In this document: positions 1 through 64,000 of the stretch, one piece after another
How positions within the stretch are numbered: the stretch's first letter is position 1
How the letters are laid out: each line of letters begins with the position of its first letter
Sequence record: PV730302.1
From: a phage
Strand: one strand, 5' to 3'
Length of the DNA: 64,000 nt
Made by a program: the position numbers and the translations under genes
Notes under the pieces: model-generated
The model's database searches: none
What the model saw: only the letters and a program-made list of their open reading frames with translations
What the model was told of the DNA's origin: nothing

Positions 1-192
1 TGCACGTCCAGCATAAATCTTAGCCAAACCGATATCTTCAGTAAAGAACACACGATTTAGGTTTTTCTTACGACCGGTTTCAGACAAAACTCCTGTTTCC
101 TCAGGAGGACAAAGCATATTACCAATATTAGCAACACTACAACTTCCGTGATAATACACTTTATATTCTGCTTTACAGTCGATGGTTTTCAT
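1..192 (-). CDS. hypothetical protein, N-terminal part only (gene runs off the window start)
   Basis: ATG at 192-190 with GGAG SD 8 nt upstream; frame open to coordinate 1; N-terminus MKTIDCKAEYKVYYHGSCSV; not recognisable as T4 dmd or gene 61. Confidence 0.5.
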   Translation of the reverse strand, partial: MKTIDCKAEYKVYYHGSCSVANIGNMLCPPEETGVLSETGRKKNLNRVFFTEDIGLAKIYAGRA

Positions 193-209
193 TTTGTTCT
201 CCAAGTTGA

Positions 210-246
210 TAGGTCTATAGTATCACGCCTACAGGAGATGTAAACC
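210..246 (-). promoter_or_regulatory. early-promoter-like element (GTTTAC -35, 17-bp spacer, TACTAT -10, conserved CCTATCAAC leader)
   Basis: Minus-strand sense GTTTACATCTCCTGTAGGCGTGATACTATAGACCTATCAACTTGGAG immediately upstream of the ORF starting at 192. Confidence 0.55.
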
Positions 247-250
247 CTTA

Positions 251-277
251 AAACAAAAAAGGAGCCGAAGCTCCTTA
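251..277 (-). terminator. rho-independent terminator after gene 41
   Basis: Hairpin AAGGAGC-TTCG-GCTCCTT followed on the minus strand by a T-run (plus a-run 255-260); overlaps the gene 41 stop codon. Confidence 0.6.
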
Positions 278-1714
278 AAATTTGATAGATGCTGCTAAAT
301 CGTCCAAATCACTTCTATTAACACGTGTCTGTCGATTGACCTCGGCTTGACGATTCATCTCACCTGTAGCCTCACGAACAGTGTTCACTGGGCCTGGGTT
401 GGAATCATCTTCAACTTCGTACCAACGTTGATTTCCTTTCTTAACGCCAATCTTAAATTTGTTGTAGTAGCTCTTATCACCATAACGAGATTTAAGCTGC
501 TTAACCATCTGCATACCCATCTGAGCAAACTCTTCTGTCTCGACCACACCTAACATGAAGTCTGCAGTATGTGCAATACCAAAGGATTCAGCAATATCAG
601 CCATATCGATTTCGGCCGCAACGTTAGCACCACGAGTAGTCTGGGCTGCTGTCCACAACAATAATTTCTTCTCTACTGCAAGTCCACGTAGTTCTTCGGC
701 TACCATCTTAATCAATCCGTAACTGTTTTCAGAGAAAACTTTCGTACGAGAAGATGCACAGATGGCCAAGTAGTCGACGATAACGACCTGCGGGACAAAG
801 TTTTGTTTGAGCTTGTATTCGTTTAATAATGCACGGAAGGTATCGGCATTAGCACCACCGGTAGGATACTGTTTAATCTTTAATCGACCTAAAGTAGCAG
901 TTGAACGCCATTTATCCATCTTAGCTTTATATTCAGGCCAAGAGACGTGACCATCGTCAATATCGTCTAGTGATACATCCAGAAGGTTGGCATCGATACG
1001 CTTAGCACATACTTCCTCTGCCATCTCCATGGAGATATAAAGAACATCGTAACCAGATTGAAGGTAATCAGCAGCCAATGAACAAAGACCAAGAGACTTA
1101 CCTACGTTTGTTCCTGCCAACAATACGTTTTCAGTACCAAACTCAGCACCACCCTTGGTAATCTTATTCAGAATATTAAGACGGAATGGAACCTTACGTG
1201 CTTTATCGGAATAACTTTTGAATCGTTCTTCATAGTCATCCATCCAGTCATGACCTAATTCAGAATCGAAACAAATCGATAATGCATCACGCATGATATC
1301 CGGAATAGCACCAATACCTGGAAGTTTTCTATTTTGTTGCTCAACCGGAAGGTCGGCATTAGTTTGGATTTCAATGATTTTTGAAGTTGCATTATACATC
1401 GCTGCTTTCTGAACGTATTTCTCCGTCTCTTTAACCAACCATTCTTGGTCTTCAGGTCCGGCATTCAGCGAACTTAAAAGCTCTTTAGCGCCTTGATGTT
1501 CAACTTCTGAAAGCGTACTGTTATCTAATGCAATGCTCAGCGCGTTCTTAGAAGGCACTGCATTATATTCATTGACATGTTTTTTAATTTCTTTGAAAAG
1601 GGTCTTTGCCGGACCCTGGTCAAAATAAGAATCATTCATATAAGGCCAGACCTTAGTGAAATAATCACTATTGCCTAGCAGTTGAGCCAAAATAGTTTCT
1701 ACCACTTCCACCAC
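275..1714 (-). CDS. 41: replicative DNA helicase gp41 (DnaB family)
   Basis: 479 aa; N-terminus MVEVVETIL and Walker A GTNVGKS align with recalled T4 gp41 along the full length; GTG start codon at 1714-1712. Confidence 0.93.
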   Translation of the reverse strand: MVEVVETILAQLLGNSDYFTKVWPYMNDSYFDQGPAKTLFKEIKKHVNEYNAVPSKNALSIALDNSTLSEVEHQGAKELLSSLNAGPEDQEWLVKETEKYVQKAAMYNATSKIIEIQTNADLPVEQQNRKLPGIGAIPDIMRDALSICFDSELGHDWMDDYEERFKSYSDKARKVPFRLNILNKITKGGAEFGTENVLLAGTNVGKSLGLCSLAADYLQSGYDVLYISMEMAEEVCAKRIDANLLDVSLDDIDDGHVSWPEYKAKMDKWRSTATLGRLKIKQYPTGGANADTFRALLNEYKLKQNFVPQVVIVDYLAICASSRTKVFSENSYGLIKMVAEELRGLAVEKKLLLWTAAQTTRGANVAAEIDMADIAESFGIAHTADFMLGVVETEEFAQMGMQMVKQLKSRYGDKSYYNKFKIGVKKGNQRWYEVEDDSNPGPVNTVREATGEMNRQAEVNRQTRVNRSDLDDLAASIKF

Positions 1715-2034
1715 CTCTTAGATTTAATTTTATCCAGTTCTTCTTGTATTTGCATTGTAACACATTTTTCTACATGAAGCGCTAGCTCTTCTTTTCGGTC
1801 TTCGGAAGGTGTTCCGAAATCAACCGACACTTTTCCATCTTTCTCAATAACAATATTCATCACATAAACGATGTGAGCAGTGCCATCGGGTAAAGTAAGC
1901 ATAATTTCCTGCTTAACAGAACCCATTGACTTACGGATTATATCTAATGATTTCTCATAATAACGAGGGTCACTAGGACCCTCTTCGGTATCTTTAACAA
2001 AATTATCTAAATCAGATAAATCAGTCATGGTCAC
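1699..2034 (-). CDS. 40: small protein in the gene 40 position (gp40-like, head vertex assembly)
   Basis: 111-aa ORF between uvsX and 41 as in T4; assignment by synteny only; first ATG is at 2028, the track start at 2034 is GTG. Confidence 0.45.
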   Translation of the reverse strand: MTMTDLSDLDNFVKDTEEGPSDPRYYEKSLDIIRKSMGSVKQEIMLTLPDGTAHIVYVMNIVIEKDGKVSVDFGTPSEDRKEELALHVEKCVTMQIQEELDKIKSKRWWKW

Positions 2035-3202
2035 TCACAAAATTCATATTTTCTAAATCGTTTTCGATATCAGCAGCGCTTTGGGTATTTCCGCTTAATT
2101 TAACAGCAACGTTCTTAGAGACACGAGAGTTAATAAGGTCGTTCACTGCATCGTCAACTTCTTTAATAGAATTAATTGCACCAAGCTTATACTTATTCTC
2201 GATTGCTTCACGGAACGGAGCATGTTTAAACAGCGGTCCCCAGAACTCAACACAATCGGTAGCTTTAGCACGCCATGCTTTTTCTTCTTGAACCATTTCG
2301 CCTGTGGTTTCGTCAAGGAATGCACGATTATACCAACCAGCTTTAGGTTTCACAACAAAACCGATATCAGTAGCCATTTCAAGCAATCCACTGAATGGGT
2401 CAATGCCGCCTTCGAAGTTAACGGTGATAGGGAATGTTGATTTCTCTTTAACCGTACGAGATTTCTCTGCCTTCAGTGTGAAGTCGTAACCTGTGAGCTC
2501 GGTACCATCTTTAACCTGACGTTTAGAGATAAAGAACACGGTAGAAGCAGAGTACAGAATACCAGTACCACCACCCATAATCTCTTTAGGATACATTCCA
2601 CCAATTTCCATAGCCGTATGGTTGATTGCTACGCAAGGAATATCCTTGATGGTCAGATAAGGCGTTACGATACGGAACAGAGATTTCAGTGACTTAGCAC
2701 GAGTCATATCACCTACAACTTTCTCGTTCAAAGCATCTTCGGTTTCTTTCTTAGAAGCGGTGTTACCAATGGAGTCGATAAAGATAATAACCTTTTCGCC
2801 ACGAGTAATTTCTTCTAACTGGTTGGTCATATCAACCTTCAGCTGTTCGACTGACTGGATTGGTGTATGAACCACACGTTCCAAATCAACACCCATCGAA
2901 CGGAAATAAGATTCTGAAGCACCAAACTCAGAGTCATAGAACAAACAAATTGCGTCTGGATATTTCTTCATATATGCCGCAACCATGGTAAGTCCAAACA
3001 ACGTTTTAAAGTGTTTAGATGGAGCAGCAAAGATTGTCAAACCTGATTGTAAGCCTGCATTCAACGCACCACCTAATGCAATATTCAGCATAGGGATACG
3101 AGTAGGAACTTCGTCACGACCATTAAACAATTTAGATTTGGTCAGGTCGGCAGTCATTTTAGAAGTAGAAGCTTTAATCAAACGGGATTTTAAATCAGAC
3201 AT
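2021..3202 (-). CDS. uvsX: UvsX recombinase (RecA/Rad51 family)
   Basis: 393 aa; ATG at 3202; high similarity to recalled T4 UvsX over the whole length. Confidence 0.93.
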   Translation of the reverse strand: MSDLKSRLIKASTSKMTADLTKSKLFNGRDEVPTRIPMLNIALGGALNAGLQSGLTIFAAPSKHFKTLFGLTMVAAYMKKYPDAICLFYDSEFGASESYFRSMGVDLERVVHTPIQSVEQLKVDMTNQLEEITRGEKVIIFIDSIGNTASKKETEDALNEKVVGDMTRAKSLKSLFRIVTPYLTIKDIPCVAINHTAMEIGGMYPKEIMGGGTGILYSASTVFFISKRQVKDGTELTGYDFTLKAEKSRTVKEKSTFPITVNFEGGIDPFSGLLEMATDIGFVVKPKAGWYNRAFLDETTGEMVQEEKAWRAKATDCVEFWGPLFKHAPFREAIENKYKLGAINSIKEVDDAVNDLINSRVSKNVAVKLSGNTQSAADIENDLENMNFVSDHD

Positions 3203-3279
3203 TATATTTTTCCATAGGCATCATTATATTTTACTCACGTTTTAAGATAGGGTAATTATATCACTTCACATTTACAGCG

Positions 3280-3411
3280 TTATTTTATTCCTCGGTTGAT
3301 AGCCTTATCGACTATCTTCCGGACTTCTCGTTTCTCGAGCCAGCATAATAATAACAAGGCTCCGAAAGAGAATAATAACAAACCTATAAAAAGCAATAAA
3401 GGACCTAGCAT
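3280..3411 (-). CDS. small hydrophobic peptide (43 aa), putative
   Basis: ATG 3411-3409 with GAGGA SD 8 nt upstream; translation MLGPLLLFIGLLLFSFGALLLLCWLEKREVRKIVDKAINRGIK; below the ORF-track size cutoff. Confidence 0.3.
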   Translation of the reverse strand: MLGPLLLFIGLLLFSFGALLLLCWLEKREVRKIVDKAINRGIK

Positions 3412-4298
3412 ACTACGTCCTCATAACTTGGCATTTCGTGCTCAGAATGGATATGGGCGCCGAAATAAATGAATTCAGCTAGACCAGGATGGAATACTAA
3501 ACCTGGGTTCTCATGATAAATGATATGAGGTCTTGATTTCAGAATCTGATAATATTCAACCTTACTCGGTTTGAATTTAATAATCTCTACATCAGGACGA
3601 TAGTCTTCACGTTTAAACGAATCATTCGGGTCGGTTATATAAAGACGAGCACCTTCAGCCGCAGCTTGGTCTACAACTCTTTCGAATTGATAACACTTAT
3701 CCGAAATACGGAATGGGTGGAAAATACCATCAATTTTAATAGGCGCTAGGCCTTCAGAGTAACGCTCAATTACTGCCGGATTAATTACCTTTTGGTCTAC
3801 AAAAATCTTATCAGAGGACGCACCTCGTGACACCAGGACGTCTTTCTGACATTGATTCAGGACTGTGGTATAAATCGAACGTTCAACTGAGGACACGTCG
3901 GTATCAATAAACTCGTCGATATAATAACGAGGAACTTCAGGGTCCATTGTAATGTTAAAGTTGAATTGTACAGTCTGAGTGCCATCATAACCTGTGATAT
4001 CGGTTACCAATCCTGAGCAGTCATAGTATTCGATTAACGAATCAACAACGAACTCGTTTTCAGACCAAAAATGTTTACGAGTTTCATAAGCATTTTCTTT
4101 ATACCAAAGCGGTACAAAATTCAGTTCAGGAAATAATTCAATGCATTCTTTGATATCGCTCGAATTTCTAGGATAAGCCAGATAATCACCTGGGCAAGCA
4201 CGGTTTAAATGGAGTTGAAAATTACCGTCCTTAAGGACGGCATATTCACCTGTTTCGTAACTACGCATACTGAAAATAGGAACGATAAACAAACTCAT
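3405..4298 (-). CDS. hypothetical protein (297 aa) occupying the T4 beta-glucosyltransferase slot
   Basis: ATG 4298-4296 overlaps the gene 42 stop (ATGA coupling); no similarity to recalled T4 beta-gt; no obvious motifs. Confidence 0.6.
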   Translation of the reverse strand: MSLFIVPIFSMRSYETGEYAVLKDGNFQLHLNRACPGDYLAYPRNSSDIKECIELFPELNFVPLWYKENAYETRKHFWSENEFVVDSLIEYYDCSGLVTDITGYDGTQTVQFNFNITMDPEVPRYYIDEFIDTDVSSVERSIYTTVLNQCQKDVLVSRGASSDKIFVDQKVINPAVIERYSEGLAPIKIDGIFHPFRISDKCYQFERVVDQAAAEGARLYITDPNDSFKREDYRPDVEIIKFKPSKVEYYQILKSRPHIIYHENPGLVFHPGLAEFIYFGAHIHSEHEMPSYEDVVC

Positions 4299-4993
4299 TT
4301 CAGGAATCCTCGAACGTAGTCAAAATCACGTTCAAATACGTGTGCACTAACCATAGTATGGGAATACGTACCCAGACCAACACCACACTGTTCAGCAATA
4401 AAGGCCATCAGTTTACCCTGCAGATAGAAATCCAGCTGCATAACGATAGCACAGTTCTGTGAACGCATATGAGTATGTGCATACAGACGTCCATCACGAA
4501 TATAATATGTCACCGAATCGGTACATGGGTATTCTAAGGATTCGTCAGAATCAAGGAGGGCCTGGTCTTGTTCTTGGAGAATTTGGAACACAACTCGTCT
4601 TGAGTTAGGCTTCTCTTTAAGCTCTTTAAGTAGGGCCGGGAGTTGGGCCACAATTCGAGGTCCATAGAAAGTGTTGAAGTTTGCAGGCAATACGTCACTT
4701 TTCGGCTTATCAATGAACTTAGCAACATTAGGATATTCCTTAAATGCTTCAGCAGCGTCAGTACCACCAGAAATCATAAACTTCCAAAAGGATTCGGCAT
4801 AATCATAGTTGATACGATTAATACGAGGGTCGGTGAATTTATAGGTGCTTGCATCCAGTACTTCTACCGAAGCAGAACCAATTTCATAACAACGGCCGAT
4901 ACGAGAATCAACTGCAAACTGTGGAGCTTCCAGGATTTCTTCGTTCATTTGCTTAAACGCGTTTTCAAAACTAACAGCGGTAATGTGTTTCAT
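4295..4993 (-). CDS. 42: dCMP hydroxymethylase-like enzyme (thymidylate synthase superfamily, gp42 homolog)
   Basis: 232 aa; KPNSRRVVF, YPCTDSVTYYIRD and MRSQN...QLD align with T4 gp42 NPDSRRGIMIY, CTNTVQYLIRD and RSND...RND; the aspartate that T4 uses for cytosine specificity is conserved; SD AAGGTGA. Confidence 0.85.
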   Translation of the reverse strand: MKHITAVSFENAFKQMNEEILEAPQFAVDSRIGRCYEIGSASVEVLDASTYKFTDPRINRINYDYAESFWKFMISGGTDAAEAFKEYPNVAKFIDKPKSDVLPANFNTFYGPRIVAQLPALLKELKEKPNSRRVVFQILQEQDQALLDSDESLEYPCTDSVTYYIRDGRLYAHTHMRSQNCAIVMQLDFYLQGKLMAFIAEQCGVGLGTYSHTMVSAHVFERDFDYVRGFLK

Positions 4994-5526
4994 TTATTCA
5001 CCTTATTTTCAATATATTCATTCAGACGTTTTAATTCTACCATATCGACGTTAAGCAAGTTATTATGGCCGTCGTGATTTAAGATTTTAAACACGTTTTC
5101 AAAACATGTTTCATATTGCCGGATAGTTAGGTTGAACTCATCTTTGGTTAATTTAATAAGGTCATCTTCAAAGTCTTTATCTAATGGATTACGGGTTAAA
5201 ATAACCTCAATAATATTGAATTCTTTTTTGAAATCAATCCAATCTGCTAATTCTACATAAGGGTCCATTTCACCACGAAGGAATCCCGAGTAAACAATAT
5301 TACTAGGATACCCACGGTCTAAGATGTAGACAAAATTAGGGTCTAAAAACTTATACAACGTCTCGACTAAAGCCTTGTCATTATCAGTCCCTAATGAAAT
5401 GCATTTGCCGTTAATCTTTTTAGGGAAATCGATAAGACGATATTTCTTATCAGATAAAAGTGATTCAATTAAAGTAGACTTCCCGGAATTATCCGGGCCG
5501 TCGATAACAATGATTTTTGGTTTCAC
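4990..5526 (-). CDS. P-loop nucleotide kinase, thymidylate-kinase/deoxynucleoside-kinase-like
   Basis: 178 aa; Walker A IDGPDNSGKST and DRG(Y) motif; GTG start overlapping the HAD stop (GTGA); stop overlaps the gene 42 ATG (ATGA). Confidence 0.7.
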   Translation of the reverse strand: MKPKIIVIDGPDNSGKSTLIESLLSDKKYRLIDFPKKINGKCISLGTDNDKALVETLYKFLDPNFVYILDRGYPSNIVYSGFLRGEMDPYVELADWIDFKKEFNIIEVILTRNPLDKDFEDDLIKLTKDEFNLTIRQYETCFENVFKILNHDGHNNLLNVDMVELKRLNEYIENKVNK

Positions 5527-5882
5527 GGATGATATGCCTTATAGGTTTCAAGAGTTCCTTCACGAACCATTTCTTTAAAGTGGTCAGGACGGATTGCTCG
5601 GTCATCGATGATAAAAGTATAACTCGGCTTATGTGTAAGCAGATTGTGATATTTCAATCCAATCTTTTCAAGGTTCTTAACTAATGCAGGAACTACTTCA
5701 ACCAAGATTCGACCCGGGCCGCATGAAGTCATACCACGGGCAGTGAACAAGGTAATCTCGTACCCTTCATCATAAAGCTTATTAATCATGGACACCATTT
5801 CGGTGTCCGGTTTAAAGTTTTCGTAATCACGGTCATCTTGCCAGTGAGTAATGGTATTATCGATATCAAAACACAGATGCAT
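5523..5882 (-). CDS. HAD-superfamily phosphatase (small)
   Basis: Motif I DIDNT near the N-terminus; start taken at the ATG at 5882-5880 overlapping the upstream stop (TAATG) rather than the track start at 5897. Confidence 0.65.
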   Translation of the reverse strand: MHLCFDIDNTITHWQDDRDYENFKPDTEMVSMINKLYDEGYEITLFTARGMTSCGPGRILVEVVPALVKNLEKIGLKYHNLLTHKPSYTFIIDDRAIRPDHFKEMVREGTLETYKAYHP

Positions 5883-7555
5883 TAAATTTTCTTCCATTGT
5901 TTGTGGAGTTCGGTAGAACCTGTAGGTTTATATTTTACACCAGTTTCTTGGTCAAGCAAAACCCACTTATCAGGACAACGAGTGATAATTTGAGCCGTGA
6001 TAGGGTCACGAACTTCATCAACGAATTCACCTGTGATAAGCTTACGCTTACGAGGATGCCGCTTCAGCAGCACACTCAATTGATATAGACCGTTGTAATA
6101 AGCACCCAGAGCTTTCAGAGGGTTATTTTTAAAGTAACCTGCCAATGCCATCCAGATAACAGCAATCCAGAGCTTGTGCTTAAATGTACACATCGGAATA
6201 TCATCTAAAGGCATAACCTTTTCAATATCAACGAATACACGAGTTCCGTTACGAGTTAAGCCACCCCATAGAGGGTCAGAGTTAAATTTGTCATAACCAT
6301 CGATAGAATAAAGCACCTTAGCTTCATCATAAATCGCAGGGCCTTTAGAACTATTACCAAAATAACCACGTGGGTCGATGATTTTAATATTACCTTCGTC
6401 CGACAACATAATATTACTGTAGTGCGGGTCGCCATGAATAAGTTGGTACGGTTCTTTATGTTCAGACAGAATTTCTAAGGCGTGACGAAGAAGTTTTTCC
6501 GGGTCGCCTACCTTAAAGTCATTGACATGGGTAATGCCCTGTGGAGCAAAGCCTTCAATCAATCCAGCAATAGAAGCATTACGAATAAGGACCTTGTCCA
6601 ATACTTCTTTCTTAACATCAGAATACCATTGCTCATCAGATGGATTATCGATGGTTCCACCAAATGAACGTAATGCACTAATGACCTTATAAACCATGAG
6701 GACTTTAGTTTCTTTAGACATAAACCGGTAGGCATCTGCCATGGTGCGTCCAAAGATACGTTCCATTTTAATGAATTCACCTGGAGCAAAGTCTACAATG
6801 CTCGGAACGAATTCAGAATCAATAGAATTGTACCAATTGATTTCTTTAGATTGGATTTCTTTACCTAATTCGTTAGTTGGTACTTTAATAGCCAGATTCT
6901 CAGTGAACTCTAATTTATTAAATTCACGGTTAATTTCAGAATCTTCATGGGCCTTAGCCAGTTTCAATTTGTCACCGACATCAACCACAAAGTCCAGCTT
7001 ACGTTCAGTCAAATGGACCATCGAATCCAGGTTGTCGGCAAGGTCTTCGCCATAATACAGACCGTTAAAACCTGTCCAATTGGCTACTTGATACAAACCA
7101 ACCACACCGCCACCAGTACCAATTTCACGCAAGTATGGTTCTTCAAATGTAAAACGACAGTCAGTCCCATAGGTATAACAGTAGTCGTTATCCCACTCAA
7201 CCTTATAACCTTCAGGAATAATATCACACCAGTTAAACAAGACATTGTGCCCGATGATATCTTCAGCAATGCAATCGATAGCATGAGCTGAACCATTGGC
7301 CACATCTACGTTACGAATAGTGAATTTAGGCTTATCACTATTAATCATATTAATGGATTTAATATAGCCTTTAACGAGGTCGTTAAATTTGCTGTGAATA
7401 ACCAGAATAATTTCATCCGATTGGTTACTATACAAATCGTACAAATGTTTTAATACGGTATGTTGTTTGTAGTTAACCAGTACCTTCGGGATTTCGTTGG
7501 TAATTGGATACAACCGTGAGCCAAGACCCGCGCCTAAAATAACAACCTTTTTCAT
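5882..7555 (-). CDS. bifunctional sugar-1-phosphate nucleotidyltransferase (N-terminal, RmlA-like) / APH-choline-kinase-like phosphotransferase (C-terminal)
   Basis: N-terminal VVILGAGLGSRLYPITNEIPKVL is a classic NTP-transferase signature; C-terminal HGDPHYSN and IIDPRG resemble the APH/ChoK catalytic loop; start at ATG 7555 with GAGGAA SD. Confidence 0.75.
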   Translation of the reverse strand: MKKVVILGAGLGSRLYPITNEIPKVLVNYKQHTVLKHLYDLYSNQSDEIILVIHSKFNDLVKGYIKSINMINSDKPKFTIRNVDVANGSAHAIDCIAEDIIGHNVLFNWCDIIPEGYKVEWDNDYCYTYGTDCRFTFEEPYLREIGTGGGVVGLYQVANWTGFNGLYYGEDLADNLDSMVHLTERKLDFVVDVGDKLKLAKAHEDSEINREFNKLEFTENLAIKVPTNELGKEIQSKEINWYNSIDSEFVPSIVDFAPGEFIKMERIFGRTMADAYRFMSKETKVLMVYKVISALRSFGGTIDNPSDEQWYSDVKKEVLDKVLIRNASIAGLIEGFAPQGITHVNDFKVGDPEKLLRHALEILSEHKEPYQLIHGDPHYSNIMLSDEGNIKIIDPRGYFGNSSKGPAIYDEAKVLYSIDGYDKFNSDPLWGGLTRNGTRVFVDIEKVMPLDDIPMCTFKHKLWIAVIWMALAGYFKNNPLKALGAYYNGLYQLSVLLKRHPRKRKLITGEFVDEVRDPITAQIITRCPDKWVLLDQETGVKYKPTGSTELHKQWKKI

Positions 7556-7615
7556 TATCTGTTCCTCAAGTGAATGTAGGTACATTATACACTATTTTTA
7601 ATAAATTGGTATTGC

Positions 7616-8116
7616 TTAAATCTTATCTTTACCGATTTCAATACACTGTTCTATTGCCGCCGGTACTTTGGTCTTGAGCTTATCGATTTGTTTCTTATAA
7701 TCACGAGCTTTACCGAAGCTCTCAGTTTCGAGCATTTCGTAATAACGAGCTTCATGGATAGAAATCTGTAGATTGATATGGTTTACGCACATCGCATACA
7801 GTTTCTGCTTTTTGTACAAATCATCTTGGCGCTTCATTTCTGCCTGGTGTTTGGCTAGTACCGCTTCACGCTTGGACTCTTGTTCACGTTGGAATTCGAT
7901 TTCTCGTTGAGCATATTTTGCACAGTTATTACCACATTGATTATTAGCTCGGGTATACACAAGTCCAGAACCAGCACGGAATTTCATTTCGCCATCGAAT
8001 TGTTTCTGTTCAGCCGCGATACGAGCTTTACCAACTTCATCAGCCGAAACTGCATCACCATATTGGACCGCGCAACCTGATAGGAGCATACTCATTGCGA
8101 TAATTAACTTTTTCAT
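7616..8116 (-). CDS. putative lipoprotein (166 aa), function unknown
   Basis: Signal peptide with lipobox MLLSGC; ATG 8116 with GAGGA SD; charged coiled-coil-like body. Confidence 0.65.
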   Translation of the reverse strand: MKKLIIAMSMLLSGCAVQYGDAVSADEVGKARIAAEQKQFDGEMKFRAGSGLVYTRANNQCGNNCAKYAQREIEFQREQESKREAVLAKHQAEMKRQDDLYKKQKLYAMCVNHINLQISIHEARYYEMLETESFGKARDYKKQIDKLKTKVPAAIEQCIEIGKDKI

Positions 8117-8123
8117 AATATCC

Positions 8124-8261
8124 TCAATTAAAACAGTTATACTTAATTTGTGCTATAAGAATAATCCATCCGATGATTAGTGTCGGAATCATTGGCGGGA
8201 TTGCCACTGCCCAATAAATGGTAAAGGCAGCCATTATAAGAAATAAAACAATTATTTTCAT
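8124..8261 (-). CDS. small membrane peptide (45 aa), putative (imm.1 position)
   Basis: ATG 8261-8259 overlaps the imm stop (ATGA); translation MKIIVLFLIMAAFTIYWAVAIPPMIPTLIIGWIILIAQIKYNCFN. Confidence 0.4.
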   Translation of the reverse strand: MKIIVLFLIMAAFTIYWAVAIPPMIPTLIIGWIILIAQIKYNCFN

Positions 8262-8494
8262 TGTTTAACAATAATGATTTGTGCGTTTGATTTACGTTCA
8301 GCGACGATAGCCCAGATTAAAGCCACTACCCAACCAATCATCGTCCAGCCTAACAGGAGATTAAGGAAGAAAATTCCTACATTACTACGAGTGCCTCGCA
8401 GAAGAGCCAGAATCCATGGTAAAAAGTAACCGATGAACATAATAACCAGAGAACCGAATCCTAAAACACCAGCACTAACGATTAAAGCTTCCAT
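8258..8494 (-). CDS. imm: superinfection immunity protein Imm-like small membrane protein
   Basis: 78 aa with two predicted TM helices; position between 43 and 42 as in T4; SD GAGGAAA; early promoter upstream. Confidence 0.7.
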   Translation of the reverse strand: MEALIVSAGVLGFGSLVIMFIGYFLPWILALLRGTRSNVGIFFLNLLLGWTMIGWVVALIWAIVAERKSNAQIIIVKQ

Positions 8495-8497
8495 TGT

Positions 8498-8554
8498 AAT
8501 TTCCTCATGTAGTTGATAGGAAGGATACTACCACGTTCCTTGTGGTATGTAAAC
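8498..8554 (-). promoter_or_regulatory. early-promoter-like element upstream of imm
   Basis: Minus-strand GTTTACATACCACAAGGAACGTGGTAGTATCCTTCCTATCAACTAC; -35 GTTTAC, 17-bp spacer, -10 TAGTAT. Confidence 0.55.
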
Positions 8555-8556
8555 AC

Positions 8557-11268
8557 TTAAAAGTCGAACATGTCAAATAATGTTGCTTTTTTCTCGTAGT
8601 CGATTTTAGCAGACTCGGTAAAACCGGTCAGAGGTTTGATAAAGGTCTTTTGGAACAGTACGTTGTAGTCCATCCAACGGAGGACTTGGTCACGAATCTG
8701 AACCGGAAGTTCAATACCTGACGGCCATGCCATACAAGCTTCACCAAACGGGTTGCCTTCTTTAAGTGGCAGTACATATACCTTTTCACCATCAACGATA
8801 CGAGGCATAGTCAAATCACCTGCAGAAGCACGCATGTAAGCTAAGCAACCTTTGATGTGGTATGGACATTTAGAACCCGGGAATCCACCTTCATTATATT
8901 TCTCGATGTTGTTAGCACTGGATACTGCTGCAATGCTTACATAGTTTAGTTCGTTAAATTCCTTATTAAACTGTTTGAAATATTCTTGCAAAGAGGCCTC
9001 GCCTTCCTGAAGCATACGACGGATACATTCTTTCAGAGCTTTCTGAACTGCTTTAGGTGTACTTGATTTCTGGGTTTCGAGACCCATGATTTTCAAGTGC
9101 GGTTCGGCATAACGAGTACCTTCCATGTCCCAAACGTTCAGTGCATAACGTTTCTTGCCTGTCCAGAATCCACCAAGACCTTTAGAACCAAGTGGAGGAC
9201 CTGCGATAGCTTCTCGGTCCATGAACATCAAGTGTTGTTTGTTGTTCATGTACTCGCACATCTCACGGAAGCCTGCATCAATAGCTGGTTCCATACGTTC
9301 ACGTGCAAATTTATCTAAGAAGTCGACCCAATGGTTAGTATCACGGAATTTATCTTCGCCTACTTTATTGATGATTGCATCTGCCTTAACATAAATGGAG
9401 TCAGTATCACCATAGAGCACGAACTTCTGATTTTCAGTCTTACACACGCTATTCAGATATTCGTTAACCTTACGTTCAATCCATTGGAGGGCCATTTGAC
9501 CAAACAGTGTGATTGCAGTTGCGTTCCTGAGGTCGTAATAACGGAACCATACGTTACCAAGTGCACCATAAAGGGAGTTGATAAGCAACTTACGGTTAAT
9601 CTGAGCAGTCATACCTGCAACTTCGGTACGTTCAGCTCTGAACAACATTTCTCTTAAAGAAGGTGCTGACAGCGTTTTAATCTTGGCTTTGATTTCGTCA
9701 GAGAAGTCAAAACGATAATCGATATCCAGTGGACTATCAGCCGAGAGATTAGGATTTTCTAATGCTTCTTTAATTAACTCACCATTACGTTGAGCTGCAA
9801 GCATATAACCTTTATGTTCTTTACGTTGTAAGAACACCTTAGTGATTTCTGTAGGAATCACACCATCGCGGTCTTTATAGTACATCATGCCGTTAGGAGA
9901 GCAACTGTAGACGTCGCTAGGACGCGGAGCTGTTCCGGCAATATATTCATGTATCGGTGCGTTAGCGAATGTCCCTGCGATGGTCTCTGGGCTTATATTC
10001 ACTTGTCGAATGATACTCGGGTACAGAGATGTAAGGTCGAAACTCATTACGTATTTGTAAGCGTTAGGAATCGGTTCCTTAACGAAAGCGCCAGGATAAG
10101 GTTGGACCACGTGCGAACGAGCTTGTGGAATTACCTTGCCTTGCTCTTTAAGGCTATTAAAGATAATAGCGTCCCAAGTCTTAATTGGACTAAACACCGA
10201 CTGAATCTGCATCTTAGCATAATAACCCATGTCCAAACTCAGAAGAATGAACTGGCGTTTCATATCAATCTGCACTACACGATATACGTCGATAATGTTA
10301 TAGGAAATATATCGTTGGTGGTTCGTCTCACGTAACTTGGAGATTGGACCATCGTATTTCAACTTACCTACTTTCAATTCATATTCAGAAACATAATCCA
10401 GAGAATAAGAAGGCTGGTTGGTGAAGCTGAATTTTTTATAGAGGTCGATATAATCCAGAACAGAGATGCCGAACAAAGTAATGATTTCACGAGCACCGTA
10501 CATGTTCTCGATAACTTTAACACGAGTTTTACGATGTGGGCTTAATCGCTTAGCAGTGTTCTCACCGAACAGATTTTTCAGACGGTTATAAACGTACGGC
10601 ACGTCAAATGATTCAACGTTCCATCCAGTCAAAATCACAGGAGTTTTCTGTTGCCAGAAATTCAAGTACTCAAGCATCATTTCTTCTTCAGAATTAAATG
10701 GAAGATAAACGATTTTGTCAATGATTTCCTGTGGAACTTCGTCACCACCTTCGTCTTGGAGTTTCTCAGCGATTTTAATCGACCACTCTTCAACAGTACC
10801 ATAAGGCGAAACTAAAAGGTCGAATACATAGAATTTATCGTCAATCGAGTCGTAGTGGGTAATGGCATCGATAGGATGTTTAGCCTGAGCTGGTTCAGGG
10901 AATCCATCAGGAGATGTTACCTCGATGTCGAAGTTAGCAATACGAATCTTAGAAGAATCATATTTGATTTCTTTACGATAGGTATCAGACAAATAGGCTA
11001 ATTTATAGTCGTCCATACCCAGGGCTTCGAGGCCCATATCATCCATACGTTTCATCCATTGGGATGCATCACGCATAGAGTCGAATTCTTTCTTAACACA
11101 ACCCTTACCATAGATATCAATGTATTTTACGGCTTGCTCTGGATTAGCATGCATAAACATTGTAGGCTTGTATGGAACTTCACGACTACGTTCGTTACCA
11201 TTTTTATCGATGTAACGTTCGAGAATATTATCACCGATTTGTTCGACTGTCAAATAGAATTCTTGCAT
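8557..11268 (-). CDS. 43: DNA polymerase gp43 (family B)
   Basis: Near-colinear with recalled T4 and especially RB69 gp43; start taken at in-frame ATG 11268 (MQEFYLTVEQ, matching T4 MKEFYISIET) with AGGAAA SD, not the longer track ORF to 11328. Confidence 0.96.
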   Translation of the reverse strand: MQEFYLTVEQIGDNILERYIDKNGNERSREVPYKPTMFMHANPEQAVKYIDIYGKGCVKKEFDSMRDASQWMKRMDDMGLEALGMDDYKLAYLSDTYRKEIKYDSSKIRIANFDIEVTSPDGFPEPAQAKHPIDAITHYDSIDDKFYVFDLLVSPYGTVEEWSIKIAEKLQDEGGDEVPQEIIDKIVYLPFNSEEEMMLEYLNFWQQKTPVILTGWNVESFDVPYVYNRLKNLFGENTAKRLSPHRKTRVKVIENMYGAREIITLFGISVLDYIDLYKKFSFTNQPSYSLDYVSEYELKVGKLKYDGPISKLRETNHQRYISYNIIDVYRVVQIDMKRQFILLSLDMGYYAKMQIQSVFSPIKTWDAIIFNSLKEQGKVIPQARSHVVQPYPGAFVKEPIPNAYKYVMSFDLTSLYPSIIRQVNISPETIAGTFANAPIHEYIAGTAPRPSDVYSCSPNGMMYYKDRDGVIPTEITKVFLQRKEHKGYMLAAQRNGELIKEALENPNLSADSPLDIDYRFDFSDEIKAKIKTLSAPSLREMLFRAERTEVAGMTAQINRKLLINSLYGALGNVWFRYYDLRNATAITLFGQMALQWIERKVNEYLNSVCKTENQKFVLYGDTDSIYVKADAIINKVGEDKFRDTNHWVDFLDKFARERMEPAIDAGFREMCEYMNNKQHLMFMDREAIAGPPLGSKGLGGFWTGKKRYALNVWDMEGTRYAEPHLKIMGLETQKSSTPKAVQKALKECIRRMLQEGEASLQEYFKQFNKEFNELNYVSIAAVSSANNIEKYNEGGFPGSKCPYHIKGCLAYMRASAGDLTMPRIVDGEKVYVLPLKEGNPFGEACMAWPSGIELPVQIRDQVLRWMDYNVLFQKTFIKPLTGFTESAKIDYEKKATLFDMFDF

Positions 11269-11321
11269 TTCATTTCCTTTATAGACGAGTGATTGTCTTT
11301 TGTTTGTTGATGAATTATTAT

Positions 11322-11348
11322 ACTCCAAAAAGGGACCGAAGTCCCTTT
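11322..11348 (-). terminator. terminator-like hairpin upstream of gene 43
   Basis: AAAGGGAC-TTCG-GTCCCTTT followed by a 4-nt T-run on the minus strand. Confidence 0.45.
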
Positions 11349-11350
11349 GC

Positions 11351-11566
11351 TTAAATTTCTATTGTTTGACGTTTAATGGTTGAATTACCATCTTCGTCTT
11401 TAGTTTTAATCATAGCCTGGAAGACTTTCTGACCTGGATGTAGCAACTTATGGAGTTCTTTTTGAAATTCTATTTGGAGCTCTTCGGAAAGGTCAAAAAC
11501 AGTTTGAGTTGGGGAAAGTCCGTATACCTCTTTAAGACGTTCACACATTTCAATTTCAAGAATCAT
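11351..11566 (-). CDS. hypothetical small protein between regA and 43, doubtful
   Basis: Open frame ending just before the terminator; no convincing SD at any candidate ATG. Confidence 0.25.
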   Translation of the reverse strand: MILEIEMCERLKEVYGLSPTQTVFDLSEELQIEFQKELHKLLHPGQKVFQAMIKTKDEDGNSTIKRQTIEI

Positions 11567-11567
11567 A

Positions 11568-11930
11568 TTAATTACCGATGGTATACTTAGACAGTAGTTC
11601 CCAGTCATTTTTCTGCTTAAAGGAAATGACACGGAAATTATTAGTGATTTCGAACAGCTCAGAGTCGTCTACGATATCAATCAGTCCCCACTCCTTAAGA
11701 AGCTGGGCAATTGAATCTCGACGTTGATAGTCTTCACCATCGATATCAACTTGGCGGCCATCCATACGTAACATCTCTTTAAAGTGGACGATATAATATA
11801 GCCCTTGCTTTTGCAGAATGTGGCAGGATTGATATAGTTTCTTTTCTTTATTATTAGCGATACCCATACGAGTTAGGGTCTCTTTCACTTTCAAGAAGTC
11901 TTCAGGTTGTTTCAGAGTAATTTCAATCAT
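11568..11930 (-). CDS. regA: translational repressor RegA
   Basis: 120 aa; MIEITLKQPEDFLKVKETLTRMGIANNK nearly identical to recalled T4 RegA. Confidence 0.9.
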   Translation of the reverse strand: MIEITLKQPEDFLKVKETLTRMGIANNKEKKLYQSCHILQKQGLYYIVHFKEMLRMDGRQVDIDGEDYQRRDSIAQLLKEWGLIDIVDDSELFEITNNFRVISFKQKNDWELLSKYTIGN

Positions 11931-11936
11931 TTTAAT

Positions 11937-12509
11937 TTACCATTCCAATGCTTTCTTTTTCAAGTCTTTTTGTTCTTTAACATTTTTGGTTACGGATTTC
12001 AGGAACTCGTCAGTAACCAGCCCTTTCATCTTCTTAAGAACCGCTGGAAGATGTCCTTTAATTTTATAAGTCTCGAGATAACGATAAGCGTCATCATTAT
12101 TAATTGAATGGTATTTCATCAATAAACGAGTAATAAAAACTACACTAACTTCATCATCATGGGCCTTAGCCCATTTACCAAATCTCTTACCCTTAGGAAC
12201 TGCGTGTAAAAGATAGTTGAAATGACTTTGGTCATCAAGTTTCAAACAGTTAACCATTGCAGCTTGCATAATGCAATCCACATGTTGGCTCAAACTATTA
12301 TCGAGCCAAAATTGATTATAGTTTTCCGATTGAGCCAGGTTACGTTGGTTCTTACCATACGTGATATCGTTCATAATAGCGAACAGTTCGTTTTCAGCCT
12401 TTTCTTTAAATGAATCGGCCAAGGCTTGAATTGCAGCGTCATTACGTGATTTCCAAGCAACTTCATGTTCGTTCAGTTCGACGTCATCATCAAAAAGACT
12501 TATAGCCAT
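11937..12509 (-). CDS. 62: clamp-loader small subunit gp62
   Basis: 190 aa; synteny between 44 and regA; ATG overlaps the gp44 3' end. Confidence 0.8.
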   Translation of the reverse strand: MAISLFDDDVELNEHEVAWKSRNDAAIQALADSFKEKAENELFAIMNDITYGKNQRNLAQSENYNQFWLDNSLSQHVDCIMQAAMVNCLKLDDQSHFNYLLHAVPKGKRFGKWAKAHDDEVSVVFITRLLMKYHSINNDDAYRYLETYKIKGHLPAVLKKMKGLVTDEFLKSVTKNVKEQKDLKKKALEW

Positions 12510-13477
12510 TGGAGCTCCAGAGCAAGTTGGATGAACAGATAAGTCATGTGAATTTCTGGGTTAGCCGCAATACCATGGTATTGGTTATTTTCACCGACAA
12601 TTTCGTACATTCTAACAATGCTTGGCCCAGGCAATTTACCATAGAGTTCGTTAGCCAGCGACATAATAAAGTTGGAATAGTCATTGACATGGCGTGGAGC
12701 TAATGCACGGAGTTCTTTAAAGTTTTTATCTTTAAGTGCAGCCACTACTTCATCGATAGGCGAATTGGTATTCATTACAATACTCAAAATGCCTGTATCG
12801 ATTTTACCACTGGATGAATAACGGTCCAGTTGGTTAACTGTTTTACGGAAGTCAGGAAAGTTTTGCTTAACTAAGGCAGCAATAACTTTAAGGTCTTCGA
12901 CTTCGATATTTTCGTTTTTACAGATTGCTACAGCACGATGAATCATTTCTTTCATCATGGATGTTTGGTCAGCTGGAGTGGCTTCACCAAATTTAATAAC
13001 GCGACAACGGGATTGAAGTGGGCCGATAATACCATCAATATTGTTTGCTGTAATAATTACAGAACAGTTTGAGGAATAGGCTTCTAAGAACGAACGAAGG
13101 TGACGTTGAGCTTCAGCAACACCAGCACGGTCGAATTCGTCGATAACAATTACCTTACGTTTACCTTCGATAGATTTGGAAGATGCAAAACGAGTAAGTT
13201 CATTACGAACGAAATCAATACGGCAGTCGGAACCGTTAACAAAAAGCATATCTGAATTTGTATCAGCACACAATGCTTTAGCTACGGTAGTTTTACCTGT
13301 GCCTGGTGAAGCAGAGACTAGGATAATGTTAGGGATTAGACCCTTATTAACAATGGCTTGGAGGGTTTCTTTATCATGCGCCGGCAGAATACACTCAGAT
13401 AAAGTACCTGGACGATATTTCTGTTCCCACATGAAGTCATTTTCATTAATAGTTAAACCATTTACCACTTTACTCAT
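12500..13477 (-). CDS. 44: clamp-loader ATPase gp44 (AAA+)
   Basis: Walker A SPGTGKTT and DEFD box; start at ATG 13477 (MSKVVNG) with GAGGAAAA SD; track start 13507 is TTG. Confidence 0.92.
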   Translation of the reverse strand: MSKVVNGLTINENDFMWEQKYRPGTLSECILPAHDKETLQAIVNKGLIPNIILVSASPGTGKTTVAKALCADTNSDMLFVNGSDCRIDFVRNELTRFASSKSIEGKRKVIVIDEFDRAGVAEAQRHLRSFLEAYSSNCSVIITANNIDGIIGPLQSRCRVIKFGEATPADQTSMMKEMIHRAVAICKNENIEVEDLKVIAALVKQNFPDFRKTVNQLDRYSSSGKIDTGILSIVMNTNSPIDEVVAALKDKNFKELRALAPRHVNDYSNFIMSLANELYGKLPGPSIVRMYEIVGENNQYHGIAANPEIHMTYLFIQLALELQWL

Positions 13478-14036
13478 TATTATTTTCCTCATTAAAATGT
13501 TTAACAATTTTATTCAATTCGTTTGCAGAATAATTATATCCATAATTTTGTAAAAGCGTACTAAATCTACCCTTTTTAGGCATACCAAGTTCTATCCAAA
13601 TCTTATGGAGCTCTTCATAATTCTGCCATATTTCAGAGCGTTGCCATTTAGAGCAATTAAGCTTATGGCTTTCGGAAAATGTTCTTGATTTTCCGGTTCG
13701 GGTGATAGACATCTTACGTTTAGATTCAGCACTGTGGAAATCTACGCCACCCGGACCGCCGGGAGCTTTATTAACACAAAGTGAACCATACTTGGCAATA
13801 CCTTCTTTAACAAGGGCCTCTTCAATAAGTTTGGCTTCTTTAAATGTATCCGTTTTGTGGACAATCTCAATACTAAACTCCCAAACACCAGGAGTTATAG
13901 CATTTTCTCGTTTGCATTTCTTAACAAATTTACCAGTACCATAATATTCTTCAGGAGTAACACGGTGTCTACCGAAATAATGGTAGACATCCTTAGTTTT
14001 GGTATTTGTTATTGTATTATGATAGCAAATGTACAT
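13470..14036 (-). mobile_element. freestanding homing-endonuclease-like gene (GIY-YIG-like N-terminal module with C-terminal DNA-binding region)
   Basis: 188-aa ORF between 45 and 44 with no T4 counterpart at this position; YICYHNTITNTKTKDVYHYFGRH resembles the GIY-YIG core, followed by EEAL and a basic C-terminus. Confidence 0.5.
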
Positions 14037-14734
14037 TAGAACGAGTGGCTTGAGCCTGCTTCCATAGCCAATACATAAGAAGCTTGTGAACCTTCAAACT
14101 TGGCTGCGAAACGAGCATCCTGACCTTCACCACGAGCCCATAGCAATACATGGTAATCAGCAGGCATCATTTTCATATTGGTTTTGTTGATAATGAATTT
14201 GAATTCAGGGCCATCATGGTCTGCAACCACTAAGGAATACAATGGACGTGCCAGGTCCTTATCATCAACTTGTTTGTAGCCATTGATTACAATTTTACCG
14301 TTGTCTACAGTGATAGCAAATGTATCAATACTCAATCCAGAGGACACACGCATCAACTGTTGGTAATCTTCGGCTTTAAGGTCAAAAATAACTTCAGCCA
14401 CCGGGAATGGAATAGCTTTGCTTGGGAATGCAATTGTACTTGGGTCGGCAATAGGCCATTTAATAGTTGAACGTTGGTCTTTAATAATTAAGGTGGTTTG
14501 GTCTTCACTTACCGAAACTTCAGCACTATCAGATACCAATGACAGAATACTTAAGAAGCCGTTCAAATCATAGATTGCGGCTTCGATATCAAAGGTATCG
14601 CTTACAGTAGCTTCACCATAACTTGCACCCGTTACTGAACGAGTTAGAATAGTGTTACCAGGCTTAAGCATGATACCTGGGTTAATACTGGAGAAGTTTT
14701 TCAGAATGTTCAGAGTTTCTTTAGAGAATTTCAT
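14036..14734 (-). CDS. 45: sliding clamp gp45
   Basis: 232 aa; MKFSKETLNILKNFSSINPGIMLK aligns along the full length with T4 gp45. Confidence 0.95.
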   Translation of the reverse strand: MKFSKETLNILKNFSSINPGIMLKPGNTILTRSVTGASYGEATVSDTFDIEAAIYDLNGFLSILSLVSDSAEVSVSEDQTTLIIKDQRSTIKWPIADPSTIAFPSKAIPFPVAEVIFDLKAEDYQQLMRVSSGLSIDTFAITVDNGKIVINGYKQVDDKDLARPLYSLVVADHDGPEFKFIINKTNMKMMPADYHVLLWARGEGQDARFAAKFEGSQASYVLAMEAGSSHSF

Positions 14735-14758
14735 AATGTTTCCTTATCAAGTCAAAAA

Positions 14759-15172
14759 TTAAGCAATAACGATCATTTGTTTACGAATGGATTCAGGCAG
14801 AGATTCAATATACTCTGGAATCTGGGAAGCAACAATAGCACCGGCTTCAAGCAACTGTTCGTCAAAATCTACGCAATAATCATCTTCGAGACGTTCAGAA
14901 CCATCACGGTCGATAACCAGTTTAGCACCTGCGGCCAGCGAATCGTTATAATGACGACGCATGATTTCTACCCACTTATCAGATACGTCGTTATCAATGA
15001 TACCGTAGAGCATGAACTTAGTTTCTTGTGGAAGAGACTGCAGACGACGTGCAGAGTTGGTATCAATATTCAGTACCCATGATTTACGAATACGATTTTG
15101 ATTGTGCGGGTTGGAATCGGTACGAATGGTTTTAACTTGGATATCTTTAACAGTAATAGCGTTAGCAAACAT
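14759..15172 (-). CDS. rpbA: RNA polymerase-binding protein RpbA-like
   Basis: Synteny next to gene 45; start taken at ATG 15172 (MFANAITVKD); track start is TTG. Confidence 0.5.
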   Translation of the reverse strand: MFANAITVKDIQVKTIRTDSNPHNQNRIRKSWVLNIDTNSARRLQSLPQETKFMLYGIIDNDVSDKWVEIMRRHYNDSLAAGAKLVIDRDGSERLEDDYCVDFDEQLLEAGAIVASQIPEYIESLPESIRKQMIVIA

Positions 15173-15234
15173 AATATTTTCTCTCATTTGGTTGGTAGAT
15201 GTATTATAAATCAATATTTTAAAGCACTTAACGT

Positions 15235-15426
15235 TTAATCAAAGTATTCATAAACGAACCAGGCAGGGTTCCTGTTCGACATGATTTTATCATACTCTGA
15301 CGTAAAAGCATTTCGGAGATAATCTTCAGTAACAAGGTGTTCGTCACCGGAGAAGTTGTTAACTAAAACATATCTCTTTATTTCCGGAGCGGCCAACAAA
15401 TGCTGGCCTGTTATAAAATCACTCAT
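15235..15426 (-). CDS. hypothetical protein (63 aa; T4 45.2 position)
   Basis: Small ORF abutting gene 46. Confidence 0.45.
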   Translation of the reverse strand: MSDFITGQHLLAAPEIKRYVLVNNFSGDEHLVTEDYLRNAFTSEYDKIMSNRNPAWFVYEYFD

Positions 15427-17105
15427 TCCAACACCGTGAATCGTCCAACTTTCTTCATTTGAAGATGTTGGCCATATGCTTGTGGGTCATGGTCTCGGTG
15501 AGAGATAATGAACACGTTCGTATCCTCAAGGCTATTCAAGATGGTTGCAATGGTCTTAACGCCTTCAGCGTCAGTAGCACTGTCAAATACCTCATCAAGA
15601 ATTAACGTGCTGATATTAACACCTGATACCTTAGAAGCAATATCACGCCATGTAAAAAGTAGTGCGATATCAATACGTGCTTTCTCACCCTGTGAAAATG
15701 AAGCATAACTAAAGTCTTCACGTCCACGTGATTTAATCGTCTCATTGAATTCTTCGTCTAGGGTAAAGACGTAGTCGGCTTCCATAATCTTCAAATAAGA
15801 ATTTATCTGCTTATTAAAGATAGGAATGTATTTCTTAATAATGGAACCTTTAATACCTGTATCCTTCAACATTTCTGTCAGAATTCCACGATGGTATTTT
15901 TCCATTACCAAGGACGATTTGGTAGAGACGATTTTATCAAGCTCTGCTTGAAGCGCGGCAATCTCTTCGGCATTACTTACGAACTCAGCAGCGGCTTGGT
16001 CGATTAATACTTTAACCTTTTTAGCTTTCTCTACAGCAGTAATGGCTTGTTGCTTATGAGTAGCTATCTGAGATTTAATAGCCAGCGCTTTATTACGTTG
16101 TTCGGTTACTTGGTCCTTAATGAGCTTGAGTTCTTGGTACTGCTCATTAATCTTATCCAAAGATTTTTGAAGCTCAAAGTTCTTATCCTTAATTTTAGTA
16201 AGGATATTTCCATGCTCTTCCAGTCCTTGCATACATGTAGGACAACTACCACCGGTTTCGTATAATTTCACGACCTTAGTAAAGGTTGCCATATCATTCT
16301 TGATTGCAAATCCTTTATTGCTCAGGTCACTCATAGAGTTGCTAGGGTCATCGTCGACAATGACATTGAGTAATTCATCAGTTAGTTTTTCTATATGGCC
16401 CTTCGCAGTCCTGGCTTCTTTAACGAGCTCGTCATACATTACTTGTAGTCTTGCTGCGTTCTCGCCGGATAATTTACGTTGTCGTTCTTCGTTGTCATTA
16501 TAAATTTTAATCTGTTGGGTAATAGAATCCTGCTTAACGTCTATTACTTGGATTTGGCTATTAGTCTCGCGAATCAAAGATTTGTTCAACTTATCCATAT
16601 CCGCTAATACAGAAACCTCTAAGAGGTCTTCCACCAGCTTTCGACGCGCTGGGGTCGACAAACCCATGAAAGGGGTATACCCTGCTGTACCAAGTACGAC
16701 AATCTGTTTGAAGCTTGCATAGGACATTCCGATAAGCTGTTCAAATTCTGCTTGGAAGTCTTTACTGCTGGCAGATTCATCAAGACGTTCACCGCCACAA
16801 GAGATTTCAAAAACGTTCGGTTTTTGCCCACGTTTGATGTAGTATTCTTTGCCATCATATTCCATCCACAGTTCGACCAAAAGGTCTTTCTTGTTACTTG
16901 AATTAATCAACTGCCCTTTCTTAACATCGCGAAAAGGCTTACCAAACAGAGCAAATGTTACGGCTTCAAGGAATGTTGATTTCCCTGCACCATTTTTACC
17001 GGTGACTAAGGTCTTTTGGACCTTGTCGAGTTGGATTGTAATAGGCTGTTGGCCTACTGACATGATATTTTTATACGTTACTTTCTTTAACTTAAAAGTC
17101 TTCAT
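15423..17105 (-). CDS. 46: recombination endonuclease subunit gp46 (SbcC/Rad50-like ATPase)
   Basis: 560 aa; Walker A GKNGAGKST, coiled-coil middle, CPTC zinc hook, signature/D-loop region; ATG overlaps the upstream stop (ATGA). Confidence 0.93.
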   Translation of the reverse strand: MKTFKLKKVTYKNIMSVGQQPITIQLDKVQKTLVTGKNGAGKSTFLEAVTFALFGKPFRDVKKGQLINSSNKKDLLVELWMEYDGKEYYIKRGQKPNVFEISCGGERLDESASSKDFQAEFEQLIGMSYASFKQIVVLGTAGYTPFMGLSTPARRKLVEDLLEVSVLADMDKLNKSLIRETNSQIQVIDVKQDSITQQIKIYNDNEERQRKLSGENAARLQVMYDELVKEARTAKGHIEKLTDELLNVIVDDDPSNSMSDLSNKGFAIKNDMATFTKVVKLYETGGSCPTCMQGLEEHGNILTKIKDKNFELQKSLDKINEQYQELKLIKDQVTEQRNKALAIKSQIATHKQQAITAVEKAKKVKVLIDQAAAEFVSNAEEIAALQAELDKIVSTKSSLVMEKYHRGILTEMLKDTGIKGSIIKKYIPIFNKQINSYLKIMEADYVFTLDEEFNETIKSRGREDFSYASFSQGEKARIDIALLFTWRDIASKVSGVNISTLILDEVFDSATDAEGVKTIATILNSLEDTNVFIISHRDHDPQAYGQHLQMKKVGRFTVLE

Positions 17106-17326
17106 GTATTGTTCTCACGAATTGTTTGTTCAGCATATTCTAGCATTTCTTCGGAAGAAGCAAACACGTCGTCAAGTTCCATGGCCCATGAAACACCTTC
17201 AGAATATTCAGAAGTGACATACATAGTTCCGGTATACCAAGAACCATCCACGTCCCATTCTACATTACCGAACCAGCCATCGCCAATATGAAAATCATGT
17301 TTATACATTTTCATCATTATAAGCAT
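17102..17326 (-). CDS. hypothetical protein (74 aa; 46.1 position)
   Basis: Small acidic ORF coupled to gene 46 start. Confidence 0.45.
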   Translation of the reverse strand: MLIMMKMYKHDFHIGDGWFGNVEWDVDGSWYTGTMYVTSEYSEGVSWAMELDDVFASSEEMLEYAEQTIRENNT

Positions 17327-17564
17327 CCTTGATGCATGATTCAGCCATATGAATTAATGTTTCTGGAGTATCATCTACCATTACATTAAAGCTAAATTCC
17401 ACAGCCCAATCAGTAGCAACATAAACTTTAATAAGCTCGTTGGTATCGCGAGTGCTCACGGCTTCAAACCAGAACTTAATGATATTCGTTTGGTTATCGT
17501 CATCAATAACTGTACAGTCATGCTCCAGTTCAAGTCCTGATTTTTTGAATTCATCTAAAGTCAT
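17301..17564 (-). CDS. hypothetical protein (87 aa; 46.2 position)
   Basis: Small acidic ORF between 47 and 46. Confidence 0.45.
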   Translation of the reverse strand: MTLDEFKKSGLELEHDCTVIDDDNQTNIIKFWFEAVSTRDTNELIKVYVATDWAVEFSFNVMVDDTPETLIHMAESCIKDAYNDENV

Positions 17565-18583
17565 CGTGTAACCTCATTATAAAGTTGTGCGGCCATAGTC
17601 TTAAGGGCTTTAACATCGTCTTCAGTGTGGCCATCAGGGAGGGCATCGATATAATCATACATCATATCCAAGAGGGACTTAACTTCATCTTCCTCTTCAG
17701 AATCATCGATATCAACACTGTTATCTACCTTAGACACAATACGCAAAGAGTGGACAACCTTTTCAAGCTCTGATTCGAACTTGGTAAGGCCATCATCGAT
17801 TTTATCGACTATAACACGAACCGCAATATTTGTAAAATCTTTGTAATCGATAGTCGCGTTAGGATAATGAATCTTACGGTGCCAACAGGTTTCATTGATG
17901 ACAAAATCCATCTTATGAGTTTCTGTATCGAAAATCCAGAAGCCACGAGGGTCGTTCTCATCACCCGCAGTTAGGGTCCATGGCGTACCAATATACTTAA
18001 CGTTTGCCGCATCAGAAATGGTGTGGAAGTGGCCAGACCATACTTGCTTATACTTCTTAAGGAAATCAGGTTCTAAACCATGTGATTTCATTCCTTTATA
18101 GAAATAGAAACCATTTAATTCCCAGTGGCCAATACAGAAATCTGCTGTAGTATTTTTGATATGGTCCATGATATCGGTTGTGTTTTCTTCACACATCCAT
18201 GGAATCAAATCAATTTCTGTACCATCAAAATTAACCGTAGTAGGTTTCTCAATAACCTTGATATGGTCGTATTTACCCAGAACTTCAGAAGCAGCGTTCG
18301 GTGTCAAGGTATTTTTGTAGTGTGCATCATGGTTACCAACAACAGTATACATGGTAATGCCATTTTCTTTAAGCAAATCTGAAATATGTCTGGCAAATTC
18401 CATGCACTTATGAGTAATTGCTTTACGAACATCAAAAATATCACCATACTGAATCCAGACAGTGATACCATTTGCTTTAGAATAATTGATGGCGTCTTTA
18501 ATGCCTGCCAATTGAATATTTTGCACCCAAGGGTCGTCGTTCTTCACTCCAAGGTGCCAGTCACCTGTGTTTAATATTTTCAT
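17561..18583 (-). CDS. 47: recombination endonuclease subunit gp47 (SbcD/Mre11-like phosphoesterase)
   Basis: Start at ATG 18583 (MKILNTGDWHLG) matching the T4 gp47 N-terminus; metallophosphoesterase motifs GDIFD and GNHD. Confidence 0.93.
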   Translation of the reverse strand: MKILNTGDWHLGVKNDDPWVQNIQLAGIKDAINYSKANGITVWIQYGDIFDVRKAITHKCMEFARHISDLLKENGITMYTVVGNHDAHYKNTLTPNAASEVLGKYDHIKVIEKPTTVNFDGTEIDLIPWMCEENTTDIMDHIKNTTADFCIGHWELNGFYFYKGMKSHGLEPDFLKKYKQVWSGHFHTISDAANVKYIGTPWTLTAGDENDPRGFWIFDTETHKMDFVINETCWHRKIHYPNATIDYKDFTNIAVRVIVDKIDDGLTKFESELEKVVHSLRIVSKVDNSVDIDDSEEEDEVKSLLDMMYDYIDALPDGHTEDDVKALKTMAAQLYNEVTR

Positions 18584-18723
18584 AAGCCAAGCGCCGTTAT
18601 TGCAATGCAAAATAAAATTATTGAAATGAACCCGTCAGGAGTGGAAAAGAATCCTATCCAACAGGCTCGTGTGAATGTGTAGAATGCCATGAATAACACG
18701 ACATATCCTAAAAGTAGTTCCAT
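18580..18723 (-). CDS. small hydrophobic peptide (47 aa), putative
   Basis: ATG 18723 with GAGGAG SD 6 nt upstream; stop overlaps the gene 47 ATG (ATGA); translation MELLLGYVVLFMAFYTFTRACWIGFFSTPDGFISIILFCIAITALGL. Confidence 0.4.
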   Translation of the reverse strand: MELLLGYVVLFMAFYTFTRACWIGFFSTPDGFISIILFCIAITALGL

Positions 18724-18764
18724 ATGTTCTCCTCAGTTGGTTCATTTTATCATCCGAATATAAA

Positions 18765-18790
18765 GCAAAAAAGGAGCCTAAGCTCCTTTA
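18765..18790 (-). terminator. rho-independent terminator
   Basis: AAGGAGC-TTAG-GCTCCTT followed by T6 on the minus strand. Confidence 0.6.
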
Positions 18791-19009
18791 CCAACTAATA
18801 CACCGTACAGAGGTTCGTGATTAGACCTGAACTTGATAGGCTTATAGGTAATAGTACCTTCATTTTCTGCTTTAATACGAGCGGCTTCAAATTGAAGTAT
18901 CATCTCATTTTTGTCAGATTTAATCTTATCAAAATCCATCGAATTCGTCATTCATATAACCTCTTAAACTTTTTCGTATTCGTCATTCATTAGCCTGCAG
19001 TCCATGTTA

Positions 19010-19210
19010 TCATCTCTGCCACCACTTCTTAAGTTGATGAGAATCTACCCAAACCTTGGCTACGGGCTCAATCTGAAAAATACCATCAGAATATTGGCCC
19101 ATCATTTTGTATTCGGTTTCAGACTGCTTAATACAGATATTACCGTATGAGCGAAGTCTAAAGGCGGCTCCAATAAGAAGCCGTTTAAAGGGTTTATTTA
19201 CGAGAGCCAT
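19010..19210 (-). CDS. hypothetical protein (66 aa)
   Basis: ATG 19210 with GGGAAA-type SD. Confidence 0.35.
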   Translation of the reverse strand: MALVNKPFKRLLIGAAFRLRSYGNICIKQSETEYKMMGQYSDGIFQIEPVAKVWVDSHQLKKWWQR

Positions 19211-19505
19211 TGACGATTTCCCAAATTTGTTTGCGGGTAGATTCCCACATCAATTGAACAAGTTCATCAGTAACAGGTTGACGGTAAATACCGCGTAATT
19301 TAATTAAAGCGTACTTATATGCTTCAAAGTTGTTTTCAAGTACAGCGCCTTGGGCATGGAGATTTAAACGACGGATTTCACGAGCATTCTTCTTAAGAAT
19401 CTTAGCCGCTTGAGAATTAGCTTCTTTAATATTGTGCTCTTCTAAACGTTGCTGGGCTTCTTCAATTTGCTCATCGGTCAATTGAGAAATGTCATGGCTT
19501 TGCAT
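19194..19505 (-). CDS. hypothetical protein (103 aa)
   Basis: ORF immediately downstream of the gene 55 region. Confidence 0.5.
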   Translation of the reverse strand: MQSHDISQLTDEQIEEAQQRLEEHNIKEANSQAAKILKKNAREIRRLNLHAQGAVLENNFEAYKYALIKLRGIYRQPVTDELVQLMWESTRKQIWEIVNGSRK

Positions 19506-19506
19506 A

Positions 19507-19737
19507 TTAATCCTTTGGAGTCAATTCAATAGTGAAGTAGAAATTAGCGTTCTCAACATGATAACGATAATCTACGTTATTATCAGGAGAAGTGAATTCA
19601 ATATTCCTGACGTTAAGTGGGTCAATATCAATAGGAAGGCCTTTAACATCCCGTAATATCAATTTAATAAAATAAGGGAGTGCTTCGAAGTCTTCCATTC
19701 CATCTAAAAGTGGAGTGATATTAATCTGATGTTCCAT
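19507..19737 (-). CDS. hypothetical protein (start uncertain)
   Basis: ORF overlapping the gene 55 3' end; first ATG at 19737, track start is GTG; weak SD. Confidence 0.3.
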
Positions 19738-20278
19738 ATAAAAAATCCAATTCACCAACTTTAGGTTCGGCACTCTTATCAGACCCTGGTGCTTTAGTTA
19801 AAGAGGTTTCATACTGAGTCATTTTGTCGTAGATATCTTGGATAAAGGTTTCATCTGCAATACCTACCATATCGTCATCATTACTGTCATAGACATTATG
19901 GACGAAGTAGCTATATTTCTTTGCCATTTCTTTACGTTCTTTTTTGATACGCTGAACGAAGGCATTAAAACAAGCCATAGTGATATATGCATGTGGGTTG
20001 TCGTATTTTGTTTCGTCGAAATTGTGAAGACCTTTAATCGAAGCTTCGATTCCATCAGCAATCATTTCTTGCTTCCAGGATTGGGTATACCCTGAGAAGT
20101 TGAAACGTTTACTTAGTCCTTCAGCAATGAGCATAATAGCCAAGCCAATAACGTCGTTCTGGCGAACTATTTTATTAGGATCGGTATTTTCTCTGAGCTC
20201 TGTTTTCCATTGGGTAATAGCTTTCAGAAGCTCCTTATTATTTACATAGTTATTTTTAGTCAGTTTAATTTCGGTCAT
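19721..20278 (-). CDS. 55: late-transcription sigma factor gp55
   Basis: 185 aa, near-identical over long stretches to recalled T4 gp55 (NYVNNKELL..., [54 protein letters not shown]). Confidence 0.93.
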
Positions 20279-20344
20279 TGTTACCTCAGATAACTCAAAT
20301 CATAGGTCTATTATATCATGGTATTTGAAGACCCGTTTAAAGCA

Positions 20345-20608
20345 TCAACGGAGTAAGCAATAAGCCTGAAATACTGTTTCAAGGATTTTTTTGAACTCTT
20401 CAAAGGAAGGAGCTCCTTCAAACCCTTGGCTTTGAATGTAAAGACAGAATTGTTGGTAAAGGACCAAATATTCTGATTGGTTATATTTGGAAATATGAGA
20501 CTTCCATACTTCAGAAGTCTCTCCACAAATAAACTCAACATTCATATAACTATCTATTAAGAAAATTCCCAGTCCTTCGTACGCGAGGGTAGTGGATACA
20601 GGGGTCAT
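20345..20608 (-). CDS. hypothetical protein (87 aa)
   Basis: ORF in early-gene block. Confidence 0.45.
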   Translation of the reverse strand: MTPVSTTLAYEGLGIFLIDSYMNVEFICGETSEVWKSHISKYNQSEYLVLYQQFCLYIQSQGFEGAPSFEEFKKILETVFQAYCLLR

Positions 20609-20871
20609 TGTAGGAATCGAGCTCCTTCTAGTGCGTCATCAAGATTATCAAACTCATCGATATAATCAACACCGCCAACTTCGTCCTTCGCATAAAGCCA
20701 ATACTGTTTAAATTCGTATTCGATGATAAAGTGGTCGCCTTCAATTTGAAGAGTCCCATCACCGTTAAATTGAACTGCATAACCTGTAAAGCGGACATCA
20801 TTCAAGAGTTCTTCTTTCATAGCAATCATTTCCAAGTTTTTATCATAATTAGAGAGTTTTATTTTAATCAT
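20605..20871 (-). CDS. hypothetical protein (88 aa)
   Basis: ORF with overlapping stop/start. Confidence 0.45.
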   Translation of the reverse strand: MIKIKLSNYDKNLEMIAMKEELLNDVRFTGYAVQFNGDGTLQIEGDHFIIEYEFKQYWLYAKDEVGGVDYIDEFDNLDDALEGARFLQ

Positions 20872-21197
20872 TTCGCTGCCTTAACAATTTTCAGGTCAAC
20901 GAATTTTTTCTTACGTTGGTTTTTCATGCGGCGGATAGTTTTATCCGTAATTTCACCTGGGCACCAAGCTTTGGATTCAACACCAAAGGCAGCGACATCG
21001 AATTCATCAAGGATATATTGAACCAGGATTTCACGAATACCGTTCTTACCAATTTTCTGGTCTTTAGAGTGCATGATTGGCAGCAGTTCAGCAACCCATT
21101 GGTCAAGAATTTCAGGAGTCACAAAACCGGTATTCATCAGTTCGTTTACTTTATCGAAAGCGAAAGAGTTCAGTACGTTTTTAATAGCTTGTGACAT
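20868..21197 (-). CDS. hypothetical protein (109 aa)
   Basis: Start at ATG 21197 with GAGGAAA SD directly downstream of a promoter; track N-terminal extension rejected. Confidence 0.5.
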   Translation of the reverse strand: MSQAIKNVLNSFAFDKVNELMNTGFVTPEILDQWVAELLPIMHSKDQKIGKNGIREILVQYILDEFDVAAFGVESKAWCPGEITDKTIRRMKNQRKKKFVDLKIVKAAK

Positions 21198-21266
21198 AAT
21201 AATTTCCTCAGTTTTAAAGTTATAATCCGTGGGACCATTATACTCTGGTCCCAAGAGTTTGTAAAC
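21198..21266 (-). promoter_or_regulatory. early promoter, sigma70-like (TTTACA-17-TATAAT)
   Basis: Minus-strand GTTTACAAACTCTTGGGACCAGAGTATAATGG. Confidence 0.6.
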
Positions 21267-21466
21267 TATTTTTGACTCATTGCACCTTTCCAGCCTTCGT
21301 ACATAGATGCAGCTGAAATTAATAAAGCGCCTGAACAACTTGAATATTTGTGATTCCAAAACCAGTTCAGAAAAACTTCGTCATCAATACCTTGGGCTAT
21401 CATATTTTCAAAGAACTGACGACGAGCTTCAGCAATTCGCTGTGATAATTTAGATTCAGGATTCAT
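21266..21466 (-). CDS. hypothetical protein (66 aa)
   Basis: ORF ending at the promoter. Confidence 0.4.
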   Translation of the reverse strand: MNPESKLSQRIAEARRQFFENMIAQGIDDEVFLNWFWNHKYSSCSGALLISAASMYEGWKGAMSQK

Positions 21467-21598
21467 TTAAATTTTCCAGTTTCCGTGTTTATCAATGAAT
21501 TTAATCCAGTCATTTACTGACCACGTGGTTGTATCGCCCTTTGGACTAACATTTAAAGTGTATAGTCCTTGCTTAAAAAGCATTCGTTTGATATTCAT
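21467..21598 (-). CDS. hypothetical small protein (43 aa)
   Basis: ATG 21598 with GAGGAAAA SD overlapping the upstream stop. Confidence 0.35.
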   Translation of the reverse strand: MNIKRMLFKQGLYTLNVSPKGDTTTWSVNDWIKFIDKHGNWKI

Positions 21599-21605
21599 AT
21601 TTTCC

Positions 21606-21899
21606 TCAGCTATAACGATAACATTCGTTTGATTTACGTTTTGCAACTTGATGAGAAGTATTGTAATCAGGTTCATCGTCGTTGTAAACATCTTTTTTCA
21701 GCTTTCTCACTTCTTTACGAAGCTGGCGGTTCATTTCATTCTTAACTTCAGAATCAACGCCTCTCATACGTTTCCACTTGTCAGAACGGAAGATATTTTC
21801 TTCAACCAAATCCTGACTTACGCCTTCCGGTGCTTTACGACGTCCGGAATAATAAAAATCTTTTACAGACAATTCTTTACGACGAATAGTTTTACCCAT
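21606..21899 (-). CDS. hypothetical basic protein (97 aa)
   Basis: Lys/Arg-rich ORF. Confidence 0.45.
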   Translation of the reverse strand: MGKTIRRKELSVKDFYYSGRRKAPEGVSQDLVEENIFRSDKWKRMRGVDSEVKNEMNRQLRKEVRKLKKDVYNDDEPDYNTSHQVAKRKSNECYRYS

Positions 21900-21901
21900 A
21901 G

Positions 21902-22156
21902 TTACCTCAGCAGTTTGTATCCAATAAGATTTTTAATGTACTGGATATCTTTGATATCCAAATCCAACTTAATATCTTTCAGACGGTCGCACAGGGTCAA
22001 AAAAGTTACATGTTTCCAATTCTTCACTGGGCAACAATAAGTCTTAGGACCATTTGCAATTTCAATATTCTTATCAGTGACGGTGAGAAAAATCAGGCGC
22101 TCATCATCAAGATTAAGGGTGACGACATTTTTCATTGAATGTAATTTCAGACTCAT
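21902..22156 (-). CDS. hypothetical protein (84 aa)
   Basis: ORF. Confidence 0.45.
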   Translation of the reverse strand: MSLKLHSMKNVVTLNLDDERLIFLTVTDKNIEIANGPKTYCCPVKNWKHVTFLTLCDRLKDIKLDLDIKDIQYIKNLIGYKLLR

Positions 22157-22335
22157 GATTTAATTTCCTTTGCTACTGAACAAAATAAAGAACGGTCGCA
22201 CACCATCAATGGGGCATCAGGGTGAGTCAAAGGTTGATACCATACATCGAGATTTGTTACCTTTGTTACTTGAACAGGGTAGCCATTTACTGAATAATAC
22301 TGGTCGACTTTAATTTCTTTATCTTGGATAGTCAT
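22153..22335 (-). CDS. hypothetical protein (60 aa)
   Basis: ORF directly downstream of an early promoter; SD GAGGAG. Confidence 0.45.
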   Translation of the reverse strand: MTIQDKEIKVDQYYSVNGYPVQVTKVTNLDVWYQPLTHPDAPLMVCDRSLFCSVAKEIKS

Positions 22336-22393
22336 AATGTTCTCCTCATGTGTTGATAGGATAGACTATAACACGTGAGGAGAGGAAGTAAAC
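22336..22393 (-). promoter_or_regulatory. early promoter with SD-complementary spacer arm
   Basis: GTTTAC-TTCCTCTCCTCACGTGT-TATAGT; spacer CTCCTCACGTGT is complementary to leader ACACATGAGGAG. Confidence 0.55.
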
Positions 22394-22394
22394 A

Positions 22395-22712
22395 CTAATC
22401 TTCAATTAAATCTCGGTCATAACCAAGTTCAATCAAAAGCGATTTGAAGGCAGGAATATTTTCTATTTTCTTATTATCGACAAATATGACAGGATAGCGT
22501 ATCGCTAAGCTCTTGAAGCCTGCACGTTTGGCCAATGATACTATAAGAGGCTTGTCATATACTGCGCCTGTCGGCGTCTGATTAATCACAGGATAGAAAG
22601 TATGTGGGATAGAAAGGGAATTTAGGAGCGATAGAACAGCAATGCACCCTGGACAGCGCATGACTGTCTCAGGGATGCCGTAGATTTCGATTTTAGTTAA
22701 CTTTTGGTCCAC
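22395..22712 (-). CDS. glutaredoxin-like protein (NrdH/Grx fold)
   Basis: CPGC active-site motif, cis-Pro YPVIF motif, C-terminal GY; 105 aa. Confidence 0.6.
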   Translation of the reverse strand: MDQKLTKIEIYGIPETVMRCPGCIAVLSLLNSLSIPHTFYPVINQTPTGAVYDKPLIVSLAKRAGFKSLAIRYPVIFVDNKKIENIPAFKSLLIELGYDRDLIED

Positions 22713-22989
22713 AGGAAATAACTCCTTGGTAGTCCCAGGTTTTTAGAACTTCGTCCTCATTAGTTCCATACGGGACGTAAATCTGTACAAGGAAACCTGT
22801 GTCATCAAAAGAGAAATACACGGTAGGTTTAATACCATGAACCTCTGATAGAGCATAGATGTCTTTAAGGTCTTCTTCCTTACCTTTAAAGAATTCCGGG
22901 TTCAGGTCGCAGTCATGGAAGTACCAATCATCACCGAACTTGTCCCAAGCGGTCCAATTCAAAGCTACATACTCTTCAAAACGTTTCAT
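22693..22989 (-). CDS. hypothetical protein (98 aa)
   Basis: ORF. Confidence 0.45.
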   Translation of the reverse strand: MKRFEEYVALNWTAWDKFGDDWYFHDCDLNPEFFKGKEEDLKDIYALSEVHGIKPTVYFSFDDTGFLVQIYVPYGTNEDEVLKTWDYQGVISCGPKVN

Positions 22990-23201
22990 TCTTTCACCTT
23001 CATCATTTTAGAAATAACACTATGAACAGACTGGATTCGTTTTTCGAACTCAGACGCTTCAAGACCTTTTTCAGTACTCAGGGCGCCAATAATCACAAAC
23101 AGCAATCCAAACGGGATGACCAGGATTAAAAGGCACATGATAAACAGGGCAAATGTAATATTGGCCAGGATATCAGAAACAGCATTACGAAATTTGTTCA
23201 T
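22986..23201 (-). CDS. small membrane protein (71 aa)
   Basis: Start at ATG 23201 (MNKFRN); one long hydrophobic helix. Confidence 0.45.
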   Translation of the reverse strand: MNKFRNAVSDILANITFALFIMCLLILVIPFGLLFVIIGALSTEKGLEASEFEKRIQSVHSVISKMMKVKE

Positions 23202-23326
23202 TAAAGAACCCACATGTTAGTTACAACAAATAACCATTGAGCAGGATACTCAACACCCATAATACGAACCGCATCGTTCAGAGATTCGGCTAAAGCATAA
23301 AATGTGTAGCCATAAAAATTAATCAT
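23201..23326 (-). CDS. small peptide (41 aa), putative
   Basis: ATG overlaps the gene 49 stop (ATGA) and its stop overlaps the next ATG (TAATG). Confidence 0.3.
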   Translation of the reverse strand: MINFYGYTFYALAESLNDAVRIMGVEYPAQWLFVVTNMWVL

Positions 23327-23796
23327 TTAAGCGATTTCCTCAGTTGTTTTTTGAATGAATCCACCATTTGTTTCTTAGTGGCAGATTCATTATAAGTCAT
23401 TCCGTGTGAAAGCATTTCAGCAATCATTTCTTCCTTACCCAACCTGCTGAACTCTTTGGTTTTATCAGGAACGAAATTAGGATGAATATTGTTTTCAGTA
23501 TAATCAGCTTTCAGATAGACCAGCAAATTCTCTAACCATTCGAGGTAGTCAACGTTTTGACCTTTAAGACCAGAACGGTTGAACTTATGCTTCATTTGTC
23601 CTTCTGCAGCATTGCACAGGTTACATAGTAAACCACGAACCTTACCGGCTTTTGGCCCGTTTAACTCGTGGTCGTGGTCAAGGTGGTTACTTTGAACATC
23701 AGGGTTTAATTCACGTTTACAAATCAAACACTTACCACATTGTGCATCATAAAGTTTTTGTTTTTCTTCTTTGTATAATTTGCCGGTCAACAACAT
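23323..23796 (-). CDS. 49: endonuclease VII (Holliday-junction resolvase) gp49
   Basis: 157 aa, about 85-90 percent identical to recalled T4 gp49 including the zinc-binding CxxC motifs and HLDHDHELNGPKAGKVRGLLCNLCN. Confidence 0.95.
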   Translation of the reverse strand: MLLTGKLYKEEKQKLYDAQCGKCLICKRELNPDVQSNHLDHDHELNGPKAGKVRGLLCNLCNAAEGQMKHKFNRSGLKGQNVDYLEWLENLLVYLKADYTENNIHPNFVPDKTKEFSRLGKEEMIAEMLSHGMTYNESATKKQMVDSFKKQLRKSLK

Positions 23797-23801
23797 AATA
23801 A

Positions 23802-23833
23802 ACCCTTACCATTATTAGATAAGGGTATTTATT
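23802..23833 (-). promoter_or_regulatory. gene 49 translational-control hairpin (SD sequestered) with late-promoter-like AATAAATA
   Basis: Minus-strand ACCCTTA-TCTAATAATGG-TAAGGGT, perfect 7-bp stem, 3' arm containing the SD AAGGG 5 nt from the ATG; AATAAATA (7/8 of TATAAATA) just upstream. Confidence 0.5.
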
Positions 23834-23925
23834 AATATCCTAATAGTTTAGCAGTGCAACTTAGCACTAACAACAATCCGAATAAAACAACTCCTACCCA
23901 AAATACCGTAATAAGAGCCTCCATA

Positions 23926-24102
23926 TCAGACCCCATAGAATGAACGATGCAAACGTTTAAATTGACGAATCATCTTTTTAGTAGGACGGGTGTATAATCC
24001 TACACAAGTGGCCATAAACTGGTCAGTTGGACTTCCTTTGATAAGAAGTTTCCAGACCTTACCGCCATTTAATTTTTCGGTATAGACTAATACAGTTTTC
24101 AT
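23926..24102 (-). CDS. small hypothetical protein (58 aa)
   Basis: ATG 24102 overlaps the upstream stop (ATGA). Confidence 0.35.
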   Translation of the reverse strand: MKTVLVYTEKLNGGKVWKLLIKGSPTDQFMATCVGLYTRPTKKMIRQFKRLHRSFYGV

Positions 24103-24401
24103 GCGACCTCAAATTCATTATCATCGTTGGTCCAAAAACACCAGAATGAAGCTTTAGTATCTTCAAACATTTCTTTAGTGTATTCGTATACCTTACCATT
24201 GAATTCGATAGCAGTTACGCCGATGATTTCAGGGTCGCCCCATGGAGACATTTCCACCTTAAGGATTTTAACTTCAGCGCCTTCACAGAGCTCACCTGAC
24301 TCAAAACCACGATTACCATTTAATTCAGGCCAGTCAACATAATGGTCGACATCTTCTTCAGTAATACGAACAGTTTTACCTTCAAATTCAAATAAATTCA
24401 T
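24099..24401 (-). CDS. hypothetical acidic protein (100 aa)
   Basis: ORF. Confidence 0.5.
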   Translation of the reverse strand: MNLFEFEGKTVRITEEDVDHYVDWPELNGNRGFESGELCEGAEVKILKVEMSPWGDPEIIGVTAIEFNGKVYEYTKEMFEDTKASFWCFWTNDDNEFEVA

Positions 24402-24574
24402 CAGAACGCCTTATCAGCAAAGCGAAGTTGAGCTTCAAGCCAATGAATATAATCGGCTGCAGATTTAATCAAATCGGATTCTAGGTCAGGTAAAGAACCC
24501 GAATCCGACAATTCATAAAGTGAATGTTCAATCAGACGGCCTTTATGACGGCCAACTTCAATTTTGGTACTCAT
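24401..24574 (-). CDS. small hypothetical protein (57 aa)
   Basis: ATG 24574 with GGAG SD 9 nt upstream; stop overlaps the next ATG; below track size cutoff. Confidence 0.4.
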   Translation of the reverse strand: MSTKIEVGRHKGRLIEHSLYELSDSGSLPDLESDLIKSAADYIHWLEAQLRFADKAF

Positions 24575-24690
24575 ATCCAAACTCCATATCGATTAATTCA
24601 TTGTTTGAAGGTTCATTATACTCTATTTCGGAATCGTTGTAAACCGGTTCCTCTGGCTCGGTAGTTTCCCACCGAGCGACATACCATGGC

Positions 24691-24999
24691 TTAACGGTCA
24701 CACCACCAACTACTTACTTCAAAATCAGGTTCACCGTGTTCCCAGTACCAAGGGCCGACTGGATGCCAATCGCCATGTTCATCTTCTTCAAATTCTTCAG
24801 ATTCAAGCCCAACGTATTGCCATTGAACTTCATAAGCGGTGCCACCGATTACAACGGTGTTCTCGCCATACGGATGAGCTACAACAAAGTCAATACCTTC
24901 TGCTTTGGCTAACCAAACCATATATTCGTATAGTTTATATTCCAGGTCATCTTCGGTGCCATCACCTAGAAAAATGGTTTGTTCGTTTAATTCAATCAT
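24691..24999 (-). CDS. hypothetical acidic Trp-rich protein (102 aa)
   Basis: ORF. Confidence 0.45.
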   Translation of the reverse strand: MIELNEQTIFLGDGTEDDLEYKLYEYMVWLAKAEGIDFVVAHPYGENTVVIGGTAYEVQWQYVGLESEEFEEDEHGDWHPVGPWYWEHGEPDFEVSSWWCDR

Positions 25000-25184
25000 A
25001 ACTCCACCATAAATTCAAATAGCTGGTCACGTACACAGGTATCAGTCCAACCCCATTCGTTGGCTTCTTCTTTTAACCAATCCGGGAGATTTGCCAATAC
25101 GGTTTCTTTACTAGGCGCAGGAGTATTAAACTCACTTGCAAACTCTCTTGCGCAGGTTTCATAAGCTGTATCAAATTCGGTCAT
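24996..25184 (-). CDS. hypothetical protein (62 aa)
   Basis: ORF. Confidence 0.4.
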   Translation of the reverse strand: MTEFDTAYETCAREFASEFNTPAPSKETVLANLPDWLKEEANEWGWTDTCVRDQLFEFMVEL

Positions 25185-25338
25185 TTAAAGTTCCAGAATG
25201 AAGCACCAACCAGAAATAAAGGCCAACAAATCATAGACGTCAGCCACCAACAAAAATCACCGGAATCATCTAATTTAGCTAGGGTCTTAGCATAACCAAT
25301 ACCGATGATAAGATACAAAACAACCAACATTAATTCAA

Positions 25339-25602
25339 TCATTTGAAATACGCTCGCAGTTGGTCAAAGCCACCAATAGAAGTTCCGTCCGGAGCAAATA
25401 CCTGAGGCATAGTCAAACCTACCTGAGATTCACGTCCAAGAGCAGCCAGGAGTTCAGCAATCTTCTCATCATCAAACACACCTTTTTCCGGCATAACGTT
25501 AATGAATTCGTAAGGTTGTTTCTTAACGTCAAGCAGTCGTTTGGCGTTATCACAGAAAACACAACGGTGAATATTTGAATCGTAACCATAAACTTTAAAC
25601 AT
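25339..25602 (-). CDS. nrdC: thioredoxin NrdC
   Basis: 87 aa; MFKVYGYDSNIHRCVFCDNAKRLL near-identical to recalled T4 NrdC. Confidence 0.92.
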   Translation of the reverse strand: MFKVYGYDSNIHRCVFCDNAKRLLDVKKQPYEFINVMPEKGVFDDEKIAELLAALGRESQVGLTMPQVFAPDGTSIGGFDQLRAYFK

Positions 25603-25603
25603 T

Positions 25604-25840
25604 TTAAATTCCTAATATTTGTTTGAATGCTTCAGAACGGTCAAGTTCTGTTCCATATTTTTCCATATGCTCATATTTTAAATCATACACATCAGATAGT
25701 ATATTATTATACGAGCGAGTTAAAGCAGATTTCAATACTGAATAACTGTCCGGGAATTTACCATGCTCTTTATAATAAGCTACGGTGAGTTCGCGGACTG
25801 CCTTATCGGCAGCCTCTACATATTCTTTACGCTTTGCCAT
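25604..25840 (-). CDS. hypothetical protein (78 aa)
   Basis: Start at ATG 25840 overlapping the upstream gene end; weak SD. Confidence 0.35.
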
Positions 25841-26138
25841 TTTCGTCTCGCTCAAATTTGTGTTTACAATGGCGGCATTTGTAACGAAGATTACTAGTCT
25901 GCCAATGGACCAATTGAACCTGTTCTGTACCACACTCAGGACAGTTTGGTACATTCTTAGAAGCTTGTTCTCGTCGTGCGACCATAGCCATTACAGCATC
26001 CCAATTAACGGCATCACTATATTCATCACAGCCATGAATTTTACCAACCAATTCAACTTCAACATCCTCGGCTTTAATAAATTTCAATAAACCGGTATTG
26101 GTTGTTGAAGCAATATCTTCAGCTAAACGTTGTTTCAT
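25827..26138 (-). CDS. zinc-ribbon protein (103 aa)
   Basis: CPECG...C..C four-cysteine motif. Confidence 0.5.
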
Positions 26139-27145
26139 TTCAACAGCTCCAGAGCTTGTTCAAGACGGTCTAAACGATTGGTAGACTCTTCCCAAAGTTT
26201 CTTGGCAGCAGTATATTGCCCAGTCAGTTTTTTGTTAATAGCAAGGGCATCTTTATACGCTTTTTCTAAGGCAACGACTTCTGGTAACTTGGATTTAGTA
26301 ATTGGTGTAGGGGCCATGATAGGGTTGTTCAAGTCGTTAATCAAGTCTTCTAATGTAGCAGGCTCTTTATCAGTGTTCACAATTTCCTCACATTTTTCTT
26401 GGTAAATTTCAGCATCAGTTTTTGGAACAGGGCATTTGATTTCACGGACTGTTACTAAGACCTCGTATCCTTTCCAACCATAGAAATGTTTAACTTCTTG
26501 AGTCTCGTATTTCTCTACGGTATCCATCAGAGCTAAAGCTTGTTCGATAGTATTCAAGGTGTCGTAAGCAATATCTTGATACTTTACAACTTCCGCATCA
26601 TCTTTAGGTTTCCTATTAGGCGACCAAATAACAGAAATAATAGCTTTTCCTTTATAACTATTTGTTTTAATCATGCAATTAGCCATAGGGTGAATAGTAC
26701 GACAATCACCGGAAACTATAGTTTTAGAGGCCGCTTTGAGAATTAATGCAGAGTTAGCCTTGAATTCGCTAACCCAACGTTGCGGAAATAAACTACTAGG
26801 GTCCATACCTTTAATTTTGATATAACTTTTTATGGTATCACCAAACCATTTGTAGTTAACAACATGGCTGGAACCTGGATGTTTCTCTTTGCCAAACTCT
26901 GAAAGGATGTCCTTATTGACCAGTCGCGAAAGCAGTCGAGAACCTTTAAATGTTTTAATGATATCATGAATGCACAAACGGCCTGCAATCTTTTCGATTT
27001 CAGCTTTGAAACAGCGCGATAATGCATCATCAATTTGGTCGACCCATTTATTGATATTAGAAACTATTACCACATATGGGGTTAATGGAGGGGTGTTGGC
27101 AGTGATATACGTAGTAAAGGCATTAATGTATTCAGTACGAGTCAT
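26135..27145 (-). CDS. hypothetical protein (336 aa)
   Basis: ATG 27145 directly downstream of a TTTACA-18-TATAAT promoter. Confidence 0.6.
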   Translation of the reverse strand: MTRTEYINAFTTYITANTPPLTPYVVIVSNINKWVDQIDDALSRCFKAEIEKIAGRLCIHDIIKTFKGSRLLSRLVNKDILSEFGKEKHPGSSHVVNYKWFGDTIKSYIKIKGMDPSSLFPQRWVSEFKANSALILKAASKTIVSGDCRTIHPMANCMIKTNSYKGKAIISVIWSPNRKPKDDAEVVKYQDIAYDTLNTIEQALALMDTVEKYETQEVKHFYGWKGYEVLVTVREIKCPVPKTDAEIYQEKCEEIVNTDKEPATLEDLINDLNNPIMAPTPITKSKLPEVVALEKAYKDALAINKKLTGQYTAAKKLWEESTNRLDRLEQALELLK

Positions 27146-27201
27146 GATATTCTCCTCAAGTTGATAGAAAGATTATACTCCATCCATCCTTGGATGTAAA
27201 C
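27146..27201 (-). promoter_or_regulatory. early promoter (GTTTAC-18-TATAAT)
   Basis: Minus-strand GTTTACATCCAAGGATGGATGGAGTATAAT. Confidence 0.6.
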
Positions 27202-27202
27202 A

Positions 27203-28096
27203 TTATTTTAGAGCTAATACTGCCGCGCGGAGCTTGTCACGCTGGAGTTCCATGTTCTTGATGCGGATCAATACGTCTTGAATACTCTTTTTCTCATCTT
27301 CGATCTGACCATTTAAACGGTGGATTGATTCCTGGAGGTGGTCCTCATGATACTTCTCGATAGGTTTCATCGTAGGGTTAGTAACCACCAAAGAATTCTC
27401 GGGTTTAATTTTCCAATGATACGGTTCAGAATTGAATGGACTAGGCACGGCTGTGGTTTTGAATTTGTCATAGGCTGCATACTGGCCTACACTGTCACAT
27501 GATACTGAAGAGATACGACGTTCCATTTGTGGTTCCTTTTGTTGGGGTTGATAAGGGGCATAAGACAAAAGATATTCGCGAGTTAGTTTAATATTAAAAT
27601 AAACTGCATCAGCCCGCTCAAAACAATCAGCGTATTCATCGGTCGTAACCTTATATGATTCTACAGCCTTAATACGAGTCATTGCTTCTCTGAATAAGGT
27701 TTCAAATGCACCACGAAGGGCCTTATTGCCTTTTGAGGTGGGACGGAAACGAACTTGAATACCGTCAGGCAGAATATTAATGACTAGGTTACGAGCCGTA
27801 AAATTAATATTCTTGATATTGACAGGAACCGTAGAAATACGTCCTGCGGTAGCCAAGAGGTCTTTGATATTAGCTCGCAGTGTTGCACCAAATAAATGAG
27901 CAGGGCAACGGCAATAATCGTTCAAAGAACTAATATAAGTCCCTTTACGACCTACACCATAAGTATAATTACCATTACAAATATGGCCGAAGTCGGCCAG
28001 CCGATCGATAGCGATACGACGAGTCGTGTCATGGTCATAGATGGAATATTCTTTACGCGTTTTAATGTTCATATCAGAGTCCAAATAATTTTTCAT
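27203..28096 (-). CDS. hypothetical protein (297 aa)
   Basis: ORF. Confidence 0.6.
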   Translation of the reverse strand: MKNYLDSDMNIKTRKEYSIYDHDTTRRIAIDRLADFGHICNGNYTYGVGRKGTYISSLNDYCRCPAHLFGATLRANIKDLLATAGRISTVPVNIKNINFTARNLVINILPDGIQVRFRPTSKGNKALRGAFETLFREAMTRIKAVESYKVTTDEYADCFERADAVYFNIKLTREYLLSYAPYQPQQKEPQMERRISSVSCDSVGQYAAYDKFKTTAVPSPFNSEPYHWKIKPENSLVVTNPTMKPIEKYHEDHLQESIHRLNGQIEDEKKSIQDVLIRIKNMELQRDKLRAAVLALK

Positions 28097-28289
28097 AGAG
28101 TTTAGCGATAGGCCACAGAATTAGCATACATAACCAGGCAAAGCAAAATACTGGCCATACAAATGTAATGAATACTGCATCATAGCTTGATTCAATTTCA
28201 ACCGGGTTCCATGCACCGGACTTATGAACAAATAATGCAGTAATAAATCCTATCACAAGATATCCAATAATAAAACTGATAATTTCCAT
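28074..28289 (-). CDS. small membrane protein (71 aa)
   Basis: Two hydrophobic helices. Confidence 0.45.
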   Translation of the reverse strand: MEIISFIIGYLVIGFITALFVHKSGAWNPVEIESSYDAVFITFVWPVFCFAWLCMLILWPIAKLYEKLFGL

Positions 28290-28291
28290 AA

Positions 28292-29134
28292 TTAATCCTT
28301 AAGAAGATTTAGGATATCGATATATTTTTGACGTTCAGCCTTGGCTTTAGCATTCAGACCAGAGAGTCGGAAAATCTCATCATCTTGTTGTTGAATTGTA
28401 ACATTCAAGCAAGTAAGCAAATTACTAAAATATTCAATCTGGGCTTGATGCTTCTCATTGCTGCGCACTGGCACAGGTTCCGGTTTAGGAGCTTGTTCTG
28501 AATGCTCTTCAGCCAGGTCTTTAATTTTATAAAGTTTAATACGCTGACCCACTCCAGTTTCGGCATCACCAAAACTAAGAACACCGTGCTGTTCTAATTC
28601 AGACAAGGCCAATCGGAGATGGAACTTCCAGTTGTCATATTGACAACCACTGTAATGGGAAATGGTATACTCATTTTCATTTCCGGGGTGGTTAACAATA
28701 CTAAAGATAATCCAATCACCTGAGCCATTAGTCTTAAATGGCATTTGCTTATCAAGACCTTTTGCAAGGCGAGCGCCAAGAGCCAGTAGACGTCGTTGGT
28801 TGGCATGAAGGTCTTGAACAACTTCGTCAAATGACAACGCCGGGATTAAACGACCATAAAGGTCGTAGCCTTTGTTATAATTTTTAAGAATAATTTTGGC
28901 ATTAGCACGAGACAACATACCTGTTTTACGAAGAGTTTTCATGACCCGGTCTTCTAAGGTAAAAGACCTGGTCTTATCAAAGATTTTAGTGAAGTCATCT
29001 TTAACAGTACAAACATTGAACTTGTCCCACATCATATATAGAACCTTTTCAACCACTTCTTTAGAACTCGGAATACGACCAAATTTAATAACTTTTTTAA
29101 CTTCAGAACGAATTTGATTAATTGCCTGTGACAT
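28292..29134 (-). CDS. hypothetical protein (280 aa)
   Basis: ORF. Confidence 0.6.
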   Translation of the reverse strand: MSQAINQIRSEVKKVIKFGRIPSSKEVVEKVLYMMWDKFNVCTVKDDFTKIFDKTRSFTLEDRVMKTLRKTGMLSRANAKIILKNYNKGYDLYGRLIPALSFDEVVQDLHANQRRLLALGARLAKGLDKQMPFKTNGSGDWIIFSIVNHPGNENEYTISHYSGCQYDNWKFHLRLALSELEQHGVLSFGDAETGVGQRIKLYKIKDLAEEHSEQAPKPEPVPVRSNEKHQAQIEYFSNLLTCLNVTIQQQDDEIFRLSGLNAKAKAERQKYIDILNLLKD

Positions 29135-29197
29135 AATAATTTCCTCAGTAAGTAATTAAGAACCTAGAACCATTATACCATCCTTGGTATAAAGCGT
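29135..29197 (-). promoter_or_regulatory. promoter-like element with TATAAT -10 and MotA-box-like CGCTTTA 12 bp upstream (possible middle promoter)
   Basis: Minus-strand AAACGCTTTATACCAAGGATGGTATAATGG; no GTTTAC -35. Confidence 0.3.
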
Positions 29198-29722
29198 TTA
29201 TGCGAGAACCGTCTTTAAACGCTCTTCAAATTTCTGAAGCAGAGCTTGGCGTTCAGCTCGTTGTGATTTGTACTGCTCGATACGACCTGAAGTGAGGGCG
29301 TACTGTTCGTTTACTGATTCCCGCATAAATTCAGGAATCTCTTTACAAGCTTTGATTTCGTCAAACTTATCAATAACAGCTTGTTGTTCAGCAATCAGAT
29401 TATCGAAATAAGCGATATCAGATTTAACGTTTGCCAGGTCAGATTCGGTAGGCATTAAACGTTTGTTACGTTCAGCTTGATAAGCTTGATTGTTTTCACG
29501 ACTCCAGTGAAGAGTACGTTTTTTGTTAGTGTTTTTATAGAGCTCTACAATACCAACTGAATCGATGACTGCAATCCAGTTCCAACGGCTTTTGTAAATC
29601 TCTCCTCCAGATACGGTAATCTCATTACCACAAGCAACGTCGTTAAAGAACTTGCTTTGTTTTTCAGATTTGAAATTACCGTTGTTGAAATTAATCAGTG
29701 AAAAAATATCTTTAGCGTTCAT
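29198..29722 (-). CDS. hypothetical protein (174 aa)
   Basis: ATG 29722 downstream of an early promoter; SD GGAGG. Confidence 0.55.
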   Translation of the reverse strand: MNAKDIFSLINFNNGNFKSEKQSKFFNDVACGNEITVSGGEIYKSRWNWIAVIDSVGIVELYKNTNKKRTLHWSRENNQAYQAERNKRLMPTESDLANVKSDIAYFDNLIAEQQAVIDKFDEIKACKEIPEFMRESVNEQYALTSGRIEQYKSQRAERQALLQKFEERLKTVLA

Positions 29723-29777
29723 GATAACCTCCAGTAGTTGATAGGTCTATAGTATCATTTCTACTGGAGATGTAAAC
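29723..29777 (-). promoter_or_regulatory. early promoter with SD-complementary spacer arm
   Basis: GTTTAC-ATCTCCAGTAGAAATGA-TACTAT-AGACCTATCAACTACTGGAGG; CTCCAGTAG in the spacer pairs with CTACTGGAG in the leader. Confidence 0.6.
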
Positions 29778-29779
29778 AA

Positions 29780-30121
29780 CTAATAGAAACTTTTTTCACC
29801 TGCTTGTCCACTAAACCATGCGGATTGAGTGTTCTCTTTCCGTTGGTGTTCAATACGAATGCGATATTCATTCCTGATGGCGCAGAGTTCATCTCGGAAG
29901 TCGCCTGCCAACTTTACCTGCTTACGGTCTAGATTTATTAAGGCCTGGGTGTTAACGGCCAAGCGCAGTCTCCTGAAGTCTCCTCCACTACACGGATTTT
30001 TATAGAATTTCTCAGAAAACTTAGTACTACATTCATTAATATAGTCTTCAACAGACTGTTTCATAGCTTTGGAAAAAGTCTGACCTGCGTTATAAAGATT
30101 GTAAATAAATTGTTCGAACAT
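29780..30121 (-). CDS. hypothetical protein (113 aa)
   Basis: ORF. Confidence 0.5.
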   Translation of the reverse strand: MFEQFIYNLYNAGQTFSKAMKQSVEDYINECSTKFSEKFYKNPCSGGDFRRLRLAVNTQALINLDRKQVKLAGDFRDELCAIRNEYRIRIEHQRKENTQSAWFSGQAGEKSFY

Positions 30122-30131
30122 AATTTCACCT

Positions 30132-31112
30132 TTATTTCAGAAGTGTAACTTCAGCGATTTCGCTCCAGTCATTTTTATCGGTGGCAATGAAGTCCGCCAG
30201 ATAAAGAGCTGTACGTAATGATACGTTACGAAGACGAGATACATTAGCCTTCATCCAGGACAGTGCTTGATAAGTCTCGGCATCAGTCAGACCACGGTTT
30301 TGCATCATATCAGTGGACAGGATAACGTCTTCAACACGGACCATAATCTCTTCGTTAGAGTGAACTCCGAGGTCTAAGTAAACTGAACGAGATACTAAAG
30401 CCTGGAGGTGTGGAGCAAGTTTAGTTCCACGCTCTAATTCACGGTCAATATCAACGTTGGTGATGAACACGATGGTGCCTTCGTATTCGAATTCTTTATC
30501 GATATTTTTATCATCAAGGTAAGAACTTGAAGTGCTCCAGCACACCTTACGTTTTTCACCGGTATCCAATGCTGCTTTTAACAGGTTCAGGATATCCATA
30601 TCAGAGAATACATCAACATCATCAATAAGAAGAACACTATTAGGGCCGCGGTTATTCCAAAGCTGCTCGTAAAGACCGATTCCACTAATCTTTCCGTTGA
30701 TTGATTTATATTCGATAGTTTCATTTTCGTGGGCATTCTGTAATGCTTTATCTAAAGAATATGTTTTACCAATACCTGCGGCACCAGAGATGATAAGGGA
30801 ACGAATTTTACCATCGATGATTCCGTTGGTCATCATGTTCATTACTTTAAAACGTTTGTTGATGCGATGTTTCATTTCTTCAGCGGATTCAGTAACAACT
30901 GCAGGAGCTTCGGCACCTTCCATTTCAACGTCACATTTGAACACCCATACACCACGTTCAACACCATCAATCTGTACAAATACCTTACCATCACCGAGGT
31001 GAGCTTCAGATTCATGAATTTTATTAGGGAACCAGGTTTTACCTGAACTCATGAACGTACCAGAGATTTCATTACCGCGATAGATACCTTTGTTGATTTT
31101 GATAGTTAACAT
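30132..31112 (-). CDS. P-loop ATPase with about 110-aa N-terminal domain (AAA-like)
   Basis: Walker A SGAAGIGKT and Walker B VLLIDDVD; start at ATG 31112 with GGAG SD; track N-terminal extension rejected. Confidence 0.6.
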   Translation of the reverse strand: MLTIKINKGIYRGNEISGTFMSSGKTWFPNKIHESEAHLGDGKVFVQIDGVERGVWVFKCDVEMEGAEAPAVVTESAEEMKHRINKRFKVMNMMTNGIIDGKIRSLIISGAAGIGKTYSLDKALQNAHENETIEYKSINGKISGIGLYEQLWNNRGPNSVLLIDDVDVFSDMDILNLLKAALDTGEKRKVCWSTSSSYLDDKNIDKEFEYEGTIVFITNVDIDRELERGTKLAPHLQALVSRSVYLDLGVHSNEEIMVRVEDVILSTDMMQNRGLTDAETYQALSWMKANVSRLRNVSLRTALYLADFIATDKNDWSEIAEVTLLK

Positions 31113-31178
31113 TATATTCTCCATTTCACTCAGTAGATTTGATAGGTCCATAATAACATGCTCTACGAGGTTGTAAAC
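31113..31178 (-). promoter_or_regulatory. early promoter (GTTTAC-17-TATTAT)
   Basis: Minus-strand GTTTACAACCTCGTAGAGCATGTTATTATGGACCTATCAA. Confidence 0.55.
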
Positions 31179-31195
31179 ACTTTTTTGCACTAAAC

Positions 31196-31222
31196 CCAAA
31201 AAAGGAACCCGAAGGTTCCTAA
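31196..31222 (-). terminator. rho-independent terminator
   Basis: GGAACC-TTCG-GGTTCC followed by T6 on the minus strand. Confidence 0.55.
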
Positions 31223-31407
31223 ATCGCATTCCAATAATTATGGAAGCGGATATTATTAATGGCCCACTCAACAAATCGTCTTATCTGTTTAGGCGTTGGT
31301 TTACATACGTACTTGATATTGCCTCGGCGTCCAGTTTCTTTACATACTGCTTCAAGATACCATCGGCGGGTTTTATGAGGCCTTCCATATGATAAAAAGA
31401 CCTTCAT
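31219..31407 (-). CDS. hypothetical basic protein (start uncertain)
   Basis: ORF ending in the terminator hairpin; first ATG at 31407; track start is TTG. Confidence 0.35.
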   Translation of the reverse strand: MKVFLSYGRPHKTRRWYLEAVCKETGRRGNIKYVCKPTPKQIRRFVEWAINNIRFHNYWNAI

Positions 31408-31414
31408 TTCTTCG

Positions 31415-32425
31415 TTATCGATAATAAGAGTTGTGGTTGTCAAGGTATACCTCTTCGACGAACTTGTCCCGGAACTTCATGTCCACCTTATCAGGCATAC
31501 CGTTCTTGGCTGCCCAGATGGCATTGGTTTCGACTTCATCTACAATAGCTTCAAGTTCAGCCTGCACATCTTTAAAAGCATGTAATCCTTGTTTGATTTC
31601 AAGAATGAATGGAGCGGTACGTAAAGGGTATTTGAGATCGCCAGTTTGATAGATTTCCTTCAACTGGTATCCAGCACGATAAGCATGACTCAGCGCTTTC
31701 CAATCGATACCTTCATTGGCTTCAGCCTTACGAGCACGTTCACCATATTCAGCATCAAGCTTATTCAGAGATTGCTTGAGCTCGATTAAAGACAAAGTGG
31801 TTTGGTACTTACGTCCGAGAACAGTATAGAACGTTTGAGGACCTGTTTTCTCATGATTATGGAATACCCATTCACAGAACTCGTTTTCAGGGAGTCGATG
31901 TTTAATATCTTCTACCTTAGTACGACGTTGTTTAGTCGAACCATCTTCTTGGTAATCAATCCACTGTTCAGGAATCTGGTTGACTATTGCCAATACACCA
32001 CGCAGAGCAGCCAGACGAGAACCTTTAACACCATATTTAGAAGCTTGCTTACGGACGTACCCTAAATAGGCTTTCATGTTGGTTGTATAGAACCGAGAAC
32101 GATTGTCTTGGATAAATTTCCATACATCAGGTAAATCAGATTTAACCACCAGTTCAGGTGGAGTGTGGAGCATATCCAGAGCAACGGTTTCGCCTTCAGC
32201 CGCCAGTTTAAAGAAATATTTCAGGCTATAAAGCTCGTGGTCAACATCATCTTTAGTGTTTTTGGAAGCAGTGTTATTCGTATTCAGGTTGGTATGGTTC
32301 ATAGCCGTACCTAACAGAATATCACGCGGATGTGGAACAAAGATTTCTTTAAAATCAACATCAGATTCTGGAGTACTTGTTCCATAAAGGTGGCTACCGA
32401 AGTAGCCTTTCATAACTGTTCTCAT
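31415..32425 (-). CDS. Pol-beta-superfamily nucleotidyltransferase-like protein with long helical C-terminal domain
   Basis: GSHLYGTSTPESDVDF matches the GS-x(9-13)-DxD minimal-NTase motif; 336 aa; ATG overlaps the upstream stop (ATGA); SD GAGGA. Confidence 0.55.
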   Translation of the reverse strand: MRTVMKGYFGSHLYGTSTPESDVDFKEIFVPHPRDILLGTAMNHTNLNTNNTASKNTKDDVDHELYSLKYFFKLAAEGETVALDMLHTPPELVVKSDLPDVWKFIQDNRSRFYTTNMKAYLGYVRKQASKYGVKGSRLAALRGVLAIVNQIPEQWIDYQEDGSTKQRRTKVEDIKHRLPENEFCEWVFHNHEKTGPQTFYTVLGRKYQTTLSLIELKQSLNKLDAEYGERARKAEANEGIDWKALSHAYRAGYQLKEIYQTGDLKYPLRTAPFILEIKQGLHAFKDVQAELEAIVDEVETNAIWAAKNGMPDKVDMKFRDKFVEEVYLDNHNSYYR

Positions 32426-32880
32426 TCTTTGTCCTCGAAGTGGATTACCGGACAGACCTTAGATTTACGAGCTTTAATGTATTGAATAACGATATTTTCT
32501 TTAGTTTCTCGGCCTTCACGCTCAGCTTGAATACGTTGCCATTCCTTTTCTTCTCTACGGGCATCATACCATGCGTGTAAATTCATCGCACCGAATGCCA
32601 AACCAATGGATAGCGCAATAATAAGAGCTATTGCAACCAATCCTAAAACAAACCCTAGACTCAACAGAACAGGGGTACTTAATACAAAGAAATGCTCTAA
32701 TACACCAACACCTGCAACAGTTAATCCAAAAAGCGTACTACCTGCAACAACAGCACAAGCAAAACAAGCCCAAACCATTTTCCAGAAGTAAGCACATAAA
32801 GAGTGCGGTCGAGAATGACTGTCATAAAAACGGTCATGAAGTTTAGCGTGCCAAGAGTTTGCATTGATAATCATAATCAT
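32422..32880 (-). CDS. membrane protein (152 aa)
   Basis: Several hydrophobic helices. Confidence 0.5.
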   Translation of the reverse strand: MIMIINANSWHAKLHDRFYDSHSRPHSLCAYFWKMVWACFACAVVAGSTLFGLTVAGVGVLEHFFVLSTPVLLSLGFVLGLVAIALIIALSIGLAFGAMNLHAWYDARREEKEWQRIQAEREGRETKENIVIQYIKARKSKVCPVIHFEDKE

Positions 32881-32890
32881 AATATTTTCC

Positions 32891-33451
32891 TTAAGAGTTC
32901 ATAGTTGGGATAACAGAGTTCAGATAAGAGACTAAAACTTTTAGTTCGTCTTTAGTAAATACCACTTCACTTTCACCATCGTGTCTTTGGGTCAAGGATA
33001 ACAAATCACGGCCCTGATGTTGATACACGGTTAATTCAGTATCATAATTCAGTTCTTCTTCATCACCTTCAAAGGTTTCACTAGAACGAATCACGGCATC
33101 TTGGCCAGGGACTTTCCATTCAACTTCCGGCTTGCATTCTTCCTGGAACAGTTTGAAAATACAATCAAAGAATTTATCAGAATCGCTGATGCTCAGACAT
33201 TCCCCGTCTGTTTCCAAATTAAACCCGTTGTCATGGTTATAAATCTGGGCCCACATATCATCGTTAATATCAAATACACCTCTAAAACTACCATTAAGAT
33301 ATTCGTGTTTATCCAAAACCTTTAAATCGTAAAGTGGTTTGATATCTTGGATAGTCAGTACGATTTTATCGTCTTCTTGTGAAAGCACAATCGCATTATC
33401 AACTACTTCAGCGGTCAGGTCACCAAACAACCCAGATGTTTCAATAATCAT
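32891..33451 (-). CDS. hypothetical acidic protein (186 aa)
   Basis: ORF. Confidence 0.55.
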   Translation of the reverse strand: MIIETSGLFGDLTAEVVDNAIVLSQEDDKIVLTIQDIKPLYDLKVLDKHEYLNGSFRGVFDINDDMWAQIYNHDNGFNLETDGECLSISDSDKFFDCIFKLFQEECKPEVEWKVPGQDAVIRSSETFEGDEEELNYDTELTVYQHQGRDLLSLTQRHDGESEVVFTKDELKVLVSYLNSVIPTMNS

Positions 33452-33461
33452 TTTCCGTTCC

Positions 33462-33644
33462 TCATTTCACATTTTGTTTAATAAAATTTAACAACTCATT
33501 AAGAGCTTTATCTTCTTCTTTGGAAAGCCTAGTACAATCATCAACCGAGTAATGGTTGCAAAATGCTGTTTCGAATCTAGCAACTGTACCTGCATAGGCC
33601 TCGATAAGCTCTTCAAGCTTTAAGTGCTTTTCTTTAGTTTTCAT
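33462..33644 (-). CDS. hypothetical protein (60 aa)
   Basis: ORF. Confidence 0.4.
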   Translation of the reverse strand: MKTKEKHLKLEELIEAYAGTVARFETAFCNHYSVDDCTRLSKEEDKALNELLNFIKQNVK

Positions 33645-33647
33645 AAA

Positions 33648-33857
33648 TCACCGGTTATGTTTTAAAATACTATAAAGCTCTTCAACTTGGCTTGCATCCA
33701 GATAAATGACCTCGTCATCTTGTTCCAGAACAATCCCACCTTTAATGAGGTTCCATTCCACCACTTCAACAGTCATATCATCACCGGAACCGGCTAATGT
33801 TTCTGGTTCTAAAACGATAACGCCATTTTCGGAATTACCACTCGGGTCATATAACAT
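33648..33857 (-). CDS. hypothetical protein (69 aa)
   Basis: Start at ATG 33857 with GAGGAAA SD. Confidence 0.4.
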   Translation of the reverse strand: MLYDPSGNSENGVIVLEPETLAGSGDDMTVEVVEWNLIKGGIVLEQDDEVIYLDASQVEELYSILKHNR

Positions 33858-33977
33858 TACAGTTTCCTCGCTAACCGTGAAAAGAATAAACCAATTAAAA
33901 CAGGCCCTACAACCATTGTTAACCAAGCCCAAGGTTCAAGATAGTAAATCATCTTCATGCTCCTATGCCACCAGCCA

Positions 33978-34160
33978 TTAGGCTTTCAATTCTTCTAAAT
34001 AATCAACCAAAGCCTGTTTTGATTTAGCCAAATCTCGTTTACACCGTTCTATTCCGGAATATGAATAACCTTCACACATCTCAACCGCAAGGTCGTTAGA
34101 ATCTCTTTCAATTTCAATAGCTAATTTAAGAATTTTTGCACACTGTTCAGCAGTTAACAT
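33978..34160 (-). CDS. hypothetical protein (60 aa)
   Basis: ORF. Confidence 0.4.
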   Translation of the reverse strand: MLTAEQCAKILKLAIEIERDSNDLAVEMCEGYSYSGIERCKRDLAKSKQALVDYLEELKA

Positions 34161-34164
34161 ATCA

Positions 34165-34401
34165 TCACCAATATTTGTTAATGTTAGAAATCAATTCCTG
34201 GACCTGGGTAGTCTTCAGCTTACACCCACAACCCTTTAATGTATCTTTAAGGAGCCATGGCTCCTTGAGCTCGTCCTTTTCTAGACGAATTCTGTATCCT
34301 CGATAATCGGCGAAGATGCTTCGGTCGTCGAATATCTTAATCTCAAGGAGGCGGTTATTGATTTCATATTCTAATGAAACCGTAGTACTTGTAAGTTTCA
34401 T
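34165..34401 (-). CDS. hypothetical protein (78 aa)
   Basis: ATG 34401 directly downstream of an early promoter. Confidence 0.5.
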   Translation of the reverse strand: MKLTSTTVSLEYEINNRLLEIKIFDDRSIFADYRGYRIRLEKDELKEPWLLKDTLKGCGCKLKTTQVQELISNINKYW

Positions 34402-34458
34402 ACTGTTCTCCTCATTAGTTGATAAGTCTATAGTATCATGTTCCTAGAGGATGTAAAC
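34402..34458 (-). promoter_or_regulatory. early promoter (GTTTAC-17-TACTAT)
   Basis: Minus-strand GTTTACATCCTCTAGGAACATGATACTATAGACTTATCAACTAATGAGGAG. Confidence 0.55.
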
Positions 34459-34464
34459 ACCTAA

Positions 34465-34497
34465 ACGAAAAAAGGTCCCACCGAAGTGAGACCTTTG
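34465..34497 (-). terminator. rho-independent terminator
   Basis: GGTCTCAC-TTCG-GTGGGACC with T6 on the minus strand, right after the stop at 34499. Confidence 0.6.
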
Positions 34498-34498
34498 A

Positions 34499-34882
34499 TT
34501 ATTCTAACGTCAGCAAATACTTAGTCTGGTAAAAGACGCCAGTGATATCGTCCAAAGTCGACTGGATGGCCTTGGGAAGGGTATCATAGATTTTATCAGA
34601 TGCTTTAAGAAGCTCGTCAAGGAAATCTACAGGGTCCTTAGGCAAGTCTGAAGCAGACGGTAATGATGCTTTATATTCTTTGCCACTGAATCCAAGATAT
34701 TGCTCACTAAATTGGTCCAATGGGCCTTGAACTTCTACATAATAGAAGTCATACGCTTTGTGTCTTGCATAGCTTTTGGTTTCTAAATGGGCTGACTTAA
34801 AATAGGCTAAAGAAACCAGTAGCCAACCAATATAAGAATCCACTTCAGACCCTCGACCGGGTACGAAATCATTGAACTTCAT
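34499..34882 (-). CDS. hypothetical protein (127 aa)
   Basis: ORF. Confidence 0.5.
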   Translation of the reverse strand: MKFNDFVPGRGSEVDSYIGWLLVSLAYFKSAHLETKSYARHKAYDFYYVEVQGPLDQFSEQYLGFSGKEYKASLPSASDLPKDPVDFLDELLKASDKIYDTLPKAIQSTLDDITGVFYQTKYLLTLE

Positions 34883-35162
34883 CTTCCACCTTCATTAGTT
34901 TTACATAACGCTCTCCGATGGCACGACCTTCAATTGAGCACGCTTCTATAGTCCGACAACTTGACATCTTCCAAGAAGCCGTAACATAGGCCCAATAGTC
35001 TTCAGAGGCCTTTACGCTGGGTCTACTCATTTGTGCATAAACAGGCATCGCACTACTAGCAAATGCATCCATCAATTTATCGTTGGTGTTATTTGCTAGT
35101 GAAACTGTAGGGCTTAAACATCCCGCCATAAGGATACAAGCCGCTGTACGGAAAATATCCAT
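34869..35162 (-). CDS. rI: lysis-inhibition regulator RI-like periplasmic protein
   Basis: Signal-anchor N-terminus ending LSPT; C-terminal SSCRTIEACSIEGRAIGERYVKLM resembles recalled T4 RI CSSDFECIERGAEMAQSYARIM; next to tk as in T4. Confidence 0.5.
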   Translation of the reverse strand: MDIFRTAACILMAGCLSPTVSLANNTNDKLMDAFASSAMPVYAQMSRPSVKASEDYWAYVTASWKMSSCRTIEACSIEGRAIGERYVKLMKVEDEVQ

Positions 35163-35254
35163 ACAAAAGTCCTTTGTTGTTTTATACTATTTGCCTTTCG
35201 GCCTTAACCGATAGCGATTACCAAAAGCTAAAGCTCTACGGTTAGTATTATTAT

Positions 35255-35533
35255 TTATAGCTTTTTAAGCTTACGACAATAAGAATAGAACACGTCGTTA
35301 AAATTATGCTCAACCCAATTCCTCTGTATAGGCGAGGTAATGGAAAGCATATAATGAGCTTTAATTAAATCCATCCCATTTTTATTAGGACATTCTTTAT
35401 TATTAGCATTATACGTCGCTGCTACAACCTCTATCTCTCTTTTGTAAGCCACATCATCCATGATAGGCGAAAGAACAATATAAGAAATAGCCACAGCGAA
35501 CGCTAGAATTAAAATCTTTGAATTTAGGTCCAT
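35255..35533 (-). CDS. signal-anchored small protein (92 aa)
   Basis: N-terminal hydrophobic helix. Confidence 0.45.
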   Translation of the reverse strand: MDLNSKILILAFAVAISYIVLSPIMDDVAYKREIEVVAATYNANNKECPNKNGMDLIKAHYMLSITSPIQRNWVEHNFNDVFYSYCRKLKKL

Positions 35534-35540
35534 AGTACCC

Positions 35541-36113
35541 TCAACTCGTTATTTCTATCCAGTGCTTCCTGCACAATGACACGTAAGAATCGTTGCCACC
35601 TATAGAAACTTGGGCTCCGTCCTTAATTGCAATACCATCTTGGATACGAGCCGTCATAGTAGCTTTACGGCCGCAATGGCACACACCTTTGTACTCAACG
35701 AGTTTATCTGCTGTAGCGAGTAATTCAGCAGAGCCAGGAAACAGTTTACCCTGAAAATCAGTTCTTAGCCCATAGCACATAACTGGAACATTATAATTGT
35801 CTACTATCTTTGCCAGTTGTTTTATCTGTGCAGGTTCTAAGAACTGTGCTTCATCCACAAATACACAGTGGATATCTTTTTGAGATTCAGCCCAACGATA
35901 GAACTCGTATAGGTCCATATCCGGAGTCACGGCATTAGCCTCTTGACTAATCCCTATACGAGACGAAATGCTATGGCTTGATTCTCTATTGTCTATCGCA
36001 GGCTTTAAAAGGAGTACGCCCATACCGCGTTCTTTGTAGTTATGAGCCGCTGTTAGCAATGAAGCGGTCTTCCCAGAATTCATCGCCGCATAGTGAAAAT
36101 AAAGTTGAGCCAT
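35541..36113 (-). CDS. tk: thymidine kinase
   Basis: P-loop AAMNSGKT and C-terminal CxxC zinc ribbon; high similarity to recalled T4 Tk. Confidence 0.92.
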   Translation of the reverse strand: MAQLYFHYAAMNSGKTASLLTAAHNYKERGMGVLLLKPAIDNRESSHSISSRIGISQEANAVTPDMDLYEFYRWAESQKDIHCVFVDEAQFLEPAQIKQLAKIVDNYNVPVMCYGLRTDFQGKLFPGSAELLATADKLVEYKGVCHCGRKATMTARIQDGIAIKDGAQVSIGGNDSYVSLCRKHWIEITS

Positions 36114-36122
36114 ATTACCTTC

Positions 36123-36329
36123 TTAAAGACTATTTACATAAGCAATTAATTCATTTTCTTTCTCATCAAATCGATTAGCAAATTCTTCCAGATGGTCGGC
36201 ATCTATAGGGCCATATTCATCATAAAAAGAATTTGCTTCTGCATGCTCATCTAGAAGTTCATGGATAAGCTCAAACAATTTATCTTTCTGCTCTTTACTC
36301 AGACTCATAACCATTGTACCTTTAAGCAA
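36123..36329 (-). CDS. hypothetical acidic protein (68 aa)
   Basis: ORF. Confidence 0.4.
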   Translation of the reverse strand: MLKGTMVMSLSKEQKDKLFELIHELLDEHAEANSFYDEYGPIDADHLEEFANRFDEKENELIAYVNSL

Positions 36330-36517
36330 TATTCTTCAACATGCTGTTTGCGTTTATTTTTATCTATAAAAGTATATTCAACATATTCACCAATATACCA
36401 TTTATCGGTGTTATGTTGACTTTTTATAGGGCATTTAGTTACTCGGGTTTCGGACCAGTGTCGAATAATTTCCGCTTTATTTTTAGGGTCAAACGGATGC
36501 GGGTAATGGGCTTTCAT
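36305..36517 (-). CDS. hypothetical protein (70 aa)
   Basis: ORF. Confidence 0.4.
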   Translation of the reverse strand: MKAHYPHPFDPKNKAEIIRHWSETRVTKCPIKSQHNTDKWYIGEYVEYTFIDKNKRKQHVEEYCLKVQWL

Positions 36518-36956
36518 AATCTACCACCACTAAATTAATATCAGGAGTAAACAAATTAATCAATTGATAAACCTTGTCCCAATCACCACCAGCAATACCA
36601 CAACCGATGCGAGGGATATAAATTCTTGGTTTAAACAAAAGACCCTTTGCGGTACGGTTTAATTCTATCATACAGTTTACTAAAGCACCGTAATCAAGAT
36701 TAGGGCCCGGTTCGTATTGGGTGTATAAATTATAGCAAATTTGGCCCTTATTACCTGTGGCTTGAGTAAACGTGCCAAGTTTTTCCAAATGGCCTAAATA
36801 AGTGGTTTTATCGATAGCGAGAATAGGCGGATAAGCCTTAGCCAATTGCCCAGCTACACCTGAACCCATTGTATGGAAACAGTTACACCCGTGAGCAACA
36901 TTATTACCTTGAAGAAACAGGGCGACGATATCGCCCTTAATATAATCAATAATCAT
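36489..36956 (-). CDS. macrodomain protein (ADP-ribose-binding/processing fold)
   Basis: GDIVALF...NVAHGCNCFHTMGSGVAGQ and IYIPRIGCGIAGGDW match macrodomain signature blocks; ATG overlaps the upstream stop (ATGA). Confidence 0.7.
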   Translation of the reverse strand: MIIDYIKGDIVALFLQGNNVAHGCNCFHTMGSGVAGQLAKAYPPILAIDKTTYLGHLEKLGTFTQATGNKGQICYNLYTQYEPGPNLDYGALVNCMIELNRTAKGLLFKPRIYIPRIGCGIAGGDWDKVYQLINLFTPDINLVVVDYESPLPASV

Positions 36957-37309
36957 TTAGAGTTTAGTCCTCGGTTGTAAGAGTCAACGAGTCTGTCTAC
37001 CATAGACGCGCACATTTCTTTGTACTTTTTATCAGATGGAATACATTCAGTAACGTTTAGACGTTGCTCGTATCTTTTAGAAAGAGTTTTCTCTTTCATT
37101 CGGCGATGCTCTACGTCATTCTGGCCATCTTTAAAAGCAGCTGTGATTTTTGAACTGAATTCGATAATGCATTCAGTATTACTCGGATGACAATAATCTT
37201 TTGCTGTACGGGTAGCATACTCGACAATTGAATTATTACTATCATAAACTTGTGACGCTAATACTCCCGGAGCAATCAACATAAGCGCTATAGTCATCTG
37301 CTTAATCAT
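36953..37309 (-). CDS. secreted/periplasmic protein (118 aa)
   Basis: N-terminal signal peptide; four cysteines. Confidence 0.5.
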   Translation of the reverse strand: MIKQMTIALMLIAPGVLASQVYDSNNSIVEYATRTAKDYCHPSNTECIIEFSSKITAAFKDGQNDVEHRRMKEKTLSKRYEQRLNVTECIPSDKKYKEMCASMVDRLVDSYNRGLNSK

Positions 37310-37849
37310 TTAATATACCGCCTCAAACATCTTTTTAGATTTTAGATAATTGGCCTTTTCTAGAACTTCAGAAGCATATTTACTGCCTACTTTGACGTTC
37401 CAGCCCGCATTATAAGAAGCAATCGCTTTTCTCAGGTCACCTTTGTGAACATCAATCCAATAAGACAGTTCAATGTAGGCCCAAGAGGCACTGTTCTGTC
37501 GTTTTTGGACCATACGGATTATTTCTTTATCAGACATCTTCCAACCTACCTGTTGAACACGACTTCTTAACGTAGGCAAGTAATTTTGGAACATGCCATA
37601 AGCATGGTGCTTATCTTTATTTAAACCCTGATTAATTCCGGCGGATGATTCCTGCCATAGTAATCCGGCCATGATATATCCTAATCCTTTTTGATTAGGG
37701 TTTTCTTTGAACTTTCCCGACTTTTGGTATTGTTCACCGAAAGCATACGCATAATGTAAATTATCGAGTTGTTCATTACTGAAAGTAGGCTCTACGCTAT
37801 GGGCAGACATACTAACTGTCAATAGTAAAGTGGCTAATACTTTTTTCAT
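37310..37849 (-). CDS. secreted lytic-transglycosylase-like protein (SLT domain)
   Basis: Signal peptide; LLWQESSAG catalytic-Glu block and AYNAG motif. Confidence 0.5.
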   Translation of the reverse strand: MKKVLATLLLTVSMSAHSVEPTFSNEQLDNLHYAYAFGEQYQKSGKFKENPNQKGLGYIMAGLLWQESSAGINQGLNKDKHHAYGMFQNYLPTLRSRVQQVGWKMSDKEIIRMVQKRQNSASWAYIELSYWIDVHKGDLRKAIASYNAGWNVKVGSKYASEVLEKANYLKSKKMFEAVY

Positions 37850-37861
37850 GAGACCTCATTA

Positions 37862-38320
37862 TTAAAGATAGATTACTTTCGTGCTGGTTTTACCTTCTAA
37901 ACGTTTAGAGTTAACAAATGCCATACGACATTTAAGGGAATATCCTTTATCAGGATGCTTACGGTCTACTGTCATACCCAACCATAAGGTTTTATCGGTA
38001 ATTTCTAGACGCAATGGGCGATACACTTTACCAGGGACAATTTCGGATTCTACATCAGGCAGAGGTTCCTGGATTAAAAATTCATGGATTTCTTTAACAT
38101 GGTTATGGAGTTGCTTGAATAAAGCAAAAACGTATTTTTCGTCGATTTCACGTTGGATAGCACGGTCCAACAAGTGATTAGAGTACTTAATAAAGAAGGC
38201 TGGGACTCCGCTCTTGATGGCGGCTTTTTTGATGGACGTATTCAGTTCACGGAATTCGGTTTCGAACTGACGACGTAATTTATTGCGGCGGATGAATACT
38301 TCTGAATTAATTTCTGACAT
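37862..38320 (-). CDS. regB: endoribonuclease RegB
   Basis: 152 aa; EVFIRRNKLRR and HLLDRAIQREIDE blocks match recalled T4 RegB; leader carries GGAG SD. Confidence 0.8.
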   Translation of the reverse strand: MSEINSEVFIRRNKLRRQFETEFRELNTSIKKAAIKSGVPAFFIKYSNHLLDRAIQREIDEKYVFALFKQLHNHVKEIHEFLIQEPLPDVESEIVPGKVYRPLRLEITDKTLWLGMTVDRKHPDKGYSLKCRMAFVNSKRLEGKTSTKVIYL

Positions 38321-38377
38321 TTTGTAATCTCCTGTAGTTGATAGGTCTATAGTACCACGTCTACAGGAGATGTAAAC
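38321..38377 (-). promoter_or_regulatory. early promoter with SD-complementary spacer arm (regB)
   Basis: GTTTAC-ATCTCCTGTAGACGTGG-TACTAT-AGACCTATCAACTACAGGAGATT; TCTCCTGTAG pairs with CTACAGGAGA. Confidence 0.6.
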
Positions 38378-38381
38378 TGCT

Positions 38382-38591
38382 TTATTCTTGGAATGGGGTA
38401 AGTTTTCCAGCAGCTGAACAAATTTCTACCAGTACAGGGTAAAACTCTTTCACTTGTTCAAGGCGTTGGGCTGCATACTGTACTTCACCTTCTTCGAGAC
38501 AAGCCATTTGGTCGTCAAGCAAGTATTTGTGGTAGCCAGTACAGGCTTCACCGATGATACGCTGGAAATCTTGTAAACTTTCAATTTTCAT
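38382..38591 (-). CDS. hypothetical protein (69 aa)
   Basis: Start at ATG 38591 with GAGGAAAAA SD overlapping the upstream stop. Confidence 0.4.
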   Translation of the reverse strand: MKIESLQDFQRIIGEACTGYHKYLLDDQMACLEEGEVQYAAQRLEQVKEFYPVLVEICSAAGKLTPFQE

Positions 38592-38869
38592 CAGTATTTT
38601 TCCTCGGGTTGGAAAACGGAACGACACGCCCACATGCTTGCTTCTTTCAGACGGTCAATTGCATTACGAATCTGGGTGATGCGTTCATGAGCCTGGTCTA
38701 GTTCTTGTTCAGAAACCTCTTCGGTATCTAAGTTCATATAATGAGTAACATGTTCTTCTTCCAGAGCTTTAAACATTAACCCAAGACGAACTTCAGCATC
38801 TTTGATAGCGTTTACTTTACCGATTTTATCGTCGGTATGCGGCTTATAACCCTTGATATCTTCAATCAT
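38591..38869 (-). CDS. hypothetical protein (92 aa)
   Basis: ORF. Confidence 0.45.
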   Translation of the reverse strand: MIEDIKGYKPHTDDKIGKVNAIKDAEVRLGLMFKALEEEHVTHYMNLDTEEVSEQELDQAHERITQIRNAIDRLKEASMWACRSVFQPEEKY

Positions 38870-39084
38870 TTCACTTCCTCGCCAGTTGCGATATCATATT
38901 CTACCAAACGAAGGCCTTCAGTCCAACCTTGCACGGAGATATAGGTAGTCGGGTAAATCATTTCTTTACCATTCCACCGACCGCCATCCCAGACTTCCAG
39001 AAAGTCTTGTTCACCTGGTCCATTAAGCCATTCAACAAATCTTTTCAGAGCTTCTTCAGAACCTTCAATTGTCAATTTAGACAT
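38866..39084 (-). CDS. hypothetical protein (72 aa)
   Basis: ORF. Confidence 0.45.
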   Translation of the reverse strand: MSKLTIEGSEEALKRFVEWLNGPGEQDFLEVWDGGRWNGKEMIYPTTYISVQGWTEGLRLVEYDIATGEEVK

Positions 39085-39373
39085 ATTTTTTCCAATCAGA
39101 AATCATATGAATCTCTTGGTCATAAGTCAAGAGACTACGAGCAATAATACCCTTACAAGGCCCTGAGATGAACTCGAGAGTGAAGTAAGGAACCTGTTTC
39201 ATTAATCGGATACTAGGAGCATGACATCTAAAACGAGAGCCCTTAAAGGGCCCTGTCATGAATACATATTCCAATGGGTAGAAATAAGCATATTCGAAAT
39301 TTGCAGTAAGGTCCTCTCTTCGAACCTTACGTGAGAAATAACAGAACTCAAAAAGTTCTTCATCAGTCATCAT
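39077..39373 (-). CDS. hypothetical protein (98 aa)
   Basis: Start at ATG 39373 overlapping the upstream stop (ATGA); SD AGGAAT. Confidence 0.45.
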   Translation of the reverse strand: MMTDEELFEFCYFSRKVRREDLTANFEYAYFYPLEYVFMTGPFKGSRFRCHAPSIRLMKQVPYFTLEFISGPCKGIIARSLLTYDQEIHMISDWKKYV

Positions 39374-39897
39374 TGCATTCCTATCACAAAGAACAGAGGC
39401 AAAGGCTTGTCGCCTTGGCACATAAATTTATTAATCATTACCTGGTAAGCTTCATAGAACTTATCCATCGCTGGAAGGCGCATTGGCTCTTCGATAATAA
39501 TCAATAATCGAGTAACAGATAGTCCACGATACTTATGGAAATTGTCTTCATCAAGGAAACTGCGCACAGTATCATAGACAACAAAACCAGGACCTTCGAC
39601 TTGGAGATGTGGGTGTGCCTTAGAAACCTGTTTTATTACATTACAAATTTCTCGCGAGCGATGCGAAGAACTCGACATAACAATCACATCATTACCCTTG
39701 GAAACCCAATCAGCGGCGAACTGAGCAAGGGCACTTGTTTTACCTGTTTGGCGTCCGCCATCAAGTCGAAGAGTACCAAACTCTTGCATTCTTGAAGCAG
39801 GTTCATACCATGTGTATTGGTCTGAGTCTAAACGTTCAATGGCGCGTTCAGCGAAGGCGTGCATTAAGGTTAGATAAATGGGAGTTAAAAATTTCAT
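39370..39897 (-). CDS. small P-loop NTPase-like protein (175 aa)
   Basis: Walker A GGRQTGKTS and hydrophobic-acidic LLIIIEEP Walker-B-like strand. Confidence 0.5.
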   Translation of the reverse strand: MKFLTPIYLTLMHAFAERAIERLDSDQYTWYEPASRMQEFGTLRLDGGRQTGKTSALAQFAADWVSKGNDVIVMSSSSHRSREICNVIKQVSKAHPHLQVEGPGFVVYDTVRSFLDEDNFHKYRGLSVTRLLIIIEEPMRLPAMDKFYEAYQVMINKFMCQGDKPLPLFFVIGMQ

Positions 39898-40057
39898 AGT
39901 AGTCTCTTAGTGGTGGGGCCATTCCTTGGCACATAATTCGTCCATGTATCCGTATGTAAACCCTTTACCGCACTTGGGCTCGACCTTATTACAGGTAGGG
40001 AAAGGTCCATCACTCAGAGGACGCGACGTTCATGAGGAGAGGGCCGGCTTGCCTTTA

Positions 40058-40357
40058 TTAGAAAGAACCAGAACCTCTAATTGTGTTCTGGCGACCTTTA
40101 TTTTCTAATTCATAGTCGTCGATTTCGTAGGCTTGTGCTACACCAAAAGCCTTTTTAACTTTAGCTAAAGAGCCTTTAGACGTAACAATATTAAAAGTAT
40201 TACCTTTGGTAAAATCAACCAAATCCACTTGTACACCCTGTTTACCGAGGCTTGCTACAATAGCATCAACATATTCCTGGTCTAAATTGCCTTGAACTCC
40301 AATTTGAAATACTTTAGGAGCTTTGGCTTCTGTAATAAATTCTTGGTAAGTTTTCAT
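40058..40357 (-). CDS. internal-protein-like capsid cargo (CTS-tagged, 99 aa)
   Basis: N-terminus MKTYQEFITE matches the T4 internal-protein capsid targeting sequence; body unrelated to the other copies. Confidence 0.65.
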   Translation of the reverse strand: MKTYQEFITEAKAPKVFQIGVQGNLDQEYVDAIVASLGKQGVQVDLVDFTKGNTFNIVTSKGSLAKVKKAFGVAQAYEIDDYELENKGRQNTIRGSGSF

Positions 40358-40399
40358 ATTATTCCTTAAGTTGGTAGAAGTATTCTATCACGGATTTAA

Positions 40400-40816
40400 T
40401 TAAGCGTAAATCGCCTTACCATAATGTTTGTACCAGGTAGGGCGTTGTGCAATTTTTTCGTCCAAACGGGCTTGTGAAATGGCGATAGAAGCTTCGTGAG
40501 GAACATAATCATCACGGAATTCCTGAGGAATGTCACTAATGTCCTGGACAGTAGTATCCTTGATATTAAAACCACGTTTTAAACATTCGGCTATAAGCTC
40601 AATTTGTCGCTTACGTAAAAATTCAAGCTTATCGTAAAAGAATGTAACATGGCCTGTGCCAAGGATAAAAGTAGGACTGATTTTGAAATCACGGACACGT
40701 TTACCATTAGCAACATGCTTACGAACTGCACCGAAAACACGTGGTAATTCACGATATTCAGCCATTAAGTGTTGGTCAGCCAATTCAGATACTAAGGTAA
40801 GGTTGATACGAGTCAT
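40400..40816 (-). CDS. denV: endonuclease V (pyrimidine-dimer DNA glycosylase) DenV
   Basis: 138 aa; only a handful of differences from recalled T4 endonuclease V. Confidence 0.95.
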
Positions 40817-40872
40817 TTTTAATCTCCTGTAGTTGATAGGTCTATAGTATCATGACTACAGGAGATGTAAAC
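40817..40872 (-). promoter_or_regulatory. early promoter with SD-complementary spacer arm (denV)
   Basis: GTTTAC-ATCTCCTGTAGTCATGA-TACTAT-AGACCTATCAACTACAGGAGATTAAAAATG; 11-nt perfect inverted repeat TCTCCTGTAGT / ACTACAGGAGA. Confidence 0.6.
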
Positions 40873-40896
40873 AACTTTTATCAAGTATCGGCTTTA

Positions 40897-41493
40897 TTAA
40901 TTACCACGGGCTGCATTAGCAACGGCGTAAGCGTACTGAATATTAGCGTCTTTAAACGTACCTTTAGAGGTATCTATTTCTGCCTTAAAGCCGCCTTTAG
41001 CCATAACATCGGCAAATTCTTTACGGAAAGTCATTGCATCAAGACCTTTCCATGTTGATTTGTGCTTGGCAAATTCAAGACCAGCGAAGTTGACAGCCTT
41101 AGCCAATTTATTATCAATAGTCCATTTACCTGCTTTAGGTACAAACACCGGGCCTTTCTGTTTAGAGAACAGTTTTAAATTCCAGCGACGAAGGTCACCG
41201 TCAGCTTTAACAAAAGCTGCGTCCAAGTTACTAGCAACAACATCTTGGATATGGGCAAATTTAAGTCCATCAGCTTCAATATTTAGGTCGTTACGCCAGC
41301 GAAGTCCTTCCCAGGCGAAAGCTTTAAAGTCGGAAGCTTTTGTAGCCAAGTACCGTTCAATAGGAGCTGTTTTAGCGTCAAAACCGTTTCCTGGGTTGTC
41401 AACGCCGTTTCCTTTGTAAGTCCACTCATCTTTATTAATGCCTTGGACCTTTCCTACAGAAGCTTCGGCGATAAATTCTTTATACGTTTTCAT
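40897..41493 (-). CDS. internal-protein-like capsid cargo (CTS-tagged, 198 aa)
   Basis: N-terminus MKTYKEFIAE; Lys/Ala-rich body. Confidence 0.65.
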   Translation of the reverse strand: MKTYKEFIAEASVGKVQGINKDEWTYKGNGVDNPGNGFDAKTAPIERYLATKASDFKAFAWEGLRWRNDLNIEADGLKFAHIQDVVASNLDAAFVKADGDLRRWNLKLFSKQKGPVFVPKAGKWTIDNKLAKAVNFAGLEFAKHKSTWKGLDAMTFRKEFADVMAKGGFKAEIDTSKGTFKDANIQYAYAVANAARGN

Positions 41494-41575
41494 ACGGGTT
41501 CCTTAAAGGTAAATATTTTAATTGGTCTGTTCAAGTAACTGTAGATATACTATCACAATTCTAGGAGATGTAAAC
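41494..41575 (-). promoter_or_regulatory. early promoter (GTTTAC-17-TAGTAT)
   Basis: Minus-strand GTTTACATCTCCTAGAATTGTGATAGTAT. Confidence 0.5.
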
Positions 41576-41974
41576 TTATTTGTAGGTCTTCATCCAATTC
41601 TTGAACAAAGCCGCGACGTCTTTCTCTTTAACGTTCAGTTTAATGTCCAACATTTTACCACCGGCAGCACGTGTCTGACGAATCTTAGCAGTACCGGTTT
41701 CGCCATTCCACTCAACATAATACTGCCCAGTGTTCATTGCAATACCATCGCCGTAGTCTTCATTTTTAGAAGTTGTGAAGGCCAGCTTCATAGTCTTAGA
41801 TACACGAGCCTGCATGCCAGTCTGAAGGGCATTACGAACGCGAATAACTTGAGGAGTGGCCTGGGTCAGGTTCTCATTCAGTTCTTCAGTGAACTCTTCA
41901 GATTCAAACATCGCCAAAAGTTCTTTAGATGCAGGAATTACATTCTCTGCGATAAATTCATTATAAGTTTTCAT
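41576..41974 (-). CDS. internal-protein-like capsid cargo (CTS-tagged, 132 aa)
   Basis: N-terminus [10 protein letters not shown]. Confidence 0.65.
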
Positions 41975-42455
41975 ATGCTTTCCAAGTACCTGTTTTAAAT
42001 GTTGAAATCACGCGCTTAGCACGATTAGGAGTTTGTTTATACCAACGGGATTGAGCCAGGTTAACTGCCGCATCGTTCCAACGTTTCTGTTGGAGCATAC
42101 GTAAAGAGTTAGTGAACCCTGCTACGCCTGCTTCACCCATTTGGAAGACCATGTTAATTAAAGCACAACGACGAACTTCGTCCAGTACATCATAAACAGG
42201 TTTCAATTTAGGATTACGCAGAATAGCTCTACGAGCATTTTCAACCGATCGGTTAAAGAGTTGTTCAGCTTCAGCCATAGTAATACGACCATTACAAACT
42301 CGACCCATAAGCTTATCAAGTTCAGCACGAGCAACATCTTTAGAAGGGTTCTTAGTAATCAATTGGCCAATACCAATAGTCCAATAACCTTCAGTGTCTT
42401 TATAAAGATTTAAATCAAGACCTTCGTCTTGACGTAACATATCAAAAATATCCAT
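41961..42455 (-). CDS. e: lysozyme (endolysin) gene e
   Basis: 164 aa, about 80 percent identical to recalled T4 lysozyme; catalytic E11 and D20 conserved. Confidence 0.95.
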
Positions 42456-42480
42456 AATACCTCCTGAGTATAGGAGGTAT
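42456..42480 (-). promoter_or_regulatory. gene e translational-control hairpin sequestering the SD
   Basis: Minus-strand ATACCTCCT-ATACTC-AGGAGGTAT, perfect 9-bp stem, with AGGAGG 4 nt upstream of the ATG. Confidence 0.55.
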
Positions 42481-42485
42481 TTATA

Positions 42486-42935
42486 TCAAAAGAGCGAATC
42501 TAAAACCTTAAACATCGACGGGCCCATGACATATTCCCATTGCGGACGTTTAATCAAAGCGAACGCATCGAATTCAGGAATAGTACGACCATCAGGGAAC
42601 GTATGGTAAGCCGTACATTTGCAATCCTTGAACTGCTCGTGTTCCACAGGCACTGTATATAAGAACAGATGTAGATTCTTATTGCTTGAATATTTGAACT
42701 CACCCAGGTCTTTCAGGAATGCAGGATCGTATGCTGTGAATCCAATCTCTTCTTCGGTTTCGCGCATTGCCGCTTGAATAGGCTCTTCGCCTGGTTCGAC
42801 ATGGCCTTTAGGAATGTCCCATTTATGACGCATGTTCTCTGGATTACGAGAGCCTGTTACACGACCCATGACCAGTTCTTTATCAACGGTCATGAACAAA
42901 ATACCTGCCGATAATTCCTTAGCTTTCTTACCCAT
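42486..42935 (-). CDS. nudE: Nudix hydrolase NudE-like
   Basis: Nudix box GHVEPGEEPIQAAMRETEEEIG; start at ATG 42935; track N-terminal extension rejected. Confidence 0.8.
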   Translation of the reverse strand: MGKKAKELSAGILFMTVDKELVMGRVTGSRNPENMRHKWDIPKGHVEPGEEPIQAAMRETEEEIGFTAYDPAFLKDLGEFKYSSNKNLHLFLYTVPVEHEQFKDCKCTAYHTFPDGRTIPEFDAFALIKRPQWEYVMGPSMFKVLDSLF

Positions 42936-43164
42936 CGTCTCGTTCCCATGATTGTTTAAAAATATCTTGCATAATAATTTGAAGTCTATTTTCTGATGAT
43001 GGACTTTCACTATCAGACACTTGAAGCATATAGTCACCAATAGGACAGAACATATCCATATCGCTTTCTAAGTCTTCTTTAATTTTCTCTTCTGATGTTC
43101 CGGTATCATAGGAATACAGATAAGAATCACATGACTCAGATTTAATATAAATTGCAATACTCAT
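42928..43164 (-). CDS. hypothetical acidic protein (78 aa)
   Basis: ORF; ATG overlaps the upstream stop. Confidence 0.45.
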   Translation of the reverse strand: MSIAIYIKSESCDSYLYSYDTGTSEEKIKEDLESDMDMFCPIGDYMLQVSDSESPSSENRLQIIMQDIFKQSWERDDG

Positions 43165-43748
43165 TTACGGCATTCCTTAATAAAAGAGTTTAATGTATTT
43201 TTCTTAGTGATATCGTCATATACCTTTTTAACTTTAGAAATACGAAAAGGTACTTCGATAACAGAGGTCCATAAAAATGATGCGATAAGACCCAAGATAG
43301 CAGCAGACATCGCTGAAGCGAATACACAAATAGGCAGGTCATTATCTGTTGTCAGGAAAAACCATAGGAGTGGGAAAAATAATATACCCATCCAAACATA
43401 GAATCTAGAACTCACCAATTTGTCGTATTCATCACTCCATGCACGGAAGCCGTATTTTTTGCTATAACAAATCAATGGGTCTGGAGTCTGTTCTTTATGT
43501 GGTTCCGCTTGCCAGCCGTTTACGATATAGCCCATTTTATATTCCTCAATTAAAAGCTGTTTCATTTCGGCAGTACAACCTGACCAATCTATTGTACTGG
43601 CTGAAATTCCTTCATCACCGTCATCGATATTTCGCCAGGACTTTTTAATAATCATAGTCTCACCACTTGGGATAATAATTCCAGCATTTTCCGACCGACG
43701 GATGAAGTTTGTATCAATACCCATACAACCAGGTTCATAAAGGGCCAT
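43161..43748 (-). CDS. membrane protein (195 aa)
   Basis: Soluble N-terminal domain plus C-terminal TM helices; C-terminus FIKECRK. Confidence 0.5.
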   Translation of the reverse strand: MALYEPGCMGIDTNFIRRSENAGIIIPSGETMIIKKSWRNIDDGDEGISASTIDWSGCTAEMKQLLIEEYKMGYIVNGWQAEPHKEQTPDPLICYSKKYGFRAWSDEYDKLVSSRFYVWMGILFFPLLWFFLTTDNDLPICVFASAMSAAILGLIASFLWTSVIEVPFRISKVKKVYDDITKKNTLNSFIKECRK

Positions 43749-44437
43749 TACCAGCCCTCCATAGGGAATTCCAGATATACTTGAGCATTAACGCGGATTT
43801 CATTTGTAATCTTTTTAACACGGTCTGTATTACGAGACACACGACCAAACCAGCGCCACCCATTACTTACTGCACGAGAACCTGTATGCCATGTCTGCCA
43901 ATCAAACTGGAGCAACGTGCGGTCAGGAGCATCCCACTTGGTTAATTCATTGGACTCAATTTTTTCCAGAACTTCTTTATGCCACTGGCGATAGATAAGT
44001 TCGCCTTCAGGAATCTGACTGAACTGTGCAGTTCCGGTTGCAAAATGAGTAGGACACACATCAGCATTAACAAGACCAAGAATATGTTCAGAATGGTATC
44101 GAGGATTATCATAATCAGGTTGCCCTGCGGTAATAAAGTGTTGACCCACCGGAATATCCGGGCGTGGTACATCATCATGGTGGAAGCCTGGAATTGCAGG
44201 GTACCAGCCAGGCATTAACATGTGTACACGGGAATCAAATACAATATCAGGGCCACATTGCCAATCTTCAGGCAGGTTTTCAATAAAGCTACGAGTAATA
44301 GGACCACCGTGTTTATGAGCAAAATAAGCATCGCAATTAAAGAACATAGGCTCATTTTTAATCATATCATTACTGATATCTTGAGCAAAACCACCGACTG
44401 CACGAGCTTGAGAATTAAAAGTTTTCGGGCCGTTCAT
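43748..44437 (-). CDS. hypothetical His-rich protein (229 aa), possible metal-dependent enzyme
   Basis: HMLMPGWYPAIPGFHHDD and PTHFATG histidine clusters; no firm fold assignment. Confidence 0.5.
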   Translation of the reverse strand: MNGPKTFNSQARAVGGFAQDISNDMIKNEPMFFNCDAYFAHKHGGPITRSFIENLPEDWQCGPDIVFDSRVHMLMPGWYPAIPGFHHDDVPRPDIPVGQHFITAGQPDYDNPRYHSEHILGLVNADVCPTHFATGTAQFSQIPEGELIYRQWHKEVLEKIESNELTKWDAPDRTLLQFDWQTWHTGSRAVSNGWRWFGRVSRNTDRVKKITNEIRVNAQVYLEFPMEGW

Positions 44438-44451
44438 AATATTTTCCTCAC

Positions 44452-44664
44452 TTACTTTTTGTTGAAAAAGTACATTTTACCTTTAGGGGATAAGGATACA
44501 CGAAGTGCGTTACCAATACCAACTGAACATTTAACCAGGTCAGCAGATTTCAATTCACCAAATGCTTGACGAAGGTCACCGTCACGAGTGTTAACCATCA
44601 GGCATTTAGCACCAGCTGCACGAACTTCGTTTAACATGTTGATTGCTTGGTTAGAAAGTTTCAT
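44452..44664 (-). CDS. hypothetical protein (70 aa)
   Basis: Start at ATG 44664 with GGAG SD. Confidence 0.45.
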   Translation of the reverse strand: MKLSNQAINMLNEVRAAGAKCLMVNTRDGDLRQAFGELKSADLVKCSVGIGNALRVSLSPKGKMYFFNKK

Positions 44665-44729
44665 TTTATTCTCCATTTCACTCTGTTGTTTTGATAGGTC
44701 TATAGTATCACACCTATAGACCTTGTACA
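44665..44729 (-). promoter_or_regulatory. early-promoter-like element (GTGTAC -35 variant, TACTAT -10)
   Basis: Minus-strand GTGTACAAGGTCTATAGGTGTGATACTATAGACCTATCAA; inverted repeat AGGTCTATAG / CTATAGACCT spans the -10. Confidence 0.45.
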
Positions 44730-44742
44730 CTGTTTTGTGTAA

Positions 44743-45702
44743 TTATTTTTCGAAAGGACGAATTAAATGTTGGTTATCTTGGAAACGCTTGATGTAGTCG
44801 TTTTCACCTAAAGTCTTGTACATATTAACCACCGCTTGGTAGTTTTCCCAGGCGTACTCGCGGAACCAACCTGAAGTGATTGAGGTGCACACTTTCTCAA
44901 GAGCCATATAGAAACTTAATGATGGCGAAATATTAAAGTCATTAGGAACCTGTGAACGTTCTAGTGCCAGGACACAAGTTTCTTCATACACACCGGCCAA
45001 TTTAATAGCTTCAGGCAAAGCTTCAAACTTCTCACGAGAGGTCATGACTTCAGAACCATCCTTCATATAAAAGGTATATGCAGGGCGGCCTGCCAATGCT
45101 ACTGCTTCGTGGATGGAGTCATGGTCCAGCGTATAAATGGTATCATTAAAGAATGATGATTTGTTAACGTCTAATTTAGGGTGAGAATAGCTCAACGTTT
45201 CTTTTTGACGTTGCAGCATAATTTCCTGGAGTTCTTCGTTCAGGGTCACGCCTTTATTACGAAGGTATTTGATGTGGGACATAGTTTTCAAGAAGAACGG
45301 ATTATTCTTAAGGAAACGATGAGAGGTTTTGATAGCCAGACAGATATCAGGGGTTGCCCAATAGAAACCAGTAAGACGGTCCTTTTTAATATGATTTTCA
45401 GCATATTTCAGGAGACGATAGCTTGAAGTGAAATCTTCGTCTTGAAGCTCACCGGTAATTTCTCGTACGTTAGTCAGAGCACGAACGATATAAGCTTCAA
45501 AATAGGTTTCTTTACCATTATGCATACATTTGAAAGCCTGGACATCAGGATTGTCAACGTGTACATGGGCACCAAACATCCGAGCTTTAAAGTGATTCCA
45601 TGAGCCTTGGTCGGCAATGAAATCCCAATCAGAATTTTCGATATGCTTACTTTCAATCAGACCAGCGTGGTGCAGTGCACGAGAACCAATAACTAACATC
45701 AT
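44743..45702 (-). CDS. hypothetical protein (319 aa), possible nucleotidyltransferase-fold
   Basis: N-terminal IGSRALHHAGLIESKHIENSDWDF resembles a GS...DxD motif with a long spacer; weak. Confidence 0.5.
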   Translation of the reverse strand: MMLVIGSRALHHAGLIESKHIENSDWDFIADQGSWNHFKARMFGAHVHVDNPDVQAFKCMHNGKETYFEAYIVRALTNVREITGELQDEDFTSSYRLLKYAENHIKKDRLTGFYWATPDICLAIKTSHRFLKNNPFFLKTMSHIKYLRNKGVTLNEELQEIMLQRQKETLSYSHPKLDVNKSSFFNDTIYTLDHDSIHEAVALAGRPAYTFYMKDGSEVMTSREKFEALPEAIKLAGVYEETCVLALERSQVPNDFNISPSLSFYMALEKVCTSITSGWFREYAWENYQAVVNMYKTLGENDYIKRFQDNQHLIRPFEK

Positions 45703-45715
45703 AATATTTTCCTCA

Positions 45716-45883
45716 TTAGTAGAGACGAGTTACTTCATATTTACCTAGTTCAGATTTTTTTGCTTCAATACGCGTGGCGGCGAGATTAGCGGCCTCTAGT
45801 GAAGAAAATTGAACCACTTGTGAAGTATTCTGCCTTACGCCACCTTGTGGGTGAGTAACAAAAACAATAAGAACATTATACAT
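45716..45883 (-). CDS. small hypothetical protein (55 aa)
   Basis: Start at ATG 45883 with GAGGAAAA SD. Confidence 0.4.
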   Translation of the reverse strand: MYNVLIVFVTHPQGGVRQNTSQVVQFSSLEAANLAATRIEAKKSELGKYEVTRLY

Positions 45884-45902
45884 AATATTTTCCTCAGATA
45901 AC

Positions 45903-46142
45903 TTAAATTTCGGCAACGTAAGTGTTATGCAATTCCCACATATCATCAGAATTGCTCTTAATGATAGGGATTATCTCATTAGAGATTTCTTCAGCATAAG
46001 GGTCATTGATACAGTGGGCATCTTCAAAACGAACACCGTAATCAGACTTCTTATAGGCAAAGCCATAAATCTTTTTAAACTTGGCACGGGTAATGCGTAC
46101 CGGTTCATTAGACTTATCAGACAACGGAGAGTAATACCACAT
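45903..46142 (-). CDS. hypothetical protein (79 aa)
   Basis: ORF with SD GAGGAG. Confidence 0.45.
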   Translation of the reverse strand: MWYYSPLSDKSNEPVRITRAKFKKIYGFAYKKSDYGVRFEDAHCINDPYAEEISNEIIPIIKSNSDDMWELHNTYVAEI

Positions 46143-46185
46143 ATGTTCTCCTCATGTTTGTGTAGGGTAATAGTAACACGTATTT

Positions 46186-46515
46186 TTAGAGTTGTACATC
46201 ACTTCTGCAATATTCTAAAAATAATTTATCGTTGTCTACCGTATCCCAACGACGCCAAGATGGATTCCAGACCAAAGCGTTGTCACCACAATCATTGAGC
46301 TTAAAATGGTCGTAGTACATAGCTATACGTCTAGTTTCGTCACCAGAGAACCCCAGTATAGGCTCGCCGTGGGTGTGATACATATGATGGTGCATTGAGA
46401 GGTCGCATTTGTAAAACATCTCACGTTTACCACGAACGAACAAGAAGGCTTGCCCATTCATATAGAATTCTTTATCTGTTTTCAAAAGATATTTGAATAC
46501 TGAATCTTTATGCAT
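46186..46515 (-). CDS. hypothetical His-rich protein (109 aa)
   Basis: Start at ATG 46515 with AGGAGG SD. Confidence 0.5.
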   Translation of the reverse strand: MHKDSVFKYLLKTDKEFYMNGQAFLFVRGKREMFYKCDLSMHHHMYHTHGEPILGFSGDETRRIAMYYDHFKLNDCGDNALVWNPSWRRWDTVDNDKLFLEYCRSDVQL

Positions 46516-46545
46516 AAGTCCTCCTACCACATCCATGTGGTTAAA

Positions 46546-46773
46546 TTATTTTCCTAACGAAACACGAGTAGGTTTTTTACCAAAATAGTCTTCGTAAGAA
46601 CCATCTAAACGGCCTGCTTTAGACCGACAATACGAATCATACTTTTTGTAATAAGTCATCTCGGTATTATAACGTGGGTGTCTATCAGCCATAATAATAC
46701 TTAACGGCCAACCTTTGGCATAATCGCGAAGACCATTTATTTTACGAATGTATCTTTTCTTTAATTTTAGCAT
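46546..46773 (-). CDS. hypothetical basic protein (75 aa)
   Basis: ORF. Confidence 0.4.
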   Translation of the reverse strand: MLKLKKRYIRKINGLRDYAKGWPLSIIMADRHPRYNTEMTYYKKYDSYCRSKAGRLDGSYEDYFGKKPTRVSLGK

Positions 46774-46991
46774 GAGCTCGGATACCAGATTTTACCATCG
46801 GCCTGAGCAACGAAGGTGCGACCAGCTTCTTCACCATAACAAGAGCTATTCAGCCAATCTTCGAGACGAACTTCACCGTCATAATCATCGAGCTCAACAC
46901 CGAAATCCTGGGCAGAAGCCATATCTTTTACTTTCTTATACAGTGCAGCCAGTTCAAGAGCAGCTTTTTCTAATTCATTAATATCAGACAT
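46767..46991 (-). CDS. tandem-paralog family member 4 (74 aa, C-terminal ...WYPSSC)
   Basis: Start at ATG 46991 with AAGGAAAT SD; shares acidic helical N-terminus, Y-x-P block and terminal SS-x-C with the three upstream paralogs. Confidence 0.5.
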   Translation of the reverse strand: MSDINELEKAALELAALYKKVKDMASAQDFGVELDDYDGEVRLEDWLNSSCYGEEAGRTFVAQADGKIWYPSSC

Positions 46992-47001
46992 TTTTATTTC
47001 C

Positions 47002-47214
47002 TTAGCAAGACATAGAAGAAGTAAACCAGAAACCATCACCATCAGGAATGCCGTAATCATCACGGACCCATTCATAATCATCATATTCCGGGTTCTTTGG
47101 AGAAATGTATTGTCCACGACCAGAAACATGGAACTCTTCACCCGTTTCGTCAGCCACAGACTGGCCTTTACGTACTAATTCACGGATTTGGTTTTCAATT
47201 TCATCAATAGTCAT
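47002..47214 (-). CDS. tandem-paralog family member 3 (70 aa, C-terminal ...TSSMSC)
   Basis: Same architecture as neighbours. Confidence 0.5.
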   Translation of the reverse strand: MTIDEIENQIRELVRKGQSVADETGEEFHVSGRGQYISPKNPEYDDYEWVRDDYGIPDGDGFWFTSSMSC

Positions 47215-47223
47215 TTTATTTCC

Positions 47224-47505
47224 TTAACATTCAGAAGAAGAGGACACCCAACCACCATTTTCTAGGCTGGTAGTGTAATCATGTTGGTTTACAATAGCGT
47301 ACTGAGCTTCACCGTATTCTTCCCAGTGGGCAAGGTCGGCTTTCAAGGCGCCAGGAGAATAATAGTCACCGCCCATACCGCGAGCAGGGTATATATTAAA
47401 ATGAGTCTCATATTTGTTTGCAATTTCCTCGGCACGACGAATAGCTTTATGGATATCATTTACTGCTTCAGCCAATTCTTTATTTTTATGGTAATCATTC
47501 ATCAT
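47224..47505 (-). CDS. tandem-paralog family member 2 (93 aa, C-terminal ...WVSSSSEC)
   Basis: Same architecture as neighbours. Confidence 0.5.
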   Translation of the reverse strand: MMNDYHKNKELAEAVNDIHKAIRRAEEIANKYETHFNIYPARGMGGDYYSPGALKADLAHWEEYGEAQYAIVNQHDYTTSLENGGWVSSSSEC

Positions 47506-47514
47506 AGCGTTTCC

Positions 47515-47805
47515 TTAGCACATTGCCGAAGAGGAGATCCAAGCACCAACTGTAACGACGCCATTTTCAACTTCACCACCGTTGTTTTCAATTTCATCTT
47601 TAAACCACTGGGAGCATTCATAACCGACAGGATAATATGTACGGCCTGAACCATAATCACCGGTACCGAATTGGATACCATACTTATCGGCAATAGCTTC
47701 ACATTCATGTTCGATGGTATTCACTTTATTCAGAAGAGCATAGATAGCCTTTTCTGCAGATTTCTCGTCATTGTGTTCCGGGATTTCAATTTCAATTTTA
47801 TTCAT
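47515..47805 (-). CDS. tandem-paralog family member 1 (96 aa, C-terminal ...WISSSAMC)
   Basis: Same architecture as neighbours; ATG overlaps the upstream stop. Confidence 0.5.
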   Translation of the reverse strand: MNKIEIEIPEHNDEKSAEKAIYALLNKVNTIEHECEAIADKYGIQFGTGDYGSGRTYYPVGYECSQWFKDEIENNGGEVENGVVTVGAWISSSAMC

Positions 47806-48155
47806 GATTTACATTCCTTAATAAAGGTTTCAAGGTCATTACGTTTAGTTTGTTTTACATACTCATTATAATTAGCCATAGCTAAAGCATATCTCTTTTT
47901 ACGTGGCTTGTTTATTTTATTAGTTTGGGCAATATCAAAGACCCATGGGATAAAAAATCCTATTAAAGCCGGAACCCAAATCCATGCAAGGCTCATATCT
48001 TCAAACGGATGGCGAGGCATACCATTAATAATCCCACCGACAAGAAATCCAATTATCCCTGCAGTCATACTAGTAGCAATGCCGAGGAATAAGGAAATAG
48101 CTATATCATAATCTGCTAATGCGTAACCAGGGTCGGTTTTACTAGGCTTATGCAT
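47802..48155 (-). CDS. membrane protein (117 aa)
   Basis: Start at ATG 48155 with AGAGG SD; two TM helices; C-terminus FIKECKS. Confidence 0.5.
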   Translation of the reverse strand: MHKPSKTDPGYALADYDIAISLFLGIATSMTAGIIGFLVGGIINGMPRHPFEDMSLAWIWVPALIGFFIPWVFDIAQTNKINKPRKKRYALAMANYNEYVKQTKRNDLETFIKECKS

Positions 48156-48684
48156 TTTGAACCTCTTTAGCGTATTCGCGACATTCAGCAATAAAACGAT
48201 TAAGCTTACGTTGTTGTTTACGACTTTCTAATGTGTACTCATTAGCCAAAATAATAAGCTCATCTTTATCGTAATTTTTAATATCAGAGTAAGATGGGCG
48301 ACGGTCAACCATTCCAAATACATCACCATTTTCTAAAGCTACATAACATACTAAATGGTAATCATCGTCTGCCATATTAAGAAGCACACAATCAGCGCTC
48401 TCGTTTAAAGAATATACCGAATAACGTAGTCCAGCGAATTCCACTCGTTGAATAGCCAGATTTACGTCAATAATTTCCAAAGCATCTTCAAAAGAAAGGT
48501 CTTCAGCTAAAGCAAAAATAAAAGGTAATTTGGTAGTATCGCCACGGCTAGATGTTCTGCTTAAGAAATCGTTTGAATAGCCTAGGTCTTGGCGAATTCT
48601 ATAAAGAACTGAATTAGTTTCATGTGAAAGACCACTATGCTTAAACCAATCAATATTTGATATCAGGTCGTCATATAAACTCAT
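48148..48684 (-). CDS. hypothetical protein (178 aa)
   Basis: ORF; C-terminal region FIAECREY. Confidence 0.5.
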   Translation of the reverse strand: MSLYDDLISNIDWFKHSGLSHETNSVLYRIRQDLGYSNDFLSRTSSRGDTTKLPFIFALAEDLSFEDALEIIDVNLAIQRVEFAGLRYSVYSLNESADCVLLNMADDDYHLVCYVALENGDVFGMVDRRPSYSDIKNYDKDELIILANEYTLESRKQQRKLNRFIAECREYAKEVQNA

Positions 48685-48705
48685 AATATTCTCCTCTCCT
48701 CCAAA

Positions 48706-48727
48706 TAGGGAGACCGAAGTCTCCCAG
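48706..48727 (-). terminator. terminator-like hairpin (weak U-tract)
   Basis: GGGAGAC-TTCG-GTCTCCC downstream of the stop at 48733. Confidence 0.35.
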
Positions 48728-48732
48728 TAACA

Positions 48733-49326
48733 TTACTTAAGTGAATTAATGTAGTCTTCGATATCAGCAGAAGTCGTATCCATTCCAACTTGTGGGCCTT
48801 TAAACGTTTCTACACGAAGCAGGGTGTCTTCAATATCAATCTTAGTCAATGCAGCGATTTCAACAACATCATCGGCAGTAGCAATACCCAGGGCAGCCAT
48901 ATTACGAGTTTCACGAATGTACTCAAGCTTAACCGCTAGTTCCTGGCGAGAGTCATCAAGTTCCTTGACCTTAAGCTTAATTTCATTACGCATTTCAACA
49001 TAATCATCGGCTTTCTTACGAAGTTGAGTAGCCGTACGACGATAAAGGAGGCCGAGTTTAGCATGTACCTGGACATCGGCACCTTCTTTAATCAGTTTAC
49101 GAATTTCGCGTTCTTTGGAACTAGCCAGTTGGTCCTTTTCGTTAGCGAGTTCACGAATACGTTTTTCTTCATTCACAGACTTAACATGGGCAGTCTGGAG
49201 CTCAGTGATTTTATCAATCAGAGTAGAAGCAGCTTTGGTGTATTGGTCTTCGATTGACAGGTTCTGAGCCATTGCAGTACCCAATTTGGAACGGATGAAT
49301 TCAACGATTTTCTTTAAAGTGTTCAT
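48733..49326 (-). CDS. hypothetical coiled-coil protein (197 aa)
   Basis: Heptad-rich charged sequence. Confidence 0.55.
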
Positions 49327-49398
49327 AGTATTTCCTTCAGTTGGTTAAGATTTATAATCCATGAGGACATTATACCCTGTCCTCTGAGGGTTGTAAAC
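49327..49398 (-). promoter_or_regulatory. early promoter (GTTTAC-18-TATAAT)
   Basis: Minus-strand GTTTACAACCCTCAGAGGACAGGGTATAAT. Confidence 0.6.
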
Positions 49399-49402
49399 AT
49401 TT

Positions 49403-49801
49403 TTATTTCATTTTTGCGAGGCAAATTTCATTGGCTTCCCATTGAGCTTGCTTAATAATAGCTTTGGATACAGGAGCCCTTTGGCCATAAGTTTTTGACG
49501 TTGAGAGAACAATACATTTGTTTGCTTCATTATGCCAGCCCCATGATTTTTCGCCATGGGTACCTTTAATTACAGCAGACACCTCAACAGAGCAACCACC
49601 ATCAGAAATCTTGGTTTCGACAATCCATTCATTTCTCTCAGCAGCTTCAAGTTCTAATCTAGTTTTTTCTTCATACATCGCGGCCCAATCAGTTTTTGCC
49701 AAGTTGAAAGCAAGGGCTTTCTCTAATTCTTTGGCATATTTTTGTTGTTCAGGTGTTAATGAATTATACAACTCTTGCATTTCTTTATCTTCGATATTCA
49801 T
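49403..49801 (-). CDS. hypothetical protein (132 aa)
   Basis: ORF downstream of an early promoter. Confidence 0.5.
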   Translation of the reverse strand: MNIEDKEMQELYNSLTPEQQKYAKELEKALAFNLAKTDWAAMYEEKTRLELEAAERNEWIVETKISDGGCSVEVSAVIKGTHGEKSWGWHNEANKCIVLSTSKTYGQRAPVSKAIIKQAQWEANEICLAKMK

Positions 49802-49856
49802 TATGTTCTCCTCAAATTATGGGCTCATAATATCTTAATCATGAGCCCGTGTAAAC
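49802..49856 (-). promoter_or_regulatory. early promoter (GTTTAC-18-TATTAT) with inverted repeat flanking the -10
   Basis: Minus-strand GTTTACACGGGCTCATGATTAAGATATTATGAGCCCATAA. Confidence 0.55.
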
Positions 49857-49859
49857 ATT

Positions 49860-50123
49860 TTATTTCATATTATTGAAATAATCTTCCGCATCAAAATCGT
49901 TATCATGGTAAACTTTGGTAGACGATTTGGCGTAGCCTTCAGCTGAGAACATATTAATCACAACTTTAATTGTATACCACTGTCCATCTTCATTACCCAT
50001 TACTGCATAGGTTTCATACACTGGGTGTTCAGGACCGATAACTTTAATATCGTTAACTGTAGCACCAAATTCTTCCGGAACACATTTCATAAAGAAATTA
50101 AACACTTCACCATAATTATCCAT
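49860..50123 (-). CDS. hypothetical protein (87 aa)
   Basis: Start at ATG 50123 with AAGGAGAG SD; track start is GTG. Confidence 0.45.
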   Translation of the reverse strand: MDNYGEVFNFFMKCVPEEFGATVNDIKVIGPEHPVYETYAVMGNEDGQWYTIKVVINMFSAEGYAKSSTKVYHDNDFDAEDYFNNMK

Positions 50124-50138
50124 TTTACTCTCCTTCAC

Positions 50139-50187
50139 ACTGTTGTTTTGATAGGTCTATAGTATCATGTTCTACGAAAGAGTAAAC
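50139..50187 (-). promoter_or_regulatory. early promoter (GTTTAC-17-TACTAT)
   Basis: Minus-strand GTTTACTCTTTCGTAGAACATGATACTATAGACCTATCAAAAC. Confidence 0.55.
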
Positions 50188-50209
50188 ATCTTTTTTAAAC
50201 TTTTTAGAA

Positions 50210-50240
50210 ACAAAAAAGGCCCAACCTTTCGGAAGGGCCT
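50210..50240 (-). terminator. rho-independent terminator
   Basis: GGCCCTTCC-GAAA-GGTTGGGCC followed by T6 on the minus strand. Confidence 0.6.
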
Positions 50241-50244
50241 AGAA

Positions 50245-50799
50245 TCAGTTCTTGTAGAACCGGAACGGGTTTACATGGAAGGCTAACATGGCCTTAGGGA
50301 TTTTACGAGACAAAAGGCTCTTAAGCTTCCAACCACAGTACACGCGAAGGTAAAAGGTAATCCCACCAACCTTAAGATATGGAACTGAAGCAAATACACC
50401 CCAGGCGTCGTCATTCCACATCCATAACCACCCGTGATGAGCTTTATCAGGAGAACCGGATTCAACGTCAGGATTACCACGATAATGGAATTCTGAGCTA
50501 CAATCACGACCGAGTTTATGGTAAGCAAAGTTATAAGCTTTATTTCGCCATAGCCAAGCTACTCTCTGGAGATAAACACCACCTGGCATTTTCCTGATTT
50601 TAGCCCAACGTTTAATGTGACCTTTGTCACCGTCAATTGGATTATCGTATGTCATCATCCAATCAAAGCCATAAGGCAATTTACCGGTCTTTTTATTGTG
50701 GAAAGGAACTACAAAAGGCGCAAGGATAACAGCCAGAACCATAGAGATAAAATCCAGTGGAACCAACAGAACCCAACTCAAATATTTTAAAAGTTTCAT
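50245..50799 (-). CDS. membrane-anchored protein (184 aa)
   Basis: Start at first ATG 50799; N-terminal TM helices. Confidence 0.5.
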   Translation of the reverse strand: MKLLKYLSWVLLVPLDFISMVLAVILAPFVVPFHNKKTGKLPYGFDWMMTYDNPIDGDKGHIKRWAKIRKMPGGVYLQRVAWLWRNKAYNFAYHKLGRDCSSEFHYRGNPDVESGSPDKAHHGWLWMWNDDAWGVFASVPYLKVGGITFYLRVYCGWKLKSLLSRKIPKAMLAFHVNPFRFYKN

Positions 50800-50816
50800 A
50801 TATTTCTCTAATTTAA

Positions 50817-50842
50817 CCAAAAAAGCCCCAGATGGGGCTTTC
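50817..50842 (-). terminator. rho-independent terminator
   Basis: AAGCCCC-ATCT-GGGGCTT followed by T6 on the minus strand, just after the stop at 50844. Confidence 0.6.
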
Positions 50843-50843
50843 G

Positions 50844-51308
50844 TTATTTGATTTGTTTAGCAGACCAGATACGGTCTTTGATGATTTTCTGAATATCTTC
50901 AACATACTCTAAGTCGTGAGCATGCGGATTATCTTTGAAGCTATGTGCTCGTGCTAGTTTCTGGCCTTCTGTTTTGATTACTAAAAGCTCTTTAAGAATT
51001 GCTTCATACTTAGAAATAATTCCTTTGGCGATATTTTTTTCTTGAGCGGCTTTAGGGTCTGCTTTTGTAGCAGGTGCTTTACCTGTAGCTTTCTGGAACA
51101 ATTCACCTGATGCAGCTAGGCTTTTAAAAACTCGGCTAACAGTATTAGCATTAGTAAAACCTTCGGCTTTAAAATCTCTAATAAAACGGAAACGTTCTTC
51201 ATCAGAGGCGTCTTTGTAAGAATATTTACCTGCTTGAATTGCTGCAATCGCAGCGGCTTTTACATCTGAACTAGATTGTTCAGTCAAAAATTCATTGTAA
51301 GTTTTCAT
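50844..51308 (-). CDS. internal-protein-like capsid cargo (CTS-tagged, 154 aa)
   Basis: N-terminus MKTYNEFLTE; Lys/Ala-rich body. Confidence 0.6.
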   Translation of the reverse strand: MKTYNEFLTEQSSSDVKAAAIAAIQAGKYSYKDASDEERFRFIRDFKAEGFTNANTVSRVFKSLAASGELFQKATGKAPATKADPKAAQEKNIAKGIISKYEAILKELLVIKTEGQKLARAHSFKDNPHAHDLEYVEDIQKIIKDRIWSAKQIK

Positions 51309-51348
51309 TATTATTTCCTAAGTTAATTAACTTATCTATTTATTATGC

Positions 51349-51378
51349 CAAAAAGCCCCAACCTTTCGGAAGGGGCTA
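51349..51378 (-). terminator. rho-independent terminator downstream of the tRNA/sRNA region
   Basis: AGCCCCTTCC-GAAA-GGTTGGGGCT followed by T5 on the minus strand. Confidence 0.55.
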
Positions 51379-51420
51379 TGCCTTGCGGCAACCTTGTCGG
51401 GGTTCCACCTGCTAGGCAAG

Positions 51421-51757
51421 TGTTTGTACGAAACGCCGGGATTCGAACCCGGTTATTAAGTAGTTGACGCTACTCAATATTTTTAAAAGGCCATATCTCG
51501 ACCATATCCGAACGTTCCGTCAAAAACGCTACTCGGCTTACGGCAAAGATATTTCCTCGAATCGATAATTCGGTGCGCCGTTTCTGCTGTGATGTAAGGG
51601 GACGTTAACAGATCGTAAAGATTTGTTAATGTCAGTCCTTATTCAGGGAACATCAGTCCGACGACTTACCGGTAGCGACCCGGTTTCTTGTTTGGTGCGC
51701 CGGTGAATGCTGGTAATCAGTCTTCATACGACGGCTTGACTATATAATAGTCTTCAT
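51421..51757 (-). ncRNA. putative small stable RNA region (tRNA-like 3' element; possible species-1/species-2-type RNAs)
   Basis: ORF-free 340 bp next to the tRNAs; perfect T-arm CCGGG-TTCGAAT-CCCGG at 51436-51452 without a foldable canonical cloverleaf; CGGCGCACC repeated about 115 nt apart; 6-bp hairpin GACTAT-TAT-ATAGTC just 3' of tRNA-Arg. Confidence 0.3.
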
Positions 51758-51758
51758 T

Positions 51759-51833
51759 TGGTATCCCGCCCTGGGATCGAACCAGGACCGCAAACTTAGA
51801 AGGATCGTATGCTATCCATTACACCAGCGGGAC
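51759..51833 (-). tRNA. tRNA-Arg (anticodon TCT), CCA encoded
   Basis: Manual cloverleaf: acceptor GTCCCGC/GCGGGAT, D-arm GTGT-AATGGATA-GCAT, anticodon loop CTTCTAA, T-arm CCTGG-TTCGATC-CCAGG. Confidence 0.8.
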
Positions 51834-51838
51834 ATAGT

Positions 51839-51915
51839 TGGTGACCCGGACCAGATTTGAACTGGTAACCTTTCCCTTATGAGGGGACTGCTTCTAACCA
51901 TTGAGCTACAGGGCC
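51839..51915 (-). tRNA. tRNA with anticodon CAT (Ile2/Met type), CCA encoded
   Basis: Manual cloverleaf: acceptor GGCCCTG/CCGGGTC (one mismatch), anticodon loop CTCATAA, T-arm ACCAG-TTCAAAT-CTGGT; three stem mismatches in total. Confidence 0.65.
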
Positions 51916-51920
51916 TTAAT

Positions 51921-52187
51921 TTAAATTACAAATCCAGCAGGAGCATTATCATCTTTAGCCATGTGCTGAATTGTATGATAAGTCATTTCTTCAGGAGCAA
52001 CCAGATAAGCCGCAACGTTAACTAGTGGAATTATTTTTGGTTTAGCGAACGTGCTATCAGAAATTGCCATAAAGGGCTCGCCGTCTCGTTCAACTTCGCC
52101 AAATTGGCATTCATATGAAATAGAACAACGTTTGGTAGTTGTTGTCTTGGTTTTAGGGTCATAAAAAGCTAATTTTAATACTAACAT
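51921..52187 (-). CDS. hypothetical protein (88 aa)
   Basis: ORF ending 6 nt before the tRNA 5' end. Confidence 0.45.
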   Translation of the reverse strand: MLVLKLAFYDPKTKTTTTKRCSISYECQFGEVERDGEPFMAISDSTFAKPKIIPLVNVAAYLVAPEEMTYHTIQHMAKDDNAPAGFVI

Positions 52188-52315
52188 AACACCTCAAATA
52201 AAATTAAGTAAAGTAAGTTTAATTAATAGACCTTGTCTATTATGAAAGGTTCTTTGAGGGAAGAACCTTTGGTAATAGAGGGTATTAATGATAGAGTAAT
52301 AATATCACATAATTC

Positions 52316-52600
52316 TTAAAGCATATTAATGTAATCAAGTTTAATAGAAGCAATCTTCAAAGGATTTTTAAAGATGTCGTATTCGACCAATCCGTTTTCA
52401 GTTGCGGTATAAAAAGTAAAGTTAACAGAATTATAACGTTGGCTGTTAACTTTGAGTTTAACGTCGCTTGAACTACGGCCAATATTAACCTGTTGGACAT
52501 CAAGCACGGCATCTTTGCCAAAGTTGCGAATCAGTAGCTCTGCTGCAACCTGGTCTGAATTATATCCATTCTCTGGATTAGTAACCTTAACGTATAGCAT
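52316..52600 (-). CDS. hypothetical protein (94 aa)
   Basis: ORF. Confidence 0.45.
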   Translation of the reverse strand: MLYVKVTNPENGYNSDQVAAELLIRNFGKDAVLDVQQVNIGRSSSDVKLKVNSQRYNSVNFTFYTATENGLVEYDIFKNPLKIASIKLDYINML

Positions 52601-53002
52601 TTAACCCTCGTCTACAATAGTATGGGTATTAGCATTAACAATCTGCCACCAGTCAAAACGATCGGAGCCGTAAAGAAACTTATTCTCGTTTTCTTTAACA
52701 ATTTCACGTAGTTCATCTTCAGTGGCAGCTTTAGCGATTAAATCGGTATAGCCACCACGTGGATAGTAGTTATCACCCGCGAACAGAAGGAAATTTACTT
52801 TACCAGAAGGAACATATGCTTCCTTAGGATACTTGTTTCCTGCTTGGTCTACCACTTCAATATAACGGTAAGGAATATCGGTACTTTCAACCCATTGCCA
52901 AGCTGCAGCAGGGGATTCAAAAGCATCTACACCTAAACGGTTATCTTCATCTTTAGACGGATTATTTTCATAATCCGCATATGCATAATATTCAACGTTC
53001 AT
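52601..53002 (-). CDS. hypothetical protein (133 aa)
   Basis: ORF. Confidence 0.5.
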   Translation of the reverse strand: MNVEYYAYADYENNPSKDEDNRLGVDAFESPAAAWQWVESTDIPYRYIEVVDQAGNKYPKEAYVPSGKVNFLLFAGDNYYPRGGYTDLIAKAATEDELREIVKENENKFLYGSDRFDWWQIVNANTHTIVDEG

Positions 53003-53187
53003 TATTCACCTTTAGAGATTTTATCCATAACGATAGCGATTAAGCCGATTAGAAATGCTACTACCAATGAGATAGAATTTTCTGTTGTTGTCAGTAGTCC
53101 ACAAATGAATCCTACAAACATCGAAAAACTAAAAGCCATTGAAGCAATTACTACAGCAACATTACGAATCAGTTCAGCGCGTTTCAT
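53002..53187 (-). CDS. small membrane protein (61 aa)
   Basis: Two hydrophobic helices; downstream of an early promoter. Confidence 0.45.
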   Translation of the reverse strand: MKRAELIRNVAVVIASMAFSFSMFVGFICGLLTTTENSISLVVAFLIGLIAIVMDKISKGE

Positions 53188-53245
53188 TTTATTCTCCTCA
53201 GTAGTTGATAGGGTAATAGTATCACTACCCTATCTAAAAGTAAAC
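53188..53245 (-). promoter_or_regulatory. early promoter (GTTTAC-18-TACTAT)
   Basis: Minus-strand GTTTACTTTTAGATAGGGTAGTGATACTATTACCCTATCAACTAC. Confidence 0.55.
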
Positions 53246-53256
53246 GGTTTTATAAA

Positions 53257-53565
53257 CTATTTTATTCCGCGTGATGCAATCGTATTCTGCCGTTTAACGC
53301 CAGTTTGTTTAAAGTTATGATTGTCGAGTTGATCGGTACGAGCAACTCCGAATGATGATTTAATCTTAGCTTTAGATCCTTTAGTTATAGAAATAAACAT
53401 CTCGGGAGCCCCTTTCTTAAAGTCCGAAGCAATTACTTCAACACCGTTCTTAGCAAGTGACCTCAGAATTGCTTCCACATACTCATCATCAAGACCCGCT
53501 TGAGTATGAATAACGAATGTCTTTGGTGCAGCCGCTTCATTGATAAATTCTTTATAGGTTTTCAT
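53257..53565 (-). CDS. internal-protein-like capsid cargo (CTS-tagged, 102 aa)
   Basis: N-terminus MKTYKEFINE; ipI-locus position next to 57B. Confidence 0.6.
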   Translation of the reverse strand: MKTYKEFINEAAAPKTFVIHTQAGLDDEYVEAILRSLAKNGVEVIASDFKKGAPEMFISITKGSKAKIKSSFGVARTDQLDNHNFKQTGVKRQNTIASRGIK

Positions 53566-53625
53566 TTTATGTTCCTAATTAATTTTGATGAGATAATAGT
53601 ACCACAACCCTATTTAAAAGTAAAC
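53566..53625 (-). promoter_or_regulatory. early promoter (GTTTAC-18-TACTAT)
   Basis: Minus-strand GTTTACTTTTAAATAGGGTTGTGGTACTAT. Confidence 0.55.
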
Positions 53626-53898
53626 TCATTTTAAATAAATTGCATACTTTTTATAACCGGCCGTTTCGTGACGCAGCCCTTTTTCATTAGCAAAACGTTC
53701 AATATTGTTAATTTGATTCTGGTCGAGTTCTGAAGTATCAAATACAAAAAAGTTTCGCTTATTGCCTAAAGTTACGTGATTAGTCAAATCGATGTTATAG
53801 AGATGATTTATATCATCAATCATAGTCTTAACAGATTTGTTAATTTTTACTTCCTCATTAAGAATAGATTCAGCGATAAATTCTTGATAAGTTTTCAT
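53626..53898 (-). CDS. internal-protein-like capsid cargo (CTS-tagged, 90 aa)
   Basis: N-terminus MKTYQEFIAE identical to the T4 CTS. Confidence 0.6.
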   Translation of the reverse strand: MKTYQEFIAESILNEEVKINKSVKTMIDDINHLYNIDLTNHVTLGNKRNFFVFDTSELDQNQINNIERFANEKGLRHETAGYKKYAIYLK

Positions 53899-53964
53899 TT
53901 TGATTTCCGTGCGGTTAGTTTGTTTTGATAGGTCTATAGTATCATGCCTATAGACCTTGTAAAC
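53899..53964 (-). promoter_or_regulatory. early promoter (GTTTAC -35, TACTAT -10)
   Basis: Minus-strand GTTTACAAGGTCTATAGGCATGATACTATAGACCTATCAAAAC. Confidence 0.55.
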
Positions 53965-53975
53965 ACCTTTTTAAA

Positions 53976-54653
<678 letters not shown>

Positions 54654-54661
<8 letters not shown>

Positions 54662-55415
54662 TTTTATTTCCTAATAATTTATCAATAGTAGTGTATAGTT
54701 CAGAAAGAGTGCCGTTATTTTCAACAACAACGTCACCAGGTAAAATTGGTAGACCCGCTTCAGTGATGTGCGAGTCTTGTACTTGACCGGTTTCAGAGCG
54801 AACTACATGAATAATCGTAGCACCCATCGCTCTGAGCGAATCAATTTCGTGTGTTTGACGAACATCAGGTACGACATAGTATTTCGCGTCAGAGTATATT
54901 TTATCAAAATAGTCTAAAGCGAACAACTTAACCCAATACATCTTATCAAATTGGTTAACAATAATATCAGTCCCAAGGGTCTGCATGAGACGACGTACTG
55001 ACCAATTGTTATTTTTATTTATTACTTCAAACAGTTGGTCTTTTGTTTCTTCAGACAGATACTGGACTGGGGTAAGACCATAATGATATGCGGTACGAAC
55101 ATCCATTCCTGGAATAGGAAGGATATTATTCAGTTTGACAATAGCATTTTCAAAGATATCAATAACGTCATATGGTTTTAAAGGAATGATTTCTTCACGG
55201 TCGTAACCGATACCTTCAAAACAGTTGAAATCCAGTTTAGGCATATAACTACGGTCGAATACAGGGTCATCAGAGATGTATTCATAGGCTTCAGCCAGAT
55301 ACTTTTTAATAGGACCTGCGAGCTGAAATTTTACCGAATCCATATTTTCGATTACATAGTTAGCAACGGTATCCTTACCGCTACGTTTGATTCCTACAAT
55401 TGATATTAGTTTCAT
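54654..55415 (-). CDS. 1: deoxynucleoside monophosphate kinase gp1
   Basis: 253 aa; P-loop GIKRSGKDT and WSVRRLMQTLGTDIIVNQFDKMYWVKLFALDY blocks match recalled T4 gp1. Confidence 0.93.
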
Positions 55416-56005
55416 TATTTTCTCATAGATGGATGCATAGACATACGAGCCACACGTTGTTCGGCATACGAATCAATTTGTGGACGACCTGTAACTATTG
55501 TACCATCTATTTCTACAGCAAACGATTTGAAGTTGAATGTTGCTGTAGCGATTATCGCAGGGTCAGAATCCTCTTTATAAGAGTACTGGATTTCCGAGAG
55601 GTCGGATGGCCAACCACCGTAGTAATGAATGCTCATTACGATTTTCTGTTTGTTATTATCAAGGATGTGGAGCGTAATTGCTTCAGGTAAGCCTTTAGGA
55701 TGCCAGGCTTCTGAATCATGGGTTACGTAGTTGTTTAATGACAACATCCACTTATAAACGTCAAGCCATGATTTCAATTCTTTGTCCACAAGAAAGTTCA
55801 CGACCAATGGGTCGAATTCTACAGTAGAACCTGGCAGCTTAGCACGATGTATGCCCTGGGTCGATCCTGGGACGTCTGAGATCGGAATATGGATACCAGG
55901 TAGTGTTACATCTTGTACGTTCAATTTGAATGCCTGGGTCATTCCTGCGTCACTAACCTCTAAGATAAAGTTGGTGGTGTTAGTTTGGTTAAATAAACCG
56001 TTCAT
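55415..56005 (-). CDS. 3: tail completion / sheath stabiliser gp3-like
   Basis: 196 aa between 1 and 2 as in T4; assignment mainly by synteny. Confidence 0.65.
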   Translation of the reverse strand: MNGLFNQTNTTNFILEVSDAGMTQAFKLNVQDVTLPGIHIPISDVPGSTQGIHRAKLPGSTVEFDPLVVNFLVDKELKSWLDVYKWMLSLNNYVTHDSEAWHPKGLPEAITLHILDNNKQKIVMSIHYYGGWPSDLSEIQYSYKEDSDPAIIATATFNFKSFAVEIDGTIVTGRPQIDSYAEQRVARMSMHPSMRK

Positions 56006-56087
56006 AGGATTCCTATATTGCTTAAGTCCCAGACAGTGTATAATGGTCCTAGGTCTGTTCCATTCAATAACTGGCTGGGATAATAGA

Positions 56088-56915
56088 TTATGAATTCTTC
56101 CATACTTTCTGAGCTGAATAACGCTTGCCTTTAGACATGAACTGTTGGAGAGGCATCATGACCACATTAGCCCAATCAGCAGGTTTTATCTCTACTAAAG
56201 GGCCCTTGATATTTCCAGGGATATAAGCCTTAATCATAACGTCTGCGCCGGCGAATCCTTTTACCTTACTCCAATCGATTTTTAATTTAGTCGAGTTAGT
56301 AATGGTAGGCGTACTCGCGTATTGCTTCAGCAATTCTTCCAGAAATTGTTGACGTGCTTTAGGTGGGATATAGTGTAAGTTCAGCCCGTACATTAAATTA
56401 TGCTTACCTAACCCAAGATAAATGATTAAAGGATATTTGTCCCAATACGGTAGAGTATCCTTGTGCTTGGCGTCATAGATATAAGCATAAAGCTTACCAG
56501 GAGATGGTTTAGATACCTGGTGTCCACGAATTCCTTTCTTTAATGTTTCTGTAAACCATTTAGCTGATTTATTGTTTACAGCGGCGCCTTCGTTAGCAAT
56601 CTTATCACGAATACTCTTTCTAAAACTATTCACCAAAATTAATTGACGTTCGGCTTTGGTTAATTTATTGCCAGGTTTCTTCTGAAGTTTTTCAACCTGT
56701 ACAGCAGTTTTAATTCGACTCGAGTATCGAGACATCGCAGATGTAAAGCTAGAATACTTGATGCCTTTATCTTCAGCGAATTTCTTAGCCGAGACACCTT
56801 TAGCCTTGGCATTGGCATATTCAACGCCTAAAGTTATCCATTGTTGTTCTGAACGGGTGGGCTTGGAACCCTTTGTGGTTTCAGTAGCCTCATTGATGTA
56901 GGAAAATATACTCAT
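56088..56915 (-). CDS. 2: DNA end-protector protein gp2-like
   Basis: Basic 275-aa protein between 3 and 4; start at ATG 56915 overlapping the gene 4 stop (ATGA). Confidence 0.7.
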
Positions 56916-57361
56916 CCTTTCCATCCTAATTTTTTCAGTGAATGTTCGGTAATCAATCTAAAGGTGATACCCATTTTATCTGCTGTAGCTTTAGCTGCTT
57001 TCCACTTATCAGTATTAACAGACCAAGTATAGTGTTCGTTGATATATCTCTTTTTAGCAGCCGTAGTCATTTTAACAGGCACCGCAGGAGCATGGGTTTC
57101 TTTAAAAGGTTTGACTTCAAAAAAGAATTGTTGGCCCGTATCAAATTTAACCCAGAAGTCCATAAAATATCGTCTTTTCTTTCCTTCGGCATTGCAAAAG
57201 TAAGGAATGACCACCTCTTCTGAATTCCACTGGACTACATTAGGATGGTTGTCAAGCCAACGCATAAACCATGCTTCCCAAGAGGAACGATATTGGATTT
57301 TCTTCCAGTCACCTTTATATTTTTGTAAGTTTGTAGGTTTAAATTTCCCTGAGTAAGCCAT
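56912..57361 (-). CDS. 4: head completion protein gp4
   Basis: Start at ATG 57361 (MAYSGKF, matching T4 gp4) with AAGGAGG SD and an upstream late-promoter motif. Confidence 0.8.
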
Positions 57362-57372
57362 AGTTGCCTCCT

Positions 57373-57380
57373 TATAAATA
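57373..57380 (+). promoter_or_regulatory. late promoter TATAAATA for gene 53
   Basis: Exact TATAAATA on the plus strand 28 nt upstream of the gene 53 ATG; divergent from the gene 4 promoter. Confidence 0.65.
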
Positions 57381-57387
57381 TTAATAT

Positions 57388-57395
57388 TATTTATA
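57388..57395 (-). promoter_or_regulatory. late promoter TATAAATA for gene 4
   Basis: Exact TATAAATA on the minus strand 27 nt upstream of the gene 4 ATG. Confidence 0.65.
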
Positions 57396-57407
57396 CTCGG
57401 AGGCCCT

Positions 57408-58010
57408 ATGCTCTTCTCATTTTTCGATCCCATCGATTACGAATCAAAAACAGTCAAGCCGGATTCGGGCTCATTAACAAATGCCGATGTACTGAGCGTG
57501 CCGATGACTGATATATTTAGAAATTATAAAGAATATTTTGATAAAGTGGCTAAAAACTATACACTAAAGACTTATTATATCAACGGGGCCCCTCGTCCAG
57601 AAGAATTGGCCAATCAACTTTACGGTAACGTTCAGTTATACTGGGTTTTATTGATGTGCAATAACGTATATGACCCATATTACGGCTGGATTACAGGCCA
57701 AGAAGTCGCATATCAAGCAGCAATCCAAAGATATTCTACTGCAGGTGGCAATCAAGTTCTTTATCATGTTAATGAAAAGGGTGAGAAATTCTGGAATCTT
57801 GTTAATACTCCAGAAAACCCATATACTTGGTATGATAAAGGTGATACAGAAAAACGTTATCCTCAATATGAGGGCCCTTTGGCTGCAGTAGATATTTACG
57901 AGGATGCTATTCGTAAAAATGAATATAAGCGCGAAATAAAGATTGTAGACCCTAATGATATTGAGTCCTTTATTTCTGCCCTTATTCGCGAAATGGAGAA
58001 AGCCCTCTAA
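57408..58010 (+). CDS. 53: baseplate wedge protein gp53
   Basis: 200 aa; SD GGAGG; T4 gene order 4|53-5 with divergent late promoters. Confidence 0.85.
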   Translation: MLFSFFDPIDYESKTVKPDSGSLTNADVLSVPMTDIFRNYKEYFDKVAKNYTLKTYYINGAPRPEELANQLYGNVQLYWVLLMCNNVYDPYYGWITGQEVAYQAAIQRYSTAGGNQVLYHVNEKGEKFWNLVNTPENPYTWYDKGDTEKRYPQYEGPLAAVDIYEDAIRKNEYKREIKIVDPNDIESFISALIREMEKAL

Positions 58011-59797
58011 TGATTAACATGTCTGATAATGTAAGTTGGTTCGTCGGTGTAGTTGAAGACCGAATGGACCCGCTCAAACAAGGCCGAGTACGCGTGCGCG
58101 TATGGGGTATGCATCCCTATGAAAAGGTACAAGGCCCTGTAAAAGGTCTTCGTACAGAAGATTTACCATGGATGTCGGTATTAATGCCTACATCTTCGGC
58201 CTCTGTTTCAGGTATACAAACCGCTATGACAGGTATGGTCCCAGGTACACAAGTTTATGGCCACTTTCTTGATAAGTGGAAATTAAACGGACTTGTCCTT
58301 GGTACATACGGTTCCGCTTCAAGACAAAAGGCTAACCCTAATGAAGGTTTTAGCGACCCAACAGGCCAATACCCACTTTATTTAGGTAATGATGCCGCGG
58401 CTTTAAACCGAGGTGGTGAAGTTGGATATGATGCCACTTCTAACGTAATCCAGGATTCTAATCTAGATTTGGGTCTTAATCCTGATGGTTTAGATTTAAG
58501 TCAAGTCAAACCTGACGATAATCCTAATTTCACAATAGAAAACATGCTTCACCGTGATGAAGGGCTTAGACTGAAGGTATATTGGGACACCGAAGGATAC
58601 CCTACTATAGGTATAGGTCACCTTATTACGCCACAACCTATTAGAGATATGAACCAAATAAACAAAATATTGTCTAAACAAATAGGTCGAGAAGTTAAAG
58701 GTAACCCTGGTGCAATATCAATGGATGAGGCTTCTAAATTATTCCAAGAAGACCTTAAAAAAGTCCAAAGCGATATAGGTCGACATAGTGTTGTGGGTCC
58801 GGTTTACAATAAAGAAAACCGTTCAAGACAAATGGCTCTTGAAAACATGGCTTTCCAAATGGGATTGGGTGGACTGGCTAAATTTAGAACCATGCTCGCT
58901 GCAATGTTAGCCGGAGATTATAAGAAAGCATTTGATGCCGCTCGTGATTCTGTGTGGTTTAACCAAACTAAAGGTCGTGCATCAAGGGTATCAATGATTA
59001 TCCTTACAGGTAACATGGAATCATACGGTATTATGGCCCCTAAAGAAAGGTCATTTAAAGGGCGTTCGTATAGAATGATTCAAACTTTTGCCGCACCTGC
59101 AAATTCAGACCCAGCCGACCCATGGACCCCAGAAGATACAAGGATTCTGTTTAAAGAACCCGAATCAAGTTATAAGGGCGAATATCCTTATGTGCAGACA
59201 ATGCAAACTGAAGGTGGGCATATCCAAGAATTCGATAACACCCCAGGGCAAGAACGTTATCGTTTAATCCATCCTACAGGTAGTTATGAAGAAGTTGCTC
59301 CTGATGGACGTAAAACTTCTAAGACGGTAGCCGACGGATATTATATGACCCAAGGCGATTCTAATACTTATGTCGGCGGTAATAATAAAGTCAACATAGG
59401 CGGTGATGAAACCTATTATAATATGGCAAACGTGCGCCGTCAAACTGACGGGTCCGAAAGCATCCATATTCGTGGTAATGAAACCAAAACAGTAGAAGGT
59501 GATGGAACTCTGCTTGTTAAAGGAAATGTTAAAATAGTTATTATGGGTACTGCTGATATAACTGTTGAACAAGAAGCATATATTACGGTTGAAAAAGATA
59601 CAACAGTTAATGTCAACCAGAATGCAGATATAAGCGTTAAACAAAAGGCCACAATCAATGCTCAAAATATGGATGTAAATGTCGAACAAGATTTAAATTT
59701 TGCAGCGACGAACATTAATTTAAACGCATCAAATACTGTGCATATGGATGGCGGTTCATTAGCTAAAGTATCTGGTGGCAACGTACAGGTCGGTTAA
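58010..59797 (+). CDS. 5: baseplate hub/cell-puncturing protein gp5 with lysozyme domain
   Basis: 595 aa; N-terminal NVSWFVGVVEDRMDPLKQGRVRVRVWG, central T4-lysozyme-like domain, C-terminal V-x-G-x repeat beta-helix. Confidence 0.93.
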   Translation: MINMSDNVSWFVGVVEDRMDPLKQGRVRVRVWGMHPYEKVQGPVKGLRTEDLPWMSVLMPTSSASVSGIQTAMTGMVPGTQVYGHFLDKWKLNGLVLGTYGSASRQKANPNEGFSDPTGQYPLYLGNDAAALNRGGEVGYDATSNVIQDSNLDLGLNPDGLDLSQVKPDDNPNFTIENMLHRDEGLRLKVYWDTEGYPTIGIGHLITPQPIRDMNQINKILSKQIGREVKGNPGAISMDEASKLFQEDLKKVQSDIGRHSVVGPVYNKENRSRQMALENMAFQMGLGGLAKFRTMLAAMLAGDYKKAFDAARDSVWFNQTKGRASRVSMIILTGNMESYGIMAPKERSFKGRSYRMIQTFAAPANSDPADPWTPEDTRILFKEPESSYKGEYPYVQTMQTEGGHIQEFDNTPGQERYRLIHPTGSYEEVAPDGRKTSKTVADGYYMTQGDSNTYVGGNNKVNIGGDETYYNMANVRRQTDGSESIHIRGNETKTVEGDGTLLVKGNVKIVIMGTADITVEQEAYITVEKDTTVNVNQNADISVKQKATINAQNMDVNVEQDLNFAATNINLNASNTVHMDGGSLAKVSGGNVQVG

Positions 59798-59798
59798 T

Positions 59799-61862
59799 AT
59801 GAATTACTACGATAAAGTTGATGAAGTGGTAGGGACTGTAACAAGTCCCTGTGATGACGCAGTAGGACCTGGTGAATATCGCCGGGTTAAATGGGAATTA
59901 TATAACCCAACAGGTGCTTTTATTCAACCTGGGAATGGCGTTGAATGGGATACCGAGATTATTCCACTAGCTACACATTTATACACACAAAATCCATTTG
60001 GTAATAAGTCCGAAACTTTTCCTGCACCTCCCCCACCGGAAGATGGAACAAGTCAAGGTATCTGGTGTGCTAAACTCGGAATATTCTTTATTACGCAATT
60101 GGATTTAGAAAATTATGTAGAATCGATTGGTGCAACTCTTTTGCCCGGTAATGATTGGTACGGCGCTGATTTATCAAAATCTGTATTGTATAAAACATCT
60201 ATTGAATATGATATGTATCGCATCGAAAACTGTGGCGGTGTATGGACGTCACAGGGCCCCAGAATGGACCCCAGGACGATGATTGCAGTTACGGCTGATT
60301 ATCATATGTATGTCAACTTTAACGGCCTTGGTGACTCCCGCAGGGCTTATTTGAAGTACTATGAGACAAAACCTTGTACTTATGTTGGACTGGTATTAAA
60401 TCTAGATGTCGATATGAGTATCCCAGGAACTCCGATTCCGGGACCGGTATCCATCGGGTCTTTACCGCCAGAAATAACCGGGCGAGCCAGGACAATAAGC
60501 TGTGTTCCTTTTACAGCGGAATTCCCTTACAACGGATTGACTAATGCGATTATGGCTTCATGGAATACATCTAGGAATTCATTCAAATTATATTGGGATA
60601 TGCTCCCTGGATGGCCATCATCTGGTGGAACCGATTGGGAAAAATTCTTCGATTCCGGTTATAGTAAGCTATCGGTCGCAATGGAAGAGCTAGGCAACTC
60701 AGCTGTTGCTATGTGTCAATATGTTCAGCAAATGGCTTTTCTTGCATTTAAAGATGCCATATCACAGGTCTTGAATATTGTTGGCGGTGGGTGGGACTTA
60801 CTTAAAAGCTTTTTACCCTCGATTACTATTATGGGCATGACTATTGACCTGGAAGACCTCTGCACTTCAGGTGATGGTGTACAGAAATTAAAAGAAGCAT
60901 GGAAAAACTTTAATTTAGAAGAAACCATCCAATCGATTTATTCTGCCATTGGGTCGGCATACGATTATTCGGTTGAACGCGTCAAGATGTATTCGCGTGA
61001 CCTTATTGATGCAATTACAGACTTGTATGACTGGGCCTGGTCTCAATTGCTTATGGCTGGTGTTGCATTATCAAAACTGTGTGTAGACCTCGCTCAAATA
61101 TGGAGTATGCCTCCTATAGTTCCGAACCCAGTTTGGAGCGTTATTACTGCGGTCAAGGAAATGATGAAGCAAGTTAAACCACTGGACATGATAATGAGCG
61201 GTAACTTTCCAGGATTCACAGCATCAGATGTTTATCAAATGGTTATGGAAAAGGTAGACCAGAAAATAGACGAAGCTTATGCAATGATTGAGGCTCTTAA
61301 AACCCAGGCACTCAATCTGTGGAATGAGATTAAGCTCAAAAAGCAAGAAGTACAAAAACAAGCTATTGAATTTAAACAATATCTTTCAGGAATGTACGAA
61401 AAAGTTACAGACGAGCTAACTGCTCAGAAGGAAGCCGCATTAGCACAAGCTGAAGCTGCACTTGAACTTTTAAAGAATAAATATAATCAGATTAAGAACT
61501 CTATTACCGAAAGTCAAACCTCCGTTTCTGATGTATTAGATATGGCTTTAGAAGAATTCAAAAAACTTCCTATTGTGGCTCAAATGGAAGAACTTCTCGG
61601 TATGCTCGGAGCTACTGTAGATGATATCATGGTTATATACGAGAACTCAGTAACTAAAGCAAAATCTTTATATCACGAATTTACTGATGGTTCCAGGTCA
61701 ATGAAAGACTTGTGCAAATCAATGTATAACCAAATATCAACATTATCCTTAAGTAAGGTGGTACAATGGATTAATAAGATGCTGGGAATATTCGGTTTAA
61801 CGATTACATTTCCATCCCTTTCCATTTGCATACCTTGTTTAGAATCTCCTACTAGGAATTAA
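59799..61862 (+). CDS. hypothetical large protein (687 aa) between genes 5 and 6
   Basis: ATG 59799 two nt after the gene 5 stop; Pro-rich N-terminal region, long coiled-coil segment, hydrophobic C-terminus; track start 59775 is GTG. Confidence 0.6.
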   Translation: MNYYDKVDEVVGTVTSPCDDAVGPGEYRRVKWELYNPTGAFIQPGNGVEWDTEIIPLATHLYTQNPFGNKSETFPAPPPPEDGTSQGIWCAKLGIFFITQLDLENYVESIGATLLPGNDWYGADLSKSVLYKTSIEYDMYRIENCGGVWTSQGPRMDPRTMIAVTADYHMYVNFNGLGDSRRAYLKYYETKPCTYVGLVLNLDVDMSIPGTPIPGPVSIGSLPPEITGRARTISCVPFTAEFPYNGLTNAIMASWNTSRNSFKLYWDMLPGWPSSGGTDWEKFFDSGYSKLSVAMEELGNSAVAMCQYVQQMAFLAFKDAISQVLNIVGGGWDLLKSFLPSITIMGMTIDLEDLCTSGDGVQKLKEAWKNFNLEETIQSIYSAIGSAYDYSVERVKMYSRDLIDAITDLYDWAWSQLLMAGVALSKLCVDLAQIWSMPPIVPNPVWSVITAVKEMMKQVKPLDMIMSGNFPGFTASDVYQMVMEKVDQKIDEAYAMIEALKTQALNLWNEIKLKKQEVQKQAIEFKQYLSGMYEKVTDELTAQKEAALAQAEAALELLKNKYNQIKNSITESQTSVSDVLDMALEEFKKLPIVAQMEELLGMLGATVDDIMVIYENSVTKAKSLYHEFTDGSRSMKDLCKSMYNQISTLSLSKVVQWINKMLGIFGLTITFPSLSICIPCLESPTRN

Positions 61863-61863
61863 A

Positions 61864-63822
61864 ATGGCTACTCCTACGAATTACCAATTAACAAGAACCG
61901 TTAACGCTATCCCAAAAGTATTTGTGGGAGCTACGTTTGAAGAAATTAAAAAGAATATTATAGACTGGCTTTCTAGCCAGGACGAATTTAAGGATTATGA
62001 TTTCGTTGGTTCTCGAATGAATATCCTTATTGATATGCTTGCTTATAATACCCTTTATATGCAGCAATTTGCTAACACTGCTTTATACGAATCTTTTATA
62101 GGAACTGCAAACCTTCGTTCTTCGGTTGTCCAGGCTGCACAAGATAATGGATATCTTCCTAGTTCTAAATCCGCGGCAAAAACTACTGTAATGCTTACGT
62201 GTACTCAAGCCCTTAATGAAAAGAATATTCGTATTCCGAGAGGTACTAAATTCCTGGCTTATGCTCGTGATACTTCAGCCGATCCATATGCCTTTGTGAC
62301 CACTGATAACGTTATTGCAGTGCGTGACGTTAATAACCGGTATTGGCCTATTGTTTCTCTGGCTCAAGGACGTATTATTCGTACCGAACTTAAATACGAC
62401 CCTAAAACTCCTATTCTTATTCGTGACCCGGATATTGATAGACAAGAAGTTAAACTTTATGTTGATGGGGCAGAATGGATTAACTGGACCGATAAATCAA
62501 TGGTTCACGCTGGTAGCACCTCGACAATTTACTATATGCGCGAAACCGTAGATGGTAATACCGAATTCTTCTTTGGTGAAGGTGAAGCCGAGAAATCTGT
62601 TGCAGGTGGAGTATTAGAAGCTAATTATATCGGCGGTCTAAAACCTGTTAAAGATTCTACCATTGTTATAGAATACCTTCGTACAGACGGTGAAGTTGCA
62701 AACGGTGCTGTCGACTTCAGTTATGCCGACTCCTTGGCTTATATCACTGTAGAAAAAATTACTGAAAACTATAACGACGACCCTGATTATGTGGGTGCCG
62801 ATGGTGGTGGTGACCCTGAAGATATTGAACGTATTCGCGAATTGGCTGTAGTTAAGCGCGAAGCCCAGATGCGTGCTGTAACAGGAACCGACTACGATAC
62901 ATTCGTGTCCGAGCGTTTTGGTTCTATTGTACAAGCAGTACAAACCTTTACGGACCCAAATAAACCTGGTTATGCTTTTGTCACCATTAAACCCAAATCA
63001 GGGCTATATTTGACGGCAGTCCAACGTGAAGATATCCAAGGCTATCTAAAAGAATTTAACTTAGCCCCTATTACCGCTTCTGTTATTTCTCCTGATTATT
63101 TGTTCTTAAAGCATAAAATTAAGGTATCATATGCCTTGAATAAATTACAGGAATCTGAACAGTGGCTATCGGCTCAAATTCTTTCTCAGATAGACCGCTA
63201 TTATATTAACGAAGTAGAAATTTTTAACCACGGATTCGCTAAGTCAAAAATGCTGACTTATATTGATAATGCTGACCATAGTATTTTAGGCTCCTCTGCT
63301 ACCATAACAATGGTTCGTGAGGTATTGAACTTTTTCAAAACCCCTGAATCAGGTATTAAATACTATAATCAATACACTAACCGTTCTGTGGTTTCTAGTG
63401 AATTTGAGTTTGTCCCTACTATCGTTTCTGAAGACAGTCCGGCGTATAATGTCAGAATTGCCGCTACAGATAAAGACGGCCGTGGTGATGGTAAAATGGT
63501 TATTGGGCCTTTCCGTCCAGGAGATGTAATTGAAAACCAATACATTAAACCATATACAGGAAATGACTTTGACAAAATGCCTGCTCCTGCAGACCAATCC
63601 GTTTATTACGTTATAGGTGAAATTGATTATTATTCAGATTTCATTTTCTGGGACATTGCGGCTATCGGTTTAACGTCCGATCGTTTTGAAGTTCAATCTA
63701 TAGAACTTTATGCGGGACCTGACCAAGACAACATCTTTACAAAAGACGGTTCGTTAATCGTATTTGAAGATGACCTCCGCCCTCAATACACGACCATTGA
63801 ATTAGAACCTATTACAATATAA
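61864..63822 (+). CDS. 6: baseplate wedge protein gp6
   Basis: 652 aa; colinear with recalled T4 gp6 from the N-terminus (MATPTNYQLTRTVNAIP) to the C-terminus (RPQYTTIELEPI). Confidence 0.93.
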   Translation: MATPTNYQLTRTVNAIPKVFVGATFEEIKKNIIDWLSSQDEFKDYDFVGSRMNILIDMLAYNTLYMQQFANTALYESFIGTANLRSSVVQAAQDNGYLPSSKSAAKTTVMLTCTQALNEKNIRIPRGTKFLAYARDTSADPYAFVTTDNVIAVRDVNNRYWPIVSLAQGRIIRTELKYDPKTPILIRDPDIDRQEVKLYVDGAEWINWTDKSMVHAGSTSTIYYMRETVDGNTEFFFGEGEAEKSVAGGVLEANYIGGLKPVKDSTIVIEYLRTDGEVANGAVDFSYADSLAYITVEKITENYNDDPDYVGADGGGDPEDIERIRELAVVKREAQMRAVTGTDYDTFVSERFGSIVQAVQTFTDPNKPGYAFVTIKPKSGLYLTAVQREDIQGYLKEFNLAPITASVISPDYLFLKHKIKVSYALNKLQESEQWLSAQILSQIDRYYINEVEIFNHGFAKSKMLTYIDNADHSILGSSATITMVREVLNFFKTPESGIKYYNQYTNRSVVSSEFEFVPTIVSEDSPAYNVRIAATDKDGRGDGKMVIGPFRPGDVIENQYIKPYTGNDFDKMPAPADQSVYYVIGEIDYYSDFIFWDIAAIGLTSDRFEVQSIELYAGPDQDNIFTKDGSLIVFEDDLRPQYTTIELEPITI

Positions 63823-63850
63823 GCCTCTTAGGAGGCTTTGAGGAGATTTA

Positions 63851-64000
63851 ATGTCTGTGCAAGCGCCTTCCGTTACTAGTTTGAGAATTGATAAACTCTC
63901 GGCTAACCATGTAAGTATTCTTTGGGATGACGTAGGCGCCAATTTCTATTATTTCGTAGAACTGGCCCAAACCAAGGATGCGGGTGAATCTATACCCGAT
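63851..64000 (+). CDS. 7: baseplate wedge protein gp7, N-terminal 50 aa only (continues beyond window)
   Basis: MSVQAPSVTSLRIDKLSANHVSILWDDVGANFYYFVELAQTK matches the T4 gp7 N-terminus; SD GAGGAG. Confidence 0.85.
   Translation, partial: MSVQAPSVTSLRIDKLSANHVSILWDDVGANFYYFVELAQTKDAGESIPD

Follow-up and report, generated by a model that had tools for sequence, protein, structure and literature searches.

A tandem array of small phage proteins with a conserved Ser-Ser and Cys tail is linked to a predicted nucleotidyltransferase

What is the role of a Ser-rich tail, closed by a cysteine, that is shared by the products of four adjacent small phage genes? The window analyzed here, a stretch of 64,000 nucleotides (PV730302.1), belongs to a Dhakavirus genome (Straboviridae, T4-like). 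Its closest relative is Escherichia phage QL01, and the region around the array is 98% identical to QL01 and other Dhakavirus genomes. The counterpart interval in QL01 lies between e/nudE and e.6, in a plastic early region upstream of denV, the internal head protein (IP) genes and the tRNA cluster, and every gene in this region is on the minus strand. The only tRNA genes in the window, tRNA-Arg(TCT) and tRNA-Met(CAT), are found at 51759-51915 (-), about 4 kb upstream of the array. The four consecutive ORFs described in the initial annotation are present with the lengths given there and coincide with four annotated hypothetical CDS in QL01. They are called paralogs A to D here, and their positions are collected in Table 1 together with those of associated features.

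Table 1. Positions of the array genes, their tails and associated features
Feature	Position	Strand	Description
Paralog A	47515..47805	-	96 aa, net charge -10, tail GAWISSSAMC; phrog_899 E 2.8e-23
Paralog B	47224..47505	-	93 aa, net charge -7, tail GGWVSSSSEC; phrog_899 E 2.4e-20
Paralog C	47002..47214	-	70 aa, net charge -10, tail GFWFTSSMSC; phrog_899 E 1.3e-13
Paralog D	46767..46991	-	74 aa, net charge -9, tail KIWYPSSC; phrog_899 E 4.3e-10
Tail W-x-S-S-S-x-x-C of A	47518..47541	-	Translation; equivalents at 47227-47250 (B), 47005-47028 (C) and 46770-46787 (D)
Four unrelated small ORFs	45716..46773	-	75, 116, 79 and 76 aa; phrog_7065, 9796, 3723 and 20278; between array and nucleotidyltransferase
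DUF7277 + DUF7275 protein	44743..45702	-	319 aa, phrog_2141, predicted pol-beta-type nucleotidyltransferase
Band_7/SPFH genes	L007 6809-7639; L088 4114-4953; L090 3468-4304		Upstream of family array
NAD-salvage genes	Acinetobacter phage AB2I3, L100 4815-7454; Vibrio phage K406, L099 210-3163

The array is tightly packed. Spacers of 9, 9 and 10 nt separate A from B, B from C and C from D, the ATG of A overlaps the stop codon of the upstream gene (ATGA) and the stop codon of D overlaps the ATG of the next gene. The AAGGA Shine-Dalgarno sequence before each start is made by a TAA stop followed by GGAAA. Mechanical ORF calling extends D to 124 aa from a GTG at 47141 (46767-47141, -), overlapping paralog C; the gene in fact begins with the ATG at 46991, where a separate Shine-Dalgarno sequence precedes it. 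Over-extended starts similar to that of D are also seen in some metagenomic gene calls (P0027, P0028 and P0009). All four proteins are acidic (pI 4.2-5.0, net charge -7 to -10), and of the window's 317 six-frame stop-to-stop ORFs with 60 aa or more they are the only ones to end in W-x(1-3)-SS-x(0-2)-C. No further family copies were found elsewhere in the window or in the T4 interval from e to the tRNA genes.

The sequence TGY-TAA-GGAAA is common to three of the junctions, and the shared C-terminus might accordingly be a repeated junction of stop codon and Shine-Dalgarno sequence read in frame, in ORFs that are not genes. This explanation, which the initial annotation named as its own refutation, is rejected. 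The Ser codons of D are AGC-TCA and not TCT-TCT, and no GGAAA junction follows D. The HMM matches of the ORFs span their full length, the AlphaFold2 (AF2) model is confident and 431 homologous clusters bear the same tail on unrelated DNA. Comparison with Dhakavirus orthologs gave dN/dS values of 0.04-0.36 (0.04-0.30 for paralog A), far under 1, which indicates that the array is under purifying selection. No long DNA repeat was found beneath the tails.

The four genes are true, ancient paralogs of one large, uncharacterized and phage-restricted family, PHROG 899. All of them match the profile HMM of this family, whose annotated function is unknown, with alignments that fall in its C-terminal portion; searches of Pfam, NCBIfam, PADLOC and PDB sequences with A-D returned only sub-threshold noise. 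Membership in this group of uncharacterized T4-like phage proteins (PHROG 899, RB69ORF139c-type) is direct in sequence and, through BFVD matches, also in fold. The family name is a label to which no function, partner or description of a motif has been attached. The other paralogs are 21%-30% identical to A, and seven residues (F46, W67, G77, W89, S92, S93 and C96) are invariant in all four, in line with the paralogy proposed in the initial annotation. The tryptophan that it placed before the tail in three of the proteins is in fact present in all four, since the tail of C reads W-F-T-S-S-M-S-C and D has its Trp at -5. The aromatic Y-(Y)-x-P block holds apart from D, which is without it.

Each of the types A, B, C and D has orthologs at 40%-70% identity in other enterobacterial T4-like genera. 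The duplications are therefore old, and recent local duplication is ruled out by the same orthologs. Local expansion by diversifying duplication, as first suggested, does not agree with this depth of divergence or with the dN/dS values. The gene order is A-B-C-D in Dhakavirus and A-B-D-C in other enterobacterial T4-like genera, and D-type members recur beside the nucleotidyltransferase in other phages. Copy number varies among related phages, as the initial annotation had proposed to examine. A fifth copy (65 aa, ending WVSSSYEC, SGTSWVSSSYEC) lies between B and C in phage 04086 and several other Dhakaviruses, and the number of copies per phage elsewhere is 1-6. In Escherichia phage 04086 the fifth copy, at 1225-1422 of the locus examined (L002; its equivalent in the window would lie between 47214 and 47224), is unannotated, and an opposite-strand ORF has been called there instead. 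The type A copy of RB69, RB69ORF139c (P0043, 71 aa), ends in SQWYEK without the W-x-SSS-x-x-C tail and is probably a truncated or decaying copy.

An exhaustive profile search collected 431 representative clusters, nearly all of 70-110 aa, with the match reaching the last residue. The sole long match, P0154 (1367 aa), is a false positive driven by repeats. Family members have about 70-100 aa, an alpha/beta structure and an acidic character (mean net charge -7.8), and are defined by their C-terminal tail. The full signature runs from an N-terminal helix (..AE.IADE.G..F.F) through an A-Y-G-M-G-G-T-Y-Y-P block and an acidic linker to the terminal G-W-x-S-S-S-x-x-C-COOH. In 179 homologs, Trp is found at -7 in 171, Ser at -4 in 173, Ser at -3 in 169 and Cys at 0 in 178, and the cysteine is the very last residue in 172. 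The conserved terminal cysteine claimed from the window alone is thus borne out, and as a functionally constrained residue, by a tail kept in more than 170 distant homologs. Paralogs A, B and C fit the family rule exactly (70-110 aa, Trp at -7, Ser at -4 and -3, Cys last), and ARGMGGDYYSP in B corresponds to the YGMGG block. Paralog D, the most divergent of the four, is without this block and has the shorter W-x-x-S-S-C variant of the tail, which is shared by 5 of 178 homologs. In the AF2 model of A (pLDDT 91.5), a long N-terminal helix is packed on a small beta-sheet; the Trp is in the last strand and SSSxxC forms a short terminal turn.

The tail unit can also occur inside the protein. The W..SS motif is present two or three times in 41 members, often as internal W-x-SS-x-C-Y-G-E/D units, and D itself has an internal WLNSSC-YG at 46839-46856 in addition to the terminal WYPSSC. 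Internally repeated units were seen in P0073, P0109, P0166, P0097 and others, for example WESSSEGWESSSEGWVSSSSQC and WNSSGCEWESSGCY...GWNSSSAHC. Because some members repeat it internally, the W-x-SS-x-C unit seems to act as a module for which a free carboxyl end is not strictly needed.

IP genes of the T4 type lie in the same genome region as the array, and an assignment of the array proteins to this group was considered and rejected. Their N-termini (MNKIEIEIPE, MMNDYHKNKE, MTIDEIENQI and MSDINELEKA) appear, on reading, unlike the capsid-targeting sequence, which is MKTYQEFIAE-like and cleaved by the prohead protease.

A gene on the same strand, 1.06 kb downstream of D, encodes the DUF7277 + DUF7275 protein, and this linkage, which the initial annotation did not mention, changes what its "effector or binding module" is likely to mean. 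The linkage was examined both ways, from the DUF7275 gene to the family and from family members to the DUF7275 gene. At 70 of 80 IMG/VR loci, picked for the DUF7275 gene, at least one family HMM match was present; every match is same-strand and, with two exceptions, upstream within about 3.5 kb. Of the 10 HMM-negative loci, five carry an ORF with the tail that escaped the HMM, four, all from one lineage, are family-free and one could be placed in neither group. In the reverse direction, a DUF7275 gene was found downstream of all five distant family members looked up, with differing flanks (DnaB/RecA, Band_7 and PNKP/Rnl1). Two distant metagenomic members are directly upstream of a protein of about 300 aa with DUF7277 and DUF7275, and one of these contigs has a four-gene array. 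Outside the T4-like phages, two to five tandem members were directly upstream in six of six full-length cases examined (Otagovirus, Flaumdravirus, Phapecoctavirus, Pseudomonas phage SYP, a 366-kb Erwinia phage and an Acinetobacter phage). The recurrence of the pairing outside T4-like phages makes the linkage independent of T4-type synteny. Among 185,579 species genomes only five loci were found, all of them on MAG contigs and all with upstream family members. No family members were found beside four DUF7275 matches that were either remote or partial (Streptomyces, Gordonia, KVP40 and Vibrio K406). The small-protein array and the nucleotidyltransferase form a conserved two-component module, and in unrelated groups of phages the two are almost always linked.

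The final gene of the array directly abuts the nucleotidyltransferase gene in most other phages, and the four small ORFs between them in the window are a lineage-specific insertion. The interruption of the pair by these ORFs agrees with an explanation in which there is no coupling at all: the small proteins would be independent early effectors, acting for example as acidic DNA or protein mimics or as thiol/metal-binding proteins, and would travel with the enzyme as a mobile cassette. In favor of this, they are small, acidic and predicted to be early-transcribed, and reside in a hyperplastic region rich in accessory genes. We nevertheless regard this explanation as quite improbable.

The expression signals were surveyed across the same gene string. 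The best candidate for a sigma-70-like, early-type promoter is at 49369..49397 (-), upstream of the string, with TTTACA-17-TATAAT (11/12). No minus-strand terminator-like site was found from 50000 to 44500, that is, down to the nucleotidyltransferase, and no late-promoter TATAAATA was found between 42486 and 57372. This arrangement fits a single early polycistronic unit of array and nucleotidyltransferase, where the promoter calls are consensus matches only.

The partner is predicted to be a nucleotidyltransferase of the pol-beta type that belongs structurally with MenT, AbiEii and ANT. Its best structural match is MenT1, and ANT(2'') and LnuA are among the top matches; profile searches against PDB and Pfam gave no AbiEii and no HD domain. 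DUF7275, with a D-H-D...H pattern, might be HD-like. The GS...DxD motif is intact, and G6-S7...D25-x-D27 is invariant across 41 homologs together with many His, Asp, Glu and Cys residues of the C-terminal domain. The enzyme is widespread (over 2000 clusters; 734 phage records in GenBank), and no fusion of the small domain to the nucleotidyltransferase was seen in 120 homologs. At one locus (L071) its gene appears to be split into two ORFs. In one lineage (L067, L069 and L082) the enzyme is found without family members, and there D193, Y209, V271 and W279 are changed, residues that elsewhere are conserved to 95% or more. These changes, in a single lineage, hint at a possible place of partner binding.

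The structural match suggests a comparison with bacterial toxin-antitoxin systems. MenT toxins lengthen tRNA 3' ends (PMC10435456; PMC11375011), and the MenT1 antitoxin is a small protein, encoded immediately upstream, that acts through its N-terminal helix (PMC11375011). The phage proteins might likewise be antitoxin-like regulators that bind a MenT-like enzyme and restrain or time it, as MenA1 does MenT1. The true substrate would then be a nucleic acid, the 3' ends of host tRNA or some other, with the tail plugging or sensing the active site and the acidic body mimicking nucleic acid. The position of the family genes, upstream of the nucleotidyltransferase and often abutting it, agrees with this, as do the strongly acidic character and the conserved N-terminal helix. 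The enzyme is found without the small proteins and never the reverse, as would be expected of pure regulators. However, up to six diverged paralogs for a single-copy enzyme would be unusual, a lytic phage has no obvious need to neutralize a host-directed toxin and the strict invariance of Ser-Ser and the terminal Cys points to chemistry, beyond docking alone. Compared with MenAT1 and AbiE (DUF1814 toxins MenT1-4 and AbiEii; antitoxins MenA1 and AbiEi), the phage pair has no sequence-level match to either component, and the array proteins are not antitoxins of the MenA1 or AbiEi type (wHTH, COG5340). The phage module is carried by virulent phages and not by bacterial chromosomes, has 1-6 diverged small genes where MenAT1/AbiE has one, and its enzyme has a large, highly conserved extra helical domain (DUF7275). 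The invariant W-x-SSS-x-x-C tail has no MenA counterpart. Regulation of this kind is the main rival to the acceptor reading considered next, and is possible though not likely.

We tentatively favor, with somewhat less than even confidence, a module of two early components in which the exposed tail interacts with the nucleotidyltransferase and most likely serves as a modification acceptor. A single enzyme accompanied by diverged small genes with a fixed Ser/Cys end is the usual signature of an enzyme and its substrates, and enzymes of this fold modify hydroxyl groups; for both reasons the tail is preferred as an acceptor. The array proteins would be made with the early genes, from a same-strand string that includes the nucleotidyltransferase, and the exposed tail would dock into the enzyme. 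Either a hydroxyl of the invariant Ser-Ser or the thiol of the terminal Cys would then most probably accept an NMP or a phosphate. Several diverged small proteins would in this way be modified by one enzyme, and would subsequently act through their variable bodies on different host targets in takeover or counter-defense.

MntA-HepT, GlnE/GlnD and ANT/Lnu are pol-beta-fold enzymes that attach NMP to hydroxyl groups of small molecules or partner proteins. They offer a chemical precedent for modification of the Ser-Ser tail, by a likeness of fold only, although the acceptor here would be Ser or Cys and not Tyr. The resemblance to the HEPN-MNT systems (type VII TA) is limited, since the enzyme here has 319 aa and an extra domain compared with about 130 aa for a minimal nucleotidyltransferase. 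The small-protein alignments contain no conserved Arg or His that could supply the HEPN Rx4-6H motif.

A more specific proposal is that the DUF7277/DUF7275 enzyme covalently modifies the W-x-S-S-S-x-x-Cys tail and that the products constitute a new class of "tail-activated" phage small proteins; taken in this form, it is rather unlikely. In one route Ser would be O-nucleotidylylated or phosphorylated, and after elimination the terminal Cys might attack and close a lanthionine-like ring; another would lead to a protein-nucleotide conjugate. Such proteins, supplied by multi-gene arrays, would be used early against host targets or defense systems. Analogous to RiPP precursor arrays such as those of the lanthipeptide LanA, tandem small paralogs adjoin the gene of one enzyme. 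Such arrays, like CaaX or sortase-type signals, also share a fixed terminal motif, which here is Ser-rich with Cys at its end. Ser and Cys in the phage tails are 3-5 residues apart, a spacing that resembles that of lanthionine rings. In contrast to RiPPs, the array proteins are folded domains of 70-100 aa and not leader-core peptides, conservation is concentrated at the C-terminus whereas a RiPP core is usually variable, and the class of enzyme differs. Among nine neighboring ORFs, Pfam identified no Lan-type dehydratase/cyclase or radical-SAM maturase, and the PHROGs of the neighbors are all of unknown function.

The combination of a variable linker and body with an invariant tail, in multi-copy arrays beside a single conserved enzyme, would also suit targeting adaptors. 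The body of each protein would bind a host protein and the common tail would recruit the enzyme, which would nucleotidylylate that target. This scheme is purely inferential, and such systems are not documented for MenT- or ANT-like enzymes; it is considered improbable.

Several other genes occur near the module. A gene for a Band_7/SPFH protein is just upstream of the array in three distant metagenomic T4-like contigs, and NAD-salvage genes (PRPP synthetase and nicotinamide/nicotinate phosphoribosyltransferase) adjoin the DUF7275 gene in two phages (Table 1). Sir2-like genes are 3-4 kb or less from the DUF7275 gene in vB_EcoM_01 and KVP40, and MazG-like pyrophosphatases are close by in several DUF7275 loci. 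The NAD-salvage, Sir2 and MazG neighbors may reflect a shared counter-defense neighborhood, or coincidence.

The module is common. It occurs in therapeutic-type coliphages, in Klebsiella, Acinetobacter, Aeromonas and Pseudomonas phages and in jumbo phages, and lies among the early accessory genes, where host-takeover and counter-defense functions concentrate. Should the tail be a site of modification or docking for a MenT-like enzyme, the module would be a phage-borne relative of the bacterial anti-phage nucleotidyltransferase toxin systems, with a partner of a new kind, and the terminal W-x-SSS-x-x-C would provide a simple sequence rule for finding the substrates or regulators of the enzyme. 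That the genes belong to an existing PHROG without a function is already known. A literature search on phrog_899, on DUF7275/DUF7277 and on phage nucleotidyltransferases with anti-defense returned nothing relevant, and the definition of the motif, the age and structure of the array and its linkage to a MenT/ANT-like enzyme appear to be undescribed in the sources searched.

Some GenBank genomes name the small genes or the nucleotidyltransferase "tail completion protein," "prohead assembly scaffold protein" or "major capsid protein." These structural-protein names are unsupported by the present analysis and look like annotation errors. JGI labels a 101-aa family member (P0240) "ATP-dependent exoDNAse (exonuclease V) alpha subunit," almost certainly in error.

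Follow-up and report, generated by a model that had tools for sequence, protein, structure and literature searches.

A single gene in the DNA analysed here raises the question of why a protein carrying a capsid targeting sequence (CTS) should be encoded on its own between two transcription terminators, beside a tRNA region, and what such a protein would do for the phage. The window, as the whole stretch of 64,000 nucleotides of phage DNA (sequence record PV730302.1) is called below, had been given a first-pass annotation in which the gene was described as encoding the sixth CTS-tagged protein, composed of MKTYNEFLTE and a Lys/Ala-rich body of 144 aa, and as forming an insulated single-gene unit bracketed by clean terminators, an arrangement considered unusual for its surroundings. 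The 1.8 kb around the gene is 99.4–99.5% identical to Escherichia phages 04086, UGJNEcP3, and UGJNEcP4 and 96–97% identical to WG01 and QL01. UGJNEcP3 and WG01 belong to Dhakavirus, in the subfamily Tevenvirinae, and the window is evidently that of a Dhakavirus-like T-even phage.

The CTS gene occupies 50844..51308 on the minus strand, where an ATG start opens a reading frame of 154 aa with the N-terminus MKTYNEFLTE. Removal of these ten residues leaves a mature body (50844..51278, minus strand, stop codon included) of 144 aa and 16.0 kDa, all-helical, with a pI of 9.5, a net charge of +7, 20 Lys, and 23 Ala, so that the earlier description of its composition holds. Comparison with five homologues gave dN/dS values of 0.08–0.24, from which it follows that the coding sequence is real and under purifying selection. 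The protein matches PHROG 2280 (E 1e-53), which is labelled “unknown function”, and it is encoded in roughly 510 phage records (512 counted); the 60-odd database names examined for the product all read “hypothetical protein”. Named members of the PHROG include RB32ORF132c, fD1 g140, and bas42_0248, and a literature search for the first of these found no paper. The family is small: when 1.8 billion representatives were searched exhaustively with its profile, 10 clusters at 50% identity came up. The sole non-phage match, a PPR-like repeat protein (P0016, E 2e-4), was set aside as a compositional or helical-repeat similarity.

Other searches with the protein gave sub-threshold noise in Pfam (LAMB1, SelB_WH1), zero matches in NCBIfam, and a best E value of 0.7, not usable, in a sequence profile search of the PDB. 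Foldseek returned generic helical bundles such as ferritins from the PDB (E >0.5) and uncharacterised family members from BFVD. The AlphaFold model is all-helical, with a mean pLDDT of 73 that rises to 81–90 over residues 11–70, and the family alignment has a matching layout: a conserved N-terminal three-helix part (residues 13–67, with the motif GKYSYKD.SDE.RF.F.RD.KAEGF), a Lys/Ala/Pro-rich linker at about residues 72–92, and a C-terminal helical hairpin (residues 85–151) that has been swapped in the Klebsiella and Yersinia members. The product would thus be a basic, helical mature protein of 16 kDa.

The tag itself, codons 1–10 (51279..51308, minus strand), has Y4, F7, L8, and E10 in place. 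In T4 IPIII, whose tag reads MKTYQEFIAE, positions 4 and 7 serve targeting and positions 8 and 10 serve processing; the first ten residues are enough for packaging, foreign proteins included, and the cleavage motif of the prohead protease (gp21) is L/I-X-E, with Glu and not Asp at position 10 (PMC9026906). Y4 and F7 of the CTS gene product are identical to the IPIII targeting residues, and the predicted prohead-protease cut falls after Glu10 (motif L8-T9-E10), with Gln11 as the next residue. T4 Ip1/Ip2/Ip3 and Bas37_0260 share this 10-residue N-terminal tag with its Y4, its F7, and its L/I-X-E cut site. Close variants begin MKSYAQFLNE-AVLNE, in which the cut motif is duplicated, and remote family members keep CTS-like N-termini (MLKFNEFLAE, MLEYSEFLKE, MKFKEFLIE), the tag being retained under purifying selection even in relatives at 23–43% identity. 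A second L-x-E site, L105-K-E107, is invariant across the family, and this internal L-K-E might be a second place of cleavage.

A scan of the window for the pattern MK[ST]Y.EF returned exactly six ORFs, all on the minus strand (at 40058, 40897, 41576, 50844, 53257, and 53626), in agreement with the count of six made earlier. Similarity between the CTS-gene protein and the IPIII homologue of the window was confined to the tag, and no sequence or fold similarity to Ip1-3 was found beyond it. In composition, the IPIII homologue (net charge +8, pI 9.54) is very close to the body of the CTS-gene protein, which, like IPIII, is basic and Lys/Ala-rich. The head protease and core genes lie outside the window; UGJNEcP3, a Dhakavirus in which the CTS-gene protein is 100% identical (DNA 99.4%), encodes a portal, scaffold proteins, and a head maturation protease.

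The gene order on the minus strand is that of T4, beginning with gene 1 (dNMP kinase), 57A, 57B, and two CTS-tagged genes at the ipI position (53626-53898 and 53257-53565, minus strand). There follow homologues of trna.4/.3/.2 and then, upstream of the stable RNAs, tRNA-Met (51839-51915, minus strand) and tRNA-Arg (51759-51833, minus strand). The stable RNAs are homologues of rnaD (species 2 RNA, ~51572-51688, minus strand, 102/116 identity to T4) and rnaC (species 1 RNA, 51427-51565, minus strand, 138/139 identity to T4), both identified by a three-way alignment of the window, T4, and RB51 together with the T4 annotation; in Rfam, only the two tRNAs pass threshold. After these come the CTS gene, a DUF7338 gene, e.8, and other e.x genes. 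Rfam matches to Phe_leader and sroH at 50816-50936 scored far below the gathering score and were set aside as reflections of a terminator hairpin.

The CTS gene is therefore placed just past the tRNA-rnaD-rnaC unit, as its description as a neighbour of the tRNA region had it. Its place is between rnaC and e.8; the ipI-locus genes are 1.95 kb away, with the trna.2-4 homologues, the tRNAs, and the stable RNAs in between. This position is outside both described Ip loci and, in this respect, the gene is unlike those of Ip1-3, which occupy the ipI locus (next to 57B) or the ipII/ipIII locus (next to e). Location in an Ip locus is a descriptive rather than an essential feature of the class. The same arrangement is conserved at the same site in Tequatrovirus, Mosigvirus, Dhakavirus, and Klebsiella T4-like phages; it is locally unusual in the window, as had been remarked, yet it is typical of plastic regions in T4-type genomes.

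Evidence from virions comes from Yersinia phage fD1 (Tequatrovirus), whose g140 is a 75% identical homologue in the setting T1-TATAAATA-gene-T1', where T1 is the terminator described below and T1' a near copy of it. In LC-MS/MS of ultracentrifuge-purified virions, g140 was listed as “PPAP”, the higher-confidence class, and the same table records no T4 protein similar to it (Skurnik et al. 2021, PMC8309999 Table S3). The fD1 list is unspecific, with 113 of 277 products flagged, including DenV, NudE, and thymidine kinase (PMC8309999), and the detection of g140 is therefore supportive without being proof of packaging. A paper on fPS-2/-65/-90 gives no virion proteome.

The CTS gene is probably, then, an unnamed member of the Ip class, carried on a small late-expression cassette beside the tRNA/stable-RNA cluster. 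Like the T-even Ips, it is small, has a non-essential accessory character, and is polymorphic in its presence or absence. So read, the gene adds an unannotated member to a known class, at a third locus not listed before, and this would hardly surprise a T4 specialist.

As for the route into the virion, the decapeptide would direct the protein into the prohead scaffolding core, where the prohead protease would cut after Glu10; these steps are suggested by the exact match at the four critical IPIII residues and are backed by mass spectrometry of the fD1 homologue. By analogy, the 16-kDa basic helical product would then remain with the packaged DNA, be co-injected, and disarm a specific host defence acting on incoming modified DNA. 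An injected anti-defence role of this kind is the likeliest job for the protein, although it is held with somewhat less than even confidence. T4 Ip1, Ip2, and Ip3 are inhibitors of type IV restriction enzymes of the GmrSD type, a different one in each case, and the proteins of “the two Ip loci” have been proposed all to target variants of GmrSD systems (Silas et al. 2025, PMC12373910). The tagged protein Bas37_0260 inhibits McrBC (HIDEN-SEQ preprint, 2025), and all four characterised tagged proteins (Ip1-3 and Bas37_0260) block type IV restriction (PMC12373910; HIDEN-SEQ preprint). Since the likeness to Ip1-3 ends with the tag, it is analogy that suggests an anti-restriction role here.

The main rival to an anti-defence role is that of a general DNA-associated basic head protein, and sequence and model do not discriminate between the two. 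The protein would in that case be packaged without having a specific host target, serving as a counter-ion or organiser of the condensed head DNA or as an aid in core assembly. The basic character of the body (net charge +7, pI 9.5, 20 Lys), which comes near that of the IPIII homologue, would suit such a part, as would the Lys/Ala/Pro-rich linker and the finding that, in T4 heads, only internal-protein lysines touch DNA phosphates (PMC3012670); nor do the fold matches point to an inhibitor. However, IPII and IPIII were long viewed in this light, before inhibition of a specific GmrSD enzyme was demonstrated for each of them (PMC12373910), and the polymorphism in presence and absence (T4 is without the gene), together with the modular swaps of the C-terminal part, fits an accessory arms-race gene better. 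Packaging in the absence of a host target is accordingly rated as possible but rather unlikely, and inhibition of a host defence following injection remains the preferred reading.

Whether the gene is expressed as a separate unit depends on the elements around it, of which the upstream terminator, T1, is found at 51350..51377 on the minus strand. It consists of the hairpin AGCCCCUUCC-GAAA-GGUUGGGGCU at 51354-51377 and a U5 tract at 51350-51354; as RNA, the hairpin reads AGCCCC-UU-CC-GAAA-GG-UU-GGGGCU, with a stem of 10 positions interrupted by a 2x2 U-U internal loop. The hairpin alone has a folding energy of about -15.5 kcal/mol, and in its local context the z score is only about -2 (8/200 shuffles). 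T1 comes after rnaC, from which it is separated by a 49-nt trailer, and it is conserved in T4, RB51, and 13 other loci; an rnaC region with T1 was found in some 800 records (808 counted). Among 11 distinct copies, 93% of cells are paired; one pair has switched on both sides, from C-G to G-C, and there are several wobble changes. In T4, the same hairpin, AGCCCCGACC-GAAA-GGUUGGGGCU-UUUUU, stands 3' of rnaC with the same flanks and with no CTS gene, and because of this T1 is, as judged from its sequence, a conserved terminator that ends the tRNA-rnaD-rnaC unit and not a device of the CTS gene's own. Transcripts of that unit would stop at T1, to judge by the hairpin, by how well it is conserved, and by its occurrence in T4. 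The 2x2 U-U loop and the modest z score make some read-through from the tRNA unit possible.

Directly after T1 stands the octamer AATAAATA (51337..51344, minus strand), a 7/8 match to the T4 gp55 late promoter TATAAATA, which begins 5 nt past the T1 U-tract and ends 28 nt before the ATG. The octamer has no place in the first-pass annotation. The exact TATAAATA is found at the same position in RB51, WG01, QL01, vB_EcoM_005, fD1, Klebsiella M198, and four further IMG/VR loci, where it lies within 1–3 nt of the T1 U-tract and its end is 28–44 nt before the ATG; loci L009-L013 carry it. In the window, IME341, and fDHCT2, a 3-nt expansion has yielded CATAATAAATAG, which makes AATAAATA the octamer in register, and Mosigvirus relatives with one or two extra ATA units have the same octamer as the window. 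Klebsiella kv_tblp5 has CATAAATA at the octamer position. Late promoters of T4-like phages show little conservation at their first position (-13), which is A or T (Nolan et al., PMC1524935). The octamer presumably acts, then, as the late promoter of the CTS gene, and its placement directly after T1 is what would make the gene an independent unit.

The 5' leader (51316..51333, minus strand) contains an AT-rich palindrome, AAGUUAAUUAACUU, at 51320-51333, followed by a Shine-Dalgarno AGGA at 51316-51319, which stands 7 nt before the ATG. No early GTTTAC- or TTGACA-type -35 box was found upstream of the gene. A sigma-70-like promoter match at 51338..51310 was rejected, as its -10 hexamer ends one base before the ATG and overlaps the Shine-Dalgarno, so that the ribosome-binding site would be excluded. 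Four of the other five tagged genes of the window stand behind early promoters of the form GTTTAC-N17/18-TAnnAT, and the fifth follows directly after the lysozyme gene; the CTS gene, unlike those four, has a terminator and an octamer of the TATAAATA type, and no other tagged gene of the window has exclusively late signals. Such signals fit with a protein that is required at prohead assembly. Late in infection, gp55-RNA polymerase would start at the octamer, as the window sequence and the canonical TATAAATA at the same position in relatives suggest, and would make a short monocistronic mRNA ending mostly at the second terminator.

This downstream terminator, T2 (50819..50841, minus strand), begins 2 nt past the stop codon of the CTS gene and consists of the hairpin AAAGCCCC-AUCU-GGGGCUUU at 50822-50841 with a U-run to 50819. 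Its stem of 8 bp includes 5 G-C pairs and is followed by U6; its energy is -15.4 kcal/mol, with a z score of -3.5 (0/200 shuffles as stable). T2 is conserved in WG01, QL01, vB_EcoM_005, IME341, and fDHCT2, where changes occur in the loop only. Beyond it lies the DUF7338 gene (50245..50799, minus strand), which encodes a membrane protein of 184 aa (Pfam E 7e-63, PHROG 2143) and whose ATG, at 50799, is only 19 nt past the T2 U-tract. Inspection by eye found no convincing MotA-type or late promoter for it within the 3' end of the CTS gene, from which it follows that T2 must leak unless DUF7338 is silent; some read-through of T2 would feed this promoter-less gene. In fDHCT2 and IME341, the DUF7338 gene has shrunk to 5 codons (MKLLK-stop), and T2 and T3 are kept there.

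T3 (50212..50240, minus strand) is a near copy of T1, with a hairpin of the same form at 50217-50240 and a U6 tract. It is identical to T1 at 27 of 29 positions, the two differences making up a compensatory C-G to G-C pair, and downstream of it is the early promoter (GTTTAC ... TACTAT) of the e.8 homologue. T1, T2, and T3 all have the form of an intrinsic terminator, that is, a GC-rich hairpin with a direct U-tract on the transcribed strand. In a dedicated minus-strand scan of the 64 kb for hairpins with T-tracts, the eight strongest sites had -12 kcal/mol or better, and three of them fell within 1.2 kb around the CTS gene. A general terminator-prediction scan, which missed T1 and reported T2 on the plus strand only, was uninformative for the minus strand.

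Two hairpin/U-tract sites do bracket the gene, as had been claimed; T1 has a 2x2 loop and a z score near -2, and it belongs to the rnaC unit. The idea of an insulated single-gene unit agrees with the late octamer after T1 and with T2 after the stop codon, but on the 3' side insulation is probably incomplete, given the likely leak toward the promoter-less DUF7338. A more radical alternative is that the hairpins are inefficient in vivo, acting as processing or 3'-stabilising elements and as recombination linkers, and that the CTS gene is read in longer transcripts extending from the tRNA region into DUF7338 and e.8. The two U-U mismatches of T1 and its margin of only about 2 standard deviations over shuffled sequences lend themselves to this idea, as do the non-canonical octamer of the window (AATAAATA), the read-through of T2 needed by a DUF7338 gene with no promoter of its own, and the maturation of rnaC about 49 nt upstream of T1, which marks a processing zone. 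Nevertheless, T1 and T2 have the classical intrinsic-terminator form of a GC-rich stem followed by 5–6 U, T1 is conserved across hundreds of genomes with compensatory change, and a canonical TATAAATA behind T1 is sensible only if upstream transcription has largely stopped; moreover, the stem-loops of comparable cassettes terminate in reporter assays (PMC2839356). Inefficient hairpins are thus an unlikely account of the locus, and a largely separate late transcript is the account followed here.

It is most improbable that the tag is a relic or recombination footprint on an unpackaged protein acting in the cytoplasm late in infection, an idea in keeping with the clearly non-structural enzymes also listed in the fD1 virion proteome but at odds with the intactness of all four functionally mapped tag residues and the packaging of foreign proteins by ten such residues in T4 (PMC9026906), with the selection that keeps the tag even in distant relatives, and with late-only regulatory signals that match prohead assembly.

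How the gene came to lie at this site can be approached by comparing T4 with RB51, in which a 559-bp segment is extra and has a 36-nt direct repeat of the terminator on either side (the record's own annotation for RB51 reads “flanked by 34 bp imperfect direct repeat”). With a slash marking the junction, the empty site of T4 is T1-GGTAT/CTAAGCC, that is, T1-GGTAT/CTAAGCCTTTCCAG..., and the occupied site of RB51 is T1-GGTAT/AAATATAG...gene...T1'-GGTAT/CTAGGCC, with the right junction TTAGCCCTAGCCGAAAGGTTGGGGCTTTTTGGTAT/CTAGGCCTTTCCAG... The late promoter of RB51 is completed across the left junction (GGTAT/AAATA). The same T1/T1' layout occurs in fD1 and in loci L009 and L011-L013, and in RB51, fD1, and others the terminator 3' of the CTS gene is a near copy of T1. 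The window has its T1-like copy, T3, one gene further on, past DUF7338, and T2 is a different hairpin; the repeats that bound the segment are therefore T1 and T3, and DUF7338 lies inside it. On this sequence evidence, the unit is a cassette of late promoter, gene, and terminator flanked by terminator repeats.

T4 may have lost the CTS gene by recombination between these repeats. Such recombination would explain both the exact absence of the gene in T4 and its presence in about 60% of T-even records (512 vs 808 with the rnaC region). T1 and the promoter variant of the window are of the IME341/Mosigvirus type, and T2 and T3 are of the WG01 type, which makes the region itself a mosaic. In Klebsiella T4-like phages, the CTS gene is likewise found just past the tRNA cluster, with quite different hairpins, and its presence at this place may therefore be old.

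Comparable elements have been described in T4-type phages as PeSL (promoter-early stem-loop) and PmSL (promoter-middle stem-loop), terminator/promoter composites that flank accessory ORFs, with indels there and mini-circles excised (PMC2839356, PMC4122927). The present locus resembles them in having a GC-rich stem-loop followed by a promoter and in being transcriptionally self-contained within a plastic region (Arbiol 2010; Comeau 2014). As with PeSL, a composite is repeated around accessory ORFs, and indel junctions lie in the repeats (T1/T3 here; T1/T1' in RB51, fD1, and L009-L013). Unlike PeSL/PmSL, however, it has a late gp55-type octamer in place of a sigma-70-like early or MotA middle promoter, and, unlike PeSL, the repeated part is essentially the terminator and GGTAT (34–36 nt), without a full promoter. 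It is conceivable that PHROG 2280 marks a third, overlooked Ip locus encoding a protein that is injected and inhibits one particular host defence (a type IV restriction variant of the GmrSD/BrxU or McrBC type, or another early-acting system), and that the terminator and late promoter are a late counterpart of PeSL, moving virion-delivered anti-defence genes by recombination in the rnaC terminator; taken as a whole, this proposal is tentative.

The morons of temperate phages are promoter-gene-terminator units inserted between genes, and the cassette is like them in being an autonomous unit of promoter, ORF, and terminator placed between two conserved units, neither of which is disturbed. Unlike morons, it belongs to a virulent phage, its expression would be late rather than from a prophage, and its product is apparently a virion component.

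Host immunity encounters injected internal proteins before any other phage protein, and this family is found in roughly 500 sequenced T-even phages, therapy candidates and phages of the BASEL collection included. Recognition of the family adds a concrete and easily testable candidate to the Ip repertoire and is useful for annotation. That a conserved RNA terminator can offer a late-expressed cassette a place to dock adds a little to ideas on the movement of accessory genes among T4-like phages, and it leaves the general picture unchanged.

Apart from the cassette, the tRNA/rnaD/rnaC region is much like that of T4: rnaC is nearly identical, the trailer and terminator hairpin after it are shared, and so is the early promoter of e.8 further on. 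It differs in that 1.1 kb, comprising the CTS gene and DUF7338, is inserted at the point where the T4 terminator runs straight into the intergenic sequence of e.8. A second difference from T4 is an extra rnaD-like element of ~65 nt, which the window phage has after tRNA-Arg.

The terminators that bracket the gene for the 154-aa capsid targeting sequence (CTS)-tagged protein (50844-51308, minus strand) are of two phage types. This emerged from a comparison of the hairpin following the DUF7338 gene (T3, 50212-50240) with the terminator of the upstream tRNA-rnaD-rnaC unit (T1, 51350-51377), together with loci L004, L006 and L010 of relatives. T1 and the promoter variant on its side are of the IME341/Mosigvirus type (AGCCCC...; CATAATAAATA); T3 and the terminator directly downstream of the CTS gene (T2, 50819-50841) are of the WG01/QL01 type (AGGCCC...). 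Because the two sides differ in this way, the sequences point to a recombination joint within or beside the CTS gene. Between its late-promoter octamer and Shine-Dalgarno sequence lies an AT-rich perfect palindrome, AAGTTAATTAACTT (51320-51333, minus strand), placed where the late mRNA is predicted to start, or close by. The palindrome is conserved in part in relatives' loci L009 and L010 and missing from the RB51 type.

The DUF7338 membrane-protein gene (50245-50799, minus strand), for which no promoter of its own was found in the sequence upstream, lies within a segment bounded by terminator repeats, and in fDHCT2 and IME341 a deletion has cut it to five codons (MKLLK*) with both flanking hairpins retained. 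In P0009, a 94-aa protein on a 2898-bp metagenomic contig, N-terminal sequence of the Trna.3 homologue (...FLLFAGDNYYPRGGY.DLIAKAATEDELR...) runs into the final ~31 residues of the CTS protein (NPHAHSLEYVEDIQKIIKDRIWSAKQIK), equivalent in the window to 52601-53002 joined to 50844-50940. A fusion of this kind implies that the tRNAs and stable RNAs were lost in a natural deletion, together with T1 and the greater part of the CTS gene.

Between tRNA-Arg and the rnaD homologue lies an extra element of ~65 nt (51694-51758, minus strand), which is lacking from T4 and RB51 in an alignment of the region. Since its start (AAUGAAGA...) and its end (CAGCA..CGGCGCACC) both resemble those of rnaD, the element has the look of an rnaD paralogue that has been truncated. 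In most of ~800 related records the query's first 64-71 nt were missing, and thus the element seems restricted to a few phages.

The other five CTS-tagged genes lie at 40058-41974 and 53257-53898 (minus strand). T4-type early promoters (GTTTAC/ATTTAC-N17-18-TAnnAT) precede four of them, and no exact copy of the late-promoter sequence TATAAATA was found near any. Judged by eye, two of the encoded proteins are paralogues that occupy separate internal-protein loci: one of 102 aa (53257-53565) at the ipI locus and one of 99 aa (40058-40357) at the ipII position.

Finally, four tandem small ORFs of 70-124 aa (46767-47805, minus strand) all close with similar forms of the motif W/F-x-(S/T)-S-S-x-x-C (...WYPSSC, ...FWFTSSMSC, ...GWVSSSSEC and ...AWISSSAMC). 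This likeness suggests that a family whose members share a conserved C-terminal cysteine has been amplified locally.

Follow-up and report, generated by a model that had tools for sequence, protein, structure and literature searches.

The RNAs rnaC and rnaD of bacteriophage T4 (species 1 RNA and species 2 RNA, respectively) belong to the phage non-coding RNAs that have been known for longest, with a history of about 50 years, and the 5′ end of species 1 RNA is made by RNase P. In the T4 genome (NC_000866), rnaC corresponds to 139 nt at positions 70908-71046 and rnaD to 119 nt at positions 71053-71171. Both have been detected as late RNAs by RNA-seq and confirmed by Northern blot (PMC9697503), in a study that labels them ‘small regulatory RNAs’ without evidence; their roles are given as unknown in publications of 2010 (PMC3014915), 2022 (PMC9697503) and 2025 (PMC12685909). 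A convergent SNP in rnaD was reported when the T4-like phage BW1 adapted to the host ECOR34 (PMC12685909).

We analysed a stretch of 64,000 nt of phage DNA (sequence record PV730302.1, hereafter the window), in which a reading of the sequence alone had noticed two tRNAs next to a tRNA-like remnant or small stable RNA region and had likened this arrangement to that of T4, where two small stable RNAs lie beside tRNA-Arg. The likeness is borne out by the alignment, in which the window matches tRNA-Arg, rnaD and rnaC of T4 (NC_000866) base for base. The locus is composed of the following features, given in the 5′ to 3′ order of the minus strand:

51839-51915, minus strand: tRNA with anticodon CAU and encoded CCA, orthologue of T4 tRNA-Ile (ARAGORN; Rfam RF00005, 51.8 bits)
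51759-51833, minus strand: tRNA-Arg(UCU) with encoded CCA (ARAGORN; Rfam, 48.8 bits)
51693-51758, minus strand: lineage-specific element of 66 nt, a probable miniature paralogue of rnaD (alignment, fold and motifs)
51572-51691, minus strand: orthologue of rnaD (T4 species 2 RNA), about 120 nt (alignment to T4 rnaD; folds and covariation)
51566-51571, minus strand: spacer GAAUUA between rnaD and rnaC (AAAUUA in T4)
51427-51565, minus strand: orthologue of rnaC (T4 species 1 RNA), 139 nt (138 of 139 positions identical to T4 rnaC; RNAalifold on homologues)
51377-51426, minus strand: conserved 3′ trailer with the hairpin CACUUGC[CUA]GCAGGUG (51422-51406) and GCC[GCAA]GGC (invariant alignment block; fold)
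51350-51376, minus strand: intrinsic terminator, stem GCCCCUUCC-GAAA-GGUUGGGGC followed by UUUUU (fold and reading of the sequence)

The features listed belong to a T4-like phage of the genus Dhakavirus and form the 3′ end of its tRNA operon. The surrounding 701 bases are 99.6% identical to Escherichia phage 04086, a member of this genus, and a total of 767 phage records match them, nearly all from T-even-type phages of Enterobacterales. The record of T4 itself is among the matches (93.3% identity), and rnaC and rnaD are annotated beneath the match in the records of T4, RB5, RB6 and RB27. The arrangement is ordinary and already known from T4, the copy in the window being an unannotated relative; what goes beyond the descriptions that we found in the literature is solely the comparative structure of rnaC and rnaD. 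The operon would be expressed as a single minus-strand transcript carrying, in this order, tRNA-Ile(CAU), tRNA-Arg(UCU), the 66-nt rnaD-like mini element, rnaD, rnaC and the trailer with the terminator. We consider the identity of the two RNAs and this operon architecture to be very nearly certain.

The left limit originally drawn for the region (51421) lies 6 nt beyond the 3′ end of rnaC (51427), within the trailer. The latter, of 50 nt, is located directly 3′ of rnaC both here and in T4, and directly 3′ of rnaD in Dhakaviruses that have no rnaC. The terminator is kept in T4 and T6; a simple terminator scan overlooked its hairpin because the stem carries an internal mismatch. On the upstream side, no late promoter motif (TATAAATA) is present on the minus strand within 5 kb of the cluster, and a scan for sigma-70 promoters near the cluster gave no score above chance.

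The two tRNAs, separated by 5 nt and both with an encoded CCA end, as described beforehand, are exactly the two that ARAGORN and Rfam find in the 64 kb of the window, compared with eight tRNAs in T4. The tRNA-Arg(UCU) is 100% identical to T4 tRNA-Arg. The CAU tRNA differs by two substitutions from the annotated tRNA-Ile of T4 and is identical to the CAU tRNA of T6 at 75 of 77 positions. Its acceptor stem begins with GGCCC, as does that of E. coli tRNA-Ile2. The suggestion that it is read as isoleucine is supported by its orthology to T4 tRNA-Ile. It would be a tRNA-Ile of the lysidine type, with C34 modified for the reading of AUA instead of AUG and with isoleucine as the amino acid charged. 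The tRNA-Ile(CAU) of T4 reads AUA following modification of C34, and E. coli uses AUA and AGA less than this phage. AGA accounts for 11.5% of the Arg codons and AUA for 10.6% of the Ile codons in the long ORFs of the window; the two tRNAs would supply the decoding of both codons, and these shares fit with the usual explanation for the retention of both tRNAs.

The rnaC orthologue presents no material difference from T4 rnaC, with which it shares strand and position, 3′ of rnaD and 5′ of the same trailer and terminator; it only stands out as an unannotated copy in a Dhakavirus. Between T4 and the window, rnaC is 99% identical, whereas rnaD and the other flanks differ by 9-15%. The perfect T arm GGGTTCGAATCCC that had been spotted next to the tRNAs is present at 51438-51450 on the minus strand, where it is the sole match in the window even with one mismatch allowed (0.05 expected), and it is the T arm of rnaC. 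The wording ‘tRNA-like remnant’ has to be abandoned, since this element belongs to rnaC, an intact RNA under strong constraint, and not to a decayed tRNA.

Consistent with the failure of the sequence-only reading to complete this T arm into a cloverleaf, neither ARAGORN nor Rfam at gathering thresholds resolves the element as a standard tRNA; the best permissive Rfam match is tRNA-Sec (17 bits, E=1.6, for a gathering score of 47). The ARAGORN search for tmRNA was also negative, with no Rfam tmRNA match even at E-values up to 10. When the region 51427-51758 was compared with Rfam 15 at gathering scores, no family was recovered, the two tRNAs alone passing in the window, and Rfam seems to contain no family for either rnaC or rnaD. 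BLASTN against 5,426 complete E. coli genomes gave no match to rnaC or rnaD, and when the genomes of 185,579 bacterial and archaeal species were scanned with an exact pattern for rnaC homologues, 12 matches came up, all attributable to chance and devoid of the other motifs.

Homologues of rnaC were retrieved from an annotated phage collection, in which they are encoded by members of Winklervirus, Moonvirus, Karamvirus, Kanagawavirus and Gelderlandvirus and by Klebsiella phages, and from motif scans of IMG/VR. Looser viral patterns yielded mostly chance matches, with only L041, L043 and L061 being real. The resulting set comprises 24 distinct homologues and covers several genera of Tevenvirinae, seven of which are named in the fetched records.

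The comparison of these sequences indicates, with strong covariation, that rnaC folds as a four-way junction composed of an acceptor-like stem, a T arm and two further arms, called here arm 1 and arm 2. RNAalifold applied to 19 distinct sequences returned 46 pairs, 21 of them compensatory. Over the 24 distinct sequences, 96.6% of the cells contain standard pairs and both sides change in 27 of the 51 pairs; these values were reached by none of 500 shuffles, and slid partners gave only 38-47% paired. The minimum free energy of the window rnaC is −50.2 kcal/mol (z=−4.2). The terminal stem has 7 bp, formed by UCGAUUCG at the 5′ side and CGUUUCGU at the 3′ side, with two invariant U-U mismatches, and one of its pairs switches between A-U and G-C (11 and 13 sequences, respectively). 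Stacked directly on this stem, the T arm (51452-51436) has a 5-bp stem, one pair of which switches between G-C and U-A (13 and 11 sequences), and a loop that is usually UUCGAAU, replaced in some lineages by UGCAUGC (L013 and L025) or GUGCAUC (Winklervirus members). Arm 1 is long and irregular (about 25 bp), with a sequence that is nearly wholly replaced in some lineages, and arm 2 has 10 bp. Immediately after the terminal stem, Klebsiella phages present U-CCA and the T4-type copies U-ACA (...GUA-CAAA). An alternative pairing of ACGGAACG with CGUUUCGU, which underlies both the tRNA-Sec match mentioned above and a 96-nt ‘tRNA-Phe’ called by ARAGORN within the rnaC homologue of Entb_43, was rejected: it has no covariation support, its G-U is replaced by A-C in other genera, and L007 and L020 do not have the pairing.

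The apical loops of the two arms of rnaC, UUGACG in arm 1 (51523-51518) and CGUCAA in arm 2 (51469-51464), are complementary over all 6 nt. Both remain constant though their closing pairs vary, and both are retained in members of Moonvirus, Kanagawavirus and Gelderlandvirus despite a very different arm 1. At one loop-loop pair, 22 sequences have A-U and two have G-C; the latter are from one group of Klebsiella phages, in which the loops read UUGGCG and CGCCAA. These data suggest that the two loops pair with each other, with a signal that is real but thin, because the covariation corresponds to one evolutionary event. The HIV TAR-TAR* and ColE1 RNA I/RNA II interactions are kissing complexes with fully paired loops of 6-7 nt. 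The putative kiss of rnaC is similar in its fully paired 6-nt loops and in its one compensatory change; it differs from them in that both loops belong to one molecule and are carried by unequal arms. An intramolecular kiss would require a sharp bend, because arm 1 is much longer than arm 2, and the pairing could instead be intermolecular.

Like canonical tRNAs, the tRNA-like domain of tmRNA and plant-virus tRNA-like structures, rnaC has a terminal stem of 7 bp on a 5-bp stem closed by a UUCGAAU loop. Its likeness to canonical tRNAs extends to its location in tRNA arrays and, in some lineages, to the presence of N-CCA after the stem. In contrast to a canonical tRNA, it has neither D arm nor anticodon arm, it contains U-U mismatches and its T4-type copies have no CCA. 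In other Tevenvirinae arrays, rnaC and rnaD sit in ‘tRNA slots’, directly after the CCA ends of upstream tRNAs. The gene for rnaC is found between those for tRNA-Trp and tRNA-Gly in members of Karamvirus, Moonvirus and Gelderlandvirus, and has tRNA-Ile on one side and tRNA-Trp on the other in a Winklervirus. In every sequence having an upstream RNA gene, rnaC is preceded by the CCA end of that gene plus 4-6 A/U-rich nt. Conversely, the Dhakaviruses MX01, dhaeg and C6 lack exactly rnaC, in the manner of a cassette, with otherwise intact flanks. As for rnaD, it follows tRNA-Asn in Karamvirus and Jiaodavirus and a tRNA-CAU in a Vequintavirinae phage.

The rnaD orthologue is 85% identical to T4 rnaD over 121 aligned columns. 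Both share the 5′ hairpin, the basal helix, the CCCUG bulge, the 3′ motif CGGCGCACC and the position before rnaC, the differences being concentrated in the distal hairpin. In the window, the 5′ hairpin (51684-51668) is followed by a basal helix pairing GUCGUCG (51665-51659) with CGGCGC (51580-51575), by the invariant CCCUG bulge (51648-51644), by a variable distal hairpin and by a 3′ tail ACC(G). The same plan recurs in 11 sequence types, drawn from T4, T2, dhaeg, Karamvirus, Jiaodavirus, Moonvirus, two IMG/VR lineages and a Vequintavirinae phage. It comprises a 5′ hairpin, AA, a basal helix G-Y-CGUCG/CGGCG-C, an internal loop, a helix of 4-6 bp abutting the CCCUG bulge and a distal hairpin whose sequence shows no relation from one lineage to another. 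The bulge is predicted to be unpaired in all lineages. Compensatory changes are present in the 5′ hairpin (A-U, G-C or G-U at one pair, C-G to U-A in phage A7_1), in the closing pair of the basal helix (G-C to A-U in Klebsiella phage ATCCa) and in the helix beside the bulge (U-A in 10 cases, A-U in 6). The 3′ tail reads ACCA in T4 and ACCG in the window, and is not tRNA-like in Karamvirus and Jiaodavirus. The centre of rnaD is not alignable across all lineages.

T4 rnaD begins 1 nt after the CCA of tRNA-Arg, whereas the rnaD of the window is separated from it by the 66-nt element. This mini element has no counterpart in T4 and T6 and is present in just 27 phage records, with identities of no less than 97%; those for which the taxonomy was fetched belong to Dhakavirus. 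It consists of a hairpin GACUAU/AUAGUC (51752-51738), AA, and a helix closed by G(C)CGUCG/CGGCGC, followed by ACCA, which reads AACA in 25 of the 27 records. Its predicted fold has an energy of −16.4 kcal/mol (z=−2.8). The closing helix is the same as in rnaD, and the CCCUG bulge is missing. Two motifs of this region had been pointed out from the sequence and are found as described. The 6-bp hairpin beside tRNA-Arg begins 7 nt past this tRNA, and the repeated motif CGGCGCACC has two copies, at 51572-51580 and 51694-51702, both on the minus strand, with no others in the window (0.12 expected). The first copy makes up the 3′ side of the basal helix of rnaD and the second lies in the mini element. 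That the hairpin and one of the copies form an additional lineage-specific element, absent from T4, had escaped the earlier description. The mini element is probably a partial duplicate of rnaD; this proposal rests on the shared motifs and architecture, because the alignment score is just marginal (reached by 28 of 1000 shuffles). The junction ACCA-AACA-AGAAACC is the same as in dhaeg, where it is preceded by a tRNA.

The anatomy of the locus suggests how the two RNAs could be released. Host tRNA-maturation enzymes would excise rnaC and rnaD from the operon transcript: by cutting rnaC at its 5′ end, RNase P would also free the 3′ end of rnaD, and exonucleolytic trimming of the 3′ ends would come next. 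Maturation by the tRNA machinery appears likely, and the combination of identity, architecture and this mode of maturation can, as a whole, be held with good confidence. The precursor of E. coli 4.5S RNA and the C4 RNA of phages P1 and P7 are non-tRNA substrates of RNase P that are released as stable small RNAs. Similarly, rnaD is a long hairpin with an NCCA-like 3′ tail within a longer precursor, and rnaC presents a tRNA-like minihelix, also within a longer precursor. Neither RNA has any sequence or Rfam relationship with 4.5S RNA or C4 RNA.

Once released, rnaC and rnaD would function in trans, not as translational adaptors but as structured tRNA mimics or decoys that bind proteins. Recognition by a partner, most likely a protein that normally recognises tRNA, would rely on those of their single-stranded and tertiary elements that are invariant. 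We put forward such a trans-acting function tentatively, as one possibility that falls well short of being probable. A different account would confine both RNAs to a role in cis, as processing punctuation and protective 3′ structure of the operon transcript, with no role after excision. We regard this account as unlikely. Several features could be accommodated by it, since rnaC and rnaD are always located in tRNA operons, straight after CCA ends, rnaC would attract RNase P through its tRNA-like end, the conserved trailer and the terminator come next, and the loss of rnaC as a cassette leaves the operon in place. However, a function restricted to cis explains neither the twelve invariant loop nucleotides and the CCCUG bulge, surrounded by stems that vary freely, nor the stable accumulation of the released T4 RNAs (PMC9697503). 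Furthermore, rnaC is located in the middle of the array in Karamvirus and Moonvirus, where the adjacent tRNAs already provide RNase P sites.

It seems quite improbable that rnaD, and possibly rnaC, is a base-pairing regulator whose single-stranded, C-rich sequence UUCCCUG would target ribosome-binding sites rich in purines, in mRNAs of the host or the phage. The window shows no enrichment of the complement TCAGGGAAC (11 matches for 10.8 expected), the seed would have just 5-7 nt, and the RNAs have no similarity to any E. coli sequence and belong to no Rfam sRNA family. There is also no Hfq-type 3′ end, rnaD being separated from the terminator by rnaC and the trailer. Against these observations, one can set the invariance of the CCCUG bulge and its predicted unpaired state in all lineages, the label ‘small regulatory RNAs’ (PMC9697503), given without evidence, and the convergent rnaD SNP of phage BW1 on ECOR34 (PMC12685909).

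The proposal that the region consists of decayed tRNA genes, i.e., pseudogenes or remnants lacking any function themselves, is very hard to sustain, being contradicted by the covariation of rnaC. The non-tRNA arms of this RNA are kept by many compensatory changes in several genera, and the pairing on which the tRNA finders rely has A-C in place of G-U in other genera and is missing from L007 and L020. The perfect T arm lacking a cloverleaf, the weak tRNA-Sec-like match, the ‘tRNA-Phe’ call in the Entb_43 homologue and the presence of far fewer tRNAs than the eight of T4 are what such decay could leave; on the other hand, decay would hardly account for the near identity of rnaC between T4 and a Dhakavirus in the midst of diverged rnaD and flanks, nor for the stability and detectability of the RNAs of T4 (PMC9697503).

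That the region encodes small proteins can be practically dismissed: the ‘hypothetical proteins’ annotated under the match in many GenBank records and the mechanical ORFs of 27-40 aa, mainly on the plus strand, speak for it, but these ORFs are not conserved between lineages (the rnaC of Entb_43 has none of at least 25 aa and that of Melville a different one), the substitutions are base-pair-compensatory and not codon-patterned, and the curated record of T4 annotates misc_RNA here. The earlier description of the region as ORF-free is correct in the useful sense of the term.

Returning to the putative trans-acting function, one can sketch a more specific form in which rnaC would be a dedicated tRNA mimic, with an acceptor/T-arm minihelix presented on a body locked by the loop-loop kiss. 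A strict reading of this kind is weakened because the T-loop sequence varies in some lineages, and we consider it doubtful. It would be equally speculative to propose that rnaC, together with rnaD and its CCCUG bulge, binds or diverts a host tRNA-recognising factor, for which candidates would be a defence nuclease directed at tRNAs, or an enzyme of processing or modification.

Across hundreds of phage genomes, rnaC and rnaD are mostly unannotated or mis-annotated as hypothetical proteins, and the comparative fold described here permits the construction of proper annotation models for both RNAs. It also provides several experimental handles, i.e., the minihelix with its tandem U-U mismatches, the complementary loops, the CCCUG bulge and the cassette-like gain and loss. 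If the mimic reading were true, rnaC and rnaD would be host-range or anti-defence determinants of these phages, and the convergent rnaD mutation that arose during host adaptation (PMC12685909) would be an instance of it.

Immediately upstream of the tRNA cluster lies a short reading frame, which ends 5 nt ahead of the first tRNA:

51921-52187, 88-aa ORF, PHROG 14864, unknown function

For the promoter and upstream-ORF observation (window positions 51916-52320 and 57388-57395), no match to the late-promoter consensus (TATAAATA) was found on the minus strand within 5 kb upstream of the cluster, and a sigma-70 scan for a promoter of the tRNA operon gave nothing above chance.

Two Klebsiella phages encode variant homologues of rnaC, the counterpart of T4 species 1 RNA:

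kv_tblp2 (locus L069), 121-262, rnaC homologue
Biddle_MM4 (locus L070), 121-258, rnaC homologue

The loops of both read UUGGCG / CGCCAA instead of the usual UUGACG / CGUCAA, so that the change in one loop compensates for that in the other within the predicted loop-loop pairing. In both, U-CCA is encoded 3′ of the terminal stem, which makes these copies more tRNA-like than those of the T4 type. ARAGORN called a 96-nt 'tRNA-Phe(gaa)' within the rnaC homologue of Enterobacter phage Entb_43 (L006 1547-1642); we rejected this call as a false positive, the underlying pairing having no covariation support.

Besides rnaC and rnaD (the species 2 counterpart), Jiaodavirus and Karamvirus phages have tRNA arrays with more unannotated gaps of 100-250 nt between tRNAs, which could encode additional small structured RNAs:

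Locus L036, 780-906 and 983-1143, inter-tRNA gaps
Locus L006, 852-979 and 1139-1244, inter-tRNA gaps

The reference record of Salmonella phage KM16 (L005, NC_070779) carries a clear annotation error at 387-2399, where only tiny 'hypothetical protein' CDS are annotated over 13 tRNA genes detected by ARAGORN and homologues of rnaD and rnaC. Separately, the 142-kb record PV654520.1 bears the name 'Pseudomonas phage vB_PSGBLB0006' and lists P. aeruginosa as its host. Over this locus it matches T-even coliphages at ~95% identity, and its host label or assembly looks doubtful.

Between rnaC and the terminator lies a trailer:

51377-51426, minus strand, trailer (AACACUUGCCUAGCAGGUGGAACCCCGACAAGGUU...)

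This trailer is unchanged among T4 and four Dhakaviruses and is thus more conserved than rnaD; a processing site and a further small RNA are both possibilities. In some Dhakaviruses rnaC is absent: compared with window 51566-51425, MX01, dhaeg and C6 (L008, L009 and L010) precisely lack rnaC and its spacer (~146 nt) while keeping both flanks, and rnaD then adjoins the trailer directly. Phages dhaeg and C6 also have a different tRNA-Arg and an additional tRNA-Asn. Given this exact absence of rnaC and these tRNA differences, the operon evolves by cassette gain and loss.

A compact form of rnaD also occurs in a phage from another subfamily, directly 3′ of a tRNA-CAU:

Escherichia phage A7_1, Vequintavirinae (locus L027), 1493-1592, rnaD homologue of ~100 nt

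Only 6 records carry this type of rnaD. Its position after tRNA-CAU in another subfamily suggests that the tRNA-plus-rnaD module has moved horizontally.

Follow-up and report, generated by a model that had tools for sequence, protein, structure and literature searches.

When a contractile tail reaches a cell, its spike tip proteins are what first touches the envelope. In phage T4 the tip protein gp5.4 has recently been shown, reportedly, to be important for fitness and for infection of hosts with deep-rough LPS. It is a PAAR protein of 97 aa (PDB 4KU0) that caps the blunt end of the gp5 β-helix, and its gene lies immediately upstream of gene 6. Phages RB43, RB16 and Lw1 do not have gene 5.4, and their 5.1-5.4 locus is filled by orf205w, whose product was proposed by Mattenberger et al. 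(bioRxiv 2025) to be a large non-PAAR spike tip protein (PMC12407873). A cryo-EM map of the RB43 baseplate at 17.7 Å has a larger protein density at the spike tip, and according to the preprint a single ORF205w model fits into it; the map is of low resolution with C6 symmetry imposed, the authors call the assignment "possible", and co-expression of ORF205w with a gp5 β-helix fragment failed (PMC12407873). For gp203 of the Klebsiella phage Helios (Slopekvirus), which belongs to the same family, the support is a model only: one copy sits on the trimer of gp202 (gp5) via a three-helix core in an AlphaFold3 prediction, and the function is stated as not experimentally established (Viruses 2026, PMC13611949). 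In the description of phage P1 cited in PMC13611949, the UpfB/UpfC tip is a largely α-helical addition with a distal loop at the tip of a gp5-like spike. In P2 gpV and phi92 gp138 the spike ends in an apex that attacks membranes and is carried into the periplasm on contraction (PMC12407873). This apex is fused to the spike and built around an Fe ion that an HxH motif holds.

We have analysed a gene, here called gene X, that lies between baseplate genes 5 and 6 in a stretch of 64,000 nucleotides of the phage record PV730302.1 (the window). A spike-tip role for the ORF205w family was already proposed in the 2025 preprint, and gene X is interesting biology and not a new discovery. What is added here is the absence of gp5.1, gp5.3 and gp5.4 from the genome of phage WG01, the gp5-tip motif in 18 related loci, the cassette swap in phages SG1 and VR25, and an AF2 model of X.

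Locus and family of gene X

The window belongs to a Dhakavirus with 99.4% nucleotide identity to the Bp7/WG01/SP18 group, and the part of it that concerns us holds the following features.

57373..57380, + strand: match to the T4-type late promoter consensus (TATAAATA), lying 28 nt before the ATG of gene 53
57408..58010, + strand: gene 53, baseplate wedge subunit (Pfam PF11246, E = 9e-73)
58010..59797, + strand: gene 5, baseplate hub, tail lysozyme and spike, 595 aa (Pfam Gp5_OB 3e-60, Phage_lysozyme 4e-12, Gp5_trimer_C and Gp5_C; phrog_430)
59799..61862, + strand: gene X, 687 aa, 76.8 kDa, pI 4.7; orthologous to ORF205w of RB43 and gp203 of Helios, with a putative role as a non-PAAR spike tip protein
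61864..63822, + strand: gene 6, baseplate wedge subunit (five gp6 Pfam domains, E = 1e-37 to 5e-47)

The gene order is 53-5-X-6, and gp5 is by Pfam made up of OB, lysozyme and β-helix parts. A 687-aa ORF had been predicted between genes 5 and 6, and it is found there, with its stop codon at 61860-61862. The ORF listing has one + strand frame at 59775..61862, which counts 695 aa from a GTG. We favour the ATG at 59799 as the start of gene X over the upstream GTG, because all of the 28 aligned homologues begin at the equivalent MNY or MDY. A single spacer base then lies between the gene 5 stop codon (59795-59797) and gene X, and another between gene X and the gene 6 ATG at 61864. The octamer at 57373..57380 is presumably a late promoter, going by the established T4 consensus. 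It is one of four matches in the window and the only one on the + strand from there to the window end, so that 53-5-X-6 reads as one late transcription unit.

Gene X matches phrog_5296 with E=0: residues 1-682 align to positions 1-684 of the 685 in the profile. By BLASTP it aligns with RB43 ORF205w from end to end, with 43% identity and 563 bits over 695 aligned positions. Homologues are present in 216 phage records, nearly always with the label "hypothetical", and the phrog_5296 match together with this number puts gene X, as judged by its sequence, far beyond a chance ORF. The original prediction that it might be a conserved but poorly characterised gene, and not a novel insertion, agrees well with this. 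The family is small. A profile search of 1.84 billion representatives gave about eight full-length clusters, some fragments and coiled-coil noise, and nothing else. The alignments identify gene X as a full-length orthologue of RB43 ORF205w. A PDB sequence search for a solved homologue matched only a coiled-coil adhesin (E=0.46). A 2026 Klebsiella phage paper concerns Jiaodavirus, which lies outside this family.

Some GenBank records label homologues "tail length tape measure protein" or "SbcC-like", and X has weak matches to the tape measure PHROGs phrog_305 and phrog_8462 (E = 5e-4 and 5e-3). These matches are however confined to the helical region, and a gp29 homologue is encoded elsewhere in the genome (WG01 ORF195). 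We reject the tape measure and SbcC identities as coiled-coil noise, and consider this reading very improbable.

The interval between genes 5 and 6 had been pointed out as the place of the T4 5.x genes. The locus does match, but no homology between X itself and gp5.1, gp5.3 or gp5.4 could be detected. With tblastn, none of the three gave a match in the window (all E>0.4) nor, at E<=1, in the complete WG01 genome; WG01 is the closest relative, 99.4% identical in gene X, and positive controls there gave 1e-59 to 1e-63. A comparison of the X family profile by hhalign gave a probability of 0.4% with gp5.1 and 0.03% with T4 gp5.4. X as a T4 5.x gene is ruled out by the tblastn searches, of both the window and the whole WG01 genome, and by hhalign, and on this evidence gene X replaces gp5.1, gp5.3 and gp5.4 rather than being one of them. 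The homology search had been suggested together with the original prediction, and it revealed no full-length match to a known T4 non-structural gene.

The observation that X shows no PAAR-like pattern was also right. A Pfam search at E<=0.1 gave no match and hence no PAAR family (PF05488), BLASTP against T4 gp5.4 gave E=0.46, the hhalign probability is the one given above, and the small conical β-structure fold of PAAR tip proteins is absent from X. Of the residues that might build a PAAR-like His/Cys metal site near the apex, two cysteines (C18 and C193) are invariant and two more (C235 and C677) are conserved at at least 90%, and none of the three histidines is among the conserved columns. 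X differs from P2 gpV and phi92 gp138 in that it is a separate gene, and in that its three histidines do not form a conserved HxH motif.

Predicted architecture of X

The AF2 model of X is confident (pLDDT 87.2, pTM 0.77) and has an α/β N-terminal domain followed by long helices; strands and short helices reach to about residue 264, and the long helices run from 298 to 665. The parts are these.

59799..60398, + strand: X residues 1-200, α/β domain folding by itself, with an invariant WYGAD motif (120-124)
60399..60689, + strand: X residues 201-297, Pro-rich β/loop region (pLDDT 75-90 in the full-length model, <55 without the C-terminal part)
60690..61220, + strand: X residues 298-474, helical core with helices 298-328 and 398-435, two of the three core helices (AF2, conservation)
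61221..61523, + strand: X residues 475-575, long Gln/Glu/Lys-rich helical hairpin of helices 475-529 and 538-575 (AF2)
61524..61793, + strand: X residues 576-665, helices including 631-665, the third core helix (AF2)
61794..61862, + strand: X residues 666-687 and stop codon, hydrophobic tail with β strand 673-682 (AF2, alignment)

The composition is as had been described from the sequence, with 11% proline in residues 1-100 (PAPPPP included) and 34% Gln/Glu/Lys in residues 475-600, where a coiled-coil segment had been expected. A structure prediction of the N-terminal domain had been suggested as well; it gave the α/β fold, and a structural neighbour could not be found in the PDB. Residues 201-297 are confident in the full-length model only, and therefore they probably pack against the helical core. 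The core segment 298-474 holds the highly conserved PP.VPNP...GNFPGFTA, and helix 631-665 is the most conserved long helix of X (conservation 0.76). The two arms of the hairpin are the most variable part (0.48 and 0.39) and meet in a turn with the conserved motif QYL.GM, in which Q527, Y528 and M532 are conserved at at least 90%. The model makes the hairpin a candidate for the distal, membrane-facing apex.

RB43 ORF205w is colinear with X over the full length, lies like X between genes 5 and 6, and has the same division into an α/β N-terminus of about 200-220 residues and an all-helical remainder. The likeness has its limits, since RB43 is a Pseudotevenvirus and the window a Dhakavirus, 57% of the positions differ and the hairpin arms are poorly conserved; cryo-EM support exists for RB43 only, and X is known here from its sequence and a model. 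The Slopekvirus homologues are also 43% identical to X, and by homologous position the core helices of Helios gp203, F287-I327, E398-W440 and K631-I670 (PMC13611949), coincide with 298-328, 398-435 and 631-665 of X.

The hydrophobic C-terminus that had been noticed is real, but it does not look like a membrane anchor. The most hydrophobic 19-residue window of X is 663-681, GIFGLTITFPSLSICIPCL, and its Kyte-Doolittle value of 1.74 is just over the usual threshold for a membrane helix, which would suit a non-structural protein held in the inner membrane, for instance for superinfection exclusion or lysis control. The stretch does however contain three prolines, and the AF2 model has it as a β strand that packs into the fold instead of a transmembrane helix, with C677 and P679 conserved in the tail. 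Because the tail contains Pro and is modelled as a β strand we reject a membrane anchor. The N-terminus is not signal peptide-like, X is acidic and otherwise soluble-looking, and the gene lies within the late baseplate operon and co-varies with the gp5 tip; all this makes a membrane-anchored X very improbable.

The gp5 tip in related loci

The part of gp5 that would meet X is its distal end, which differs between phages.

59531..59797, + strand: distal gp5 β-helix end, the "X-type" tip, about residues 508-595, ending ...GGSLAKVSGGNVQVG (recombinant breakpoints, alignment)

We propose that this segment is the docking platform for X. Compared with the T4 tip it is 14 residues longer in the alignment, with 15-38% identity over the last windows. 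Gene X is also found between genes 5 and 6 in WG01, Toast, SG1, RB43 and 12 IMG/VR loci. Of the 18 related loci 16 were parsed, and in these X starts -1 to +6 nt from the gp5 stop; two SG1-type loci, which rest on annotation and alignment, have the same layout. The upstream gp5 ends in ...GG.VQVG in the related loci (...GGTVQVG in RB43, the same type as in the window) and in ...GA.VQVG in two Proteus-phage loci, and in the most divergent contig, the X of which is 31% identical, it ends in GGTVSVG. None of the 18 related loci has a gp5.4 match within +/-4 kb of X, and X and gp5.4 are mutually exclusive in every genome examined. The two proteins share their slot upstream of gene 6 and, by our proposal, their job, but with 687 aa against 97 they have no sequence, profile or fold similarity, and each is paired with a gp5 tip sequence of its own, the two tips sharing only 15-22% identity over the last windows.

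Two phages are natural recombinants in this region. In SG1, gp53 and gp5 up to alignment column ~517 are 97-100% T4-like and gp6 is 92-100% T4-like, while the last ~88 residues of gp5 are ~90% window-type and gene X is present. VR25 is the mirror image of this, with its breakpoints at the same places (~column 517 in gp5), and has gp5.1 and gp5.4. As read from these alignments, the gp5 tip (the last ~88 residues) and the tip gene or genes are inherited and swapped as one cassette, which argues for a physical coupling of X to the gp5 tip. That the tip and X are inherited together could in part be due simply to their being neighbours, and a recombination tract that replaces the 5.1-5.4 region might stop within gene 5 because of sequence similarity and not of function.

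As an alternative, X might be a spike-associated assembly factor or chaperone for the folding, trimerisation or hydrophobic-end protection of the X-type gp5 β-helix, one that is not in the mature virion. Co-transcription with gene 5 and exchange together with the gp5 tip would fit such a factor, as would the failed recombinant co-expression with the gp5 β fragment (PMC12407873), and proteomic detection of X is absent from the record consulted. That record, the virion proteomics table of Morganella phage MP1, is itself uninformative, as it has no entry between gp141 and gp147 and bears neither way on X; searches for KP15/KP27 and for Slopekvirus gave no usable virion proteomics table. What speaks for a place in the virion is the extra mass at the RB43 spike tip, for which gp5.4, the alternative source, is missing from that phage (PMC12407873). 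For a dedicated chaperone that serves a segment of 88 residues, a highly conserved, well-folded protein of 77 kDa would also be large, and T4 gp5 needs no such factor. We consider the chaperone an improbable explanation.

A putative spike tip cap and its significance

The explanation that we find most convincing, and think probably right, is that X is made late, becomes part of the virion and closes off the blunt C-terminus of the gp5 trimer's β-helix, where T4 has gp5.4 (perhaps with gp5.1). The link to the gp5 tip that had been suggested for this ORF agrees with the literature, where its family is proposed as a gp5 spike tip protein (PMC12407873, PMC13611949). The orientation, stoichiometry and interface of X are taken from the published model of a 43%-identical homologue. 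One copy would sit on the gp5 end via a pseudo-threefold bundle of the helices ~298-328, ~398-435 and ~631-665, and a bulkier, conical apex would be formed by the α/β domain of the N-terminus together with the hairpin of long helices (475-575, with its QYL.GM turn). On contraction of the sheath this apex would be the first to meet the outer membrane; the spike would then take X along into the periplasm, in the way shown for P2 gpV, and X would leave the tube mouth. By analogy with gp5.4, the effect of X would probably be on infection efficiency or envelope dependence and not on particle assembly.

The cap need not be a single chain. Three copies of X could prolong gp5 along its threefold axis into a coiled-coil needle, in place of one pseudo-symmetric cap, and X does have long helices and a coiled-coil-like hairpin. 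The P1 tip, as cited in PMC13611949, bears three copies of the helical UpfB, and the RB43 map, with its imposed symmetry, does not fix the copy number (PMC12407873). The X monomer is however compact and confident alone (pTM 0.77), the published AlphaFold3 model has a single copy, with a three-helix core of its own that fits the threefold end of gp5 (PMC13611949), and three copies would put 230 kDa at the tip, where a single ORF205w model fits the density (PMC12407873). In P1, by the same cited description, a PAAR protein is kept and bears a helical tripod, three copies of a protein separate from it, whereas here there is no PAAR and X is probably one large chain; X is likened to UpfB by that description. 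A trimeric X is in our opinion unlikely, to about the same degree as the chaperone.

A bolder reading, which we think improbable, is that X is more than a passive sharpener, namely a 77 kDa helical cargo that the spike brings into the periplasm, in which the variable hairpin with its conserved turn and the hydrophobic helices would rearrange to engage or open the host membrane, or to engage a periplasmic or inner-membrane host factor. If that were true, envelope or host specificity would depend on X, and the gp5 tip with its tip protein would be a mobile host-range module traded among T4-like genera. The last ~88 gp5 residues and the tip gene or genes make up an exchangeable module, going by SG1 and VR25, and these natural reciprocal recombinants are ready-made isogenic-like pairs for probing the role of the large tip.

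T4-like genera on Escherichia, Klebsiella, Enterobacter, Cronobacter, Citrobacter and Proteus would use an unrelated tip protein that is seven times larger than that of T4, and many of the phages that carry it are candidates for phage therapy. "Putative spike tip protein" is therefore a better annotation for X than "hypothetical", "tape measure" or "SbcC-like".

Reading frame, neighbours and transcription of gene X

Gene X is packed tightly between the baseplate genes 5 and 6, as the original prediction had it, with its ATG and stop codon where they had been placed and a gap of one base on either side. The ORF listing of the window extends the frame (59775..61862) by 8 codons to a GTG, a start that is disfavoured by the homologue alignment, which backs the ATG; all aligned homologues begin at an equivalent MNY/MDY, and the 687-aa reading is therefore correct.

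Features of the locus, in window positions
57373-57395, both strands: back-to-back pair of late promoter consensus sites of T4 type (TATAAATA)
59775-59798, plus strand: upstream extension of the X frame from the GTG, overlapping the end of gene 5
59795-59797, plus strand: gene 5 stop codon, one base before X
59799-61862, plus strand: gene X, from ATG to the end of the stop codon
61864, plus strand: first base of the gene 6 ATG, one base after X

The neighbours are unambiguous by Pfam, namely gp53, gp5 (OB, lysozyme and beta-helix domains) and gp6, and the strand opposite X holds nothing but short ORFs of at most 67 aa. Within the region just one late promoter consensus stands on the plus strand, 28 nt upstream of gene 53. 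The gaps in the series 53-5-X-6 are at most 1 base, and the gene 53 stop overlaps the gene 5 ATG by one base. X is therefore predicted to be a late gene that is co-transcribed with the baseplate genes. Of the two back-to-back sites, the plus-strand one faces gene 53 and the minus-strand one gene 4; they mark the stretch that separates the head-completion genes from the baseplate block as a region of divergent late promoters.

A known family and its predicted fold

The gene is already in GenBank, and the family, which is known and poorly characterised, has been named a putative tip protein in one preprint and one paper. The early view of X as a conserved but poorly characterised gene is thereby borne out: PHROG 5296, of unknown function, matches it end to end (E=0), Pfam and NCBIfam yield no family above threshold, and Bp7, WG01, SP18 and their Dhakavirus relatives, whose X genes are 99.2-99.5% identical in DNA, label it 'hypothetical protein' in every case. 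Homologues were found by tblastn in 216 phage records, 214 of which span at least 80% of the query. Apart from Dhakavirus they include SG1/PD112 (72% identity), KM16 (67%), Proteus phages (58-59%), phages of Cronobacter, Citrobacter and Enterobacter, RB16/RB43/Lw1 and a group of over 100 Klebsiella phages of KP15 type (42-46%). The RB43 match is RB43ORF205w, to which X aligns colinearly (43% identity, 695 aligned positions, 563 bits), and the window gene therefore belongs to the described ORF205w family. Metagenome-scale searches contribute close relatives only: a word-indexed search gave 62 proteins, nearly all of 664-703 aa, a full HMM search across 1.84 billion cluster representatives yielded about eight clusters of complete length along with some partial sequences and noise from coiled coils, and neither detected any remote homologue. 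On this evidence the family is compact and confined to T4-like phages.

GenBank labels on the homologues are inconsistent ('SbcC-like subunit of palindrome specific endonuclease', 'tail length tape measure protein' and 'baseplate hub structural protein'; PP889466, PP889503, PQ657829/30, PP889458, PP337149). The SbcC and tape-measure labels look to be artefacts of coiled coils, and we do not favour a tape-measure or SbcC-like protein as an explanation of X. Escherichia phage phT4A, a Slopekvirus (NC_055712, 'partial genome', 3851-5473), has an X ORF of just 540 aa when the frame is followed from 4 nt past the gp5 stop, and its annotated CDS has 485 aa. Similarity to the window protein begins only at residue 193, so the N-terminal alpha/beta domain is for the most part deleted or misassembled there.

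The product has a mass of 76.8 kDa and a pI of 4.7, and its composition agrees with the first description of a proline-rich N-terminus (11% proline in residues 1-100, PAPPPP included), a Gln/Glu/Lys-rich segment (34% of residues 475-600) and a hydrophobic C-terminus (residues 663-681 form the 19-residue window of highest hydrophobicity). An AlphaFold2 monomer, built from a 29-sequence alignment, is confident (mean pLDDT 87.2, pTM 0.77). It places strands and short helices in residues 1 to about 264, long helices at 298-328, 398-435, 475-529, 538-575 and 631-665, and the hydrophobic tail in a strand at 673-682; a membrane-anchored non-structural protein is not the reading we favour. Predicted alone, residues from about 20 to 200 keep their fold (pLDDT 88-97) and residues 200-299 lose confidence, and therefore residues 1-200 are an autonomous domain and the next hundred or so probably pack on the core. 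Variability peaks in the two arms of the hairpin, 475-520 and 546-575 (conservation 0.48 and 0.39), and the turn retains a QYL.GM motif. C18 and C193 are invariant in the family and C235 and C677 are conserved to at least 90%; in the model these four lie in or beside strands that may come near one another, a hint of a metal site or of disulfides. A BFVD search returned family members only, and the absence of a PAAR-like pattern, noticed from the start, extends to sequence, profile and fold comparisons.

Replacement of the T4 5.x genes and exchange with the gp5 tip

The T4 gene order is 53-5-5.1-segC-5.3-5.4-6. Homologues of gp5.1, gp5.3 and gp5.4, the comparison that the original prediction had called for, are absent from the window, and none was found at E<=1 in the complete WG01 genome; in the T4 and VR25 loci, which served as controls, the same queries detect gp5.4 at 1e-59 or better and gp5.1 at 1e-76 or better. 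X replaces the T4 5.x genes rather than adding to them. RB43, RB16 and Lw1 have likewise been described as being without gene 5.4, with orf205w in the 5.1-5.4 locus (Mattenberger, Leiman, Belin and colleagues, bioRxiv 2025, revised 2026; PMC12407873). Elsewhere WG01 (NC_031928; 23345-29457 and 7577-10140) carries a tandem array of three genes for Alt-like ADP-ribosyltransferases and, side by side, two gp24-like head vertex genes.

We compared 18 related loci, 16 parsed by script and two SG1-type from annotation and gp5 alignment, and none of the 18 has a gp5.4 match within 4 kb. In all 16 parsed loci the start of X falls between -1 and +6 nt from the gp5 stop, and gp5, of at least 580 aa where the contig is complete, ends ...[ST]G.L.K[IV][ST]G[GA].VQVG; the SG1-type loci are alike in layout and gp5 tip. 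The most divergent member, P0062 (764 aa, 31% identity; metagenome contig ERZ23488527 scaffold_330, 237-4970), follows a gene ending ...FTGGTVSVG. This contig has a gp25-like (GPW_gp25) gene between X and gp6, an order unlike that of the window, T4 and WG01 loci, in which gene 6 comes next.

Salmonella phage SG1 (NC_054936, 3227-7037) is classified in T4's own genus, Tequatrovirus, and is T4-like in gp53 (100%), in gp5 as far as alignment column ~517 (97-100%) and throughout gp6 (92-100%). The last ~88 residues of its gp5 are only 15-38% T4-like and ~90% window-like, and X, 72% identical to that of the window, stands in place of 5.1-5.4. Gaprivervirus vB_EcoM_VR25 (KP007361, 2739-5294) is the mirror image: most of gp5 is window-like (mostly 72-100% per sliding window, with one dip to 65%), as is the start of gp6 (100%), and behind a T4-type gp5 tip come gp5.1 and gp5.4. 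The two phages share both breakpoints and are reciprocal natural recombinants, one with a Dhakavirus-type tip and X, the other with a T4-type tip and 5.1/5.4. The swapped gp5 segment falls within the T4 gp5 fragment 484-575 on which gp5.4 was crystallised (PMC12407873). Such a swap would be expected if the tip protein must fit its docking platform, and simple adjacency could also contribute.

A probable place for X at the tip of the spike

The ~690 aa ORF205w is described as mixed alpha/beta in residues 1-220 and helical in the remainder. At the end of the spike, a 17.7 A cryo-EM map of the RB43 baseplate reveals a protein of greater size, and a low-confidence AlphaFold model of ORF205w fits its density; co-expression with a gp5 beta-helix fragment was unsuccessful, and the authors term the assignment possible (PMC12407873). 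A non-virion chaperone for the gp5 tip is an explanation that we do not favour. For the Slopekvirus Helios an AlphaFold3 model places one gp203 on the trimer of gp202 (gp5), with a three-helix core (287-327, 398-440, 631-670) abutting the last gp5 strand and a loop at the distal tip, and its authors regard the function as not experimentally established (2026; PMC13611949). The three corresponding helices of X are among its better conserved parts. A trimeric instead of a monomeric tip is not favoured either.

The best-supported reading, and in our judgement quite a probable one, is that X is a virion spike tip protein. Its three-helix core would cap the gp5 beta-helix, presumably in a single copy per tip and in the orientation modelled for Helios, and would offer a larger apex to the cell envelope. 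On contraction X would go with the spike into the periplasm. The hairpin turn or the N-terminal domain may make the membrane contact, and a part in envelope specificity is conceivable. The reciprocal exchange between SG1 and VR25 and the confident model of X are useful additions, which leave the overall picture of this family unchanged.
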